From Zygnema circumcarinatum SAG 698-1b (lineage: Eukaryota; Plantae; Zygnematophyceae): DNA of 64,000 nucleotides. Position 1 is the stretch's first letter. Each line of letters opens with the position of its first letter. The position numbers and the translations under genes are program-made. Below are positions 1 to 64,000 of this stretch, in pieces. The notes below the pieces were generated by a model. That model did not search any database, had not been told where the DNA came from, and saw nothing but the letters and a program-made list of their open reading frames with translations. The stretch covers positions 2,046,001 through 2,110,000 of the forward strand of contig CM074811.1 of the NCBI GenBank assembly GCA_037447605.1, written 5' to 3'.

Positions 1-547
1 CCATGTGAAGGCGTGCCTGCGTGTGCCATAAGACGGGATTAGGTCTTACGAGCAGCCAACGCGCTGGAGCAGCCCCTGTCCCCACATGGGTTTGTTTATT
101 GACTTTGTACATGTTGTGAGGCAGCCATTGGCGAATCGTTGGCTTTGTGCGACTCCCAATAATTCGACTTTTAGGGTTGTCGTTTGATGCAGAATGATGG
201 GCGCCCCCGTTTTGAATTCGCTATTATAATTTGTTGTAACCAACTTTTCTCGTTATAATTCGGTTTGCTCGTGCAAGGTGATGATGCCAAGGAAACGAAA
301 ACAAAACAAAACATAAAAAAACCTTTACAAAAACGCAGAAAGCACGAAGCACGAAGCACTGGGTTTGGGGTTTAAGGTTTAGGGTTTAGAGATTGCCGGC
401 ATGATGCGCCGATGGTTCTCTGTCTTGAAAAGAGAAAATGACATTGAGCTCACGATGGCGAGGCCTTCAAATGTACGTGGACAAAAGCAGCATTTGGAAC
501 CACGACGGACATGTCGCCAAGGACACTGAATTGAAACAGTCGATAAG

Positions 548-682
548 CATTGCAATACGATACGGTAACAATACGATACGATACAATACGATGATTTGCT
601 TTCCCATGCGATGCAATGAAATAGATACGATACGATACTGTACGATACAATATTTTCGTTGTATTTGTCGATACGGTATCAC
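548..682. repeat. Cluster of about 9 (A/G)ATACG motifs, probable transposon subterminal relic
   Basis: aatacgatacggtaacaatacgatacgatacaatacg...gatacgatacgatactgtacgatac...cgatacggtatc. The same motif forms an inverted repeat at 19068-19104. Confidence 0.55.
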
Positions 683-781
683 GTAGAGGGCGCGCCACTG
701 CGCTCCCCTTTAAACTTCCTGTGGCTGTCTTGGGGGGGGGCGGCAAGGGCTCGTGGTTTGAATGGGAGAGGGGGGCCGGCC

Positions 782-3700
782 ATGGAGGGCGATCGGGGGG
801 TGCGTGTGAGGAAGCTTTTGGAAGAGGAGGTCGCTGAATGGCTGGACGATGAGGCCATTTCGGGGATGTTTCAGGCTCCAAATGAGCATGCAGACGATAC
901 AAACTCCATAAAGTTCAATTTCTGGTCGTCGTTGATTCTTCGCATTGCTGGACACTTGGAAACCATAACCATCACCGCAGAAGAGGTGGCTCTTTCCTCG
1001 AGCGTTTTTAGGGTTCTCATTGCCTCATTTTTTTGGCTGCTACAAAGTCAGTCAGAGAACAGAAGCCACTTCCTGAAAGGCGGAGTTCAGTTGTGTTCAA
1101 GGACTTTTTTGCTATCTAGATAGTTAGAAAATTAGCTCATAAATTTCAACTCCATTGTTCCAAATGAAGTAATTAGGCCGTATTACGAACTTATTTTCAA
1201 GACCACCACTTAAACTGGTTTGTGAAATGCAGGTGCAATTTGAATGGTTTATGAGGAGAGGATTGTTGCCTATGGGTATGGATATCGTTCTGGTGAGGAT
1301 TCTTGCAACATTCCGTCCAGAGTGCTAATATAGTGAAGACTTGCTCTAAAACAAGTTGAGGCTTAACTGCCCGGAAGAGGGTTGGCTCGAGACCAGCTCT
1401 TCTAATTGATTGTCTTGATACAGAATTTGCTTGACCGTGTTCTATGATAAAGAGGTCTTAATTCTGCATTTTGCATTCTTGTTTAAATTGCCGGTGCCGA
1501 AAACAAGATTGCGCGGGTCAAACTGCCTTGTGTTGTGATTTGGAGGTTGTGTTGTTCAGGCGGACATGTTGGAGAAAGGCCGTTTGCAAAAGCTGCAGCA
1601 AATGCTGCCACCGCAGCGGACATGGCTCGCCTGGTTTCGGTCAAGTGCTGGTGCAGCTACATCCTGGACAGTGCGTGGATTTGATAGCAGTGATACGCCT
1701 TCTCAAACGTTTGTCGTAATGCCGGTTTTGAAGGTAAGTGCCCTTTTTTAGGCTATCAAACTTAATTACTCTTCTATCATCAAATGCTCTGTTTTGAAAG
1801 TATGTAGTTAGCATGCCATCTCACAGCATAAAATCGTAGTCCCCATTTCAGGCCTTCAGTTCGAAGACCTGTTAGATTAGACTATTATCAAAGATGAATT
1901 TTGAAAGATTTAAATGCAGCACGGTATGTAAGTTTTCCTATTACAAACCTGGCAATGCAGAGCTAAATAGGCGAAAGCTAGTAGGATGATGAACCCCTGA
2001 TGAGCCAATAAACCCTACATGCTCGTAGGACTGAGTGAGGCCCTCTTCTCGATTGTTGCAGGAAAAGTCTGAAGCCGTAACCAGAGTTTTATTGCGTGAA
2101 AGTGCTGGACCAACAGACCTTGTGGTCACGAGCCGAAAGTTATGTGAACTCTGTAAAGGGCAGGAAGCAACTGCTTTGGTCATAAAGCATTTGGTAATGG
2201 AGCGGAAAGCGGTGCACATTACCGTGAAAGACACTGAAGCTGTGGAGGTACACTAGCGCCCGGATTCAGTACAACAACCAAGCAGCAATACTATGCTTCA
2301 GTCACATTGCAGTATCTGTTCAAGCAAATTTTGCTGGTATGCAATGAGTTCAGCGTATGCTGTCCGTTCTAGCCATCTCTCCAACGCTTATGGTTGATCG
2401 TTCATTATGAACCTTTTCTAACCTTTTTTCACGCCATCCGACTTGGCTCGTTTTCATATCATGGGCAAGCACGTTTTACTGTCTGATCCATCCGGTGTCA
2501 ATGTTGAGCAGGATGGGGAAGTTTGGAGGTTCTATTATGGGAATTTGGCACATCCCGATTCTATTCTGAACAACTCAGTTTGAGGATTAGCTTTGTTGGT
2601 CGTCTTCTCAGGGCTTAAAAATCATCAAGAACAGCAAAAGTGAGAAGTTTGTGACAGAAAACGACCGGCGTGTATTGCGTCTGCACCATACAGCAGAGAT
2701 GTTGGAGGATCGCTGTAACATTTATCAGAGGAAAGCAACTTTGTGAGTGCTGGTCTCACCTATTGGACAGTTGACCAAAGGGAATAGGGTTTTGTTACTT
2801 GCATATGATGGTAAACAGAAAGGTTGTTACAATGAAATGGTAGAGGACCAAGGGAAGCAAAGTTATGACTAGTTCTAAGGAATATTGTAGTTGTCGTAGC
2901 GTTCTCGTTAAGGCTAAGCTGATTCATTCTAGAAATTCCAATCTAAACTCACTCATTTGAATCAACAATGAGCCACAACCAGTTGTCTGTATTCTACTTT
3001 TACCTGTCTACCGTGCTTACTCTCATGAGTTATAGTGGGTATGTGCCTGTAGGACTGGCTTCAATGACAACTCTGAACTTCAAAATGGGGCAATTGGTAT
3101 TGCAATGACTATTTTTTTTGTTTATGCGATTTGGACTTGGACCTGGGTTGGTGGAACTCCTACAGGGCCAATGAGCAAGCTCTTATGGCAGTCAGAGCCG
3201 GAAACAAGCAGGCAGCAATAAGGCATTTGAAACAAAAGCGCTCTGTGGATGCTGCAATTGCTCGATGTCATGCACTTATTGACAAGGTCGATAGTGTCCT
3301 TCACATCATCTCTGAAACTCTGATGTCGCAGGAGGTGAGAGTCAGCCAAAATCCCCTCATTGTCCTTTTGTATTGGACAGTAGTGTCGGCGGTTTAGCAG
3401 AAGAGGATTCAAACATACTGGCAATGGATTTCTATGAATGCGTACTTGGATAGCACTGGAGAGTTAATTGTCTGTTTCCAGCCAATAGCGCTTTCGTTCT
3501 TTTGTGGGCTCTTTCTTTCGATATACTCTGTTTGTCTAAGAACTTGTGATATGTTCCCAAGACTCCCCATCTGATAGGTGATTTGGTATTTACAGGATTC
3601 CCTTTGCCACGATGCTTCTTTCATTATTGCCCCATGATCTTCGTTGTGTGTGATCTTCGTCCAGCGCTGTGAATTCCATATTGGCTGTTGGGTAGCTCAC

Positions 3701-4506
3701 CCTCATCCGAACTTCAGGGGTTGGCTCCAATACCAACCCGCGAGGGCAGTGAAGGGAGCAGGACTTGTTGGCTCACAGCGGTTCATAATGGGTGGCTGTC
3801 AGATCATGGCGGCTCTGCGCATGGGGGCGCAAGCCGTTCGAGACCAAGGTCTGTCAGCGGAGGAGGTCAAGGCATCTATGGAGGAAATGGACGCCGTAGT
3901 AATTCAGCATCAGCAAGTGCAGACAGTTATTGGTAAGTACAAAGAAGAAGCGACACGTTTTCCACGCTCAAACGGCCTGTTCACAAAATGCTCGTTCACT
4001 TGAATCCTGCCTGTCCTGTAACTATCAGGCTGTCTGTTTGAACTTGCAACTTTTACCATTGAAGCAGCGAAACCCACTTCACTGTAACGCTTCTCGCTGC
4101 TTTCCACCTCCACATTTTCACATTGTTCCTCTTGTTTCGTTCATTTTTTAATCCCCCAGAAAGCGGCGATGGAGATGAACTGTCGAGTGAAGAGCTCCAA
4201 CAAGAGTTCGACTTGTTGGAGGCAGAGTTGCTGCCATCCGCGAAGGCTGGGGCACCTTCTCCTGTTCCGCGATCAGAGCTAGAACGAAAAGTGGTGGAAT
4301 CGGTGTTGGGGGAGACGAGCAGTGTGCCATGCTCTGACCCGTCCTCAGTAGGACTGAGCTCACATGACCAGTCAGACGTGCGAGGCGTAGCAGAGCCACC
4401 GACCACTCGTGCTAATAATGAGCAGGTGGAGCAGTTGGAGGCAGCTTTTGCGTCGAGTCTGAATCTGAACAAAGGAGGCAGGCAGGCGGCCAAGCTGACT
4501 GAATGA
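782..4506 (+). CDS. CHMP7: Charged multivesicular body protein 7 (ESCRT-III hybrid, winged-helix + Snf7), multi-exon
   Basis: ATG at 782. MEGDRGVRVRKLLEEEVAEWLDDEAISGMFQAP...KFNFWSSLILRIA resembles the plant CHMP7 N-terminus. Snf7-like exons: ANEQALMAVRAGNKQAAIRHLKQKRSVDAAIARCHALIDKVDSVLHII (~3165-3330), IMAALRMGAQAVRDQGLSAEEVKASMEEM (~3800-3930), EELQQEFDLLEAEL (~4160-4506, TGA 4504-4506). Some middle exons not resolved. Confidence 0.88.
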
Positions 4507-5099
4507 GGCAAGTCTTAAGCGAGTACTGCACCCGGGTGCTGTGTTAGGCGCTCATAGATCTGACACAGAATTTGTTTTGACGGATATTGCCACTACCTGT
4601 ACATATGTAAGATGGATCATTGCAAATGCCGTTCCTTGTTTTGTTTACGCTTGGTATGCTTTTTAGGGATGGCAGCGATTAAAAAGGGCGAACCTCTGGG
4701 GTAAAACAAGTCACCGAAGGAAGCGCCGAGAGCAGTGTTTGTCATCTGGTTGGTCTTGAACATGGTCACAGACAGCTTTGTGGGAATAAAGGATTTTTTG
4801 CTAGATTATTAGCCAATACGATAGGAGGTGCTATTCAGGAGATCACAAATCATAAAAAGACAACTTTTGATGCAATGGTTACTGTAACAGGATTCCCACA
4901 AAGGAACCGTTCAACATCTCATCATCCGAGCATTGTGCCAGCTGTTCTCCTGTGAATTTTCCCTAGCGTTGAATGCAGCCATAGCTCCGAACAGAAGGGC
5001 TGAAAACCTGCGATGAACATGGCTATAGACTGGAATCCATATTAGAAAAAAGTGGAACAACGCCTCTCACAGTTGCAATCGAGAGCTTAAATAAAGCTT

Positions 5100-7679
5100 T
5101 CATGAAGGTTTCGTTGCCTGTTCCAAGGCCCTGCTTGCTGGCTTCTTGCCATGACTGCTTTCAGGATCCTTTGTCACAATGAACTGGGTCAGTGTTTCGC
5201 TTTCTGCTTCTTTTACAGGAAGCTCCCCTGTCTGCTCCTGCATGGGATTGTATGTCAGAATCTCCACCTCCTTTCTGGCAACTTCAAGGAGTGCTTGCTT
5301 TGCTTCCTGCAAAGCCCACGGGCATCCTCAATCTGAATTCAGAAATTGCTGCAATCACTTCATTTCAAGCTCTGGCAGGGTCGCATCTGACAAACTTCCA
5401 ACTTAGGTAGCCAGGGGAACTGCTCGAGCCAATACGCACCCTCACCTTTTCCAGAAATTTATTCACGCAGATTATTGACAACTACATCGATGTGCATAGC
5501 CATACGCTATGGCTCAGCTATATCATTCATTTCGTTTGCCACCGTTTTTAGGGATGGACTAAAGTATGCTTCTGTCATCTTGCGTCGAAACGATGGGGAC
5601 TCTTTGGCCCTTAGTTCACGCATTCTGGATAAAGACGTGCTCTCTTTGTTCTCATTGATAAATTCCTCTTCCCCATTTCTGAAGCAAGCGTTGGAAGCCT
5701 CACCAAGCTCTTAGTAAATCGGCGGACCCCTTCCCGCGCAACTGCGAGCTCTTGGCGCGCTTCCTCCCTCTGAGCGTCGGCGCTGGAGGGGGTCTGCTCC
5801 ACCACCTGCTGCTGCCGAGTGGCTATGGCCATTGGCTGCCATCGCTTCACCGCCTCCTTTGCTTGACTGCGGATTGATGAAAGAGTCACACACATAAGTC
5901 AAACTTTAGAACACAGGGAAAGGGGGGCAAGGCTTGCATGCACAGCTGCAGTAAATCAGCTGATTGCCAGTTGAAAGCGTTTTTTCGTTTTTGATAACTT
6001 CGAGCGTTGAGACATCGATGGAGCTTTCTTCATTGAATAGCTTGGTCATTCAATGAGTGAAAGGTTCGTTTGGAATAAAAGCTGCAGGCAAGTCTCTTCC
6101 AAACTGGAATAGGATGCGAGGAACGGTGTCAGGGACTGAGCGTACAGCTCAAACATATTGAAGAACAACCACAAGACCTTCATAATGCTGCGCTTTGTAG
6201 TAAGGAGGCACATTAAATACAAAAAATATCTTCACCTGAGAGGTAGATGAGGCCTGTCTTCTCACCGAGCGCGATCAAGCTCCTTCGCATGACTTGCAGC
6301 CGCTCTGAGCTTGCTCTGCTCCTCCGCCAGCTTTTGCTTATGCGTGCGGATATCAGCCTCCAAAGTAGCCGTACGGCTTTTTGCGCGCAATACTTGCCGT
6401 TGATGAGCTGCTCTTCGCAAATCCCTTTCACGTTCATATCTGAGTAAGACGGCATGAGGAAACCTTGTAAACGCTACGAGTGGCTCTTTTACATGTATAG
6501 CTGGCTCAAAAGGTGGAGATGATATCAAATATTTAGTCTGATTGCTTCGAAGGTGATCAAATAGGCTGCACAAGTCGGCTGAGAAATCAACGTCACTACC
6601 ATGTGCTGATTGTCGCAAAGGGCTAACCTGAGGTCCTAAATGACTTGAGAAAAAGAAAAAAAAAAAAAAATCCGTTTCGCAATGAGGGAAAGAACAATCA
6701 AGAAAGCCTTGTAAGTGGCAAGCGTAATTTTCACTGGATAGGCCATTCAAGCGAAGACCTTTGACCTTTGACCTTTGACCTTTGACATAACAGGAAGCTC
6801 TTTCCAGAGCTTCTGCAACAATGGCTCTATGAAGAAGGTCGGTAGAGATCAATATGGATTTCATGAGAAGCACTCTCAGCCTATGCAGGAGCAGTTTGAA
6901 ATCGACCAGACAATGTCAGGGAAGGTGAAAAGTCTCCCGCCAAATCTTTTAGAGAACCCCCAGCAAGCAGACACAAGGACCATTTACGCGACATGCAAGA
7001 ATAGAAGTGAGCTTGAGGTGACTACTAAGCTACCGACTGTAAAAAGATTATCCTTGGAAACAAAAAGTCCTCCTAGAGAAAATAGATCAAAAGATTTAAA
7101 AAAAAAAATTGAAATATATAAGTAAAGTTTACAGCCTATTTAATTGAAATCTCGTTCTTTTTGGAGCGTGAAGAATTGATTCTAGGCATACCTTATCCTA
7201 TATCTTTCCTTCCAGCCATCGCCGGTCGGGTTCGATTCCAGCATACCACGCCCAGATTCCTCATCTTTATTGATCTCCAAGTGCGACCGAGCCATTCCCT
7301 TCTTCCTTTTGCCAAAAAATCTGCCATTGCTTGATCTTTTCAACTCTTCAGCTCCCCAGAGCTGGACCGCATCCACGTGCTCCTTTCCATCCTCGTCAAA
7401 CACAAGCTGGGATAAAATCCCCCTGTTAGCTGCCACGGCCATCGCAGTGCTGCTCTTCTTTGTTCCAGAATTTCCTTTCTGATGTCCACCTGTTGAATCT
7501 GAACCATTTCCTGAAGGCCACTCTCTTTCCCAGAGGCCCTTCCAAAGGCTGTCAACCTTACTGAGACGCCGAAGCTGTCTTGAAACAAGCGATATGGTAC
7601 AGAAGCTACGACAGCTAAAAGTCTCTCTGACCCCGCAGTGTAGGATGTGCATCCAAATCTCATCAGGAAGAGCAGCCAT
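5100..7679 (-). CDS. SKIP24: F-box protein SKIP24-like, 4 exons
   Basis: F-box MAALPDEIWMHILHCGVRETFSCRSFCTISLVSRQLRRLSKVDSLW (7679-~7190), then YERERDLRRAAHQRQVLRAKS (~6445-6265), EAVKRWQPMAIATRQQQVVEQ (~5880-5700) and EAKQALLEVARKEVEILTYNPMQE ending in TGA at 5100. The motif order matches Arabidopsis SKIP24 as I recall it. Confidence 0.82.
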
Positions 7680-7847
7680 CTCAGACCTCCTTAGAAATGT
7701 TATTGCTCTTAGGCTCTTACCTTCACCTTCTCAAAATCCAAATTGCAAAAGTTCTGAACGTAACGCCATTGAAAAGAAGAAGAGGCCAAAATAGAAACAC
7801 GAACGAAGGTTCAGTAATGCATGCAGTAGCTGCATGTTCAGTGAACC
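7680..7847. promoter_or_regulatory. Putative bidirectional promoter between SKIP24 and ASCC1
   Basis: The divergent ATGs are only 168 bp apart. Confidence 0.5.
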
Positions 7848-10800
7848 ATGAGGGCGCTCTTCTTGGGAAGCTGTAGGAAGAATTTAGCCTCTTTGGCTCC
7901 CATCGGTCAAAGTCTTCATCTGCACGGGCATGGAGGAGCGTATTTCGGTGTAAAGCCGCAGCTACGCAGGGACGTATCTTGCATAGCGGGGTCCTGCTTT
8001 AAAGCTTACCAGGAGGCATTGCAACGAGCAGATAAGAGAAACTTGAATACAGAGCAGAACAGTAGCTGGCTCTTCTCGGCTTCGAGTTTTAGAAGCGCGA
8101 GGTATAGTCTGGAACAGCAGAGGCCTTATATTGCGAGAGGCATGGAGGGAGAGGCAGATAATGCCGTATCGTCGATGGAGGCAGAAATGCCGGAAAAGAA
8201 CCAGCAGCAACAAAGAGCAGGTAAGGTTCAGATTTTCAATTGATTGCAACGGTGCAGCGTAGAGATGCCAGCTGCCGTTATGTCGCCAATTGGGCTTTCC
8301 CGAGTACCTTATGAAAAATAAGAAAGCAAGAGCCTGGCAGGATCAAATCCAATTTCTAGCGCTTTTCTACCGAGAAGTACCATATGGAAAAGAAGTAGAG
8401 ATCAACTTATCGTGATGACTTGAAAACTTGGAATTCTGCATAACAAGCTTCCAGAAAGAAGATGAACTAGTATGAAACTGATGTCATGAAAAATAACATT
8501 TATACCCCCAAGGACATGCTTGGACATTTTCCAAACTCAGTTATGCAGAAAGGTTGCCACTGCGTCGCTGACAGTCAAGCAAGCTGTCTGAATTATCTGG
8601 GCAGTCGTCAAAATGAAGCAACCAGAAAGGTGTTATTTAGCACACAGTTGCTCAAAGCGAAGAACTGAGCAGATTATGAATAGGGTGTACTTCCCTGGTT
8701 TTTGAGCAGATTCAACGAACATTAAAGTACAAAGCGATAACAGGGTTGATGCTAGAGGTCTTGCGGCAACGCTTGGCAGATTAAGGGAATCCGCTCAGCT
8801 GGAGGAGGGGGAGCATAAATTCTCACTTAAGGTTAGTAATCACAAATAATTTAGAAAGTTGTTGCTGGAGCGTGTTTTTTGATTCTTTACAAAGGATTTG
8901 GACGCGATGAAATGGGAACTCTATGGGGGATGATAACCTCTGAGCACGAGCATAATGAGTGCAGAGTTTAGGGTAATCGAGCTGAAAATGCATTCTGGCA
9001 ACTTTTGAGGTCTAGATCGTTGCAGCCTTCTGAGAGCAATTACTGTTAGTTGATTTAATCAATAGTCGGGGATAGCCGCTTAACTACTGGAGCCTCTCGA
9101 GATCGTTACTTTGTAGCGTTAGCTGTCTTCTTGGAAGTTATCTATAGCAACCCATGTCTTGACTAAGGATGAGGCTGCAGACACTGAATATGGTTGTGCT
9201 CTGCTGTGACAGTATGGCACAGGAGGTGCCCTTTGGAAAGACTCAAGTGTAGAACAAAATCTTAGATTTAGTATCACCATAAGTATTAACCCAAGCAGAA
9301 ATTCGTGGGGTGATATTCTTCACAGGTTGATGCAGCACTGATCAAGTTCCTGGTCAGAAAGGGGTGAAGCTTCTGTCCTTCTTTCCCTGTCGCAGAGTTG
9401 ACACCTCTACAGCTACAAGATGATGGAAAGCCTCCCACTGCAAATTCATCTGAACGAAATCATTGATCACGATTTATAGGCGTAGCCACCGCTGTTCTCT
9501 CTGATGAAGCTTGTGTAATGAGTGGGATCTGGACTGTAACCTTAAACTAATTGGTTTATTTGACGGGTCAGGCATTTTCTGGTAGTTCTGCTGCTGCTTG
9601 TTGCACGCGACTCTCTGTCGAGAGCAGCGTCTGCTTGAGAACTATTTTTTTGCTGCTACTCGCATTGCATCATACCCTTTTCATTCACCAGGAGACCAAT
9701 TGATGGAAGTCAGAGAATATTCTGTTGGATTTGTGACAGCTGCAGGTTTAAATTCAAGAGCGTACACTTGCAAGCGTGCTTCCTATGGTCAGGCTGCTCA
9801 TTAATAAACAAACGTTCCTATCTTTAGGCTCTAACTCGCCACCTGTCATATTATTGCCCCACAAATGGATCACCCAGGCTCTCTGTGGTTGCAGGGAGGG
9901 CGTCAGAGATATTGAACGGGCATATGGAGTGCAGCTTCACGTGGGTCCCACGAAGGATGGCGCTCTGCACGTTGGTCAGTTTCCGTACTCTGCTTCCTAT
10001 CCCACCCCTCCTCTAAGGGCCCTACTGTGCATGCTCTTTGGGCTTAGAAGACAACATACAGGTCTCACGTTTCTGATACTGTACTCACTTATAGCCCTGG
10101 ACGTTTGAACCCATGATGGCAGTCATCTTGGGGTGGAGAGAGACCCCATTTCTAGCAATCTTACAATTTTAAGGTGGACTTTTACATGCACTCTGTCATG
10201 TGTGGAGCCTGAGATAAGCAGATGCCTTACTATGTGCAGTTGTCAACGGCCCAAATGAGATGAGCGTGTCTGACGCTGTAGAAAGCATGGAGCGAATGCT
10301 GCAAGAGGTGGGCTTTGGGTAATTTTTCTCAAATACATATCTATGTCTTGTTCATGCAGAAGCGGTATGGTTTCTGAGGTCAGTTGGAGCTGCCAGTGCT
10401 GAGCAGTCTGCTGATCTAAAACTCTTCAAGCACTGGCATTGCCAAAGCGAGGCTGAATGTGTGCTTCTGTTGAGAATAATCTCCTTCATGTAATCATGTA
10501 ATCATGTAATCTTCATGTAATCTCCTTCCTTCTCCTTCCTTCATGTTCTCCTTCATTGTTCTTCTTCTTCTTCTTCTTCTTGTATGGCTCGGATGCGTAA
10601 AGACAGCATGCAAGGTCGGTGTCTTTTCAAGTGCAGTTTGGCCCCTCTGAAAGAGACTGCCACTGCATTGCATTGTGCAGGGCGTAGAAAGCTCCGCTCT
10701 GGGCTATTCGCATTTTGTGTCCCTTCCGCTCGCCGTCCATGCAGGCCTCACACAGCGGCTCACTGCCCTCCAAGACTCCGTTTTCGGGCCTGCTGGAGAT

Positions 10801-13127
10801 GAGTGCAGGAGTCCTCCTTCAGCGAATCTGCCTCAAGGTAGGAACTATGCGGAGCCCTACAGGGGGAGGATAGGGCAAGAAGACGGCTGTTTGGCTTGCA
10901 AGTTGCGTTCAGTTTCGGAATTCATGCGGTAGTTTCCCGCTTTTTGTTGTGCTAGAAGGGCATGCTGGAGAGTGTTGACGGCCAACAGTTGTCTGTCGGC
11001 TTCCTTTTGTTGAGACCTGTTCTGATTCCTACTGATGCATATCATGCACGGAGCAGGCATGTGCAGGTCCATTTTTGTGAAACCTTCTACTTTTCACCTC
11101 ACAGTGCAGATGCTCAAGCTTTGGAACGAGGAGAGAGTCCAATTGGCTTCAGAAGTGCTTCAGGTGAGGAAAGAAACAAAGCAGCGAAAGTGAGTTTCTC
11201 GGGGGTAGAATGAGGACACTGTCAAGAGAAACTAAACCTTGTAAGAAAAAGTTAGTCATTTAAGTTACAGTGGGAGGGGCATGAATTGAGGCCTTTCTGG
11301 AAAAGGAGACAGTATGGATGATCAAGATGAGGGTGGCCGTGGTGGAAGGTCGCCATCTAAATGCGTCGATAGTAACCACAAGTTCATCTTCTGTACCTGT
11401 CTGCAGAGGACCATGCCATCGCTGCACGAGCTATTGGAAGGCCGGCCCATTTCTGTTCGTCTTGGAAGACTGGTGAGGTTATGGGCACAGATTTCCTCTC
11501 CGCCATCATTCCGATCTGTCTTAACCGTCCCTTTTTTTTCCCCCCCTTCCCAATGGGCAATTCTGGTGAAATAGGCGAGTCCCTTGACAAAAAAGCCCAA
11601 GCCTGATCCACCCGTAGCAACTGCGCTCATGAAAGTAATGGCTGCTGTCTGAACGCACAAAGTGGCTGAAGGTATTATTTTACTGGACTTGCAGGTTCAA
11701 ATGAGAGGCCCATCAGCAAAAGCTCACGTTGTCTATGCACAAGTAACGGAAGTCGATGGTTCCGGTCGGCTCCTGCAAGCATGCGGTACGCTCTTTTTCC
11801 CTTCCCCTTGCGTTTCTTCTTAATGCTCATTGAGTTTCAGTTTGTAGCCCTTGTTTTGAAGTTTAACCTGCTGTGGGTTTCTATGCAAGACGGACTCGTT
11901 AAATTAGACCCGAATAAGTTGCAGCTGATTGAGTCTTGTCGATCTCAGACAACCATAGCCTTCGGAGAGCCAAAGCAAGTTCTGACAATTCTATTTGCTT
12001 TCGGGGGAGGACATGAGTCATAAGCTCTCCTGACTGTCGCTTGGAGACTTCTCTGTCAATGGAGCTGTGGACTTTATTGCTGTCTGAAGAAGTTGTTGTC
12101 CATTTGCAGAGATGTTGAGGAAGGCCTATCGGGAGGCTGGCTTGGTGACAGCAAAGGATGCGAACGAGCGATTAAAGGTAGCAGTTGTCTCTATTCTTTG
12201 CCTTTTTTGGGGTGTTTTCTCTGAGTTCTAGCAGCTTGCCAGCTTGGCAGCCTACCTCTGTAGTTGGTACTTTGTAGTAGGCAGACTAATTCTTCTATGG
12301 TACAAAGTCAGAGTGTAGGTGCTCCCCGTGCCCTTATAGTAGGATATCTGCCAAGCAGCAATGCACTGCGTTTTTGCCCCCCATGAAAAAATGTCACCGG
12401 CTGGTGAAGCCCTGGCTAACTGTATTGACAATGGGCGTGTTAGGTAGGTCAGAGAGGTACCTCATCTGAGTAGGTTCATTGTTGGTCAGCAAACAGTAAT
12501 CTTTGGACCTGTTGCCATCACCTCACTTTTGCACTTTTCTCTGATGTTTTCATTCGCATGGCTGGTTGCCATCTTCAGCTCCACGCCACCGTCATCAACA
12601 CGAGCCAACGGAAAAGGTATGGAACTGTGTGACGACCCCTTTCTGAAATGTACTCTGCCGGCTGTCAAGCTTCTCCAAACAGAAACCAAAATCTAGCTGA
12701 TGTTGATTTCACGGACCACCGCCCTTCCAAACCTTCCCACTTAGGAAAGATGTCAGCGATGATGCTGCCTCTTCGGCCCATCGGCATCTGGTAGACTCTT
12801 CCATATTGGGAACTGCCCTTTCCGCCACGTGAGCAATCTTGGATCTCTGGCTATGAATGAGGGAAACGCCATCACATGGATTGCTCGTTTGGCAGTTTGA
12901 GCAAAACATGTCTTCTGATTGGTCGCATGTGTTACTCCTGTTGCAGGTCAATGGGAAATCGGTCAACGAGACGGATTCCAGTTGACGCTCGGTCCCTTTT
13001 GGCAGAGCATGGAGATGCAGACTGGGGGGAATACCCCATCACTGAAGCGCATCTCTCCCAACGCTTTGTCTATGACTCCTGCGGCTATTATCACTGCTGC
13101 AGCAAAATCTGCTTTCCAACTGACTGA
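7848..13127 (+). CDS. ASCC1: Activating signal cointegrator 1 complex subunit 1-like (KH domain + 2H phosphoesterase/AKAP7-like), multi-exon
   Basis: KH-like segment REGVRDIERAYGVQLHVG (~9870-9970), YSHFVSLPL (~10700), first HxT motif IFVKPSTFHLTVQMLKLWNEERV (~11070-11160), second motif LHATVINTSQRK (~12580-12617), and C-terminal DWGEYPITEAHLSQRFVYDSCGYYHCCSKICFPTD ending at 13127. Confidence 0.88.
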
Positions 13128-13551
13128 CTGCAATGGCTCTCAGAGAGCCCTTGTTGCTCAAGGTCAGATCAGTTTCTGAGACGACGCATGCAGAGAGACT
13201 GTTTCGCTTGTAAGTTGGTTGGAAGCGTTCCAAGACACCATCAAATAAACAATTGCAATTGTAAAGTACCTTCCATGATTCTAGACTCAAGCAGGGTGGC
13301 ACTTCTGTCTTGGCCTGAAATCTGATATTGAATCCCTGTGTTAATCTGTGAAGAAAAAAATTGGAAATAACATTAAGTACAGGCTTCGTATAGTACAATT
13401 TTGTTTTCTGCCTTTTCCAAGTCCAACCTATCAACAAAAGAATGAACTTTGCTACTTGATAACTCATAATCAAGGCGCTTCATACACTTTATCTTACACA
13501 TGCGAAGTATCCAGGGCAGCTAAGAGCCGTTCTTTACAATGGCCGTGGAGG

Positions 13552-15774
13552 TCACTCAGTATCAAAGCCAAGATTCCAGAAGCCGTCGGGAGTTGACGGA
13601 GGCAAGTACTTGTAGCGGTGTCGAGAAGCATTCTGATGGTGTTCACATCTGTTTCCAAGAATACCCTCCGCATTCTCGTCCAAAACTGCACTATAAAACT
13701 GCTTGCAGGAGGTGCATTCTATTCCCTTCAAGACTTCCCTGTCAGCTTTCTTTCGAACCACTTCATGACATTTAAATGCTGAAGTTGGGGGCAACTCCCG
13801 GTTGAAAACTGAACCCTCACCGTGTCTTTTCTTCCCACTATCACTGGCCGTGACGCTGAGTTTATCATTCCGTTTCTGCCCACTAATCTGTGAAACATCA
13901 CACATAACGTCTTCACAAGCCACTGATTGATGGAGACGGAGCTCAGGAAGTGTACATCTGCTTGGAGAATTGCTCGCTGTCCCCCTACTTGAAAGGAGCA
14001 CGTCCCTAGCCTTGGGGACTGATGGCAATCCACTTAGATTTGAAGTCTCTGTCACATCTACTTCCCGAGTATGAACCAATTGCTGAGGTGCCACCAAACT
14101 CTGTCTATGTTGCCCATCTCCAAATCCATTTTCCGGAGCAACCACGTCCTGGACCATAGCCTCAGCTTGGACCGTCGCATGAAAAATGGCTTCCATTGCC
14201 ATATCCAAAGGTGTTGCCATAAAATCATCATGAAGATCAAGTTTGGTCGTTTTTGATTGACCTCCCATGCTCCTCGTAGTCCTCCACATTTTCCCCGAAG
14301 ACTTTTCAACTCTTGGCATGCTATTTTCATGCGACTTTTTAGCAGGGATTTCCAGAGGCACAGGCGCCTTAGGAACAGATTCAGATCCTTGTCGTTCCGT
14401 TTGGTCTTTAGTTGATAAGGAGTTCTCCCCAATTCCTTTGGCATGGCCATCAGAAAAACGACGAAACTGGTGGCTAGTGTCATCAATCAATGTTTCACCA
14501 TGACTACGAGACTTGCCGTTGATATTGGAGCCCTCAGAAGCTCTTCGTGTAGCTGATGGTAAGTTCACAGAATTAGTCTTCCTATAAGGAAGTAAGATAG
14601 ATGCCGCAGCCACCCGTTCCTGAGCTGTACTCCATACTTGAGGCTCCTCTCTCCCTTCTGACCCTCTGCTGCTTATCTGCAAAAGCTTTGGTTCAAGAAA
14701 CATTTCCTCATTATCCACATGCTCCTCATCCGCCCCCGTTAACTGCACAAATTTCTCCTTACTTGCTTGTATGGCGACTTTTTCCTCCTTATCAACTGAC
14801 TCCAGTCGTTCTATCTGATCTCTTGGAACGATGAACAAACTTCTCGCTGGATTTGGATCCAGAAGCTTTCCATTGGAGATTGTGACAGCTCCATTAGCTG
14901 CGAATACAAGATTGCCCTCACTATCGCAGTTTTGTTCATGAACACCGTCTTTTCCCATTTCCTCTCTCTCTTCCAGACTTCGTTTCCTTTTTGGTTCAGC
15001 TGCACTTCTCGATTCGCTCTTCAAAGACCTGCGACTGGCACTCTCAATGCTCTTCGCTTTGTTCAGCATACTGCCTAAGTGAGCCTGTCGCGATTTAACT
15101 TGCTGAGGAACAACCCGCTGCTTCGTTTTCATCCATTGACCCGAAGTTTGCTGCCCCTGTTCAGAGCCAAAAGTCAAGTTGCATTGTGCTGCACAGTGAC
15201 GCAGCAAGGAATGGTGCTCCTTCTGAATTTCCCTAAGCCGCTTCACAGCGCTTCTCGCTTGCCTCCCAGCCGCCTCACCAGCCTGTTTTTCGCGTTCCAA
15301 ATCCAACAGCAGCTGCTCTCGCCCTGCTTTTGACTCGCTGTCAAGAAGGAGGAAGTTTGTTTCTAGGCTGCGTATCTGTTCGCTGTGCGCTATGTCTTTC
15401 TTTTCCTGCTCTCGAAGAAGCTCTTGGTACTGCCTCTCAGATGCTGTGAGTGCCAACCTCACCTCCTCTATCAGCCGCCGGCCGTCCGCGTTTTCATCAG
15501 ACGCTTGCTGAGCCTGCTGAAGAAAATTGCTTTCCCTGCGCTTCCAGTATTCCTTGCAAGCCGCGTGCGCCTTCTCTTCCTCTCTCACGCGCCCTTCAAG
15601 AAACTCAATCTGAACTTGCACAGCCTGCACAAGCTCCCCCGCAAACCTCTCTTCCACCATTCGCACCTCCCTCGTGACCGCTGCAAGCCTCGTGCTGAAA
15701 TCACCTAGCTGCTCCCGCCATCCCTTGGCATCCCTGCTCGCAGAGCGAGCCTCCTCCACCTGCGCGGCAGCCAT
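13552..15774 (-). CDS. COM1: DNA end-resection factor COM1/SAE2/CtIP (GAMMA RESPONSE 1-like), single exon, 740 aa
   Basis: Uninterrupted 740-aa ORF with an N-terminal coiled coil and a C-terminal SAE2 domain: FKCHEVVRKKADREVLKGIECTSCKQFY...ASRHRYKYLPPSTPDGFWNLGF (CxxC and RHR motifs). Confidence 0.92.
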   Translation of the reverse strand: MAAAQVEEARSASRDAKGWREQLGDFSTRLAAVTREVRMVEERFAGELVQAVQVQIEFLEGRVREEEKAHAACKEYWKRRESNFLQQAQQASDENADGRRLIEEVRLALTASERQYQELLREQEKKDIAHSEQIRSLETNFLLLDSESKAGREQLLLDLEREKQAGEAAGRQARSAVKRLREIQKEHHSLLRHCAAQCNLTFGSEQGQQTSGQWMKTKQRVVPQQVKSRQAHLGSMLNKAKSIESASRRSLKSESRSAAEPKRKRSLEEREEMGKDGVHEQNCDSEGNLVFAANGAVTISNGKLLDPNPARSLFIVPRDQIERLESVDKEEKVAIQASKEKFVQLTGADEEHVDNEEMFLEPKLLQISSRGSEGREEPQVWSTAQERVAAASILLPYRKTNSVNLPSATRRASEGSNINGKSRSHGETLIDDTSHQFRRFSDGHAKGIGENSLSTKDQTERQGSESVPKAPVPLEIPAKKSHENSMPRVEKSSGKMWRTTRSMGGQSKTTKLDLHDDFMATPLDMAMEAIFHATVQAEAMVQDVVAPENGFGDGQHRQSLVAPQQLVHTREVDVTETSNLSGLPSVPKARDVLLSSRGTASNSPSRCTLPELRLHQSVACEDVMCDVSQISGQKRNDKLSVTASDSGKKRHGEGSVFNRELPPTSAFKCHEVVRKKADREVLKGIECTSCKQFYSAVLDENAEGILGNRCEHHQNASRHRYKYLPPSTPDGFWNLGFDTE

Positions 15775-16056
15775 GGCCGCCCCTCCGCCTCCTCATCGGC
15801 GCTCCTCTCTCCATTGCGAGCCATTCTCCATCACAATCCAATCGCGACTCGCCACGTAGGCTTGTGCATACGTGGCGAGTCCCCATTGGCTGAGGGATGC
15901 GCGACTGCCCAATGCAGATTGCAAACCAGCGTCCTCCGGTGGATGTCCTGTGCGTCCTTCGCGTCCGTCTGTGAGCCCTCGTGCGTCCTCCGAGTCCTGC
16001 ATGCTGCCTGCAGCGAAGCGGATGAAGGGGAGCTGCTGAGCAGAACGTTCTTCAAG
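15775..16056. promoter_or_regulatory. Putative bidirectional promoter between COM1 and the DnaJ zinc-finger gene
   Basis: The divergent ATGs are 282 bp apart and the spacer is GC-rich. Confidence 0.5.
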
Positions 16057-17689
16057 ATGGCAGCGCCCCCTCCTCTCTGCACCGTGAGGGCGCTCAAGGC
16101 AGGCTCAGGGCTCGCTCCTCTTCAGCTATCAAGTGGTTTTAGACCTCCGCTGCAGCTCCAGTGCAGGCCTCTCAGGGGCGTGGCAGGAGAGCTGAGAGTT
16201 TCGGCAAAACGAGATGTGTCAGTGAAGGCGCTGTTCGGCATTGGGAAGGGGAAAACGGTGAGGGTATCTGGCTGGTCAATGCTAGTGAAGGAATTCTGAG
16301 AAAGAGAATGCTTGGAGTCGTTGTGAAGATGGGTGCAAGTTTAACTTGTTTTTGAGCTGAAGGCACAGTCCAACATGCTCTGGACCCGCATGTATGCTTA
16401 TGTGAAATTTCCCTGCTTTTGAGACGACCTCTTTGCTCGTCTTACATTTTCTTCAAGATACGTGATTGGAGAAAATCAAGCATTAATTCAATCTAATTTA
16501 ATTTATCTCGTTAAAGTTGCATCAGCACTATTAGTGTCTGCAATTTACAGTGACATTAAGGCGACACCGACCTGGAGTTATATTGAAATGCACCTCATAA
16601 TTTTTTCTCGACGTATCAGAAAACGTGTCTTGCCACATTTAGCATTTTACACTTAGTGTATCAATGTATGTGGGTTATTGAGGGTTTAGAACCTACATTC
16701 TGCGTATGGAGCATCGTTACTGATGATTTTTTCTGACGAAATTCAAAACAGTGTGAGTTTTTAGGGGTGGAATGCCATTTCAAAAGTGTCTCCTTATCCA
16801 TAAAGTCGTAATCCAGTGGATTAAGTGCGTTCGTTGGAGACTCTCGCAGACATCTTCTGGCTGCAGTACCTGCAAAGGGAAAGGTGCTCTCACGTGCACC
16901 GGCTGCAAGGTTGGTGACCGGCCTTTTGTTGCTTGAAAAATGACCTTTGTGAAAACTGAAAACTTTGTGAAACTGTGTTGGCGAGTTCATGGAAGCAAAT
17001 AAACCTTCGCGTGTCTTAATAAAGTGATGTTTCAATGTCTGAATGCTCACTTTCCTGACCTGGTCGAGCACTGATGGCCGCTTATGAACATATTCTTTGT
17101 CGATCACAGCCAAGAGTGAAAGGATTTTTGTCCTAATGAGCGAAGGCTGTTTTGCGTGCTGGTTTGGTTGCCATGATTTACCAGTGCTAGTTCTTTTCAA
17201 ACTAAATCCTGGTTCTTTGGCTAACCTGCCGAAAGTAATGGTGGTCTGATTACTCTCGGGAAGCTGGCTGACAGGGGACGGGTAGGAACAAAAAGAATGG
17301 AAATATGTTTGAGCGCTGGAAGTGAGTGCAGCTGCTCTATTTTCTTTAAAATCCATGCTATGGATTCAATGCCATTATGAAACTTGCATCGTGCTGTAAC
17401 TTCGGCAAACCTGCTGCTGTTTGATATGGTCTCAGTGGGGAGTGCAAGTGATGTTTCCAACTTTTGCCGTTCTCAGCTTCTTTTCTTGTATGGAGTGAAG
17501 TAGCTGACAAGCTGAAGCGACTTTTGAATCATAAATGCTTCATATTGATCGCCTGCTGGCATCGAATGTATGATGTGATCAATTTGAATTTGGCCGGGCA
17601 GGTGCTTCGACTGCCAAGGCTTCGGCCTTGTGAGCTGCCCCAGTTGCGGCACGGGGGGGCTCACGCCGGAGCAGCGCGGGGAGCGTTAG
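16057..17689 (+). CDS. Plastid-targeted DnaJ/Hsp40 cysteine-rich (CxxCxGxG) zinc-finger protein, 5 exons
   Basis: Transit-peptide-like exon 1 MAAPPPLCTVRALKAGSG...KALFGIGKGKT, followed by exons ENAWSRCEDGC (~16300-16338), TCKGKGALTCTGCK (~16867-16909), GTGRNKKNGNMFERWK (~17275-17321) and CFDCQGFGLVSCPSCGTGGLTPEQRGER with TAG at 17687-17689. GT-AG boundaries seen. Confidence 0.88.
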
Positions 17690-18649
17690 GCGCCACGGTT
17701 CTCATTCTCTGTAGAAAAGTCCAAAAGAGTTTCCAATGCAAACTCTACATTAGGCCACGACTGCGGTCATCTTGCATGTTTTTTTTTTGCTTTTTTTTAA
17801 TTCTGTTTATTTTGTGTGTTTACCCAGATTGTTTCTTTTGGTTGGGCACAACTGTCCGTGCCCGTGCGCCCCACAGCCCAAAGTTTTTGGTGATAAGATT
17901 TAACGTGTCGAGGGGGCCTAACAAAGTGGGTCGTGCTTGGCCACCGCCAGCTAGCCAGGTTGGACTCAGGCTGAAAGATGGTCTTTATGAAATTTTGTTG
18001 GTTCTAGGCGTACGGCAGACGTAGGCAGCTGCATGCATGCATGGCCTCGCAGAGAGAGGCAGGCTCTGAGGAAAACCCGCAGAGTGGCTGCTTGCCGGGA
18101 GAAGAACTGAATCACGGGCAGCACCGCACCTTGTTTTTGTCACCGTCCATACCAAGTCGCCGCTTTCGAGCGAGTCTCCCTCCCTCTATCTCTCCCCCTC
18201 TCGTTCTCTCTCACCCTCTCCCCCTCCCTCTCCAGTCAGTCAGGGCGAGCGTGCCCTGCCCCTGCTCTGCCCCAGTGCCGGACCGCACTCGCGCACTCAC
18301 GGCACTCGGAGCACTGCACTTTGTAGTCGATAAGTTGCCAGCCCGCTTACGTCATCGCTCACTGCCGGTTTGCGGTTAGCGGTTTACGGTTTGCGGTTTG
18401 CTGTTTGGAGGCGGGCGTCGGCCGCTGTCGGCGCGTGATAAAGGAAGGCGGGCGTCCACCGTCCGCCGTACGTCTCCCGTCCGCCGTACGTCGCACGTCG
18501 TGGGCAGGCGCGTTTAGCGGACTAATACGGACACAGCGTTCGTCAATTCGTTATTCAACGTTCGCAATTCGCCGAAATTCGGGAATTTGCGAATCCAGAA
18601 TGCGCTCGGCTGGAATTTTCGGTTTTTCGGTTCGAATGGGCATGGTATA

Positions 18650-18790
18650 CATAGTGCGACACTTTTCTCATAGTGCGACGCGCACGCGACACATAGCGTC
18701 GCACTTTGGACATTGGGTCGGACTGACTATAGCCGAGGGATCCCTTGTGCCTCGCGTCGCATGCGCTGCGTCGCATGACGTCGCACTATG
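18650..18790. mobile_element. 141-bp MITE-like element with 11-bp TIR and 5-bp TSD
   Basis: CATAGTGCGAC (18650-18660) and GTCGCACTATG (18780-18790) are a perfect inverted repeat. GTATA flanks both sides (18645-18649 and 18791-18795). Internal GCGAC/GTCGC subrepeats are present. Confidence 0.7.
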
Positions 18791-19275
18791 GTATAGCCCA
18801 TGTGTCGCAGAGTCACGCCCGTCACGAGCGGACTTGGAAGCGATCGGCTCCTGATTGGTCGCGTGCTGACGTGACGCGTGTCCGTACGGCGATACCTTCC
18901 CCAAAATCACTTTTGGCGCGGCCTCCCCGTGCCGCGGTCCGCCGAACAGTACGGACACACGGTCCCTTGAAAACGATGAAAAGCGGCGAGCGTTGACTTG
19001 AGGAGTCAACAGACTTCGGGTAAGGGCCACCAGCTGGCAGTTGCACTTTTGTCGCGTTTCGAAGTTTGTATCGTATCGCCAGACGGTACGGCACGATACG
19101 ATACGGTTCGCCTCATTGTGGCTCAAAGGCCCATTGTAAAGTGAAGCACTTCAACTTCTTCTTGTTGTCCTTTCCAAGCCGCCTTTGAGGCAAAGCTCTT
19201 CCATACAAGTGTGATTGTTGTTGCTAGAGGCGATGCTCGCCTCCGTGGGTTGAACGATCGGCAGACAGAATGGGG

Positions 19276-19440
19276 GCTGCATTGCAGCTCTCTCTCTCCC
19301 CCCCTCTCTCTCTCTCTCCCTCTCCCTCTCCCCCTCTCTCTCTCCCCCTCTCTCTCTCTCTCTCCCTCTCCCCCTCTCTCTCTCCCCCTCTCTCTCTCCC
19401 TTTCTCTCCCCCCTCTATCTCTCTCTCTCTCTCTCTCTCT
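19276..19440. repeat. CT-rich microsatellite
   Basis: (CT)n/(CCCTCT)n tract. It produces spurious ER/GE and SL/SP ORFs. Confidence 0.9.
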
Positions 19441-20030
19441 GCATTGAGATCCCATGATGAAAGAAAGACTCGCTTTGCAAATCGCGAGGGCAAGTTTCCC
19501 TTGCTGCTTCCTTGTTCAATCGCAGACAGACAGACAGACAGCTCCAGTGAAGCTTTTCTAGAGTACAACAGAATGGGATTCTAGGGTTTCCGTGGCCCGG
19601 TAGAGGCACATACCAATGGTACAACACCTATCCTATGCTAATTAATAATAATGGAGGAAGCGAGGAGCTTCTCCGCTATAGTAGTATATCCCGCCCTTAA
19701 ACCCGCACTTACTATTATCTATCTCTCTGCTTCCTTCGAATTGGTATCGAAAAAAAATTCAAATCGAAATAATTACCCTACGTCCCTACCTCAGCCAACC
19801 CTGCTAGTCTACAATCAATCAAGAGCAGCTCCACGATCAGGGAGCTGCGTTGCCTCTCCTGCTCTCTCTGTCTGCCCTACCGACGACTCCTTTAAAAGAC
19901 AGTGCAAAACCTAAATCTCGCAACTGAATTTTCTCCACGTATGCAGTGGAGCTTATTCTGCAGTAAGTGCAGGTAAGAAAAGTCAAAAAAAATGCCCCAC
20001 ATCCGCTTTAAGGAATGTTTGAGCCCCCAT

Positions 20031-20146
20031 TGCTTCCTTCCCTCTCCCTCTCCCTCTCCCTGTCCCTCTCCCTCTCCCTCTCCCTCTCCCTGTCCCTCTC
20101 CCTCTCCCTCTCCCTCTCCCACTCCCTCTCCATCTCCCTCTCCCTT
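20031..20146. repeat. (CCCTCT)n hexamer repeat downstream of the GH10 stop
   Basis: Tandem ccctct/ccctgt units seen directly. Confidence 0.9.
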
Positions 20147-20165
20147 CCTAAGACAGAGTGCCCTT

Positions 20166-23100
20166 TCACATGGGTAGAGTCAACGTGATTTGGGAGAGGT
20201 CGGTCCCTTTCGGCACATCAAACCAGAGCTCAAAATTCTTTTTCTTGTACGTTATTCTGGCGCGATATCGCCCAAAGAATCCTCGAAACCTAATCGATCC
20301 GTTCGTGCTCGAATAAACCTTCAGATGGCTCGACCACTCCTTCCTGAGCCGCACGAACCTGCACGGCGGCAAAAGCAGCAGCAACCCTCGTCTAAGGACA
20401 TTCCAAACATAATAATAAACCATAAACTCGAAAAAAAACAACACTCTTTCCAAACGTCCTGTCGACAACAGTGACTAAATATATATATAAAAAAAAAGAA
20501 AAAAAAAAAAATCTGACTGATGGGTTGCCACTCACCTCTCTCCTATGGGGCGATCGTTCCAATTGGAGTCGACGAAGCAGGTGGTGCATTCGGTGACGCA
20601 CTTGCTCGCGTCCACGCTCGCCCACACCTTGCAGGGAGGGCGGGCCACCTCCCACTGCATGATGCCCTGCACCGCGGGGTGGGAGAAGGCCTCCCTCATC
20701 ACCACCTCGAAGTAGTTCGCCTGCAGGAGGGGGTCGCTCTGCCAAATGTCCAACTCCGTTATCCACACGGGCAGCCCCGCGGTCTGCAGGATGTCAAGCT
20801 CGGCCTTGATCCGCGCCTGCAGGGGGAGGGGGGAGGGAGAGGGGGGCGGAGATTGGTGTCAGAATGAGGAAGGAGAGCGGACGGAGAGGGGAAGAAGAGA
20901 GAGAGAGGAAGGAGAGAGGAAGGAGAGAGGAAGGAGAGAGGAAGGAGGAAGGAGAGAGGAGAGAGAGGAAGGAGAGAGGAAGGAGAGAGGAAGGAGAGAG
21001 GAAGGAGAGAGGAAGGAGAGAGGAAGGAGAGAGGAAGGAGAGAGGAAGGAGAGGAAGGAGAGAGGAAGGAGAGAGGAAGGAGAGAGGAAGGAGAGAGGAA
21101 GGAGAGAGGAAGGAGAGAGGAAGGAGAGAGGAAGGAGAGAGGAAGGAGTGGGGATACTGTGGAAGAGGTAGGGGAGGATACACGGCAGTTAAGGGATGCA
21201 AAAGTTACGGCTGGTTGAGACTTGTGATGAAGCCAGTGAAGCTTTCAAGGAGGAATCGAATCCTACGGCGAGTTCAAATTGCATCAAGAGGCGTGAACTC
21301 ACCCCGTTTGGGATGCTTCGGAAATGGCTTTGGGTACCGATGATATCCACATCGGCTCCATAAGCCTGCAGCTCTCTCACAGCCTGCATTATCCCCACCG
21401 GAGCCCTCCGATCTCAGCTCTCCTGTTGTGTGTGTGTGTGTGTGCCCTGCAACTATTAACAAAAAATCCAGCTTTCACACTCTTGCCATCCTGATTGACC
21501 TTTTCATTCAAGCCCCATGAAAAGTCCCCACTTGCCTGAACTGCAATCTCGCCGTTTGCATTCTTGTCCCTGTACTCCTCGATGAGATTGTAGTCGTTGA
21601 AGACGGTCTGCACTTTGGGGTCGAGTGCTTTTGCGACCCGAAACATCCAACTGTTGATGGACCGGTTGAAGCGAGTCTCATAGAAGCTGCCATGCAGCAG
21701 CTCGTTGTTCACATCCCAGTGCCGCACTCGCCCCTTGAACCTCTTCACAACGGAGTCAAGCCTCCCCTGCACGGCCGCCATAAGGTCGGCCTTTCCGAGC
21801 CTCTGCCCCATCCAAGCCGCACGCATCCAATATGACTGACGGACTGACTGATTGACTGGCTAATGACTAATGTGACTGACTGGCTTCCTTCCTCTCTCTC
21901 TGTCTCTCTCTCTCTCTCTGCTTCTCCTCCCACTCTCTTCACGGTCTCCGCTCCCTCTTGCCTCCCCCACCCCGGGAAACAGGAACACAGCAGAATGGAT
22001 GGCGAAGTCTCACCTGCACCCACTGCTGCACATAGCTCACATCGTCCCAGAATATGCAGTGCCCTCGGACGTTCTGTCCCATGCTTTGCAGCACCGCCAT
22101 GGTGTCGTCTGCATCTTTGAAGTTCACGTCTCCCTTCCACCGCTCGTTCACATACCATTTCATTTCGTTCTCAAGGACCGACCAGGTGAAGCGCTTTCCA
22201 TGCCACTGCGTATTATATTCCCTCCCCCCATCCCCACCAGCGGGTTGTGTCAGCCATGGCTTCCACGTGAGCATCTCAGCCGCCTCTCCACCCTCTTCTG
22301 ACTCCCCCACTTCCCTATCCATTCCCTCTCCCTCTCTCTCTCTCCCCTCTATCTCTCCCCCAAATACTACAGTGAGTTTTTACCTTCTGCCACTCTGGCG
22401 ACTTCGCAAACCCCCCGGAAACTGCTGCTCCAAAAGGGAAGTCCGAAACTTTCTGGTCGATGACCGCCCATGCGCGCACTGCCGGCTGCCCACTCTTCAG
22501 TTTGATGCGAACAAGCACATCGCGCTTGCGAAACTGCCCGCAACCCCGCCCATTTGGGTCAACAGCTGACCATTTTTTCAACATTTTAAGGCCATTTGCT
22601 AGCAAGCTTCTCTGATAAATCGCGTAAAAACAAGCCTCTAACTTCAGCTCTTCAACCAGAGCGGTCCATGGCATTCTTTCTCCAATCGATCTTCCTCCTT
22701 TCCCATCAAACCACTCAATCTGTCTGTCACATCTAAACGTGAAAGCTACCCTTCAACCCAAACAAACCACCTCCGTTCAACCACAGCAACCCCCCAAAAA
22801 AAGTGCCCCCCCACTATCCTTTCCCCCCTCCTCACCTGATTGATCCGAATGTTTTGCTGCTTCTTCCACTTGGCATCCACTACTGGCGTAAGGGCGAAGC
22901 TGGAGAGCATCAAGGAGCGGTCCTGGGGGGGGCCCTCCAGTCGGAGGGAGACGTCTCTCCTGCTCACCACTGTGAAGCCTCCCTCAAGCCGCGTCCAACA
23001 CTGCGCTTTGCCGACCCCCGTAGCCGCAGTGCGCGGCCGATCCTCATCCTCCGGAGAGTCAACAGTCACTCTCACAGGGCTCTGCCCCTCCCCTCCCAGC

Positions 23101-23604
23101 TTCACCCACCCACTGATTTTGTAGTTTCCAGCGACGAGTTTGTCGAATTTCTGCACACATTAAAAAAAAAAAAAAAAACCCAAGGCATAGATAGAGCGTG
23201 TCAAACTGGTGTCTTCTGACCGCTCGTGGTTCTTAGCATGAAGGTGAAATTAAGACAAAAATCGAGAAAGGGAGGATGATGATCACCAGCACGGGGCCGT
23301 CGGCATCGCTTGTTCGTCCAGTGACTTCAAGGTACGGTCCGTCGCTGCTCGATTTTAGAGTCACTGTGGCGCTGCTGTCTGACTCCCACGCAGCGAGCTT
23401 GCTCACTGTCTGGGATCCAATTCTGTATCGAGGCAGCATGTTTTCGGGGGGCGGGTCGTCTGGAGAGCCTTGGCACTGCAGCAGCAGATTAATGGTAATG
23501 GATTAAAACAAAAGGGTTCACGTCAAACCTGATTATAGAACTAAGTTGGGATTCCAGGAGCTCGCATAGAGTCTCAGGCTCAGACTTTAAGAGAGAGAGA
23601 GAGA

Positions 23605-23636
<32 letters not shown>

Positions 23637-24119
23637 AATGAGAGAGATGAGAGTGTCTGTCACGTAAGCACGTCCTTTTCTACGGTGAGACCTGCCCCCG
23701 CATCGCATTGGAGCTCCACACAAGGGGCCGCCACTCCCCTGTCCTGCAATGCTGCATTGCGGGCTGCTCCGCGCGGGCACAAAGAGCACTCACGAGAGTG
23801 TTCGCCTTCTCCGCGACCATCCGTCTCAGTGCGGACTCCGCATCCTCCACTGCCGCGGCGAGCCCTATCTCCTTCTTCCTGCGCTGCTGCAGCACCTCCT
23901 CCGCAGCGCCTGCACACGCACACACACACACACAGCCGCCTCCCTCTCGCTCAGTGCCGCCACCTCCCCATCCAACCCAGCCACAGGCAGCAGCAACATC
24001 CAATCAACCTTAGCCACTTCAACACGAGGCAGCGAGCCAGCCCGGGCTTCCTCACCCAGCGCGGTACAAAGGAGCGCCCCCAGCAACAGCAGCAAAAGCG
24101 ATCCGCGGGGGGCCGCCAT
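20166..24119 (-). CDS. Secreted endo-1,4-beta-xylanase, glycoside hydrolase family 10, with an N-terminal CBM4_9/CBM22-like module, multi-exon
   Basis: Signal peptide [22 protein letters not shown] and CBM-like [10 protein letters not shown]...CWTRLEGGF...LEGPP. GH10 motifs [27 protein letters not shown] (acid/base Glu), FNDYN, IGTQSHF, VWITELD (nucleophile Glu) and FRGFFGRY. Stop at 20166. Confidence 0.93.
20868..21148. repeat. Intronic 11-bp tandem repeat (GAGGAAGGAGA)n in the GH10 gene
   Basis: About 20 or more near-perfect copies, lying between GH10 exons IPNGV and QARIKAEL. Confidence 0.92.
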
Positions 24120-24299
24120 GGATCCCCTCCTCTCTCCCTCCTTTTCCCTCCCTCCCTCCCTCTCCTTCTCCCTCTCCCTCTCCCTCTTCCTCTCCCTCTC
24201 CCTCTCCCTCTCCTTCTCCCTTTCCCTCCCCCTCCCGCCGGCGGCCCTTTAATTCGAAGAGGGCGCGCGGCAACCGCCGCCCGAACGCGCGCACTCGCT

Positions 24300-24900
24300 C
24301 CGTACACTTGTACGTACACGAAAGTTACAAGCCAAATATTTTCCTCGGCGGATCCGGATCACACTACATTGCCGTACAACCGTACAGTTGTTGACCGTAT
24401 GAATTTTTGCCGTACTGTACGGTAATATACGGATGCGCCAATAGCAACGGCCACTTGAACGGAAAAGCCCACGCGCCGCGCAATCGGCGGGGGCGCATAA
24501 GGGAGGGGTTCCATGGAGGCAGTTCCGTTCCGCAGTCAACGGGCGAATGAGCCAATGAGGAGGCAGGGTGTGTCGGTACCGTACGGCGGTGAAGATAGGA
24601 CCAGACGGGCGGCAGCAGTGTCGTTTTGCGGAAAAAATAGTCGGTGGGGTGTCGGCGCGGTGAGAATCTCGAGATGAGATCCGGAAAATCGGGCCGATCC
24701 TGGCCGTCGGATGGGCCGTGGGGGGCTCATGGCTGCTTTTGGCTTCTTGTGCGGCGCGGAGGGGTTCGCACGGGCGATCGGAAACGCACTGTGCGAGTGC
24801 GACTGCGGGAGTAAAGGCCGCCGATTCTCCGTACGGTACGGATGGATGGGTCAGGGCGGCAGGATACGATCGTACGGACGTAGTGGGTAAGTCGTACGGG
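24300..24900. mobile_element. CCGTAC/GTACGG-rich non-autonomous element with imperfect CACTA-like ends (24362-24885)
   Basis: 13 GTAC sites in about 600 bp by manual count. Left end CACTACATTGCCGTAC and right end GTACGGACGTAGTG. The 3-bp flanks do not match (TCA vs GGT). Confidence 0.4.
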
Positions 24901-24996
24901 TGACTGCGCGCCGGCTCGCTCGCATGGGCATGGCCTGCACTGTGCGTGGGCTGGTTGCTACTTGCAGAGGGGAGGGAGGACAGGACAGGGACAGGG

Positions 24997-25006
24997 NNNN
25001 NNNNNN
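24997..25006. other. Assembly gap (10 N)
   Basis: N run flanked by G-rich low-complexity sequence. Confidence 0.99.
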
Positions 25007-25341
25007 AGGGAGGGAGGGAGGGGGAGGGAGGGGGAGGGAGGGGGACGGGGGATAATCTCAATCGACACGTTAGATTTGCGAACTCAGTACAGAGCAGCAC
25101 TTGAACAGCGTGTGCGAGAGAGAGAAGGCTGCAAAGGCCTTCCTCTAACCTTCTCCTGAAACGGCACAGCATCCTGTGATGATTTGCAGCGTGAAGCCGC
25201 CTCCGCGCCACTAGAATAAGAACTATAAGAAGAGCTCTCTCTACCATACACAGCTAAGACCGGACTTGGCTGTGCTCGCCCTCTTCTTGTATGCCTTAAG
25301 AGTTCGAGAAGGGAGGCCGGCCAGCCGCGCTAAGAGCAGCG

Positions 25342-27218
25342 CTAGGCGTTGAGCAGGGCGATGATGCGCGTGAGGACGCGGAAGCCCTGCTTGAAGTCCG
25401 AGAGGAGGCAGTACTCGTTCCGGGCGTGATAGGTGGCCATCACACCTGTCACGCCACACACACGCACGCAAAGATAATGAGCTGCCGCTGCTCATTCAGA
25501 GGCCCCACCAAACACGGCCGCATATGATTAGCGATGGATTTTGAAGCTGTTTAAACCGGCGAGGGGGAGGGGGAGGGGAGGGGGGAGGGGAGGGGAGGGG
25601 AGGGGGAGGGGGAGGGGAGGAGGAGGGGGAGGGGAGGGGAGGGGAGGGGAGGGGGAGGGGAGGGGGAGGGGGAGGGGGAAGGGGAGGGAGGGAGGGAGGG
25701 GGAGGGGAGGGGGAGGGGGAGGGGAGGGGAGGGGGAGGGAGGGAGGGGAGGGGAGGGGGAGGGGAGGGGAGGGGGAGGGGGAGGGGGAGGGGGAGGGGAG
25801 GGGAGGGGGAGGGGGAGGGGAGGGGAGGGGGAGGGGGAGGGGGAGGGGAGGGGAGGGGGAGGGGGAGGGGGAGGGGGAGGGGGAGGGGGAGGGGAGGGGG
25901 AGGGGAGGGGAGGGGGAGGGGGAGGGGGAGGGGAGGGGAGGGGAGGGGAGGGGAGGGGGAGGGGAGGGGAGGGGAGGGGAGGGGGAGGGGAGGGGAGGGG
26001 AGGGGGAGGGGAGGGGAGGGGGAGGAGGAGGGAGGAGGGAGGAGGGGAGGAGGGGGGGAGGAGGGGGAGGGGAGGGAGAGCGAGAGATCGCCATTGAGCA
26101 GATCAAGCCATGGCAACATCATGAGAGGAAGGCGTTGGGAGCAAGAGACCTACCATAGCCCATTGTCTGCACATCAAACCCCTCCTCCTGCACACCAACC
26201 CCCCCTCAAGACCTCAGCAAACAACGACTTCTGCAGCGCAGCGACGCAATTCGATCGATGTTGGCAGAGATCGCGGTTCGAACCTGCAACTCCCGAATGC
26301 ATGGAAGCGAGCCCGTGATGGAATACGGTTTCACATGGCCCAAAACTGCCTCCGTTGCATTAGAGAGGGCGTGAAATCCGGGAGAGTCAAGGTTGCAGGC
26401 CACCCCTGACATTCGGGTTGCTTCAAATTCAATGGTCAACCTGCACACCTCATCGTCCCCCACTCAACTGTGACCGGTCCGCATATAATGTGACGTTCTC
26501 TACGGCCCAGTCGGACAAAACTGTGTCGAATTTCATTAAGAAGAAACATAGCTTCGTTCAAACCGTCGCATTCCGCACGGAAGCAGGCTCACCTGCCCTG
26601 CAAATTCTCGTCAGGCAAAACGTATTTCGACCAGGGTCCTCGGGAAGGCAATGTGGTGATGTTGCTGTTGATGTCTGCCACGTAGCCCTCAATCGCCGCC
26701 ACTACGTGGGGCACACTGCAGGGTGTGGGAGCAGGTCATATGACAGAAAGGGAGCAAATGCTTGGCAGTAGAGAGAGGGAGAGCCAAGACTGGAGGGGCA
26801 TAGAGAGGGCTACCGCGGAGTTATCACCTGTAAAAAGGAGTGATGCTGCAAGCCAAGCAGAGTCCCATGCACTGAGAAAATGTCAGCTGGGGTGAGTGAA
26901 GAGAAAGTGTCTCAAAAGGATTCTTCTATAGCTGATGGTTGAGCTCTTAGGAGTTTAGCCTTACCAAAGTACAGATCGGACAGCAAAAAAGCAACAATCT
27001 CTTTGTGTGAAGCCACAAGCTCAATCCGCAGAGAGGCAAGGAAGCCCATCCTACCGCACATCTCCCGAGATGCTGCACTCTCCCGGAATCTGATTGATGC
27101 TGCCGCCAGGGTCTGCCTCCCTCTCCCCCCCATCCTCCCCTTCTCTTCAGCATAGCACTGCCTTAAGCCTCCAACAGTCCATTCATCCCAAAGGCCCTGC
27201 CTTGTAGCGAGAGAGTTA

Positions 27219-27256
<38 letters not shown>

Positions 27257-27440
27257 ATAGCGCTCACAGCTCCACTGCGTGGGCTTCATCGTGGAGGATG
27301 TGGCAAAGCCGTATCGTTCCTCCTCAGGGTGTGCCGGAAACTCCGCATAGAAGCGCCGCTGAATCTCGGCCAAACCCTCCATGGCGAGCTCGAGCGGGTT
27401 GATGGCCTGCCAGAGAGGTTGCCTGAGGGAGAGTAAGGAG

Positions 27441-27494
<54 letters not shown>

Positions 27495-30400
27495 AGAGAG
27501 CGATGGAGAGTCTGTGTGCTTGTGAGAACGGTCACCTTATGCGGCAGACCGCTGTGGAACAGTTTTCCAGTTGCGGTCAGTTTCCATGCGGCCATTCCCC
27601 CCGTGCCGATGCAGGGCTGCTTGTCCGCTGTGTCCACCCAGAACCTGCGCGAAGAAGCTGCAAAGGCAGCCTACTCAGGACAGGGAAGATGTTGTAATAA
27701 TAATAACAAGAATGCTTGCCGGTCATAGTAATCGCAAAATAATGCGCATAATAGAAGCTGTCGAGCATTTGTAGACAAGAATACATCACGTGTAAGGTTA
27801 ACCGTAAATACGAATGTTCAGTGTTGCGTGCAAGTCGGCAATTCAACTATGCAAGACATGAAGCGAGCCACCCAATGTGAAGGTTTCTCATTGCTGCTTG
27901 GTCTATGTGCCAAGCAGCTTCAATGAAGCCTGGACAACTTTCCGACTGCTACATACCCATATGCACACAGGGATGTCACTGATTCGACAGCCTCTAACAC
28001 TTCTTCTGGAAAATTTAATTCGAAAAAAAGAGCAGACGCAGCAGACGCAGCAGATGCAGCAGATGCAGCAGATGCAGCAGATGCAGCAGATGCAGCAGAT
28101 GCAGCAGATGCAGCAGATGCAGCAGATGCAGCAGATGCAGCAGATGCAGCAGATGCAGCAGATGCAGCAGATGCAGCAGATGCAGCAGACGCAGCAGATG
28201 CAGCAGATGCAGCAGATGCAGCAGATGCAGATGCAGCAGATGCAGCAGATGCAGCAGATGCAGCAGACGCAGCAGATGCAGCAGATGCAGCAGATGCAGC
28301 AGATGCAGCAGATGCAGCAGACGCAGCAGATGCAGCAGATGCAGCAGATGCAGCAGATGCAGCAGATGCAGCAGATGCAGCAGATGCAGCAGATGCAGCA
28401 GATGCAGCAGATGCAGCAGATGCAGCAGATGCAGCAGATGCAGCAGATGCAGCAGATGCAGCAGATGCAGCAGATGCAGCAGATGCAGCAGATGCAGCAG
28501 ATGCAGCAGATGCAGCAGATGCAGCAGACGCAGCAGATGCAGCAGATGCAGCAGATGCAGCAGATGCAGCAGATGCAGCAGATGCAGCAGATGCAGCAGA
28601 TGCAGCAGATGCAGCAGATGCAGCAGATGCAGCAGATGCAGCAGATGCAGCAGATGCAGCAGATGCAGCAGATGCAGCAGATGCAGCAGACGCAGCAGAT
28701 GCAGCAGATGCAGCAGATGCAGCAGATGCAGCAGATGCAGCAGATGCAGCAGACGCAGCAGATGCAGCAGATGCAGCAGATGCAGCAGATGCAGCAGATG
28801 CAGCAGATGCAGCAGATGCAGCAGATGCAGCAGATGCAGCAGACGCAGCAGACGCAGCAGATGCAGCAGATGCAGCAGATGCAGCAGATGCAGCAGATGC
28901 AGCAGATGCAGCAGATGCAGCAGACGCAGCAGATGCAGCAGATGCAGCAGATGCAGCAGATGCAGCAGATGCAGCAGCAGCAGATGCAGCAGATGCAGCA
29001 GACGCAGCAGACGCAGCAGATGCAGCAGATGCAGCAGATGCAGCAGATGCAGCAGATGCAGCAGATGCAGCAGATGCAGCAGACGCAGCAGATGCAGCAG
29101 ATGCAGCAGACGCAGCAGATGCAGCAGATGCAGCAGATGCAGCAGACGCAGCAGATGCAGCAGATTTTTCTGCGGATTTTGATTTTTGCAGCAGGGCGAT
29201 CTATGTGCTCACAGAGGCCCGTGCTTGAGGTTGTCCAGCAGGCCCTGCTTGACGAGCTCATCCACTCCGATTCCCGGCACGGAGGAGTTTTCTTCGTTGG
29301 CAATGAACACCCCCACAATGGTGCTCTTCAAGGAGGGTTTGCTCTCTGCTAGCTGCCGGAAAAGGTCGGTGACAAGTGCCACGTGGCCCAAACAGTCGGT
29401 CGTTCCGCGACCTCGCAGCTTGTCTCCGTCCACACTTAAAGAGAAGGGGTCAAATTCCTGAAACAAACAATCAAAGGCCAAAATCAAATCAACAACAAAC
29501 ATCAATCAATCAAATCAATCAATCAAATTGACAAACAAACAAACAATGGCCAGACACCTCTCTCAAGAACAGTCAGTCTTCACTCGCTGGAAGGCAACAT
29601 AGGGATGGTTTTGCTTCCAGCATTGACTTGAGGAATAGGAGGTAAAGGGGGGGCACCCAGTCATCCGGGTTGGCAGTAACAACGTCCATGTGGCAACCCA
29701 CGAAGCTCATTATCTTCCCCGGTTCAGTCCCCGGATACTCTAAAATAAGATTGCCTCGGCCCTCTGTGTATGCCACATGCCGGATTTTTAAGGGGCCGCC
29801 TTCCTCTTCGCTGACAAATTGGCCAAAGATAAAGACAGAGAAAAGCCAAGTTCAAAGGATTGCCTCAAGAAAGAAAGAAAAGCCTCAAAAATTTCATTGA
29901 ATTGAGAAGCAATAGTTTTTGTCATATTCAGTGAAGGATAGGAGCAATGGCTGAACTATCCGTTCTCTATCAAGATGGCAGCAGGTTGAAGAATTCTCAT
30001 GGGAAAGCGGTGCACCTGAAGGGCTGCAGCACATCCAGCACGTGCCGTACAGCCCTGTCTTCACGAGGCACATGCTCAGGGGGGTTGTTCTGCACAAACC
30101 ACGAGCATGGAATCCGTCACAAGGAGTCAGCTTTAAGACTGTTTTTCGTTCTATCTTCGGAACCAGACACTTTCTATCACCAAAAGTGAGTAGCCCTTTT
30201 GTACTCAAAAGGCAGCAGGTAACACTGGTAGCGGTTTACTACTATCAGCCCAGCTTAGGCTCACGGTTTGGAAATAAGCATGGACAGCAGACAGATGACT
30301 ACGTTTTTTTTTTTCAGCTGTTCGGATCTAAGGCAAACACACCGGTCCTTCTCATGATATCTGTTAATGGAGAGCTTTGCCTACGATTTTATAAGTTCAG

Positions 30401-31275
30401 ATAAGGAGCTTCAATTACTTTGCTTGCTCCTCGCATGAAATGCAGAAGCTTACATATGGACATTTAATCCCTGTATTACGTTCAGCTGCCACGTTTTACT
30501 CTTCCACCACAATCTGAGACCTTGAGCTCCCACCTATCAGCATGAAATGCAGACCATGCCTGGCAATGTCGGCACCTTCAACTTAAAGCTACTTGGTGAT
30601 AATCGCCAATTAAGTTTATAAACGGTCAAGTTCCAAGTGAGTCAAGCAAAACTTTGCTTCCAGATATTCAAGAGAAAAAGTCTTTCTTATTGAAGAAAGA
30701 ATGGAAAATATCTGAGGAACAGATTGCAACTTAATTGTGCGCTATTTGAAAAGTCTACATCCAACCATGGTGCAAAGTGCCTAATTCCAGTCATCGTCAG
30801 ATTGACTCATTATAGAATATAATGCAGCCATGCTAGATTTTCCTCCGCACGCTCGCCATAAATTAAGGAATATGCATGCATCCCTTTCGCTGGACTGTGA
30901 TTTTTTCTCTTTAGCGGATACCAACGAGAAAGACATCGCGAGCAACACAGACATGACTTGAGGAACAAAGAATTTCCGAATAAAAATGGACCACGAACTG
31001 ATTAATGTGACACGAGGGCCACTGACGAAGCTAATGGCTCTGACTACCTAGCCACCCTCGTGGTCCCTTTTTTTAATTGATGAAGGACTTCCGTCATTCC
31101 CTCTCTCTCCTGCACTCCGTGAACAGACCAAACTGGAGCTCTTCTTTTGCCTCATTTTTCCCTATAAAACTCTATAAGGCCCAAAACACACCTGAAGGTG
31201 CCGCGCTTCCCCGACCAAGCGCGTCAGAAGCGCAACGAAGGCCTCCTCGTCCAGCTGCAAGTCCTCCAGAGCCAT
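25342..31275 (-). CDS. argE: Acetylornithine deacetylase (M20 peptidase family, ArgE/NAOD), multi-exon
   Basis: ATG at 31275: MALEDLQLDEEAFVALLTRLVGEARHLQ|NNPPEHVPREDR, then GRGNLILEYPG...VGCHMDVV, GRGTTDCLGH, IANEEN, DTADKQPCIGTGG, GKLFHSGL, YPGGSINQIPGEC, the micro-exon ITPFY, GSLPCIRELQ and MATYHARNEYCLLSD, with TAG at 25342-25344. Confidence 0.95.
25561..26080. repeat. Intronic polypurine (GGGGA/GGGA)n tract, about 520 bp
   Basis: Only G and A on the + strand, within the last argE intron. Confidence 0.92.
28033..29163. repeat. Intronic 9-bp minisatellite (CAGATGCAG)n with CAGACGCAG variants, about 125 units
   Basis: 1131-bp array between argE exons LKHGPL and (W)MDTADKQ. Confidence 0.97.
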
Positions 31276-32155
31276 GGCTGCGACCTTCCCGAAGCTCCGC
31301 GAGCAGGGCAGCGCCACTTTCAAGCATGCGCTTGCAGTTCGCAGCTCATACGGATTCCTCTTCGCATAGGGCGCCCCCTCAGAGGTCGGCCCTTGGGCGT
31401 TCCTACAAATAGGAACAGCACTAGCTTTTTGCCATGGGCTCGTATTCGCCGCAGGTCTGGAACTTGCCCAAAGATATATAGACCTTCAGGTTTTTACGCG
31501 AAAAATGTTGCAAATTTCTTTCTCTTTTTGTAAAATGGTTATTTATATGGTAGTTCTATCGCTCATCAATGTGCCCTACTTGCTTAGGGATAAGGGCTTG
31601 CGCTCAACGGCTCTTGAACACTCCAAAGTTAAGGATATATCCACTCAAACGACTTTTTCTTTTGACAGGGTTGTGGAGTTTTAAGACTGGCCTCATCCAA
31701 TCTACAGTTCCGTAGTGTGCTTGCTCTCTTTCTTGGTCTCAATCCAGAAGGACATGTAACCCCAATTTGAGTTGCACGGTTTGAGGTTGTGAAGGGCATA
31801 TGGTACATCTTTCGGTGCTAATGTATTAAAGTTTTATGAAGTTTGACGAATCGAGGAACTTCGAAAAATCAAATCATGAGAGGTTAACTGATACCCAAAT
31901 CCGAGTTCAGCTATTGGTTTCTTTTGAAACACCCGTAACAACTCATCTAACAGACTCCAAATGAACGGCTCACTCGATGGCTTGTGCTCAGCTAGACTTG
32001 TCGCTTCGTGCATACACTCAAAATCATTGCTTGAAAGCCATCTCAGTTTTGATCTTCAATTCTGAAGGGCCCTCCTTAATTTGAAATTTCAAAATGCTGG
32101 TTCAAACCAGCAATCCCTCAAAGACAGTTGAATCATTGCCTGCAAGTAGAACACG

Positions 32156-34456
32156 CTAATTCTTCTGGGCCTCAGCCAGCCTCCTCTCTCTCTCCGCTGC
32201 TGCCTCTCTCTCTGCAGCTTCCTCTCTCTCCACCGCCTTCCGAACTCGTTCTTCTCTCTCCAGCCGCGCAGCTTCCTCTGCCTCACGATCATCTTCCGCA
32301 TCGTAATCTTTCTGCTTCGCTAAAGCACGGACCACAGGATCCCTCAACTCTGCCACCACTCCTCCACTTTCTACATAGGTTTGTTCATCCCCAATCACAA
32401 ATATGCGCTGCTGATTGGATGAATCCGATGCAGACGTTGCAACGTCGACAGCAAGCAGCTTGAAGTCGTACTGCAAACCACACACCACATAGACCAGAAG
32501 TCAATGAAGACTGCTATATAAGCGGCCATTTGAGGCAAGGGGGTGCACGGATGAATCGTATTCTCGAATGACAAAACAGCAGAGAAGCTCTATAAACCTT
32601 CATGGAAAGACTAGTGACTTTCCCCTGTCAGGGTGCTGCACCACCATGCAGCAGGGGAAAAACAGAAGTGCATACCTTGCCCGACTTCCTCTTTATCTCA
32701 GCACTGACAAGGCCCCGTCCCTCCGCACCACGGATGGGAAAAATGAGAAAGCATCTTTTGCTCGAAAGACCAAGTCGATAATTCTTTATGCGCAACCCCC
32801 CTCCAGACATAACATAGGCTCGCACATGACTTCCACTCAGAGGCGCTCCCATAACCTCAAGAACCTTGGCATTCACTTGCAGCATCCTCATGGTTTGACG
32901 GTACACTGCATCAGGATTGATGGTATAGCGAGCCCGCAGATAAAGCCCCTGCAAGCATCAACAGCAAAAACAGCACTCATTATGGAGAGATAATAATGTA
33001 CTCGTAAATCGATCACGTCCACGTTCTTTGATCATTTCAAATGACAGTGACCAGAAAACTCAGTAACCCTGGCAAACTTTGGCTATTCTCGTTCAACTAA
33101 CCGTGAATGCCACTATGGCAGATGCGAGGGCCAAGAAGCCGTATTTGGCCATGCCCTCTGAGAAGCTGATGAATGTGGATGCCACTCCGAACATGATGCG
33201 CCAAAGCAGCATCACCAGAAAGATCGCAACCACCCCCAAGATGATGGGGTAATTCCGCCGCCAGAAAGCCTCAACCTGCAACGCTGCCTTTTCCCTCCCC
33301 CTTCCCCTCCCTCACTCCTTGGACGCATCTCTGAAGGACCACCAACAGCTTGCAACAAGAGCGAACTCGGGCTGACATTCAAGCACACGCTACATTTCTG
33401 GTGTTTAAGGCCCCTGCATCACACGGTAGCCCATTCCTACAACTGTGACATAAAAAACCAAAAGGATATGACATTATCAAACTGCCTGAGACAACTCTCA
33501 GCAGATTAGGTTTAGAAATCGTCTTTAAAGCCCCTAAATGTCCCAATTATAAAAGACATTTACCCGCAGCGTCACGGTACTGACTCCCCAAACGTCCCAG
33601 TGCGGCCTTCTGTTTCCTAAGCAGTGCTTCCATAGTTGACTTTCCGCCCGCCTTCTCCATGACACCAGCAGCTGCCTTCAGTGCAGCCGGCGGCCCTTTA
33701 ACACTCGCCGGAGGGCTCAATGATTTCCCGGGCGATCTCAGCTTCTGAACAGCTTCTCGGACCTGCCAGGATTCAAAGCCATACCCGCAACCTTGTCAGA
33801 GCATTTTGGTGCAATCATCCCAAGAAGGGAACAGCCATAAAGATTACATTGGCTCTCGTAAAATACGGTCTGTAAACACGTATAACCAGCTTCCTCCTCC
33901 TTTACTAACGTGCGAATATGAACTGGACAGTCCTGAGAACATTATGTTCTAAACACAAGTAGCAATTGTGTACCTGCTGCTGCATGCGGTCTGTCCAGCT
34001 GGTGGTGGAGTATGCTTGACCAGGATTGCTGCTCGCCCTCCCGTTCAGTAGCCTTCCCATCAGGCGTGGAGCATGCTGAAAGCTTGCAACACCAACTGGC
34101 AGAAGCTTCTCCGTGGGCCGGCAACTAGGCAGCAGGCTTGGCATTTTTGATTGAGCGTGAGTTGTAAAACCATTCTTGGCGGAAAAATGCACTAAACCTG
34201 TCCATTCTTGCCGAGAATTCTTAGCTGAGTTCCAGCTTTTTGCCACTTGCCTGACCGCAAGTGGAAGGAATGATTCAATCTGATGGGCATCTGTTGCTAA
34301 ATTGCCTTGAAATGACTTTAGGGACGGAAGAGGCAGGCGAGCCAGATTCTGAGCTGAATAGTCCTGCAGGGTGGACGGAGAACGATGGCGGCTTGCCGTT
34401 TGAAGGCCTCGCCAGCAATGGGCTAAGGCCCGGAAGCCGTTTGATGAGAATGCCAT
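32156..34456 (-). CDS. Mitochondrial TIM21-like inner-membrane protein, multi-exon
   Basis: Long basic presequence-like exon (34456-~33975), TM exon QVEAFWRRNYPIILGVVAIFLVMLLWRIMFG...KYGFLALASAIVAF, then INPDAVYRQTMRMLQ...LEVMGAPL...CFLIFPIRGAEGRGLVS and YDFKLLAVDV...LRDPVVRAL, with TAG at 32156. Resembles plant TIM21-like proteins. Confidence 0.85.
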
Positions 34457-36167
34457 GGAGACAGGAAAGTGCTGATTATTAACTGTAACTGGCCGTTGCT
34501 TTAGCGATCATAATGGAATCCTGAAAGTTCACAGAAGACGATTAACATTGATTAATTTCTGAACGCAAAAAAAATAAATGCTACAAAAAAGCAAGGACGT
34601 CCGGAGGGGCAGAAAGTTGATGGCTACTTATTGGAAGACGTCTATGACAATAAAAAGGAAAAAAATGCAATCGGTGAGTGATGAAAGCGTAACAAGCACC
34701 TAACTTGAACATGATTTACAGTTTTTTGTCTATTTTTTGTTTTTTTAAAGAAATTTCTCAACTCTTAAGGCTGAGTACTGAATTGTATCGCACATGCTTC
34801 AATGAAGGCTTGATGACGAAATGGTTTACAGATCAGGTATCAGTGATTTAGTTGAATGGAAAGTACCAGATTCCACATTATGGATCCGTACAAACAAAAC
34901 AGAACTTGGCCACTGCTTTTAAATCCTTTTAATATAGCTAAACAGTCGCTTCTTCTTGCATCCTAGCATCGTGTCAAAGCGAATACTGTAAAAAAATGAC
35001 ATGAACTCAAAGCAGAATCCGTTTCGGTATCAACATTCAAATCAACACATTGCGCGCCTGCACCGCTTGCTACATCCGCAGAACTTGGTGCTGTCGCATT
35101 CGTAAGAAAAATATGAAAATAAAAACTAGGTAGAAATAATGCATCCAAAGCGACGGTGACATACCTGCAGCGTGCTTTCCAGGCTCCCCTCCGCCCCGCA
35201 TTCCGGCGCCTGTCCTCCATCCCTGCAGCCATGGCCATGCCTTCCGCCGCAAGCAGCCTGCAAGGAGCCGTTGTGTCCCAGTTCCATGTAACGCAGTTCC
35301 ATGGACCGCAGTTCTAGATTTCCTGTTTAAATTCGCGTGCTACCTCAACTAGATTTATTTTCTTTATGGTTCAGAGAAATCGCAAAATGTCATCAACCAA
35401 TCACACTCTTCCTTTAAGACCAGAAACTAACTGTTACCTGATTTATTTCTTGTCGTTTTGTGATTTATCAGTCACTCAACGACAAAAAGTTACAGTTTTG
35501 GCATCTCATGTAAAACCCAGTCTGCAAAGGCGTAAAGGACGTCTTACCCAGACGTAAAAGGACGACGCCAAGAACAGCGCTGGCACGGAATAGTTGCACC
35601 ATGTGAAAGGCGTTCTCCGTTCGTAACCCTAATCGAACATCTTCCAATGGCGATCCGCCGCGTGTACAATTTTTCTACACGTGGCAAGGAGGGAGGGAGG
35701 GCGAGTTTCAGTTCACAAGTGTTGGCCCCTTCATCTGTCAAATCGTGCTCTTGAAGTGGACCCAAAAAAAAAAAAAAAAAAGTAAATAAAGTGCCAGGGC
35801 TTTTGGGAAGCCTGATTCAAAATTTGAAGATGGAATGAGCTCGAGGAGCTTCAGAGCGCACATCTCCTTCCTTTTCTTTCTCAAAGTCACTTCTTTTACT
35901 TTTTGTGTTTAAGGGGTAAGGTAAGAGGTGAGGGCTTATAATTTCTTTAAGGTAAAGCCCAAGGACAGGCATCGGACCCTACCCGAGCCGAAGATTAAAG
36001 TCATAGGCTTAGGAACTGGAAAGGAGTTTAGCTTTGAGTTAGGGTTGGAATCAGCATACAGCTATGGTGAGGGGTAGGCCTCGGATTAGGGTTAGAGGGT
36101 GGAGGCGGTAAGGGCAGCCTTTGTGCTCCGTTCAGCGGAGACCCTTCTCTGTCACATCATCACATAC

Positions 36168-37818
36168 ATGGCTGCGCGGCGCACTCGCTGGCTGCGGTCG
36201 TATTATGGCGTTGAAAACCTGCCGGAGGTGCTCAACCTTCTGGGAAAATTTTTCCTTTCGTCTTTTCTTCTCGGAATCATCAGATACAAACATCATGCTC
36301 TCTCAAATATCATCGTCAGATGTTTACAGGTTATGCCTTTTGAGGTAAGGGGCCATCCGGGTAGCCTGTTCTGCATACCATAATTTTTTGAATGAAGGCA
36401 TATGATGTTGTAGCCCCCCACTTTAGTTCAAGAAGTATTTCATTCATTTTGGCCGGTCGCTGAAGATGACTCAGAAGTTTGTGGCGTTATAAATTTCATG
36501 AAAATCCTCTTGAGAACTCATTTATCTTGCATTTCTAAACTACGTCTGTGCATTAGTTTTCCTTTGATGTTTAGGAATGTATCACCATTTCATCGCCGTT
36601 CCATTTCATTAGTAAATACTGCCTTAGAATCCATTTTTTTTAGGGTTGTTAATAATATGTCCGTACGGTAGCTCGTGTAAATGAAAAAATCCAAACTCAG
36701 CAAACATCTTGCAATTGACAACCTTGAATGCTATTATATGAAGTAGTGCGGCTTTTCGGCTCAGCATTCCTCCTCTCGACATCGTCTGTAAAACCTCTGC
36801 CTGTTTGCCTGCTGTGACTTCTAGACCGATCATGCTCCGATCCGCGCCGTTGGCATTTTGTTCGATTTCATCTCTTTGAGCCTATCTTCTGCTTAAAATT
36901 GCAGGTTCCGACTTTTGATCTCTATTTTGCGACCATTTTTGCGGGCATTTTGTCCTTGGGTTACTTGGTAGCCCTTGTGAATCACATTCAGACCTCTCTC
37001 TCCCTTCGCTTCCGCATGGCCCGCAAAATCGTTTCTAGAATATCAAATTGGTCTCGAGTTAGCTTAGTTCTGGATGTTGGCTGCGGACGAGGTATTCTGT
37101 TAAATACAGTCGCCATGAGGCTCCAAAAGGAGGGAGCAGGGGGGAGGGTCGTTGGAGTCGACACGTGGCAGAAGGGCACGGCAAAGGGCGGGTTAACAAT
37201 GGCTCGAACCCTAAAAGCAGCATCGACTGAAGGAGTAGCTCATTTAGTCACGTGCAAACTGGGAGACTATCGAGCTCTCCCCTTCACTGATAACTGCTTC
37301 GACGTCATCGTTTCGGCCCTTCGTCTACACACTCTGAAAGCGGTACTGTATTCTTCGGCCACAAGAATTCAAACCTGCTTCCTTTATTAGCTCATCAGAA
37401 GCTGCTACTCCTCAGAATCCTTTTTGCTGGTTGATCCTGTACTGAGGTGGAGGTATATTGGAATCTGCTGTCTCAAAAGAGTATTGACAGAAAATAGTGT
37501 TACCGGCAAACATGATCATGGTCGATTTTTTCTGCTGTATATCAGGTCTCATCGTCCAACAATGTGGAAGCGGCGAGTGCAGCAGAGAGGAGGCGAGCGC
37601 TTGCTGAAATGGTTCGAGTGGTAAAACCTGGGGGTCAGATCGTCATATGGGACATATTGCATGGGCAGGAATATGCTGATTACTTTCAAGAAGCGGGTCT
37701 GGAGGTTCTCGAACTCTCCAGCCAACTTCCAGCTTATCTGAAGCGAACCTACTTGGTCTCTGCAAGAAAATGCAAGGGACACCCTAGAGGGGAGGAGGGC
37801 CAAAATAGAGCTTCATGA
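36168..37818 (+). CDS. Class I SAM-dependent methyltransferase with an N-terminal membrane segment, 3 exons
   Basis: Motif I VLDVGCGRGILL, then GRVVGVDTW, GDYRALPFTDNCFDVIVS and ALAEMVRVVKPGGQIVIWD. Hydrophobic N-terminus. ATG at 36168 and TGA at 37816-37818. Confidence 0.88.
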
Positions 37819-38647
37819 CCATGGCCATGGCTTCGACGCAATGTTAGAAGGAGAGTTCGGCTTTGCTGAGGCATCATCCTTTCTCGGGGGAGCTGAGATT
37901 TAGGTTCAATTGAACGCTGTACATAACTCCTGCAGAGTAGCTATAAAAATGCAAAAAGGAAAGACTACTTTCTATTCACTTGGTTAACTCTTCTTCCTGC
38001 AGGCTTTGCTGCGATAGACTTGTTTGCCAACGCTGCATCCTGACACACTCATAGCTTATTGTTTTAGTGTGGAAATTGCACAGCACAGCTTATTCATAAA
38101 TTTCCATTCTCTCTTTCTTATAATTAAAGCAAAGAAGCAGCCTACGCAGTATACTTTTCTCGCCTTCCGAAAAACACATACATGGTCGCCCAAACGCATG
38201 CACTAACGCCACATCGCTTCTACTAAGCCTCCTTGAGCCACATCCTCTGCCTTTGTGCTCATGGTGAGCTAAAACAATATGGAAGGCGCTTCGAGAGATT
38301 CAGACCGTTGGATGGCTGCGATGGAGATCTCGGAACAAAACATGGCCACCACGACATCCAGACCCTTACAAACAGCCACGTGCATAAATGACCGTTGGAT
38401 ATGTCACGTGGCCTCATGTGAGAGGTGTCGGGTACCCGTGGTCAAAAAAAGAACGCTGGACCCAAACACGAGAGCCTCGGATGTTAGATGCCGTCATTTT
38501 CTCTCTGTTGTACATTCAGTCAAAAGTGGCTTAACATTAACATGAACTTCAACCTAAACCTTCAAACGCGCCATCAGGCCGCAGGAACAAGCAGAACGAG
38601 TAAAAGGAGGGAGGGGCAGCTGTGGAGCTCGTGGAAGCTTGGGAGCC

Positions 38648-41455
38648 ATGGCTGCCAAGAAGACGTGCTTGGTGAAGCTCAAGAAGGAGATGAGGAGCTT
38701 CATGAAGGAGCCACCTCCTTACATACCTGCGGTATGTGCAAGGATGATGATGAAGGCGGTTCCTACGGCAAGGCGCTGCTGTTGCTGCTGCTGCTTCGTC
38801 GACTTTCTCTCTTGCTGCTCCTTTTTTGTTCCTCCTTTTGCTATGATTCTCCTTCTACTCTTCCTTCCCATGCTGTGTTGCTCCGGCTGCTTCTCCTGGA
38901 CTCCTCCCGCCCGCCTGCTTTCTGATAAAGGGATTCAATGCGCTTGCACGCCGCTGGCCTCGCCTTGCAGGTGGCGATCAACGAGTCGGATATTTTGGAG
39001 TGGCATTTCTTGATTGAAGGGCCTGCAGGAACTCCCTATGAGGGGGGTTGGTACATTGGAAAGCTCAAGTTTCCGACCGACTATCCCTTCAAGCCTCCGG
39101 CTATAATGATGCTTACTCCGTCGGGGAGGTTCAAGACTGGGACTCGATTGTGTCTTTCTATGTCTGATTTTCATCCAGGTACGCCATACAATCCTAAGGC
39201 TTGCTTCATTCTAGGGGAGTTGCTCGCTTTTGTATTAGTTTGCAGGGAAAAAGTTGATTTGGCTGGTGGCTGGTTCATCCCCATTGGTTTCTCGGAATTC
39301 ACGTTATATCATAGCTTTTCATGTCCATGCAGTTGACTCTCCAAAGGTATTGCATGGGTACTTAACAAAATAGTTGTCCTTTCCTTAAGCCATGTGCTTT
39401 GCAACTTGATAGGATAATGAAACCGAGAGGTGGCAGCGCCTATTTATACGATTCGCACATTTTGACTAGCAATACATATGTCCGAGTGACTATTCCAAGG
39501 AGCTGTCCTAGAAAGTTGGAGATGAAGTGGTACTGAAACTGGCGAGCCAGCTTTGGATACGCAATTTAGCTGTTTTGAACCGAGCAATAAACTGTAGATA
39601 TCTCTAATTCTGATGATGGGCTATGGACCTATGGGGCGGCACATGGTTCAGAGACTTGGAATCCAATGTGGTAAGGCCAAATCATCTATCTCCAACAGGC
39701 CATGGAGTGTGTGGTAAAGGCCAGACTGCCTGAATGCTTAATGACATGTTTTTTCCCGGTAAGGGTGCGTGGTTGTCTTGCCTCTATTCGCATAGAGTTA
39801 GATGGCAACCTTTTGGCTCTCAATGCAGATGAAAATCTATGCGTATTGGAGCCTAGGGAGTTAGAGGCCAACCAAAGATTTCTAGACAGTGATGAGAAGA
39901 GGCGATGCTTGGAGAACAAGTAAGCGGGGATAGTTAAGCGCTATTTTCTCTCTCATGTGTGTGATTTTTGAATGAAGTGAGCTTCGCTGCTTCACATATG
40001 CTAACTTAACGCATTGAGGGGAGTTTCGTGGCTTTTGTAGGTCGGTGGCATCTGTCCTTACAGGACTGCTTTCGTTTATGTTAGAGAGCACGGCGACAAC
40101 TGGTTCTATGGAGAGCACGGTCAGAATCTGAACCTAAAAACCTAAACCCTGAAACCCTAAAGCATGTAATTATTCAACTCTAAACCCTGCAACCCTAGAA
40201 CCTAAAACCCCCACTCTAAACCCTACACCCTAAACTCTAGACCCGAGAAGTTCATGAAACCCTTAAAAAAAAACCCTTTTAACTCTGAAACCCTAACCCT
40301 GAAACTGTAAACCCGGAATCTGAAAATTTTACAAACTCTAAAACCCTGAATTGAATGCCTGAAAGCCTAAAACCTTAACCCCTGAAACCTTAAAACCTGA
40401 AATCCTGAGTTCCTACAAACCCAACACCCTGAATCCTGAAATTTAAAACCCTGAAACCTTAGAACCTGCTTCCTGTCGCCCCATAGTATGTTTCCCCTGC
40501 ACTGTTCAGGTGGAGGAGAAGAGACAAATAGCCGCAGAGTCAGGCCAAAAGCTCCTCCAAAATGCTCACTATCGCAGTCTTTTCCCGGAGCTTCCGAATT
40601 TGATTGATAGGCAGAAGCAGGGAGGGAGGGAAAAGGCGGAGTTGGGAGAAGAGACTGAACAGGAAGGCGGGCTGGGAGAGGCTTCAGACACAAGCAGCCG
40701 TTTGGAGGAGGGGCATAGAGAAGCTGATACGGAGCAAATTAGAGGGGTTGAAGAGCTTATTGCTGTCGAGGTGCAAACGTCCAGCAGTGAATCAGCTGTT
40801 GGACAGGAGGGAGAGGGAGAGGGACAGGGAGGGGGAGAGGGAGGAGGAGAGGGAGAGGAAGAGGAAGGCAGCAGGCGGGAGCAAACGGGCGCAGCAAGCA
40901 TTGAAGAGGAAGTATTTGAGGAAGCGAGGCAAAGTTTCGAGGAGGAAGGTAATGAAATTTCATGGTTTGACTGTTCTGGGGAGCCCAATGGTTGATATCT
41001 CGCTTGTGCTTGTAAGGAGCTAAGTCGGCGGTCCTTGCAGCTGAATGGCACTTGTTAGGATGTTTTTCTTCCAGGTGGAAAACTTGAGGAGGCCAGCACA
41101 AGCACAAGCACAAGCACAAGCATAAGCATAAGCAGAGGCAGTCCTTTGACTGAAATTGGCCCAAACCCAGAGGCCGGCGGGTTTTCGGAGTCTTCTGCGG
41201 AAGCAACAGTGAGGCGTTTGGAGGATCTGCTGGCACACTGCCACGTGGCACTGCAGCAGGATACCCCAGAGAAGAGGGGCTTTGAACGAGGAGTGTGTCT
41301 ATTGCGATGTGGAGAGGTAGAGGAGGCGACGCGAGCCTTCATGGGAGGGCTTGCAGGGGTGGTACGTAATTCAACACAGTCCATGATATTGCTGTCATCG
41401 ATAACGTTTTGGGAGAGAGGTGGGGAGAGGGGGGGGGGGGGGGGGNNNNNNNNNN

Positions 41456-41493
<38 letters not shown>

Positions 41494-43310
41494 AGAAACA
41501 GACGAGAACCTCTAAAGACTCAAGCCGTAGTTGTTTCGTTCTTCTGCCTCATTTCTAGTTCCTTCAAAATCATGGATTCAGCAACGCGTCGTAAATAATG
41601 ATCAGGAAAGTTTGTGCAACCAAGGTCCATTCAGCGGTAGACATGTGCCACAACCATTTTGTGATTAACAAAAACGGATCTGAGCTCATCTTATTGCTGG
41701 TTTGCTGGTCAACACTGGTTTTGATTTTGTGCTTGATGCGATTCAGGGGGGGTCCTCCTTTTCGAGTTGGAAGGATCTTGTGAAAGGAGTGGACAGTGTG
41801 AAGGCGATTGTACTTGAAGCAAATGCACTGCTTGAAGACTCAAACGAGGGTGATCCTGCATCAGTCCTTGCTCTTTTGGCTCCGATTCTTCAATACACAT
41901 CCCCGAAAGCGCCTCATTTCTTAATGGTTAAGGTCAGTACATCAATTTTCAACACAGCCAAGAAAAAGCCCTAGTATCTTCCAGAATGCTGAACTAGCAG
42001 CGAATTACTAGAACGTGAACGAACCTAATGAAAATACTGATTGTATTGGATGATACCTCAACAGTCTGCAAAGCAAAGCAGCGTACGCTGAACAACTTAA
42101 ATGTGAGCGGTTCCCATTGATTGCCACGCTCTACAATCCATGATTCGTTGCGGCTAACCGCTAAAACGCAAAAGAAGCTGCCAACCTTGATTTCCCATCG
42201 CCTCTTTTTTGGTTCATTCATGTCGCTCTTTTCTTAAATTTGCAGGCCTCTGCTCTCCTCAGAATGGGGGACTTGGAGATGAGCATTTCAGTGCTAGAAG
42301 CAGCGTTGGAGCTCGCATCCTCCGATGCACTTTCAACCCCACTACCGGAACTTAACAGTTCTGTCTTTCGCCCCATCTCCAGCCAGGAGGTTAGTTTTCC
42401 AGCTGCTTTCTGTATGCTCAAGCATCTTTATATTGCACTTTTAGTATGGGAGGCGGCAGGAGTGATCGAAGTCCTATTTGTTAGTCTATACATTGTTGTT
42501 CACCCGCCCTTTCTCCTTTAACTTTTTTTTCTTTGTCTGTTTTTCTTATTGCTGCTTTGCAGGTTCTGAATGTCCTCGCCAGAACTCGGACTGCTTTGCG
42601 CCATAGGAGTCGAGGAAACGACCATTTTCGCAAGAAGAGCTATTCCATGGCTGTGAAGGCGTATGACAATGCTTTGGCAGCGGAGGAACGGTGTGCCTCT
42701 CTTCACTGTAGCCGCGCTACCGCCCTGGCTGCCATGCAAAGGTGGGTGCTCAATGCTCCCTTACACCCACTCACACTGACGGGAAACCTGGAAGGTAGAG
42801 AAGTGAACAGAACGTGACACTACTTGAGAGAACGGAGAGTGAGAGAGTGAAGGAACGCAAAAAAAAAGTATTCAAAGGGGCAGATCACTGTGTGACTACA
42901 TCCCACCCTGTACCCCGGGGGGGCCACCAGACCTTAGCCAGCCCATTGAGTACACACAAGGAAGTTGGATGCATAAAAGTGGAAAAGTATATCTGCAGCA
43001 GTTTTTACCACCATCCGCCCCCCTCACTCCCGCCACTTCCCCCTCTCTCTCTCTCCCCTCCACTCTCTCCCTCCCTCTCTCACTCCCTCTCCAAGTGTGC
43101 AGGCATGAGGAGGCCTTGGCTGCCTGCAAACGAGCCCTTGAGCTTTTCAATGGCCACGCAAAAGCAAGGAGGCGGCAAGCAGAGTCCCTCGCAGCCCTGG
43201 GCCGGCACACAGAGGCAGCAGCAGAGTTCCAAAAACTTCTGATCAGTTTTCCGGAGGACAGAAAACTGTTGGAGCTTGCAGAGCGCCAGCAAAAGCTGGC
43301 GGCTTCATGA
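38648..43310 (+). CDS. Ubc6/UBC32-34-type ubiquitin-conjugating enzyme fused to a C-terminal TPR array, 10 exons, about 610 aa
   Basis: Exons 38648-38731, 38971-39178, 39652-39670, 40041-40119, 40510-40948, 41075-41361, 41747-41932, 42246-42389, 42563-42741 and 43103-43310. All introns are GT-AG and phase-compatible (total 1833 nt). E2 core [41 protein letters not shown] has the catalytic Cys. TPRs: RSRGNDHFRKKSYSMAVKAYDNAL / LHCSRATALAAMQRHEEALAACKRAL / KARRRQAESLAALGRHTEAAAEFQKL. Confidence 0.85.
40131..40460. repeat. Degenerate interstitial telomere-like (AAACCCT) repeat in intron 4 of the E2-TPR gene
   Basis: Many aaccctaa/aaccctga/aacctaaa units. Confidence 0.75.
41446..41455. other. 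Assembly gap (10 N) within intron 6 of the E2-TPR gene
   Basis: N run inside a poly-G tract. Confidence 0.99.
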
Positions 43311-43883
43311 AGCCATGGCCGTGGTCCAACAGTTCCTCCTTTTTTTGTTTTTTTGATTTTGTAACAAATTCCTGAGATAATCGTGAGGATAATTTCCTGG
43401 TTAGGGATTATCGCTCGTCAGCCAAGCTTTTCTCTTGAATATTGATTTTCCTCACCTCTTTGGAATGGCAGAACACCATGCATGAGTGCGTGAATACATG
43501 CATGAATGGAAGGAATAATTCATGTGTTATTCCTTACAATGTGGTTTTTAACCTACAGGGCTGACAGCTTTTCGAACAGATATCTGTTCTCAATCGACCT
43601 ACCCAATCATCAGTCCCTGTGATGATCAAGTTCAACTGTCCAGTCAAGTTCATACAAGGAGCCAATCACATGCTGCGGAGAGCCTCAGATGTGGAAACGC
43701 ACCTCCTATCAAATCAAAAGGAAAGCAGTGAACAGGACTAACCTGTTGCTTGCTTACAAACCTAAACCTAAGTTTAACACGAACCCTGACCTAATCGTCA
43801 CCCTAATCGCGAGACTCTCACTCTAACCCTAGTCCTGCCCAAGGAACCACCAATTCCTGCCTCAAAAGTCCCTTGAAGAGCCC

Positions 43884-46800
43884 TCATCGAAAGGTATAAC
43901 CCTCCCTTCCGCGCTGCACTTCCTCCCTGAAGGCAAGAAGCTCCTTCACTGCACTTTCCACATCCTCTGCAGTCGTGGGCCCTGCCCTCAACCCAGACCT
44001 GCCCATGTCGTCCTCTGAGCCCCTTCCTCGTGTCGTTGCGGCTTCACTGGACCCGTTCGCCTGCCTCTCTGTGCATGTATTTTCCACTGTTTCTTGTGCA
44101 GTGTTCACACCAGATGCACTTGAAAGCCAGAAGGGCTCCCCAATAGAAGGCCGGTTCCTATTCTTCCACAGTAACGCCCCTGGGCTGTTGCTAAACAGAA
44201 TGGCACCGACTTGCAAGATTGATGGGTTGAGGGTCCGAAAAGGCAGCACAGGATCAGGGTCTAGAACTGCTTTCTGCAGACACTCCCAAATAGCACACAA
44301 GGAATGAATCACAAGCTGCGTAAAGGTGTGTTACCGCAAGGTGAAAAAGAAGGAAGAAGGCACTTACTTCATTTCTCGAGCCAAACCGGAGATCACGAGA
44401 AGGAAGCCTCTCCGCTTCAGCATTTTGTTGAGAAGCAGGTGACTCTGCTGAGTCAGTCTGACCCCCCTGGGGCATGAGATCTTGAAGCTCCCTTAAAACT
44501 CCTCTTAATGGAGGCTGCAGCACCTCTCCCATACCCCAAAGACATACAATAGTCAAGTTAGTTCTTGCAATTCCTGAAGTTATAATCATTTCAACTGAAG
44601 ACAGGCCTCCCTGCAGACATAACAGGATAACGCGACCCTCTCTATTGACGCGGTGAATAAAGGCTAGCCTGGAAATTAATTCACGTAGGACCTCCATGCG
44701 AAAAACGAACTTACAGCTGCGATTTTTTTTGGAGATTCTTTCGCTTCCTCCTCCTCAGAACCCACTCCACTGCCCTCTCTTTTCCAGCCACCCGACCCAT
44801 CAGCCCTGACATTCCCCTCTCCAACTTTAGCCGAATGACCCCTTTTTTTCAGTTTTCGCATTCTGTCAAGCTCTTTCTTTGTAATGTCCCGTCCATATCG
44901 ACGAATTCTCTGTTCTCGCCTCCGCCGACCTTCACAGACAACACAGCCACAATCATCGCGGTGGCTTGTAGTCCTGCCAGTGAAAAGTCAGGACGGGTCA
45001 AAGCGAGTCAGAATGGTAAATGATCTCCTTACATTCCAACTACATTTGGTAGTCACACGGAATACAAACAGGCAATATCATGAAAGTACACGATAAACGA
45101 GAGGAATGAAATTTACCCGGTCAATCGAGCCTTTCTTGGACTCGCTTCTGCAAGCCATCCGTCCCCACACTGGTCAACAACAGTATGCAAAATTTTTAGG
45201 AATCTCCCTAACAAAAGCACACAGTGTCACCTAAACGACACATGTCGTGGTATATCACTTAGAACATAGCTCAAAGGAATTTTCTCTAACGAGCTTGTAC
45301 CTTGCAGATTTCCTTCCAATGAAATGATTAGACTCCACTACTTGAATGTATATTTGGTCTATGTAAATCAGCTGAAATTTAAGTTACTTATGAATTTCTA
45401 AGAGTGCAGAAATACCATTTGATAAGTGTTCGACAGTGGAAAGCACAGTCTTTGTGACGAGTGCATCATCTGCAATCTTTCTCTTCTTCCTTCCTTCAGG
45501 CTCCTCCTTTATCTGGCGATCTCTTTCCTCGTCTTTTTCGAAAACACCTTTTATCAAACCTTTTTTCAACTTATTCATGTGCACAAGTTCCTTGACTTCC
45601 TGCTTTTCTTTGCTCTGTTTTTCCTCTTCTTGCTCATTCTCCTCTTCTTCTTCATCGTCATCGCCATCTTCCTCTTCTTCCTTGTTGTCATCTTCCTCAT
45701 CGTCCTTCTCGTTGTCTCTTTCGTCCTCCTCACCGTCAGCTCCCTTATCATCCTCCTCGTCATCATCTTCACCCTCCCTACTTTCTTCATCCTCTTTCTC
45801 CCCCTTGTCTGCTCCATCCTCTTCCTGGAGGTCTGCCTCTTCTTCCTCGTCTTCATCTACCACGTCTTCCTCAGCTCCTTTGACTTCCTCAATTGGTACT
45901 GCAGGTTCCCTGAATTCCCGTTGAAACAATGGCTGCTTCGCAACACTCACCTCTTTAGCATCTCTCCTCAATACATATGTTCCTGTCTGCACCTTCAATC
46001 GGTCTCCCTCATGAAACTCCTTATTGGCCTCATCCATCCTCCTAGCTAAAAAGCAGCTAGCACCTGAAAAATCTCTCTTGTGTAAATGTCTATCTCCTGC
46101 TCGCCTGTGCTTTCCATGTAGCTTCACACCTTCCGCAGTTGCCATTACACCTTCACACGCTCCGTGGTCTGCATTCCATTCCAGGAAAGAAATCCTATAC
46201 GACCCTGTCATGATTTGACAGCCATCAAGTTTGAACCACACTATGAGCGGATAATATGCAGTGCTTCAATAAGTGTGCTTTCCTTACCTGAAAAATAAAC
46301 ATCCGCTTCTCACTGTGTTTGCGTTGCATGCATTCAAGCTGAGCAGCAAATTATACTGCTGCTATAGGCAATCCGTCTGTAATAGTGAAATTAGCTGGCA
46401 TATTATCAGACCATTAAGATCCGCATCCACTAAAACCATTACTCAACAATGAAACCACCTCGCCATTTTGCTCACATTTACATTAAGCTCACCTTTTCCG
46501 GTGCAAGATAGCTTGAAACTTGACCCCACTAACACCTGCTGAAGCTTGGCATTGGTAGCCTTATGTGTGTCCTCTACCTCCTCGTCTCTGCAGATGGGGA
46601 GAAGGCTTGGTAAGCTATAAAGCAGATCCAAAGAGTCCTGCAAGAAAGAGACACCCAGGCCGCGTTCACGACACCTACTGCTTGCAAACAAGCAAACAAG
46701 CATTCAAAATACGTACAGAGGAAGAGCATAGAACTTTCTAATCCCTGGTAGACTAAACTGGGCGGTGTGTGAGCAAATGGCATTTCAAGCCCCTCAGAAG

Positions 46801-48983
46801 CACACTATCTGATGAGCTATCAGCATACAAGACGGCATGGCTGTGTAGGAACATCCATGGGCTAGAGAGAGAGAGAGAGGGAGAACACGTACGAACGAAT
46901 ACTAGACACATCAGCTACATTCAAAATCCGACAATTAATTGCCAGATCAGCCAGATTGTCGAGGACTCAATAATTGACTACCTGTCCTCATCCCTTAAAG
47001 AATCAATGGGAAATTGAACCCAAGATAGCACTACCCTGAGTGGCACACTGAAAAACAACAGAAGACATTTTTTATGATCGCATCCTCCACATGGAATGCC
47101 ATTGCAATGAATAAATCACAGAGATATGTCTAAGTCAAGGGCATCAAGCAGTAGTTTCTGACCTGCACACAAACCTGCAAAGGTTGCCTTCTGAAGATAT
47201 CTCTTCCCGGCTTCTTGCTTTCCGTCGTCATGTGAATGTAAGCTAGAGATGAGCATTTCCTTGTTCTGAACTGCAGCCCCACCTCATTTTCTTCACTCGT
47301 TGAAAGTTCGATCCGATTCAACCGCCTATCAGAACCTCTCCAAAGCCTTCTTGACGATGGATTCAAGCTTGCCGTTGCAGTTTCCCTACTTGACAAGAAA
47401 GGGCCAGCTTGTGACTTCATAGTCTTGATAAGAGGGCCCTCTCCATCCATCAAAATCATTCGACTGCTGTCCCAAATTTCTATTTTCTCGTGTCCCAAGC
47501 AAAATGTGCACCTTTTAAGCTCAAGCACTGAATGTCCAGTCTCCTTCTCGTCAGCCCATAAACTGAAGGGCATCCATCGACCCGATTCCTTCCGATCAAA
47601 CTCCTCGTCAGATGGTTTCCCTTCATTTCTCAACTTTCTAACATGTTCCCTCCGTTTGGCTCTTCCCTTCAAGCCTGCTTCTTGCCCACTACAAGACTTT
47701 TCGACCTGGGCCTCCATCCTCCTCTTCATTCCCACTCCTTGCCTTATGCACTGCTTCTTGCGGCAACTCCATCCCGCTTTGCACTTTACAGATGCGGTTT
47801 CCTGTCTCTCTGAGAAACAGGAAACGTTCAACCCACCGAAATAAAGCATCGTCAGCAGAATGGAAGAGAAATAGAAAGGAGAATGGACAGAAAGGATTGA
47901 TGTAAAACGCGGGAAAATGCAGTGGATGAAGAAAGAAGGAGAGAGCTGGTGGAGGAAACGACAGGCAAGAACCTGACGGATTTGATGACGAAAACTTAGA
48001 CAGAAAGAAAGTAGAAAATAATGAGCTTGATAGGAGCAACAGGAAGAAGGGCAACACATACATCACATAATTACCACCATTCAAACCTGGGATGATGTTG
48101 ACGATTCAAACAAATCAATAGAAGCATGAAACGGATTCAGTTGGCTGTTGCCCTCAATAAAGATGAGGTTTTTTGCAACTTAGCGTGCAAAACAAAGGCA
48201 AAGATCTATAGCTTCTGATGTTTATGCTTCACTCAATACCAAAATTCAGCATTGGTTGTCGAATACTGTTAGAACTCGTAGGTAAGGAGTTATTTACATC
48301 AACAAAGTATTGCGGTCAGGCAAGTTAAACTCTTTAAATGATTCCATCTACCAGTCATCACGAGGACACCTTGACATAAAAAAAAACTTGAAGCACAGAT
48401 TACCTCATTGCACCAAGTTTTCCTTTGAATGCCAAAATCAAGTTTCAAACGAGGGCTACATTTCGAAAAGGAAAGGAGAAAAGTGCTATTCAGCAGCAAA
48501 TGCCCTTAACGAAAAAAACTCTTACATAGCGACCACTTAGAATAGCGATAAAACCAAACGCCATGCCTGCCGTAGGATAGGCTAATCAACCAGTTTCTTC
48601 AATGTCTACCACATCCAAGCGAGTACCGAACAATCCATTTCATTCGTAAGGCCGGTTTGGTTTGGAAACTACATATCCATTGATCAGAATTGAAAAGGCA
48701 AAAAAAGCTGGCACGACAACCATGCTTCAATAGCTCGTGGCATAAACATTCAAAATCGCCAGCTTACAACGCTCATGCTGAAGGAAACTGTCTAGAAGCC
48801 TGAATTGTGTTTTCCACTTTCATCACTCAGTAAACTGCCGCTTATCATGATATGCAACACACTCCGTGCCTTCAAACGCACGAGTAGATTCAGTAAGCGA
48901 GGTAGAATACTTCGCGCTACCCCTTGAAACTCACCTGCACCTAACGTACGTTTCTGCATGCTCATCCTCCTCTCCAGCGCCAT
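43884..48983 (-). CDS. Uncharacterized multi-exon protein with an acidic low-complexity tract and an HxxxCxCxxC motif
   Basis: Long open exons ~47815-47170, ~46640-46495, ~46240-45390, ~44973-44712, ~44697-44370 and ~44290-43884, with several GT-AG junctions in compatible phase. The start (MALERRMSMQKRTLGA, 48983) and some junctions are uncertain. I recognise no family. Confidence 0.6.
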
Positions 48984-49436
48984 CAATACAACAACTTCGA
49001 CACTTCAAACGATCTGCAAAAAAATAAACATTACTTCACATGCCGCAGCGCAGATCTTGGCGCTCCACGAGGAATCAGAAATCTCCATAGGTAAAGATGA
49101 GAACAATGCAGAACATTTGATCAAAGATGTAGAGGCCATGACATGTGGCTTGAAGTACAACTGGTAGGAGGAGGCCACACTCGGATATGGCTTGAGACCT
49201 GGGAGCAAAGCCACTAACGGCCAGAGATTTTTTTTCCTCATGTCTCGGTCAGCCCGTTCCCAGGAAAAAAAACTTCTGACCAATCGAAAGCGTTCGTCAC
49301 GTGAAATTTGAAACAGAACAAAGTTCAAATCTTTTCAATTTGCTGAAAACGGGCAGAATAAAAACTTTTTTTTTAAGTGCCAGGGGGAACAGGGAGCTGG
49401 GTGACCCTCTCCCCCTCTCTCCCTGTCTTGGCAGCC

Positions 49437-51265
49437 ATGGCTGCCCTTGTGGCCTGCGCCTCCATAGTTAAGAATGCGGCAGATGAGGAGCTCTCTGCTC
49501 CTGTAACCTTGGCCATGGCTGCGGAAAAGGAAGGTCCGTCTCCCTTGGCCCTTTCATCGGATGACAGCCGCATGAAGGGTCGCCAGGGCAGTGGGTCCAG
49601 TCAGGGAGGGCGCCGGCAAAGCAGCAGCAAGGTGATTGAAGAGAATTATGCCTGGTTTTGACGTATTGCTATTCATTTCGAGCAACATATTAATGGTGTT
49701 CAAGAACGTGGGAGATGGGAGTTGCATTTAAGGAGCGAGATGACGCTGAGCAGCTGCATGCATTGTTGGTCGTGGTTTTCCTTCAAGTTTTAGGTTTTAC
49801 GAGTCATTCTGTATTTTTAAATTTTATTTGGGAAGCAGACCAATATTTCACAAATTTTACACGCGAAGATTGGTTCACTGGCATACATGAGATGAGCGGG
49901 CAATGCCATGTTCTCGTTCAGTTCATCAAAGTGTCCTCTCGAGAGCAAAATGACCATTCTGCAGTTTACATGGTCAGAATGCATTTCCCTCAAAGCTTTG
50001 TTTTTTTGAGAAATTTGAACAATAAAATGATGGTTGAAAAGATAGGCGCTTGATTTCTGCCTTCATTTCGCATGCCCCTAGACCGGAATTCCTGCATAAT
50101 GCTTGAACGAGCTATCACGCACAAAGCAATTTCTGTATATAACTTCTGTCGCTTACACAATATTCAATCTTGCTCGCAAGACTAAATAATTCCTAGTTTC
50201 TATTTCCTATTTAATAATCCTAATTCTTAGGCTTGTTGAAGGTTTCACTAAGAAACTGCATTCTAATGGTCAAAATCACACTCTCAGTATTTGACCAGCC
50301 AGCGTTGGTCGCAGACAATCCTTGGAAGGAAAAATTCATGGGATATTTGTGCCTATTGCACCTAATGTATCACCAATATCTGATAATATGCCGTAGTTGA
50401 AACTCCATTCATCACTCTTCAGCTATGTTCGTTTTAAATCTTCAAGTCTCCTCTCGAGGAGGAGTCCACCGAAGAGACAGTCAGTCGTTTTTGTTAGTAG
50501 AGAAGTATCTTCTGAAGACAAATACCATAGAGAAGTTTGGCCTCTATCAGTCTTTTGAGTCCAAATATTTTTTTCTGGTCAAGCTTGGGCTGTGACCGTG
50601 TATCCAGAACCTGCTATGGATTGAATTTTCTTCTCAAGTTCTGAGAGTATGGGCTTCCTAATTCAGTGGCTTCATTCTGCTGACTGCGATTTAGATCAAC
50701 GCTACGAACAAGAGATACAGTGCAGGTTTCTGGAATGGTTATGAAGTTGAAGGTTCAAGGCCAAGTTGCCAGGAATGTCTTATATGGCGTATGTGCCTAT
50801 TTCCTTTGTTGAGTTTGACTTTCTTCCATTCTGGCGACCGTGCACGTCAAAGGATTCCCTTTTTTTTTTAAACTGGGCTCTCCGTTGACAGTCGCTCCAT
50901 AATGTCATCCATTTGTAAGGAGATTGCCGGAACTTCTCACTGTCTTGACCCACGCTCTTAACTTGAGTCTCTTTCTTGTGGCATTCAGGGCGGGGACGAT
51001 GGTGGACATCAAGTAAAGCCCTCAGCTGCCTCTGTAAGCAGGACTATCACAAAGCTGAAGAAGGTGGTGCAACAAGAACACAATGCGTACGTTCAGGTGC
51101 ACTCCTTTTCTCATTGTTTCGACTTTCTAGTCGAGACAAACTTTATTTTGGTCAATAGAAAGGCGTAGCATGGCGATTGTGAAGTTGTACGAGGGATGCA
51201 TGTGAACTTTTGACTTGAGTGGGTCGACTGTGTGGTATGCATCGTGTTGCAAATTCTTTCTCTTC

Positions 51266-51304
<39 letters not shown>

Positions 51305-54300
51305 TCCTCTTCTCTTTTAAGTATATGAAGCATCAGCAGGAAGGATGAGTCCTAGCTTGCTGGATACGGAACTCTGGACCGTGGAGGTCATGCTTTGAAA
51401 TGTAGGAAGATAATAATTTTACTACCCTTTCATGTTGAACCGGAATTAATTCTTTCCAGTTGCACTGTTTCTTGTAGATGAACAGTTGTCAGTTGCCATT
51501 TTCTATTCTTGCTAAGGAATGATGTCATTTCTCATTTTCCCCAAAGACTTTTGCTGATCAATGCCGAGTCTGAACGTTTGGTAGACACCCCCTCCCGCTT
51601 CCCCACCCAGCAGCAAGATTTAGACTTTCTTTCCGGTTAATTTCTTGTTTTGTAAGCTAAGTCTTTTGAAAGCTTCTGTAGTCCTTCAAGAATCTTTGAC
51701 ACTGTTGCTTGGGAGATTTTGACAGGCAGAGCTGGAGAAAAACCGTTTGTTTCGAGAGAAGATAAAGGAGAAGATGCTTGCAGCAATTTCCAGCAATGCT
51801 TCCGAGGATTTGGCATTCACAGAGCCACCCATTGAGGCTCCGCAGAAAACATCTGACGGTCAGGGCAAGGAGAAGAGCCGCATATGGACGATGATGCCGG
51901 CCGTCCGATTGGTCCCCAAATATACAACTTGGAATCACATAAGCAGGTGAGGTTGGAAAGCTGTTCAGCACTGGAAATGAATTTGGGAGAGCCCAGTGTG
52001 AGAGATTGCGAAAGAACCGTTCAAAGTTGAACTTTGATTTGACTGTTGACAACAAGTTATTGATGGCCGGCCTCCAATGAAGTTGATATAAGTCCATGAA
52101 TCGGAGCGATTCTTGTGAGGGGTCGATGTAAGTTGCCTTGTACTAAAAACAGTGTGAAGCTGACCAAACCTAGATGGGAGGGGAGGTGGATTTAGGAATC
52201 AACGGATGACGGAAGATCAATCGATTGTTGGGAGAAGGAGAATCTACTACGATGCCGAGAAGGATGAGACAACTGTCTGCAGTGAGTCAGATGAAGAGTT
52301 CGAAGCAGAAGAGTACAGACATGACTTCAAGATGGAGGACGATCGGATAATTATGTAAGCATTTGTTCCTTAGTCTGGATTTGCCCCATGGAACAAGTAG
52401 CTAGCCAATGCTTGGTTGGAGTGTCAAAAACATGACTGAATGGTCACGTGATCTCTTTTGTTTTGTTTGTTTTTCTTGTCGGTTTTGTTGAAAAAACTCT
52501 GCTTGAAACCGCTGGAGAGACTTGTGGAAAATGGATGACAGGGGTACGGTCCGTGAGCATGGACTGAGCACACCGGTGCTGACTGAGCTTGCAAATATAT
52601 TTAAGCTGCCCCCTACAGAAATTGAGGTGCGTGTTTGTGGGGAAAGAAATGCCTCAATGTGAAGGAAGCTAATGGAAGCTAGCACTTTATGTGTAATCAG
52701 AGGCTTTGGCGGACTGCTTTATCTCTTATAATTTTCCTAATCAGCTACTTCGATTGTAAGGTGTGCAGAAGAGATGTCTCGAGTTAACATCGAAGAAAGT
52801 ATTGCTGGAGGTGGAAAACTCAGCGGAGAAGGATAAACATAGTGTTGTTCAGAGCAGCAGTCAATTGCAAGTCAATATAAGAGCTACACGAACTGCTTCA
52901 CACTCCTCTCCCATCAAGGACATAGAGGCAGAGGATGGGGGCTTGCAAGTTGGTACAAAGGCTCCAACTTCAGTAGAAAACACCCTTGTATGTGAGCGTA
53001 AGTCAGTCAGGAAAACATCCCTTTCACAGTCAGGAGCAATGGAAAGCTCGAGTGAATTGAAAGGAGACCCAATATTGACTGTTGAGGTAGAAGGATATGG
53101 TGGAAGGGACATAAGTGCAGAGCATGAGGGCAAGCAAAGCAGAGGACAAGCTCTGAGCAATGGCTTAGAAGGTGATAAGAGTGCACAAGTGAACAAGGGG
53201 CACGAAAAGGAGAAAGAGACAGTGCCTACAGCGGTGACAGAAAAGGTGAAGCGAGTGGAGACTGACAAGCTTCCAGAAGATTTGGAGACTTTTATGGATA
53301 CTTCTGACAATTTGTTTTGTCGCCGCTGTCTGGTAATTAAAACCGCCCTCGGGCTCACCTTGCATCGGCTCGTTTGCCTTTTGAATCACCGTAGTGTTCA
53401 TGTTGAAAGGTCAATGAATTCACCTTCATGTGACGTATCATACAGCAGACTAGCAGTGCGAAGAGACCATGATTGCTTATGCCAGTCTTATCCAGGGCTC
53501 TTTCAGCCCCATAAGGTAACATGTGACATGCCACATTTGGCTCTTCTGCGAGTTGAAATGTACACAGCAGGTAATTGTGAGCGTTTTCATTTTTGTTTTC
53601 TTTCTCTTGTGGTTATTCAAAAGCGAACGGTGCCAAAATGATTAATACATCCTGAGTCCATTCTAGTATGGGGGCTGTAATGCAGGTCTTCGACTGCCGC
53701 TTACATGGGGCTATCCAGACACCCGAGCCGGTAAATGGGTCACATTCTCGCAAGCTTTAACAGTCTGGAAGTGTCCAGTATATCATTCTGAGATGATTTA
53801 ATTGTTCGAATTCTTGCTGCAGCATGAGAGACAACCCCAAGTCAATCTTCCGTCCGATGGTCGACCTTGCGGACCGGACTGCCACCTACAGGTAATGCTA
53901 ACAGCAAGATGAATTCAGTACCTTTGCTAGCATGGGAATCTGTTTACTTGGTTATGAGCTGATTTTCAGATGGTTTACTTTCCATGCTCCCCACATCTTA
54001 TTGAAGGTTAAACAGAAAGAAGACCTTGTTGAGTAGGTTGTAATGTCATACCACCAAGAATGATGATGGCCTTCCATTCCTTCCAAAGTGGTCCTGGCTA
54101 GACATGGCTGTTGTACTTCCCTGTTTTTCTTCTCCTCAACTTTCAAAGCATATCATACTTGTCATAGCTACCTTTTCCTTGCGTGAACGCATTCTGAAAC
54201 TCTTTTGGATAGATTGCATGGCTCCACTGTGTACTTGTGTGAAATGCATTCTCGTCATGACCGGTGGGGCATAGGCAGCTTTGCAGTAACAGAGAGACAG

Positions 54301-57300
54301 AGAGAGAGATGTGTAGATAGATGTATGTTCCGTTCCGTTGCTGTTGGTAACATGTCGAAGGCAGCACTCACAAAACTTCCCTCCATTTTCCCCTTTTCCC
54401 CTTTCTCTTTTTCAAGCAGCCATCACACGCCAACCTCCTTGAGCAGCTCCGCCAATCATTGCAGAACTGGTCAGGATCAAGCCATAGAGAGAGCGAAAGT
54501 GGGGCCCTTCCTGGTAGGGATTCTTCGTCAGCACAAGAAGAGGCTGCTAAGGAAGGGAAGGGAGAGGTTCAGGAAGATGGGAAGCAAGATGAGGTTGATG
54601 GTCCAAAGCAGCGAAAATCGATTTCCACAGTTATCACAGAAGACCATGGCAAAGCTTCTTCCCTCTTGAGAGGGAAGACGCATCAAGAGGGAGGGGCAGG
54701 CAAAGATCATAACTCACAGGGAGATGTGTTAGGAGGGGTAGCAGAGAGGACAAGTTTGACCCCTGTTGAGGCCGGATCAGTTTGCGTGGGAGCAAAAAAG
54801 TTTGATGGAGACGAAGGCCAATCTTCTCCACGTGGGGCCCGCAAAAGGAAAGAGATGAAATGGAACCGAGGTGGGAGATTAAGGGGACGGATAGGACAGA
54901 CGGCAGGAAAGACGAGGCAGAGAGGAGTGGCCATGGGAGCAGAAGAGGGAGAGGAGGACGAGAGGAGCCATGAAGAATCTGGAGAGGATGGTGCTGATGT
55001 TGAGGAAGTAGTTGGTAGGGCAAGAAAGAGGCGAAAACCAAACAAAGTACATGAGATAAAGAGAGGAAGAAAAAGTATTCATGATGAGGATGTGGTAGGA
55101 CAGAGTGGGGAGGGGGATGAGGGAAAGGAAGAATTGCGAGAAGGGCAGGGGGACAATCGAGGAGAAGCTCCGCAAGTAGTTGATGTAGGTGAAAGCAAAA
55201 AAGAAGAAGCGATTCAAAATCTAGCCTTCCCAGAAGATAAAAACTGGAGCAAACTGGATAGGGAGATGTACGATAAGGCCGTGCAAATGTTTGGCTATGA
55301 CAGGTGAGTTCACCAAATCATGGTGGGTGAAATTGAGCATAGATTGAACAATGGTTCAACTTCGGGCTAGGATGGGAGTGTTTGCTGGTAGTGGGGCCCC
55401 CATTATCGCTATCCTCGTGGTTCCATTACTCCATCGCTGGATACTCACAGCTTCATTCTCAGCTTTGGGCAACGGAGTGCAACCTGCAGCTTCCAATTCC
55501 TTTGATTAATTCTTTTGCATTTGTGAACGGAGAAAAGGAAGAGTGTTCCTAGAACGAAACAAGAAACTAGAAACAATTTCCATCACCTTTCTCCTGACTG
55601 TTTTTTCTATTATCACGTTGAGCTGTCAGCTGCCTCATTGCTCGCACCCTCAAGGGACAAAAGACCTGCGCCGAAATGGCAGAACGCATCATCATGGAGA
55701 TGGCTCACCTCCGTAGCACAGACCCAAAAAGCAGCGCAGCAGGAGAGGGAGACGATGAAAGCGTAGTAAGCAACTGCTTCTCTGTCGTTGTAATCACATC
55801 TTTCTCGCTCTCAGTTCAGAAGGACTATAGTTCATCTTTGCATTTGCTTACGAACTCTCTCAGTTTTACCGCCATATGATCATAGATAACAGGTTGAAAC
55901 TACTCGAAACAAACACACTTGTCAAGTACATGGTTCAATCTTACTGCATGCCCTTGTCAAAGTGTTCATCGGCCACTGTTAACTAGAGCAAAGAAGATCA
56001 AGTTTTCACATTTCCTTTAGAAATGGGTCAGCGAGTAAATGAGCGCAGCAAGCTTTAACAAGTTGGTGGATGCAGGGAGTAACTTTACAAAGACGTCAAG
56101 CTCGAAAAAAAGCGAAGCTTGTCCACAGCAAGGTGGGGAGAGGCCGGTTCAGGGCCCTACAACCTGCAGCCCTGCAAGGGCTGAGGAAAGATAAGAATGG
56201 GAGAGAACTCCGGCGGCACTATTCGCCTTGTGCATGCAAAGGACAATGCAGCAAGTCCACTTGTACCTGTTTTTCCAATGGGACTGTCTGTGAGAAATAC
56301 TGCGCGTAAGTGGTGGAATTGATCCTGCTATATAGTGGAACGTGCTGACAGTGGGAGTGCTGATTTATCTCTCTTTCAACTCTTGATTCGGCCCGTTGCT
56401 ACTGTGTTTCGTGTATAAATCTGAACACTGAGTTAGTAGTGACTGCTGAATGACTAAGGGGAGGATGGTTTGAATGCAGTTGTTCACGAACCTGCAAGCA
56501 GCGCTTTCCCGGCTGCCAATGCGGCAAATCGCAATGTTCTAGTCGGCAGTGCCCCTGCTTTGCGGCAGACCGAGAATGTGATCCGGATGTCTGCCGAAAC
56601 TGCTGGCTAGAGTATGTTGGCAACTGGATAAACTTAGGAGCAGAGGGAGGGAATGGGTGGGTAGGCATCAGATGGGAAGATGCAATGAGGCAGTGCAAGT
56701 TTAGTTACCGAATGTGAATGCTTTATTGAATCTAGCTTCGATTCTGGTAGGCTTCTGTGGCAACCATATCAAGTTCAGGGATGGACTTTTTTCAGAACAT
56801 TTGGAAATATTATACTGGGTAGGCAGGCAGAGTGAGCTGGGCTTACAATCTTATGAAGTGGCAACCAGGGTTTCTGTAGCTTTTGAATTTTAGGGTTTGC
56901 CATTTCTTTTTGCCTGAGGAGGGGACAGCTGTCACGGGTTGCAGGTGTGGAGACGGCACTTTGGGAGCCCCTCCCCCCCGCGGTGAAAGCTATCAGTGCA
57001 AGAACATGAAGGTCTTGCTTAGACAGCATCAAAGGGTAACCTCATATTGCTCTTATCTCTCTTGTGTCTCTTGTGTCCCTGTCAGGAGTAGAAAGGTTTT
57101 TGTGTGAATGATCTTTGCCTTATTGAAGGGCTTTCAGAGTGGCTACTTACTTTCTCTCAAATATATTGTTACCATTCGACAACCTCCTGGTTCGTTATAT
57201 CGCTGCATAATGTGTCTGCTTCCCGACTGCTGCTTGTTTTTGGGGTTCTGTAACTTTTTCAGGTTTGCTTAGTTTGTCAGGATTTTCATGCGTTCTCTTT

Positions 57301-58475
57301 TGTTATGATAACGAGGCAAAGGATTTAGTAGGCTTTGAGTTACTCTGATCCAAGTAGGTGCTACACTCTCTCTTACTGCAGATTCTCTTGGGCGAGTCGG
57401 ATGTCCAGGGTTGGGGTGCGTTCATTAAGGTAAGGATGTGCAATTTCATTCCTCTGATTCTAGTAAAGGTTGGAAGGTCATAGGTCGAAGTTATGTTCCG
57501 GTTCATGTATGCACTTTTTACTATTCGTTCGTTCCCGTGTTCGAATCCTGAATCTGCGCTGTCGGTGCAGTCAGCAGTGGGCAAAAATGAGTATCTTGGG
57601 GAGTACACTGGAGAGCTGATATCACATCAGGAGGCAGACCGGCGTGGAAAAATTTACGATCGTGAAAATGTCTCTTTTCTTTTCGACCTTGATGATCAGG
57701 TCAGTCAAATATGCCTTTATTTATCATGTTATGTTATAAATATTGAATTGGCTGTGCGGAGTTGGTGATCTGCTCACCTCGAACTGGAGACAAGCAAAAG
57801 CCAATAAACTAGTGGTGATAAATGTCGGTTGGGGGTGATGTTTTGGAATCTCAGTATGTGCTGGACGCATGCCGAAAGGGCAACAAATTGAAGTTTGCTA
57901 ATCACTCGCCCAACCCGAACTGTTATGCAAAGGTTAGTACCGCTGAACAAAGTTGCTTAATGAATTTTTGGCCTCAGAGTTGGATGCTAATACAGCGTTG
58001 CCTTAAGAAAGTTCTGATTTGCCACTGCACAATTATCTCGTTGCCGGATGGTATTATTCTTTTGAAGCAATGTGGCATGACAGCGATTAGACGAGAGAGG
58101 CTTATTTAGAGGAGAGAGACTCTTGCATTTGTTGCCAATTAGAAAGGTCCTCTGTAGGGAGCAACCCGTGCTAGCTGTACTAGTTAATGTTACCTTTGCC
58201 CAAACAAGGTGCGCATTCTCCATGCTCCGTTTTTTACCTCCTTAAGCAGTTCTAGAAAAGACTAAGTGTGGGCATTATGGGGCATTTGGCTTGGGCAGGT
58301 GACGATGGTTTCTGGTGACCATCGTGTCGGAATATTTTCCAAGGAAAAGATCGCACCTGGAGAAGAGCTTTTCTACGACTATGGCTACACTGCAGGGCAG
58401 GCACCCTCTTGGTGGGAGACCGTGGCTGAGGGTCATTCCGGCAGTAATCTCAGGCGAAACCACAAGGGGGTCTAA
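49437..58475 (+). CDS. CLF: Enhancer of zeste-type histone H3K27 methyltransferase (CURLY LEAF/SWINGER-like, PRC2), multi-exon
   Basis: [36 protein letters not shown]|[58 protein letters not shown] and [30 protein letters not shown] domain GWGAF...GEYTGELIS...[26 protein letters not shown]...GEELFYDY. Stop at 58475. The start codon and the CLF versus SWN orthology are less certain. Confidence 0.9.
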
Positions 58476-59280
58476 AGGGACCAGTTGCGAGTGTAGATAG
58501 ACTCCCGCTCTGACATTGCAAGTTCTCCTTCTATTTGCATTGGCTAACGAGTATGTGCTAAAACTTGAGCCTAAGGCTTGTTGGGCACTAAGGGGAAGGT
58601 ATGTTATTAGGCCTTGAACATTGCATGCGCACCTCAAAATGGTCCTTAGGGCGTGTACAGTCTGCTGAAGAAGTAAATAGACTTCGGTCACTCTCTAACA
58701 TACTCAGCTCAACTCTAATGTCCTCTCTTTTAGTCTTATTCCGGACTAGTGGCTTGATCCCCTCGAGCTTTCTAGTTGCGCCAACTGTCCGTCTCCATGT
58801 CGGGCACGCGTAAGTGAGATGTCACCTCCTGGTGAGCGCTCACTCGCTGAAAACCCTAAAAACCCTGAATACCCTAAATACGGTTGGTTCATGGAATGCT
58901 AAGTGCTGTGTTCCTTTGTTGGATATGGTTGTGGTCTGGAAGAGTCTAAAGCTGTCCGGTTCGAAAGTGTTGCGGACGCGTTGCGCACAATGGAGCAGCA
59001 AATGCTCACCAGCGCAGCGCTGCGTGTGCGGAGTTCAAACATGGTAGAAACTATGCGAATGTGATTCAAATCGAGAAAAATGTAGAGCCTTTTTGAAGTT
59101 TCCTTCCATGTTGCACCTTTTTATGATTTGTCTCCCCAATCACTTGAGTGCACGCAAGGGCAGTCGTTCTTGTAACTGCAACCGCTCTCCTGTCACAGTT
59201 ACATGCTCCATCCCATGACAGCGCACGTCAAACCGCAGTTACAAGGGCCCTTCAAATTTCCAATGCAGCAAATTTCCTGT

Positions 59281-60910
59281 CTTCGTACCGACCTCTCCCT
59301 CTTTCTTCGACCCTCGCAGTGCCGTACAGCCCACAGCCCAGCGCGGCACTCTGTCAAGAGGGTCCGGCCGCGCGACTCCCAGGGGACAGCAACAGCGCCG
59401 GGACAACCAGCAGGTTTTTTCGTACAAACCAGGTGTGCTTCCGTACAGTCCCAAGAGCTGGAGAATCGAGATACTAGGGATGACGAAAAGTCCGTACAAG
59501 GGACTTTTGGAGTTTTAGATTTCAGAACTAGACCGTTCTAATATCTAAACGTTTCAGAGTTTTAGAACACTTTTGAACTGACCGTACGACCGTTGAAGTT
59601 CAACTATATACAGTACGTCCCCCTAATGTTTTCCACCTGAATTCTTTCGTTACCCAAGAAATTCGCCCTGATTTTGAGAAAACCACTTTTAGTACGGTAA
59701 GTCTGTGTTAATGCATTAGGGGTGTTAACCTGACCTGACGTATGTTTCAATACAAAATTCGTTAATCGAAACGGATTTGGAACATGAGTCACGCACTTTT
59801 TTAGTACGGTAAATACGGATAAAATCTCTAAATCGTACGGTATATGTACAAAACCAATAGGAGGTCGTGTAATTAACTGTAAGGCACCAATAGGAGTTCG
59901 CGACATGGCCCGCCGGGCGACTATGCGCCTCCGTACAGAGCGATACAGTACGGCCGCAGGCCGGACTCTAACATAATACCGCCCTCCTATTATTAACACG
60001 GACTTCCTTATATTTTCAAATTCCAAGATTTTCGCCCAATATTTGCCGAAATCATGGCGAAAATAATTAGGAGGGTTACTTGTATGGGTAACTCTAGTGC
60101 ACCCCTGCGTTTTGTCTTTCGCACCCCCCTTTTGAAAATTTTGCCTGCCCGTTTTGGTTACCCCCTCAGTTCTGAATATTTCGGGAAAAAATCTTTTTCC
60201 CGCCCCTCCCCTCCCCTCCCCTCCCCTCCGCTCCGCTCCCATCCCTTGCCCTGTCCTCCTCGGACCTCCTCCCGCCCCCTCCCCTCCCTTCCCCTCCCCT
60301 GCCCTGCCCTCCCTTGCCCTCCCCTCCTCGTCTCTCCTCTTCTCGGTTTGCAATTTCTTGTGGTTCCCATGTTGACTTTGTCCATGTTTATTTGATGGCC
60401 TCACCATCTTGAGACCAATGCAAATCCCCTTTTCTTTTGTCGCACATTGTTGGAAGTCAATAGTGAAATGGAGAAAATGAAGGGGGTGGAATGTCCAGAA
60501 AAAGAGGAGGGAAGGGGAGGGGAGGGGAGGGGAGCGGGCGGGGGGGGGAGGGCCGGGGAGGACAGGGAAGGGGAGGGGAGCGGAGGGGAGGGGAGGGGAG
60601 GGGAAGGGAGAGGGGGGGAGCGGAAGGGACGGGAGGGGCGGGAAAAAGCTTTTTTCCCGAAATATTCAAAACTGAAGGGGTAACCAAACGGGCAGGCAAA
60701 TTTTCAAAAGGGGGGCGCGAAAGACAAAACGCAGGGGGTGCAGTAGAGTTACCCTACTTGTATACGGTCGTACGTTCTGCGCTGGCCCGTCATGGAGCCT
60801 GTCGTACGACCGTACAACCATAGGCGTTTTAAAAGTGTTTTACATAACAGTATAATTGGAATTTATTAGACGACAATATCCACCCCTGACGCCGTGTTGT
60901 ACCGTACGGC
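59281..60910. repeat. CCGTAC/GTAC-dense intergenic region, probable older transposon, interrupted by the MULE
   Basis: About 18 GTAC sites in roughly 960 bp outside the MULE (manual count), mostly as CCGTAC, CGTAC or GTACGG. Confidence 0.55.
60086..60754. mobile_element. Non-autonomous Mutator-like element (MULE/MITE), 669 bp, with long TIRs and a 9-bp TSD
   Basis: Termini GGGTAACTCTA...TAGAGTTACCC. About 125 bp of closely matching TIR is extended by about 120 bp of C-rich/G-rich mirror sequence. The perfect direct repeat TACTTGTAT lies at 60077-60085 and 60755-60763. Confidence 0.9.
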
Positions 60911-61625
60911 CCGACCGACTCACGTCCAAATCCGGCCGCGGTCCAGGTCTCGACGTTCTCAATACTTCCGATTGTGGCTGTCAGTTTTTGATGACGACAT
61001 AAAGTTTGACATCCATGCGTCAGCAGATGTGTGGCCACGCCTCGCTTTGCGAAGATTTTGTGAATTTCCACGTCGGATCAGGCACAAATGGGGAGCAGCC
61101 CCCGCCATGCCTGCCACGTGTCGTGCCAAAAAGGGGGTCCTCCGCGTGTCACACGTGCGAGCCCCCTCCAGCGGGGCCGTCGCCGCGCGCCACGTGTCCG
61201 AGCGCGGAAGCTGCAGCGCCGGCCGGCGGCCCCGGGCGGCGCTGGAAGGGAAGGGGCCGGCCGGCGGGCGGGGCGTGGGCGGCTGGTGGGGCCGAGGGAG
61301 GGAGGGAGGGAGGGAGGAACGAGGCGGAAGAGGAGGGCGGAGGCAGGAGCAGGGAGGGCGGGAGGGAGGGAGGGAGTTCGGAAAGGGGCTGTTCCTTCAG
61401 GAAAGGGGATGGGAATGGGGAAAAAACAAGGGAGAGAGACGGGGGAGAGGAGGGAGTAGGAGGGGTAGGAGTAGGAGAGAGGGGTGAGAGGAGGGGGTTA
61501 GGAGGACAGTGGGGAGGGAGGGAGGGAGAGGGGGAGACGGAGGGAGGGAGGGAGGACGTTACGAAGGAAGGATTTTGATGTACCTGTAGGAGGAGGTGTG
61601 TTGAAGTTGAGAGGTTCGATCTGTA

Positions 61626-63938
61626 ATGGGAAGTGTGAAGGATGATGCGGTGGATCCCTGCTTTATAGAGGGAGCCTCTACGACAAGCCCCTCAGATGGA
61701 GATGATGTGCGCTGGTTCTTCAGCAAAGCTCCCCTGAGGAAGTTTGGTGCGCCTCTTGTTCCTGTAATTGGATCAACGTCGTCAATTTTCCGCCAGTTTT
61801 GGCGCCAATACTTGCAGATTCTAGGAAGGGATCCTGTTGCTTCTTCGTGATCAGGGATGAAGGGAGCAGGATTCGTTGAGTATGTTTCTTTGGACGTACA
61901 GCTGTCGTTAAATTTGCTCATGTAATGGCTTCGTCAATTGGAAACTAATTTCCGTTTTAGGGCTCGTGCTCGAGTCTGGGATTGTAATTTTTACGGCCTT
62001 TAGTTGAAGGTGCCCCCTGACGGATTTCAACCGTCAAATATCTTAGTAGAGTTCATTGCAAAAGTCAGAGCTCTGCCGTGAATTCTGACCATTCTTGGAG
62101 CGGAGGCGAGTGCAGAGGCTGCAGGGTCTATCCCTGAGTCAGAAGTGGTCGCGCGCGGTGAATTTCTTCGGTTCAGTATGAGGGACTCTTTGGCTTTGGA
62201 GGCTGCGTTCAAGCAGGTGAGGACCCAATTCTAAGCCATGAAGGGTCTAGACATTTGTATCAGTACAGCCGAAGTGAATTAAAAGCACAGGTGGTCACCG
62301 CTTTGATTCCTAGGGAAAATTTCCGTTAAACGACGTTTCTCCTTTGAAAGTTCGACGAGCTGCAAGAACAGCTTGTAGTTTTTGTGAAGACGCCATAGCA
62401 TAGGTTATGGTACCATTTTATGGCAGTAATGGTTATCATAGAATTCTGTAGTCGGCTCTTGATCTCACTTGGACGATACGTAGGAAAGTGGAAAGAATCT
62501 GCAAGGAAGGTGTTACGAGACATCAGCGTTTCGGGCACATTGTTGGCAGCTGAGAATGAAAACGTATGAATAAGCGAGTGTGTATTTATGGCAGTTCAAT
62601 TTAGTTCAAGAAAAGTAAAGCGTTGGCTCTATCAGCTTTGTATTGCCTGGACACCTAATTGGCGTCAGCATAGTGAATGCTGAACTGGAAGGATATTTGG
62701 AGCTATATGTGTCACGTGGGACGATGTTAACAAGTATTCAAAGCCTGTAGAGTTAGCGCAAGAATTGCAAGGTGCAATTGAAATGAGGCTATCGGTTATG
62801 TTGGGAAATGCAATGTCTACTCGACTACTTCGAAGGGATCCGAACTGTGGTAGGAGTTTGATGTGATCATCACATCACAAGTTTTGGCACTTCAAAATCA
62901 TTGTTATGGTCGAATCTCAAAGGTCATTGCATCTCTTTTCTCGTATCAGCACAACTCTCCGGGAGTCATCACGCAACCGTTGTGATGCATCAATTGCCCG
63001 CGAATTTCTGACCAAAGTATTTTGGTTAGTTCTACTGAAGTTGGCCAAGCAATGAAATAGGAAACAAATCCTGCCTAACCAAGTTACGGCAAATTTAATG
63101 ACTTCGCAAGTTTGGCGCATTTCGTTTTCGGTTTCCTAGTTATGCTCCTTCCACAAGCTAATGCAGCAAAAAGATCAAGCATTCTTTGGATATGAACGTA
63201 TCGTTCAATCAAGGAGATGGACCCGATAAGTCAGGGTCGCTGTATATAGCTTGTGAGGTCTGCCTTAGAAACGACTTTCAGGCCACGACTTCCGGTCAAT
63301 TAAACTTATTGTCTGCTCCCTTTGAACTTCTCCTCCTTCAGTCAAGCTCGTCTCCTAATGGGGACCCTCATTTCATTTGCAACTTTTGCTCAGCCTTACT
63401 CTGCGTTACAACTGTCTAAATCCTTCTTTGTTGCGTGATGTACATCCAGCGCGAAGAGGAACTTCTTAGGACATGGTGGGAGGAGTATGCAGAATGCAAC
63501 GAAGGCCCGAGTCCTGCTTGTTTGACATCAGCTGCTGCAGAAGAAGAGTTGCCGTCTTCTGCGGACAATTGGCTTGACCCAAATAAGGCAGGGAGTGACG
63601 AGACTATGGGAGTGCCGGTGAAGGGAGGTCTTTACGAGGTGCACACTTGCAACCTCTGCTCCTCCACCCATGTTTAAGGACCTGCCAATTCAAATAAGCT
63701 AAGACATTGAAAACACACAGTCACGTTCAGCTGCAATACCGTAGAAGAAAGTAGCTTTCCTGACCCTGCAAAGAGTGGTGGGCAGGTAAATCTCTGGAAG
63801 AGGAGATCCTTTCCTGTCTATTGGAGTGGCCAAGACCGCCGAGTCCTTCGTGGTTTGTGGTTTGCTCTTTATGGCACTCATTGGCTGCCGCTTCGGGAGG
63901 ATGTGACGGAACAGTTGGAAGTGGCTTACCGGAAAAAG
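61626..63938 (+). CDS. SGR2: SHOOT GRAVITROPISM 2-like phospholipase A1 (DDHD family), 5' part only; continues beyond the window
   Basis: TSPSDGDDVRWFFSKAPL, GEFLRFSMRDSLALEAAFKQ|REEELLRTWWEEYAECNEGP, GVPVKGGLYE|VNLWKRRSFPVYWSGQDRRVLRGLWF...EQLEVAYRKK match the SGR2 N-terminus as I recall it. Confidence 0.9.
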
Positions 63939-64000
63939 GTCAGACCCTTCAAAGTGGCTCAAACTTTCTGCCGGGATTTAAAAGCAATAGATCAACAAAA

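What the first reader, a model, noticed from the sequence alone, without database searches (positions are those of the whole stretch)
38648..43310. Ubc6-type E2 enzyme fused to a TPR array, with no tail anchor: a candidate soluble chaperone-coupled ubiquitin-conjugating enzyme
Seen: ten GT-AG exons join in phase into one ORF of about 610 aa. It comprises an intact Ubc6/UBC32-34-type E2 domain ([16 protein letters not shown]; its last helix VEEKRQIAAES...YRSLFPE lies in the 40510 exon), an acidic/Gly linker and then TPR motifs. No ATG or intergenic space separates the two halves, and I see no hydrophobic C-terminal helix. Known: Ubc6/UBE2J/plant UBC32-34 are ER tail-anchored ERAD E2s, and CHIP couples a TPR chaperone-binding module to ubiquitination through a U-box E3. 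Inference: this architecture may place an E2 directly on Hsp70/Hsp90 clients or another TPR partner away from the ER membrane. I do not know of a described E2-TPR fusion of this type.
Basis: partly seen in the sequence, partly recalled or inferred. Interest (0 to 1): 0.85.

Follow-up and report, generated by a model that had tools for sequence, protein, structure and literature searches.

The report
Soluble Ubc6-type E2 fused to TPR
This is a real, spliced and expressed algal gene for a ubiquitin-conjugating enzyme of the Ubc6/UBE2J2 type that has swapped its membrane anchor for a chaperone-docking TPR domain; the same fusion is kept in many green algae but has not been studied, so it offers a testable new link between chaperones and protein tagging.

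Summary
Ten GT-AG exons (38648-43310, + strand) join in frame into a 610-aa protein with no hydrophobic tail. Spliced RNA contigs from four public runs support introns 1-8. These include the E2/linker join (40119/40510), the linker/TPR join (40948/41075) and the join across the N gap (41361/41747), so the gap is only a broken poly-G run inside intron 6. The intron 9 joint was not listed; it rests on a gap-free fit to orthologues.

The N-terminal half is a J2-family E2. It matches Ubc6 (9EN5, 7e-31) and keeps the GRF arginine, Cys89, His96 and the Thr-flap. The C-terminal 125 aa form a three-repeat TPR of the EEVD carboxylate-clamp class (Hop, RPAP3, SGTA, PP5, CHIP, OM64).

The fusion is a conserved family: Klebsormidium, Closterium, Mesostigma, Trebouxiophyceae, Pycnococcus and the cryptist Goniomonas. 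No land-plant member was found. On a quick tree these E2s fall in a tail-less J2 subclade.

I found no paper on it. Database entries read "hypothetical" or "E2 34".

Most likely it is a soluble E2 docked on Hsp70/Hsp90 tails. The architecture is shown; the partner and activity are inferred.

The parts
38648..38731 (+). Exon 1: start codon and E2 helix 1 (MAAKKTCLVKLKKEM...)
   Evidence: model. Intron 1 joint 38731/38971 in X2, X3 and X4. The N-terminus aligns with all orthologues.
38971..39178 (+). Exon 2: UBC core with the GRF loop (Arg81), catalytic Cys89 (codon 39151-39153), Ser93, Asp94, Phe95 and His96
   Evidence: Pfam UQ_con 6e-13. Gap-free match to Ubc6 9EN5 at 7e-31 and to UBE2J2 2F4W. 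Residue mapping.
39652..39670 (+). Exon 3: 19-nt microexon (ETWNPMW)
   Evidence: Joints 39178/39652 and 39670/40041 in X1-X3. The same microexon is present in an environmental relative, L001 7752-7772.
40041..40119 (+). Exon 4: crossover helix and J2-type Thr-flap (ESTATTGSMEST)
   Evidence: The only PDB hits are UBE2J2 and Ubc6, both gap-free.
40510..40948 (+). Exon 5: last E2 helices (to about 40614), then an acidic/Gly-rich low-complexity linker. This single exon bridges the two halves.
   Evidence: Open frame throughout. Joints to exon 4 and exon 6 appear in all four runs. The (GAGGGA)n repeat is. The equivalent segment is disordered in the orthologue model.
41075..41361 (+). Exon 6: end of the linker (STSTSTSISIS) and the first TPR-like helices (aa 316-372)
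   Evidence: Joints. Weak match to the family TPR profile (0.039). Aligns with the closest orthologue P0267.
41362..41746 (+). Intron 6, holding the assembly gap (N at 41446-41455) inside a poly-G run
   Evidence: Sequence and TRF. The joint 41361/41747 is seen in spliced RNA contigs of X1 and X4.
41747..42389 (+). Exons 7 (41747-41932) and 8 (42246-42389): conserved helical hairpin 'GDPxxxL...LxKAxALxxxGDLxxA' upstream of the clamp module
   Evidence: Joints. Conserved in the family alignment. TPR_8 hit on exon 8. Confident helix pair in the orthologue model.
42563..43310 (+). Exons 9 (42563-42741) and 10 (43103-43310): three-repeat TPR clamp module plus capping helix (aa 486-609), then the stop codon. 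Clamp positions are R497, N501, S532, K562 and R566.
   Evidence: The family TPR profile, built without the window, hits at 9e-40. Pfam TPR hits. Clamp table. The intron 8 joint is seen in four runs; the intron 9 joint is not listed.

Best explanation
The locus is one expressed gene for a soluble, probably cytosolic, ubiquitin-conjugating enzyme of the Ubc6/UBE2J2 (J2) family. The C-terminal tail anchor typical of that family is replaced by a disordered acidic tether and a TPR domain of the two-carboxylate-clamp type.

Proposed mechanism:
1. E1 charges Cys89 with ubiquitin.
2. The TPR clamp docks on the free acidic C-terminus (EEVD-type) of cytosolic Hsp70 or Hsp90.
3. The flexible linker lets the reactive J2-type E2~Ub reach chaperone-bound clients, or the chaperone itself. 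This may happen with a RING E3 or, like an E2/E3 hybrid, without one.
4. The J2 active site (His96, GRF loop, Thr-flap) would also permit attack on Ser/Thr.

What is shown: the gene structure, the fused mRNA junctions, the domain identities, conservation of the catalytic and clamp residues, and conservation of the fusion across green algae.

What is inferred: the partner (Hsp70/Hsp90), cytosolic location, enzymatic activity and substrates.
For: - Gene model and absence of a transmembrane segment.
- Spliced joints for introns 1-8, including both E2-TPR bridging junctions and the gap-spanning one.
- E2 half: Ubc6 9EN5 at 7e-31 and UBE2J2 hits. Arg79, Arg85, Cys87, Ser91, Asp92 and His94 of Ubc6 are all matched, and the Thr-flap is matched. 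The role of these motifs comes from PMC11649903.
- TPR half: the family profile hits the window at 9e-40. Its best single-domain PDB matches are EEVD-binding co-chaperone TPRs: SPAG1, Hop, RPAP3, SGTA, TOM70, PP5, CHIP and OM64, at about 1e-17 to 1e-25.
- Clamp positions equivalent to Hop Lys229, Asn233, Asn264, Lys301 and Arg305 (PMC2865030) are K/N/N/K/R in most members and R/N/S/K/R in the window.
- Orthologue model: the TPR has pLDDT 91-98, and the linker is below 50. It superposes on OM64 TPR (TMt 0.90, 1.4 A), on RPAP3 TPR2 bound to the Hsp90 peptide (0.91, 1.4 A), and on Ubc6/UBE2J2 (0.80-0.88).
- The fusion is conserved in Klebsormidium, Closterium, Mesostigma, Trebouxiophyceae, Pycnococcus and Goniomonas, and in three independent transcriptome assemblies.
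Against: - No binding, activity or localisation data exist.
- The window's clamp has Ser in place of the Asn that is invariant in the 13 sequences of the module alignment, and Arg in place of Lys. The Closterium orthologue has Ala at the first Asn. Clamp strength in zygnematophytes may therefore be relaxed.
- Clamp-type TPRs also occur in membrane receptors (TOM70, OM64), so the fold class does not fix the cellular site or the partner.
- The structure model is of the Klebsormidium orthologue, not the window protein. Its pTM of 0.43 gives no inter-domain geometry.
- No single RNA record spans the whole CDS, and the intron 9 joint was not listed.
Confidence: 0.55

Rival explanations
1. The protein is real, but the TPR docks the E2 on a non-chaperone partner with an acidic C-terminus or another motif. 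Candidates are an ER or organelle membrane protein, or an E3. In this reading the TPR functionally replaces the tail anchor and keeps the enzyme in an ERAD-like or organelle-surface pathway.
For: J2 E2s normally work at membranes with Doa10/Hrd1-type ligases (PMC11649903). The nearest TPR folds include the organelle receptors OM64 and TOM70. The window and Closterium proteins have imperfect clamps.
Against: The full K/N/N/K/R clamp is kept in most family members. The strongest profile matches are soluble Hsp70/Hsp90 co-chaperones. OM64 and TOM70 themselves use this domain to bind chaperone tails.
Confidence: 0.25
2. The TPR array acts mainly in cis or in self-assembly. It would autoinhibit or orient the E2, or oligomerise it, for example by gripping the protein's own acidic linker, rather than recruiting substrates.
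For: The window's linker is very acidic (EEEEG, EEVFEE...). TPRs can bind internal acidic segments.
Against: Linker sequence and length are not conserved across the family, whereas the clamp is. Carboxylate clamps need a free C-terminal carboxylate, and the protein ends in ...KLAAS. The model gives no confident inter-domain contact.
Confidence: 0.1
3. Artefact: two neighbouring genes (an E2 and a TPR protein) have been merged by the reading, by read-through transcription, or by a misassembly at the N gap.
For: There is an assembly gap inside the locus. No single contig covers both halves. The runs are labelled only as 'RNA?'.
Against: Exon 5 alone carries the end of the E2 fold and the linker in one open frame, and it is spliced to both neighbours in four runs. 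The gap-spanning joint is seen in two runs. The same fusion is present in more than 15 other species or clusters, including de novo transcript assemblies.
Confidence: 0.03

Closest known systems
Ubc6 / UBE2J2 / plant UBC32-34 (J2-family tail-anchored ERAD E2s)
   Same: The UBC fold carries the J2 signatures: GRF loop, the RxCLSxSD(F/Y)HP active-site insertion with the general-base His, and the Thr-flap. The best PDB matches are 9EN5 and 2F4W.
   Different: There is no C-terminal transmembrane anchor. About 445 extra residues carry a linker and TPRs. On a quick tree it falls in a separate tail-less subclade, while Closterium also has J2 E2s that end in a hydrophobic tail and sit elsewhere on the tree.
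CHIP/STUB1 (TPR clamp + U-box E3)
   Same: Both share the same logic: a three-repeat EEVD-clamp TPR joined to a ubiquitination module. The CHIP TPR is among the profile hits at about 1e-18.
   Different: Here the catalytic partner is an E2, not an E3. The TPR is C-terminal rather than N-terminal. There is no U-box and no coiled-coil dimeriser.
E2s with built-in substrate- or partner-binding regions (UBE2O, BIRC6; from general knowledge)
   Same: A UBC domain is embedded in a larger protein that could select targets itself.
   Different: These are a different E2 family with different accessory domains. E3-independent activity of the present protein is untested.
Clamp-type TPR co-chaperones and receptors (Hop/Sti1, RPAP3, SGTA, PP5, TOM70, Toc64/OM64)
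   Same: Three TPRs plus a capping helix, with conserved K/N/N/K/R clamp positions. Rmsd is 1.4-1.5 A to OM64, RPAP3 TPR2 and PP5 for the orthologue model.
   Different: None of them carries an E2 domain. The window copy has Ser at the second Asn and Arg at the first Lys.

Membership tests
J2 family of E2 enzymes (Ubc6/UBE2J2) | UBC fold with a catalytic Cys | tested here: met
   UQ_con at 6e-13. Cys89 aligns to Ubc6 Cys87. The orthologue fold has TMt 0.80-0.88 to 9EN5 and 2F4W.
J2 family of E2 enzymes (Ubc6/UBE2J2) | GRF loop in place of the HPN motif | tested here: met
   TPSGRF, with Arg81 matching Ubc6 Arg79, and a gap-free alignment. The motif definition is from PMC11649903.
J2 family of E2 enzymes (Ubc6/UBE2J2) | Three-residue insertion after the Cys, with a conserved His | tested here: met
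   [11 protein letters not shown]. Ser93, Asp94, Phe95 and His96 match Ubc6 Ser91, Asp92, Tyr93 and His94.
J2 family of E2 enzymes (Ubc6/UBE2J2) | Thr-flap linking helix 2 to helix 4 (specific to J2, not J1) | tested here: met
   Exon 4 (ESTATTGSMEST) aligns gap-free only to UBE2J2 and Ubc6.
J2 family of E2 enzymes (Ubc6/UBE2J2) | C-terminal tail anchor and ER membrane location | tested here: not met
   The maximum 19-residue hydropathy is 1.2, and none is at the C-terminus. All TPR-fusion orthologues likewise lack a hydrophobic tail. Localisation itself cannot be tested with these tools.
Two-carboxylate-clamp TPR domains (Hsp70/Hsp90 EEVD binders) | Three TPR motifs plus a C-terminal capping helix | tested here: met
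   The family profile hits window aa 486-609 at 9e-40. The orthologue model shows 7 helices at pLDDT 91-98 and rmsd 1.4 A to RPAP3 TPR2 and OM64.
Two-carboxylate-clamp TPR domains (Hsp70/Hsp90 EEVD binders) | Clamp residues Lys/Asn/Asn/Lys/Arg (Hop TPR2A 229/233/264/301/305) | tested here: inconclusive
   The family is mostly K/N/N/K/R. The window has R497, N501, S532, K562 and R566: three identical, one conservative change, and one Asn-to-Ser change.
Two-carboxylate-clamp TPR domains (Hsp70/Hsp90 EEVD binders) | Binding of an EEVD-COOH peptide | not testable with these tools
   Needs ITC, fluorescence polarisation or pull-down.

The most novel reading that the evidence does not exclude
This would be an E3-independent, chaperone-guided E2, a minimal 'CHIP in one chain'. 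The TPR clamp parks a hyper-reactive J2-type E2~Ub on Hsp70/Hsp90, so that stalled clients are tagged directly on Lys or on Ser/Thr. It may include unimported organelle precursors. The module would be ancient in the green lineage and lost in land plants.
Probability: 0.2. Interest if true: 0.85.

Novelty: new variant of a known kind. Interest (0 to 1): 0.62.

Why it matters
E2 enzymes of the Ubc6/UBE2J2 family are textbook membrane-anchored ERAD components, and chaperone-linked ubiquitination is thought to run through E3s such as CHIP. A conserved soluble J2-type E2 carrying its own chaperone-type TPR clamp would be a direct E2-chaperone coupling.

It can be tested simply with recombinant protein, EEVD peptides and clamp or Cys mutants. 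The J2 active site can also modify Ser/Thr, so the protein could reveal non-lysine tagging of chaperone clients.

Its distribution also bears on how the protein-quality-control toolkit changed at the origin of land plants. It is found in chlorophytes, streptophyte algae and a cryptist, with no land-plant hit in these searches.

Tried and rejected
- The spliced 610-aa protein could not be handed to the database, Pfam, fold or structure tools, because it has no reference. I searched exon by exon and used orthologues by id instead. The window protein itself is not in the protein collections.
- The search for homologous proteins on the TPR region of P0009 alone found almost nothing (6 hits). It missed even known family members, so it says nothing about the origin of the TPR.
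- The protein-atlas search gave only generic TPR and E2 clusters.
- The search of earlier findings had nothing near the locus or on E2/TPR. Its genome-wide notes only suggested a zygnematophyte alga.
- The environmental contig L001 is a close relative with the same first three exons, but it ends before the TPR exons. It does not bear on the fusion.
- Rfam found nothing in the window.
- Five literature searches for an E2-TPR fusion found no description. Only open-access text is covered. Two other searches failed on term syntax.
- Misassembly at the gap and a two-gene merge were considered and rejected on the RNA joints and the orthologues.
Full report
**Observation**

Ten exons on the + strand are all bounded by GT-AG: 38648-38731, 38971-39178, 39652-39670, 40041-40119, 40510-40948, 41075-41361, 41747-41932, 42246-42389, 42563-42741 and 43103-43310. 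They join into 1833 nt and 610 codons with a single terminal stop.

The first ATG follows an in-frame stop, and the N-terminus matches all orthologues. After Met102, inside the E2 domain, there is no in-frame Met until residue 366. The highest 19-residue hydropathy mean is 1.2 and lies in the E2 crossover helix. There is no C-terminal hydrophobic helix, no CaaX box and no N-terminal Gly.

**Transcript evidence**

Four public runs hold the locus. Their assembled contigs laid on 38400-43600 show GT..AG joints at exactly the predicted borders for introns 1 to 8:
- The E2-to-linker junction 40119/40510 and the linker-to-TPR junction 40948/41075 are present in all four runs.
- The junction 41361/41747, which jumps the N gap, is present in two runs. 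One is a 590-nt contig with 188 nt beyond the joint.

Exon 5 is a single exon that holds both the last E2 helices and the linker, and it is spliced to both sides. The two halves are therefore parts of one mRNA.

The gap (41446-41455) lies in intron 6, in the middle of a poly-G run. It does not disturb order, orientation or frame.

Limits:
- The contigs are short, so no single record covers the E2 half through to the TPR half.
- The runs also hold unspliced or DNA-derived sequence (intron depth about 10-20 against exon depth about 100-180).
- The joint for intron 9 was not listed, because a CT-rich repeat next to exon 10 was masked. That splice rests on the depth step and on a gap-free fit of ...AAMQR|HEEALAAC... 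to a conserved TPR helix in every orthologue.

Minor isoforms skip the 19-nt microexon, which shifts the frame, or use a donor at 39757.

**The E2 half**

Exon 2 hits Pfam UQ_con. Among solved structures it aligns best, and without gaps, to yeast Ubc6 (9EN5, 7e-31) and human UBE2J2 (2F4W).

Swarnkar et al. 2024 (PMC11649903) define the J2 family by three features:
- a GRF loop in place of HPN;
- a three-residue insertion after the catalytic Cys, carrying a general-base His;
- a Thr-flap.

All three are present. Arg81, Arg87, Cys89, Ser93, Asp94, Phe95 and His96 correspond to Ubc6 Arg79, Arg85, Cys87, Ser91, Asp92, Tyr93 and His94. Exon 4 (…FMLESTATTGSMEST) matches only UBE2J2 and Ubc6 in the PDB. 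The enzyme therefore looks catalytically competent and of the serine-capable J2 type.

**The TPR half**

Pfam TPR models hit exons 8, 9 and 10. A profile of the C-terminal module was built from 13 orthologues without the window (A1). It matches window residues 486-609 at 9e-40.

Against the PDB, its best single-domain matches are the three-repeat EEVD-binding co-chaperone domains: SPAG1, Hop/Sti1, RPAP3, SGTA, TOM70, PP5, CHIP and OM64.

The five positions of the two-carboxylate clamp are Hop TPR2A Lys229, Asn233, Asn264, Lys301 and Arg305 (PMC2865030). They are K/N/N/K/R in most family members and R497/N501/S532/K562/R566 in the window. No variant letters were reported for that exon in the RNA contigs.

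An AlphaFold2 model of the Klebsormidium orthologue with the family alignment gives:
- a confident E2 domain;
- a disordered linker (pLDDT below 50);
- a helical hairpin;
- a very confident three-TPR-plus-cap domain (pLDDT 91-98).

Foldseek places the two halves on Ubc6/UBE2J2 (TMt 0.80-0.88) and on OM64 TPR, RPAP3 TPR2 with the Hsp90 peptide, and PP5 TPR (rmsd 1.4-1.5 A). The window protein itself could not be folded, because its spliced sequence has no reference.

**Relatives**

A full HMMER scan with exon 2 and two word-indexed searches show that the fusion is a family. Names were looked up.

| Organism | Protein id | Length |
|---|---|---|
| Klebsormidium nitens | P0009 | 458 aa |
| Closterium sp. 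NIES-68 | P0151 | 608 aa |
| Mesostigma viride | P0008 | 606 aa |
| Trebouxia spp. | P0152, P0007, P0006 | 424, 381 and 267 aa |
| Myrmecia bisecta | P0154 | 433 aa |
| Elliptochloris bilobata | P0157 | 423 aa |
| Pycnococcus provasolii | P0274 (cluster P0093), named "E2 34" | 402 aa |
| Goniomonas avonlea (cryptist) | P0026 | 377 aa |
| Transcriptome isoform closest to the window | P0267 | 747 aa |

Several unnamed metagenomic clusters also belong.

All members share the same layout: the E2 domain, a variable linker, a conserved 'GDPE…LKAxAxxxGDL' hairpin, and the clamp module. Three of them come from de novo transcript assemblies, which is independent evidence that the fusion is transcribed as one unit. 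No land-plant member appeared, even when the length window excluded ordinary J2 E2s. That is absence from these searches, not proof of loss.

A quick maximum-likelihood tree of 203 E2 domains puts all TPR fusions in one clade of 42 sequences (SH-aLRT 97). They sit there with other tail-less J2-like E2s and apart from the tail-anchored ones. Closterium also has J2 E2s that end in a hydrophobic tail, in another clade. The TPR form is therefore an old paralogue rather than a recent accident. The tree is short (156 columns), unrooted and built from a biased sample, so a single origin of the fusion is allowed but not shown.

**Mechanism**

The most economical reading is a soluble J2-type E2 tethered by a flexible linker to a chaperone-tail clamp. 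This is the CHIP idea with an E2 in place of the U-box. The J2 active site is intrinsically reactive (PMC11649903), which makes direct, E3-poor tagging of chaperone-bound clients conceivable. That part is speculation.

The main rival is docking on a different acidic C-terminus or at an organelle surface. It stays open because the clamp fold does not name its ligand, and because the window's clamp is slightly degenerate. A cis-regulatory role is less likely, since the linker is not conserved. A merge or misassembly artefact is essentially excluded.

**Novelty**

Five full-text searches found no paper describing an E2-TPR fusion. Only open-access literature was covered. The proteins exist in databases as "hypothetical protein", "UBC core domain-containing protein" or "ubiquitin-conjugating enzyme E2 34".

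I therefore rate it a new variant of a known kind. The parts are known. The conserved combination is undescribed, and it removes a defining feature of the family, the tail anchor.

Notes from other agents suggest the genome is a zygnematophyte alga. That fits the nearest homologues, but I did not verify it.

Noticed in passing
window 40120-40509 (intron 4): The intron is filled with degenerate telomere-like CCCTAAA/CCTGAAA repeats. Many RNA/DNA contigs break here and continue into unlike sequence, so the repeat is dispersed in the genome.
   Followed up: no
window 39652-39670: This 19-nt microexon encodes ETWNPMW in the E2 active-site region and is also present in an environmental relative (L001 7752-7772). 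Minor transcripts skip it (39178->40041, which shifts the frame) or use an alternative donor at 39757.
   Followed up: partly
window 40807-40864 and 41095-41134: Two coding microsatellites, (GAGGGA)n and (AGCACA)n, encode the GEGEGG and STSTST runs of the linker. They are likely to vary in length.
   Followed up: no
P0165, P0028, P0162, P0168, P0177, P0181 and others: The sister clade of tail-less J2-type E2s, partly from marine protist (MMETSP) transcriptomes, carries a different conserved C-terminal module of about 60 aa ('GLxxRxDLNGxxGxV…gRxxVrl…NLE'). It has no Pfam match. It looks like another adaptor swapped in for the tail anchor.
   Followed up: partly
P0319, P0323, P0326-P0338; atlas rows 2-3: J2-like E2 domains fused to RING-variant (PF12906) and other domains occur in dinoflagellates, haptophytes and giant viruses. 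These are E2-E3 single-chain fusions.
   Followed up: no
window 36899-37390 (+): An upstream ORF carries a SAM-methyltransferase-like motif (LDVGCGRGILL). It is probably an exon of the neighbouring gene.
   Followed up: no
window 41419-41493: The assembly gap sits inside a homopolymer G run of at least 60 nt in intron 6. This is probably a sequencing dropout rather than a scaffold join.
   Followed up: partly
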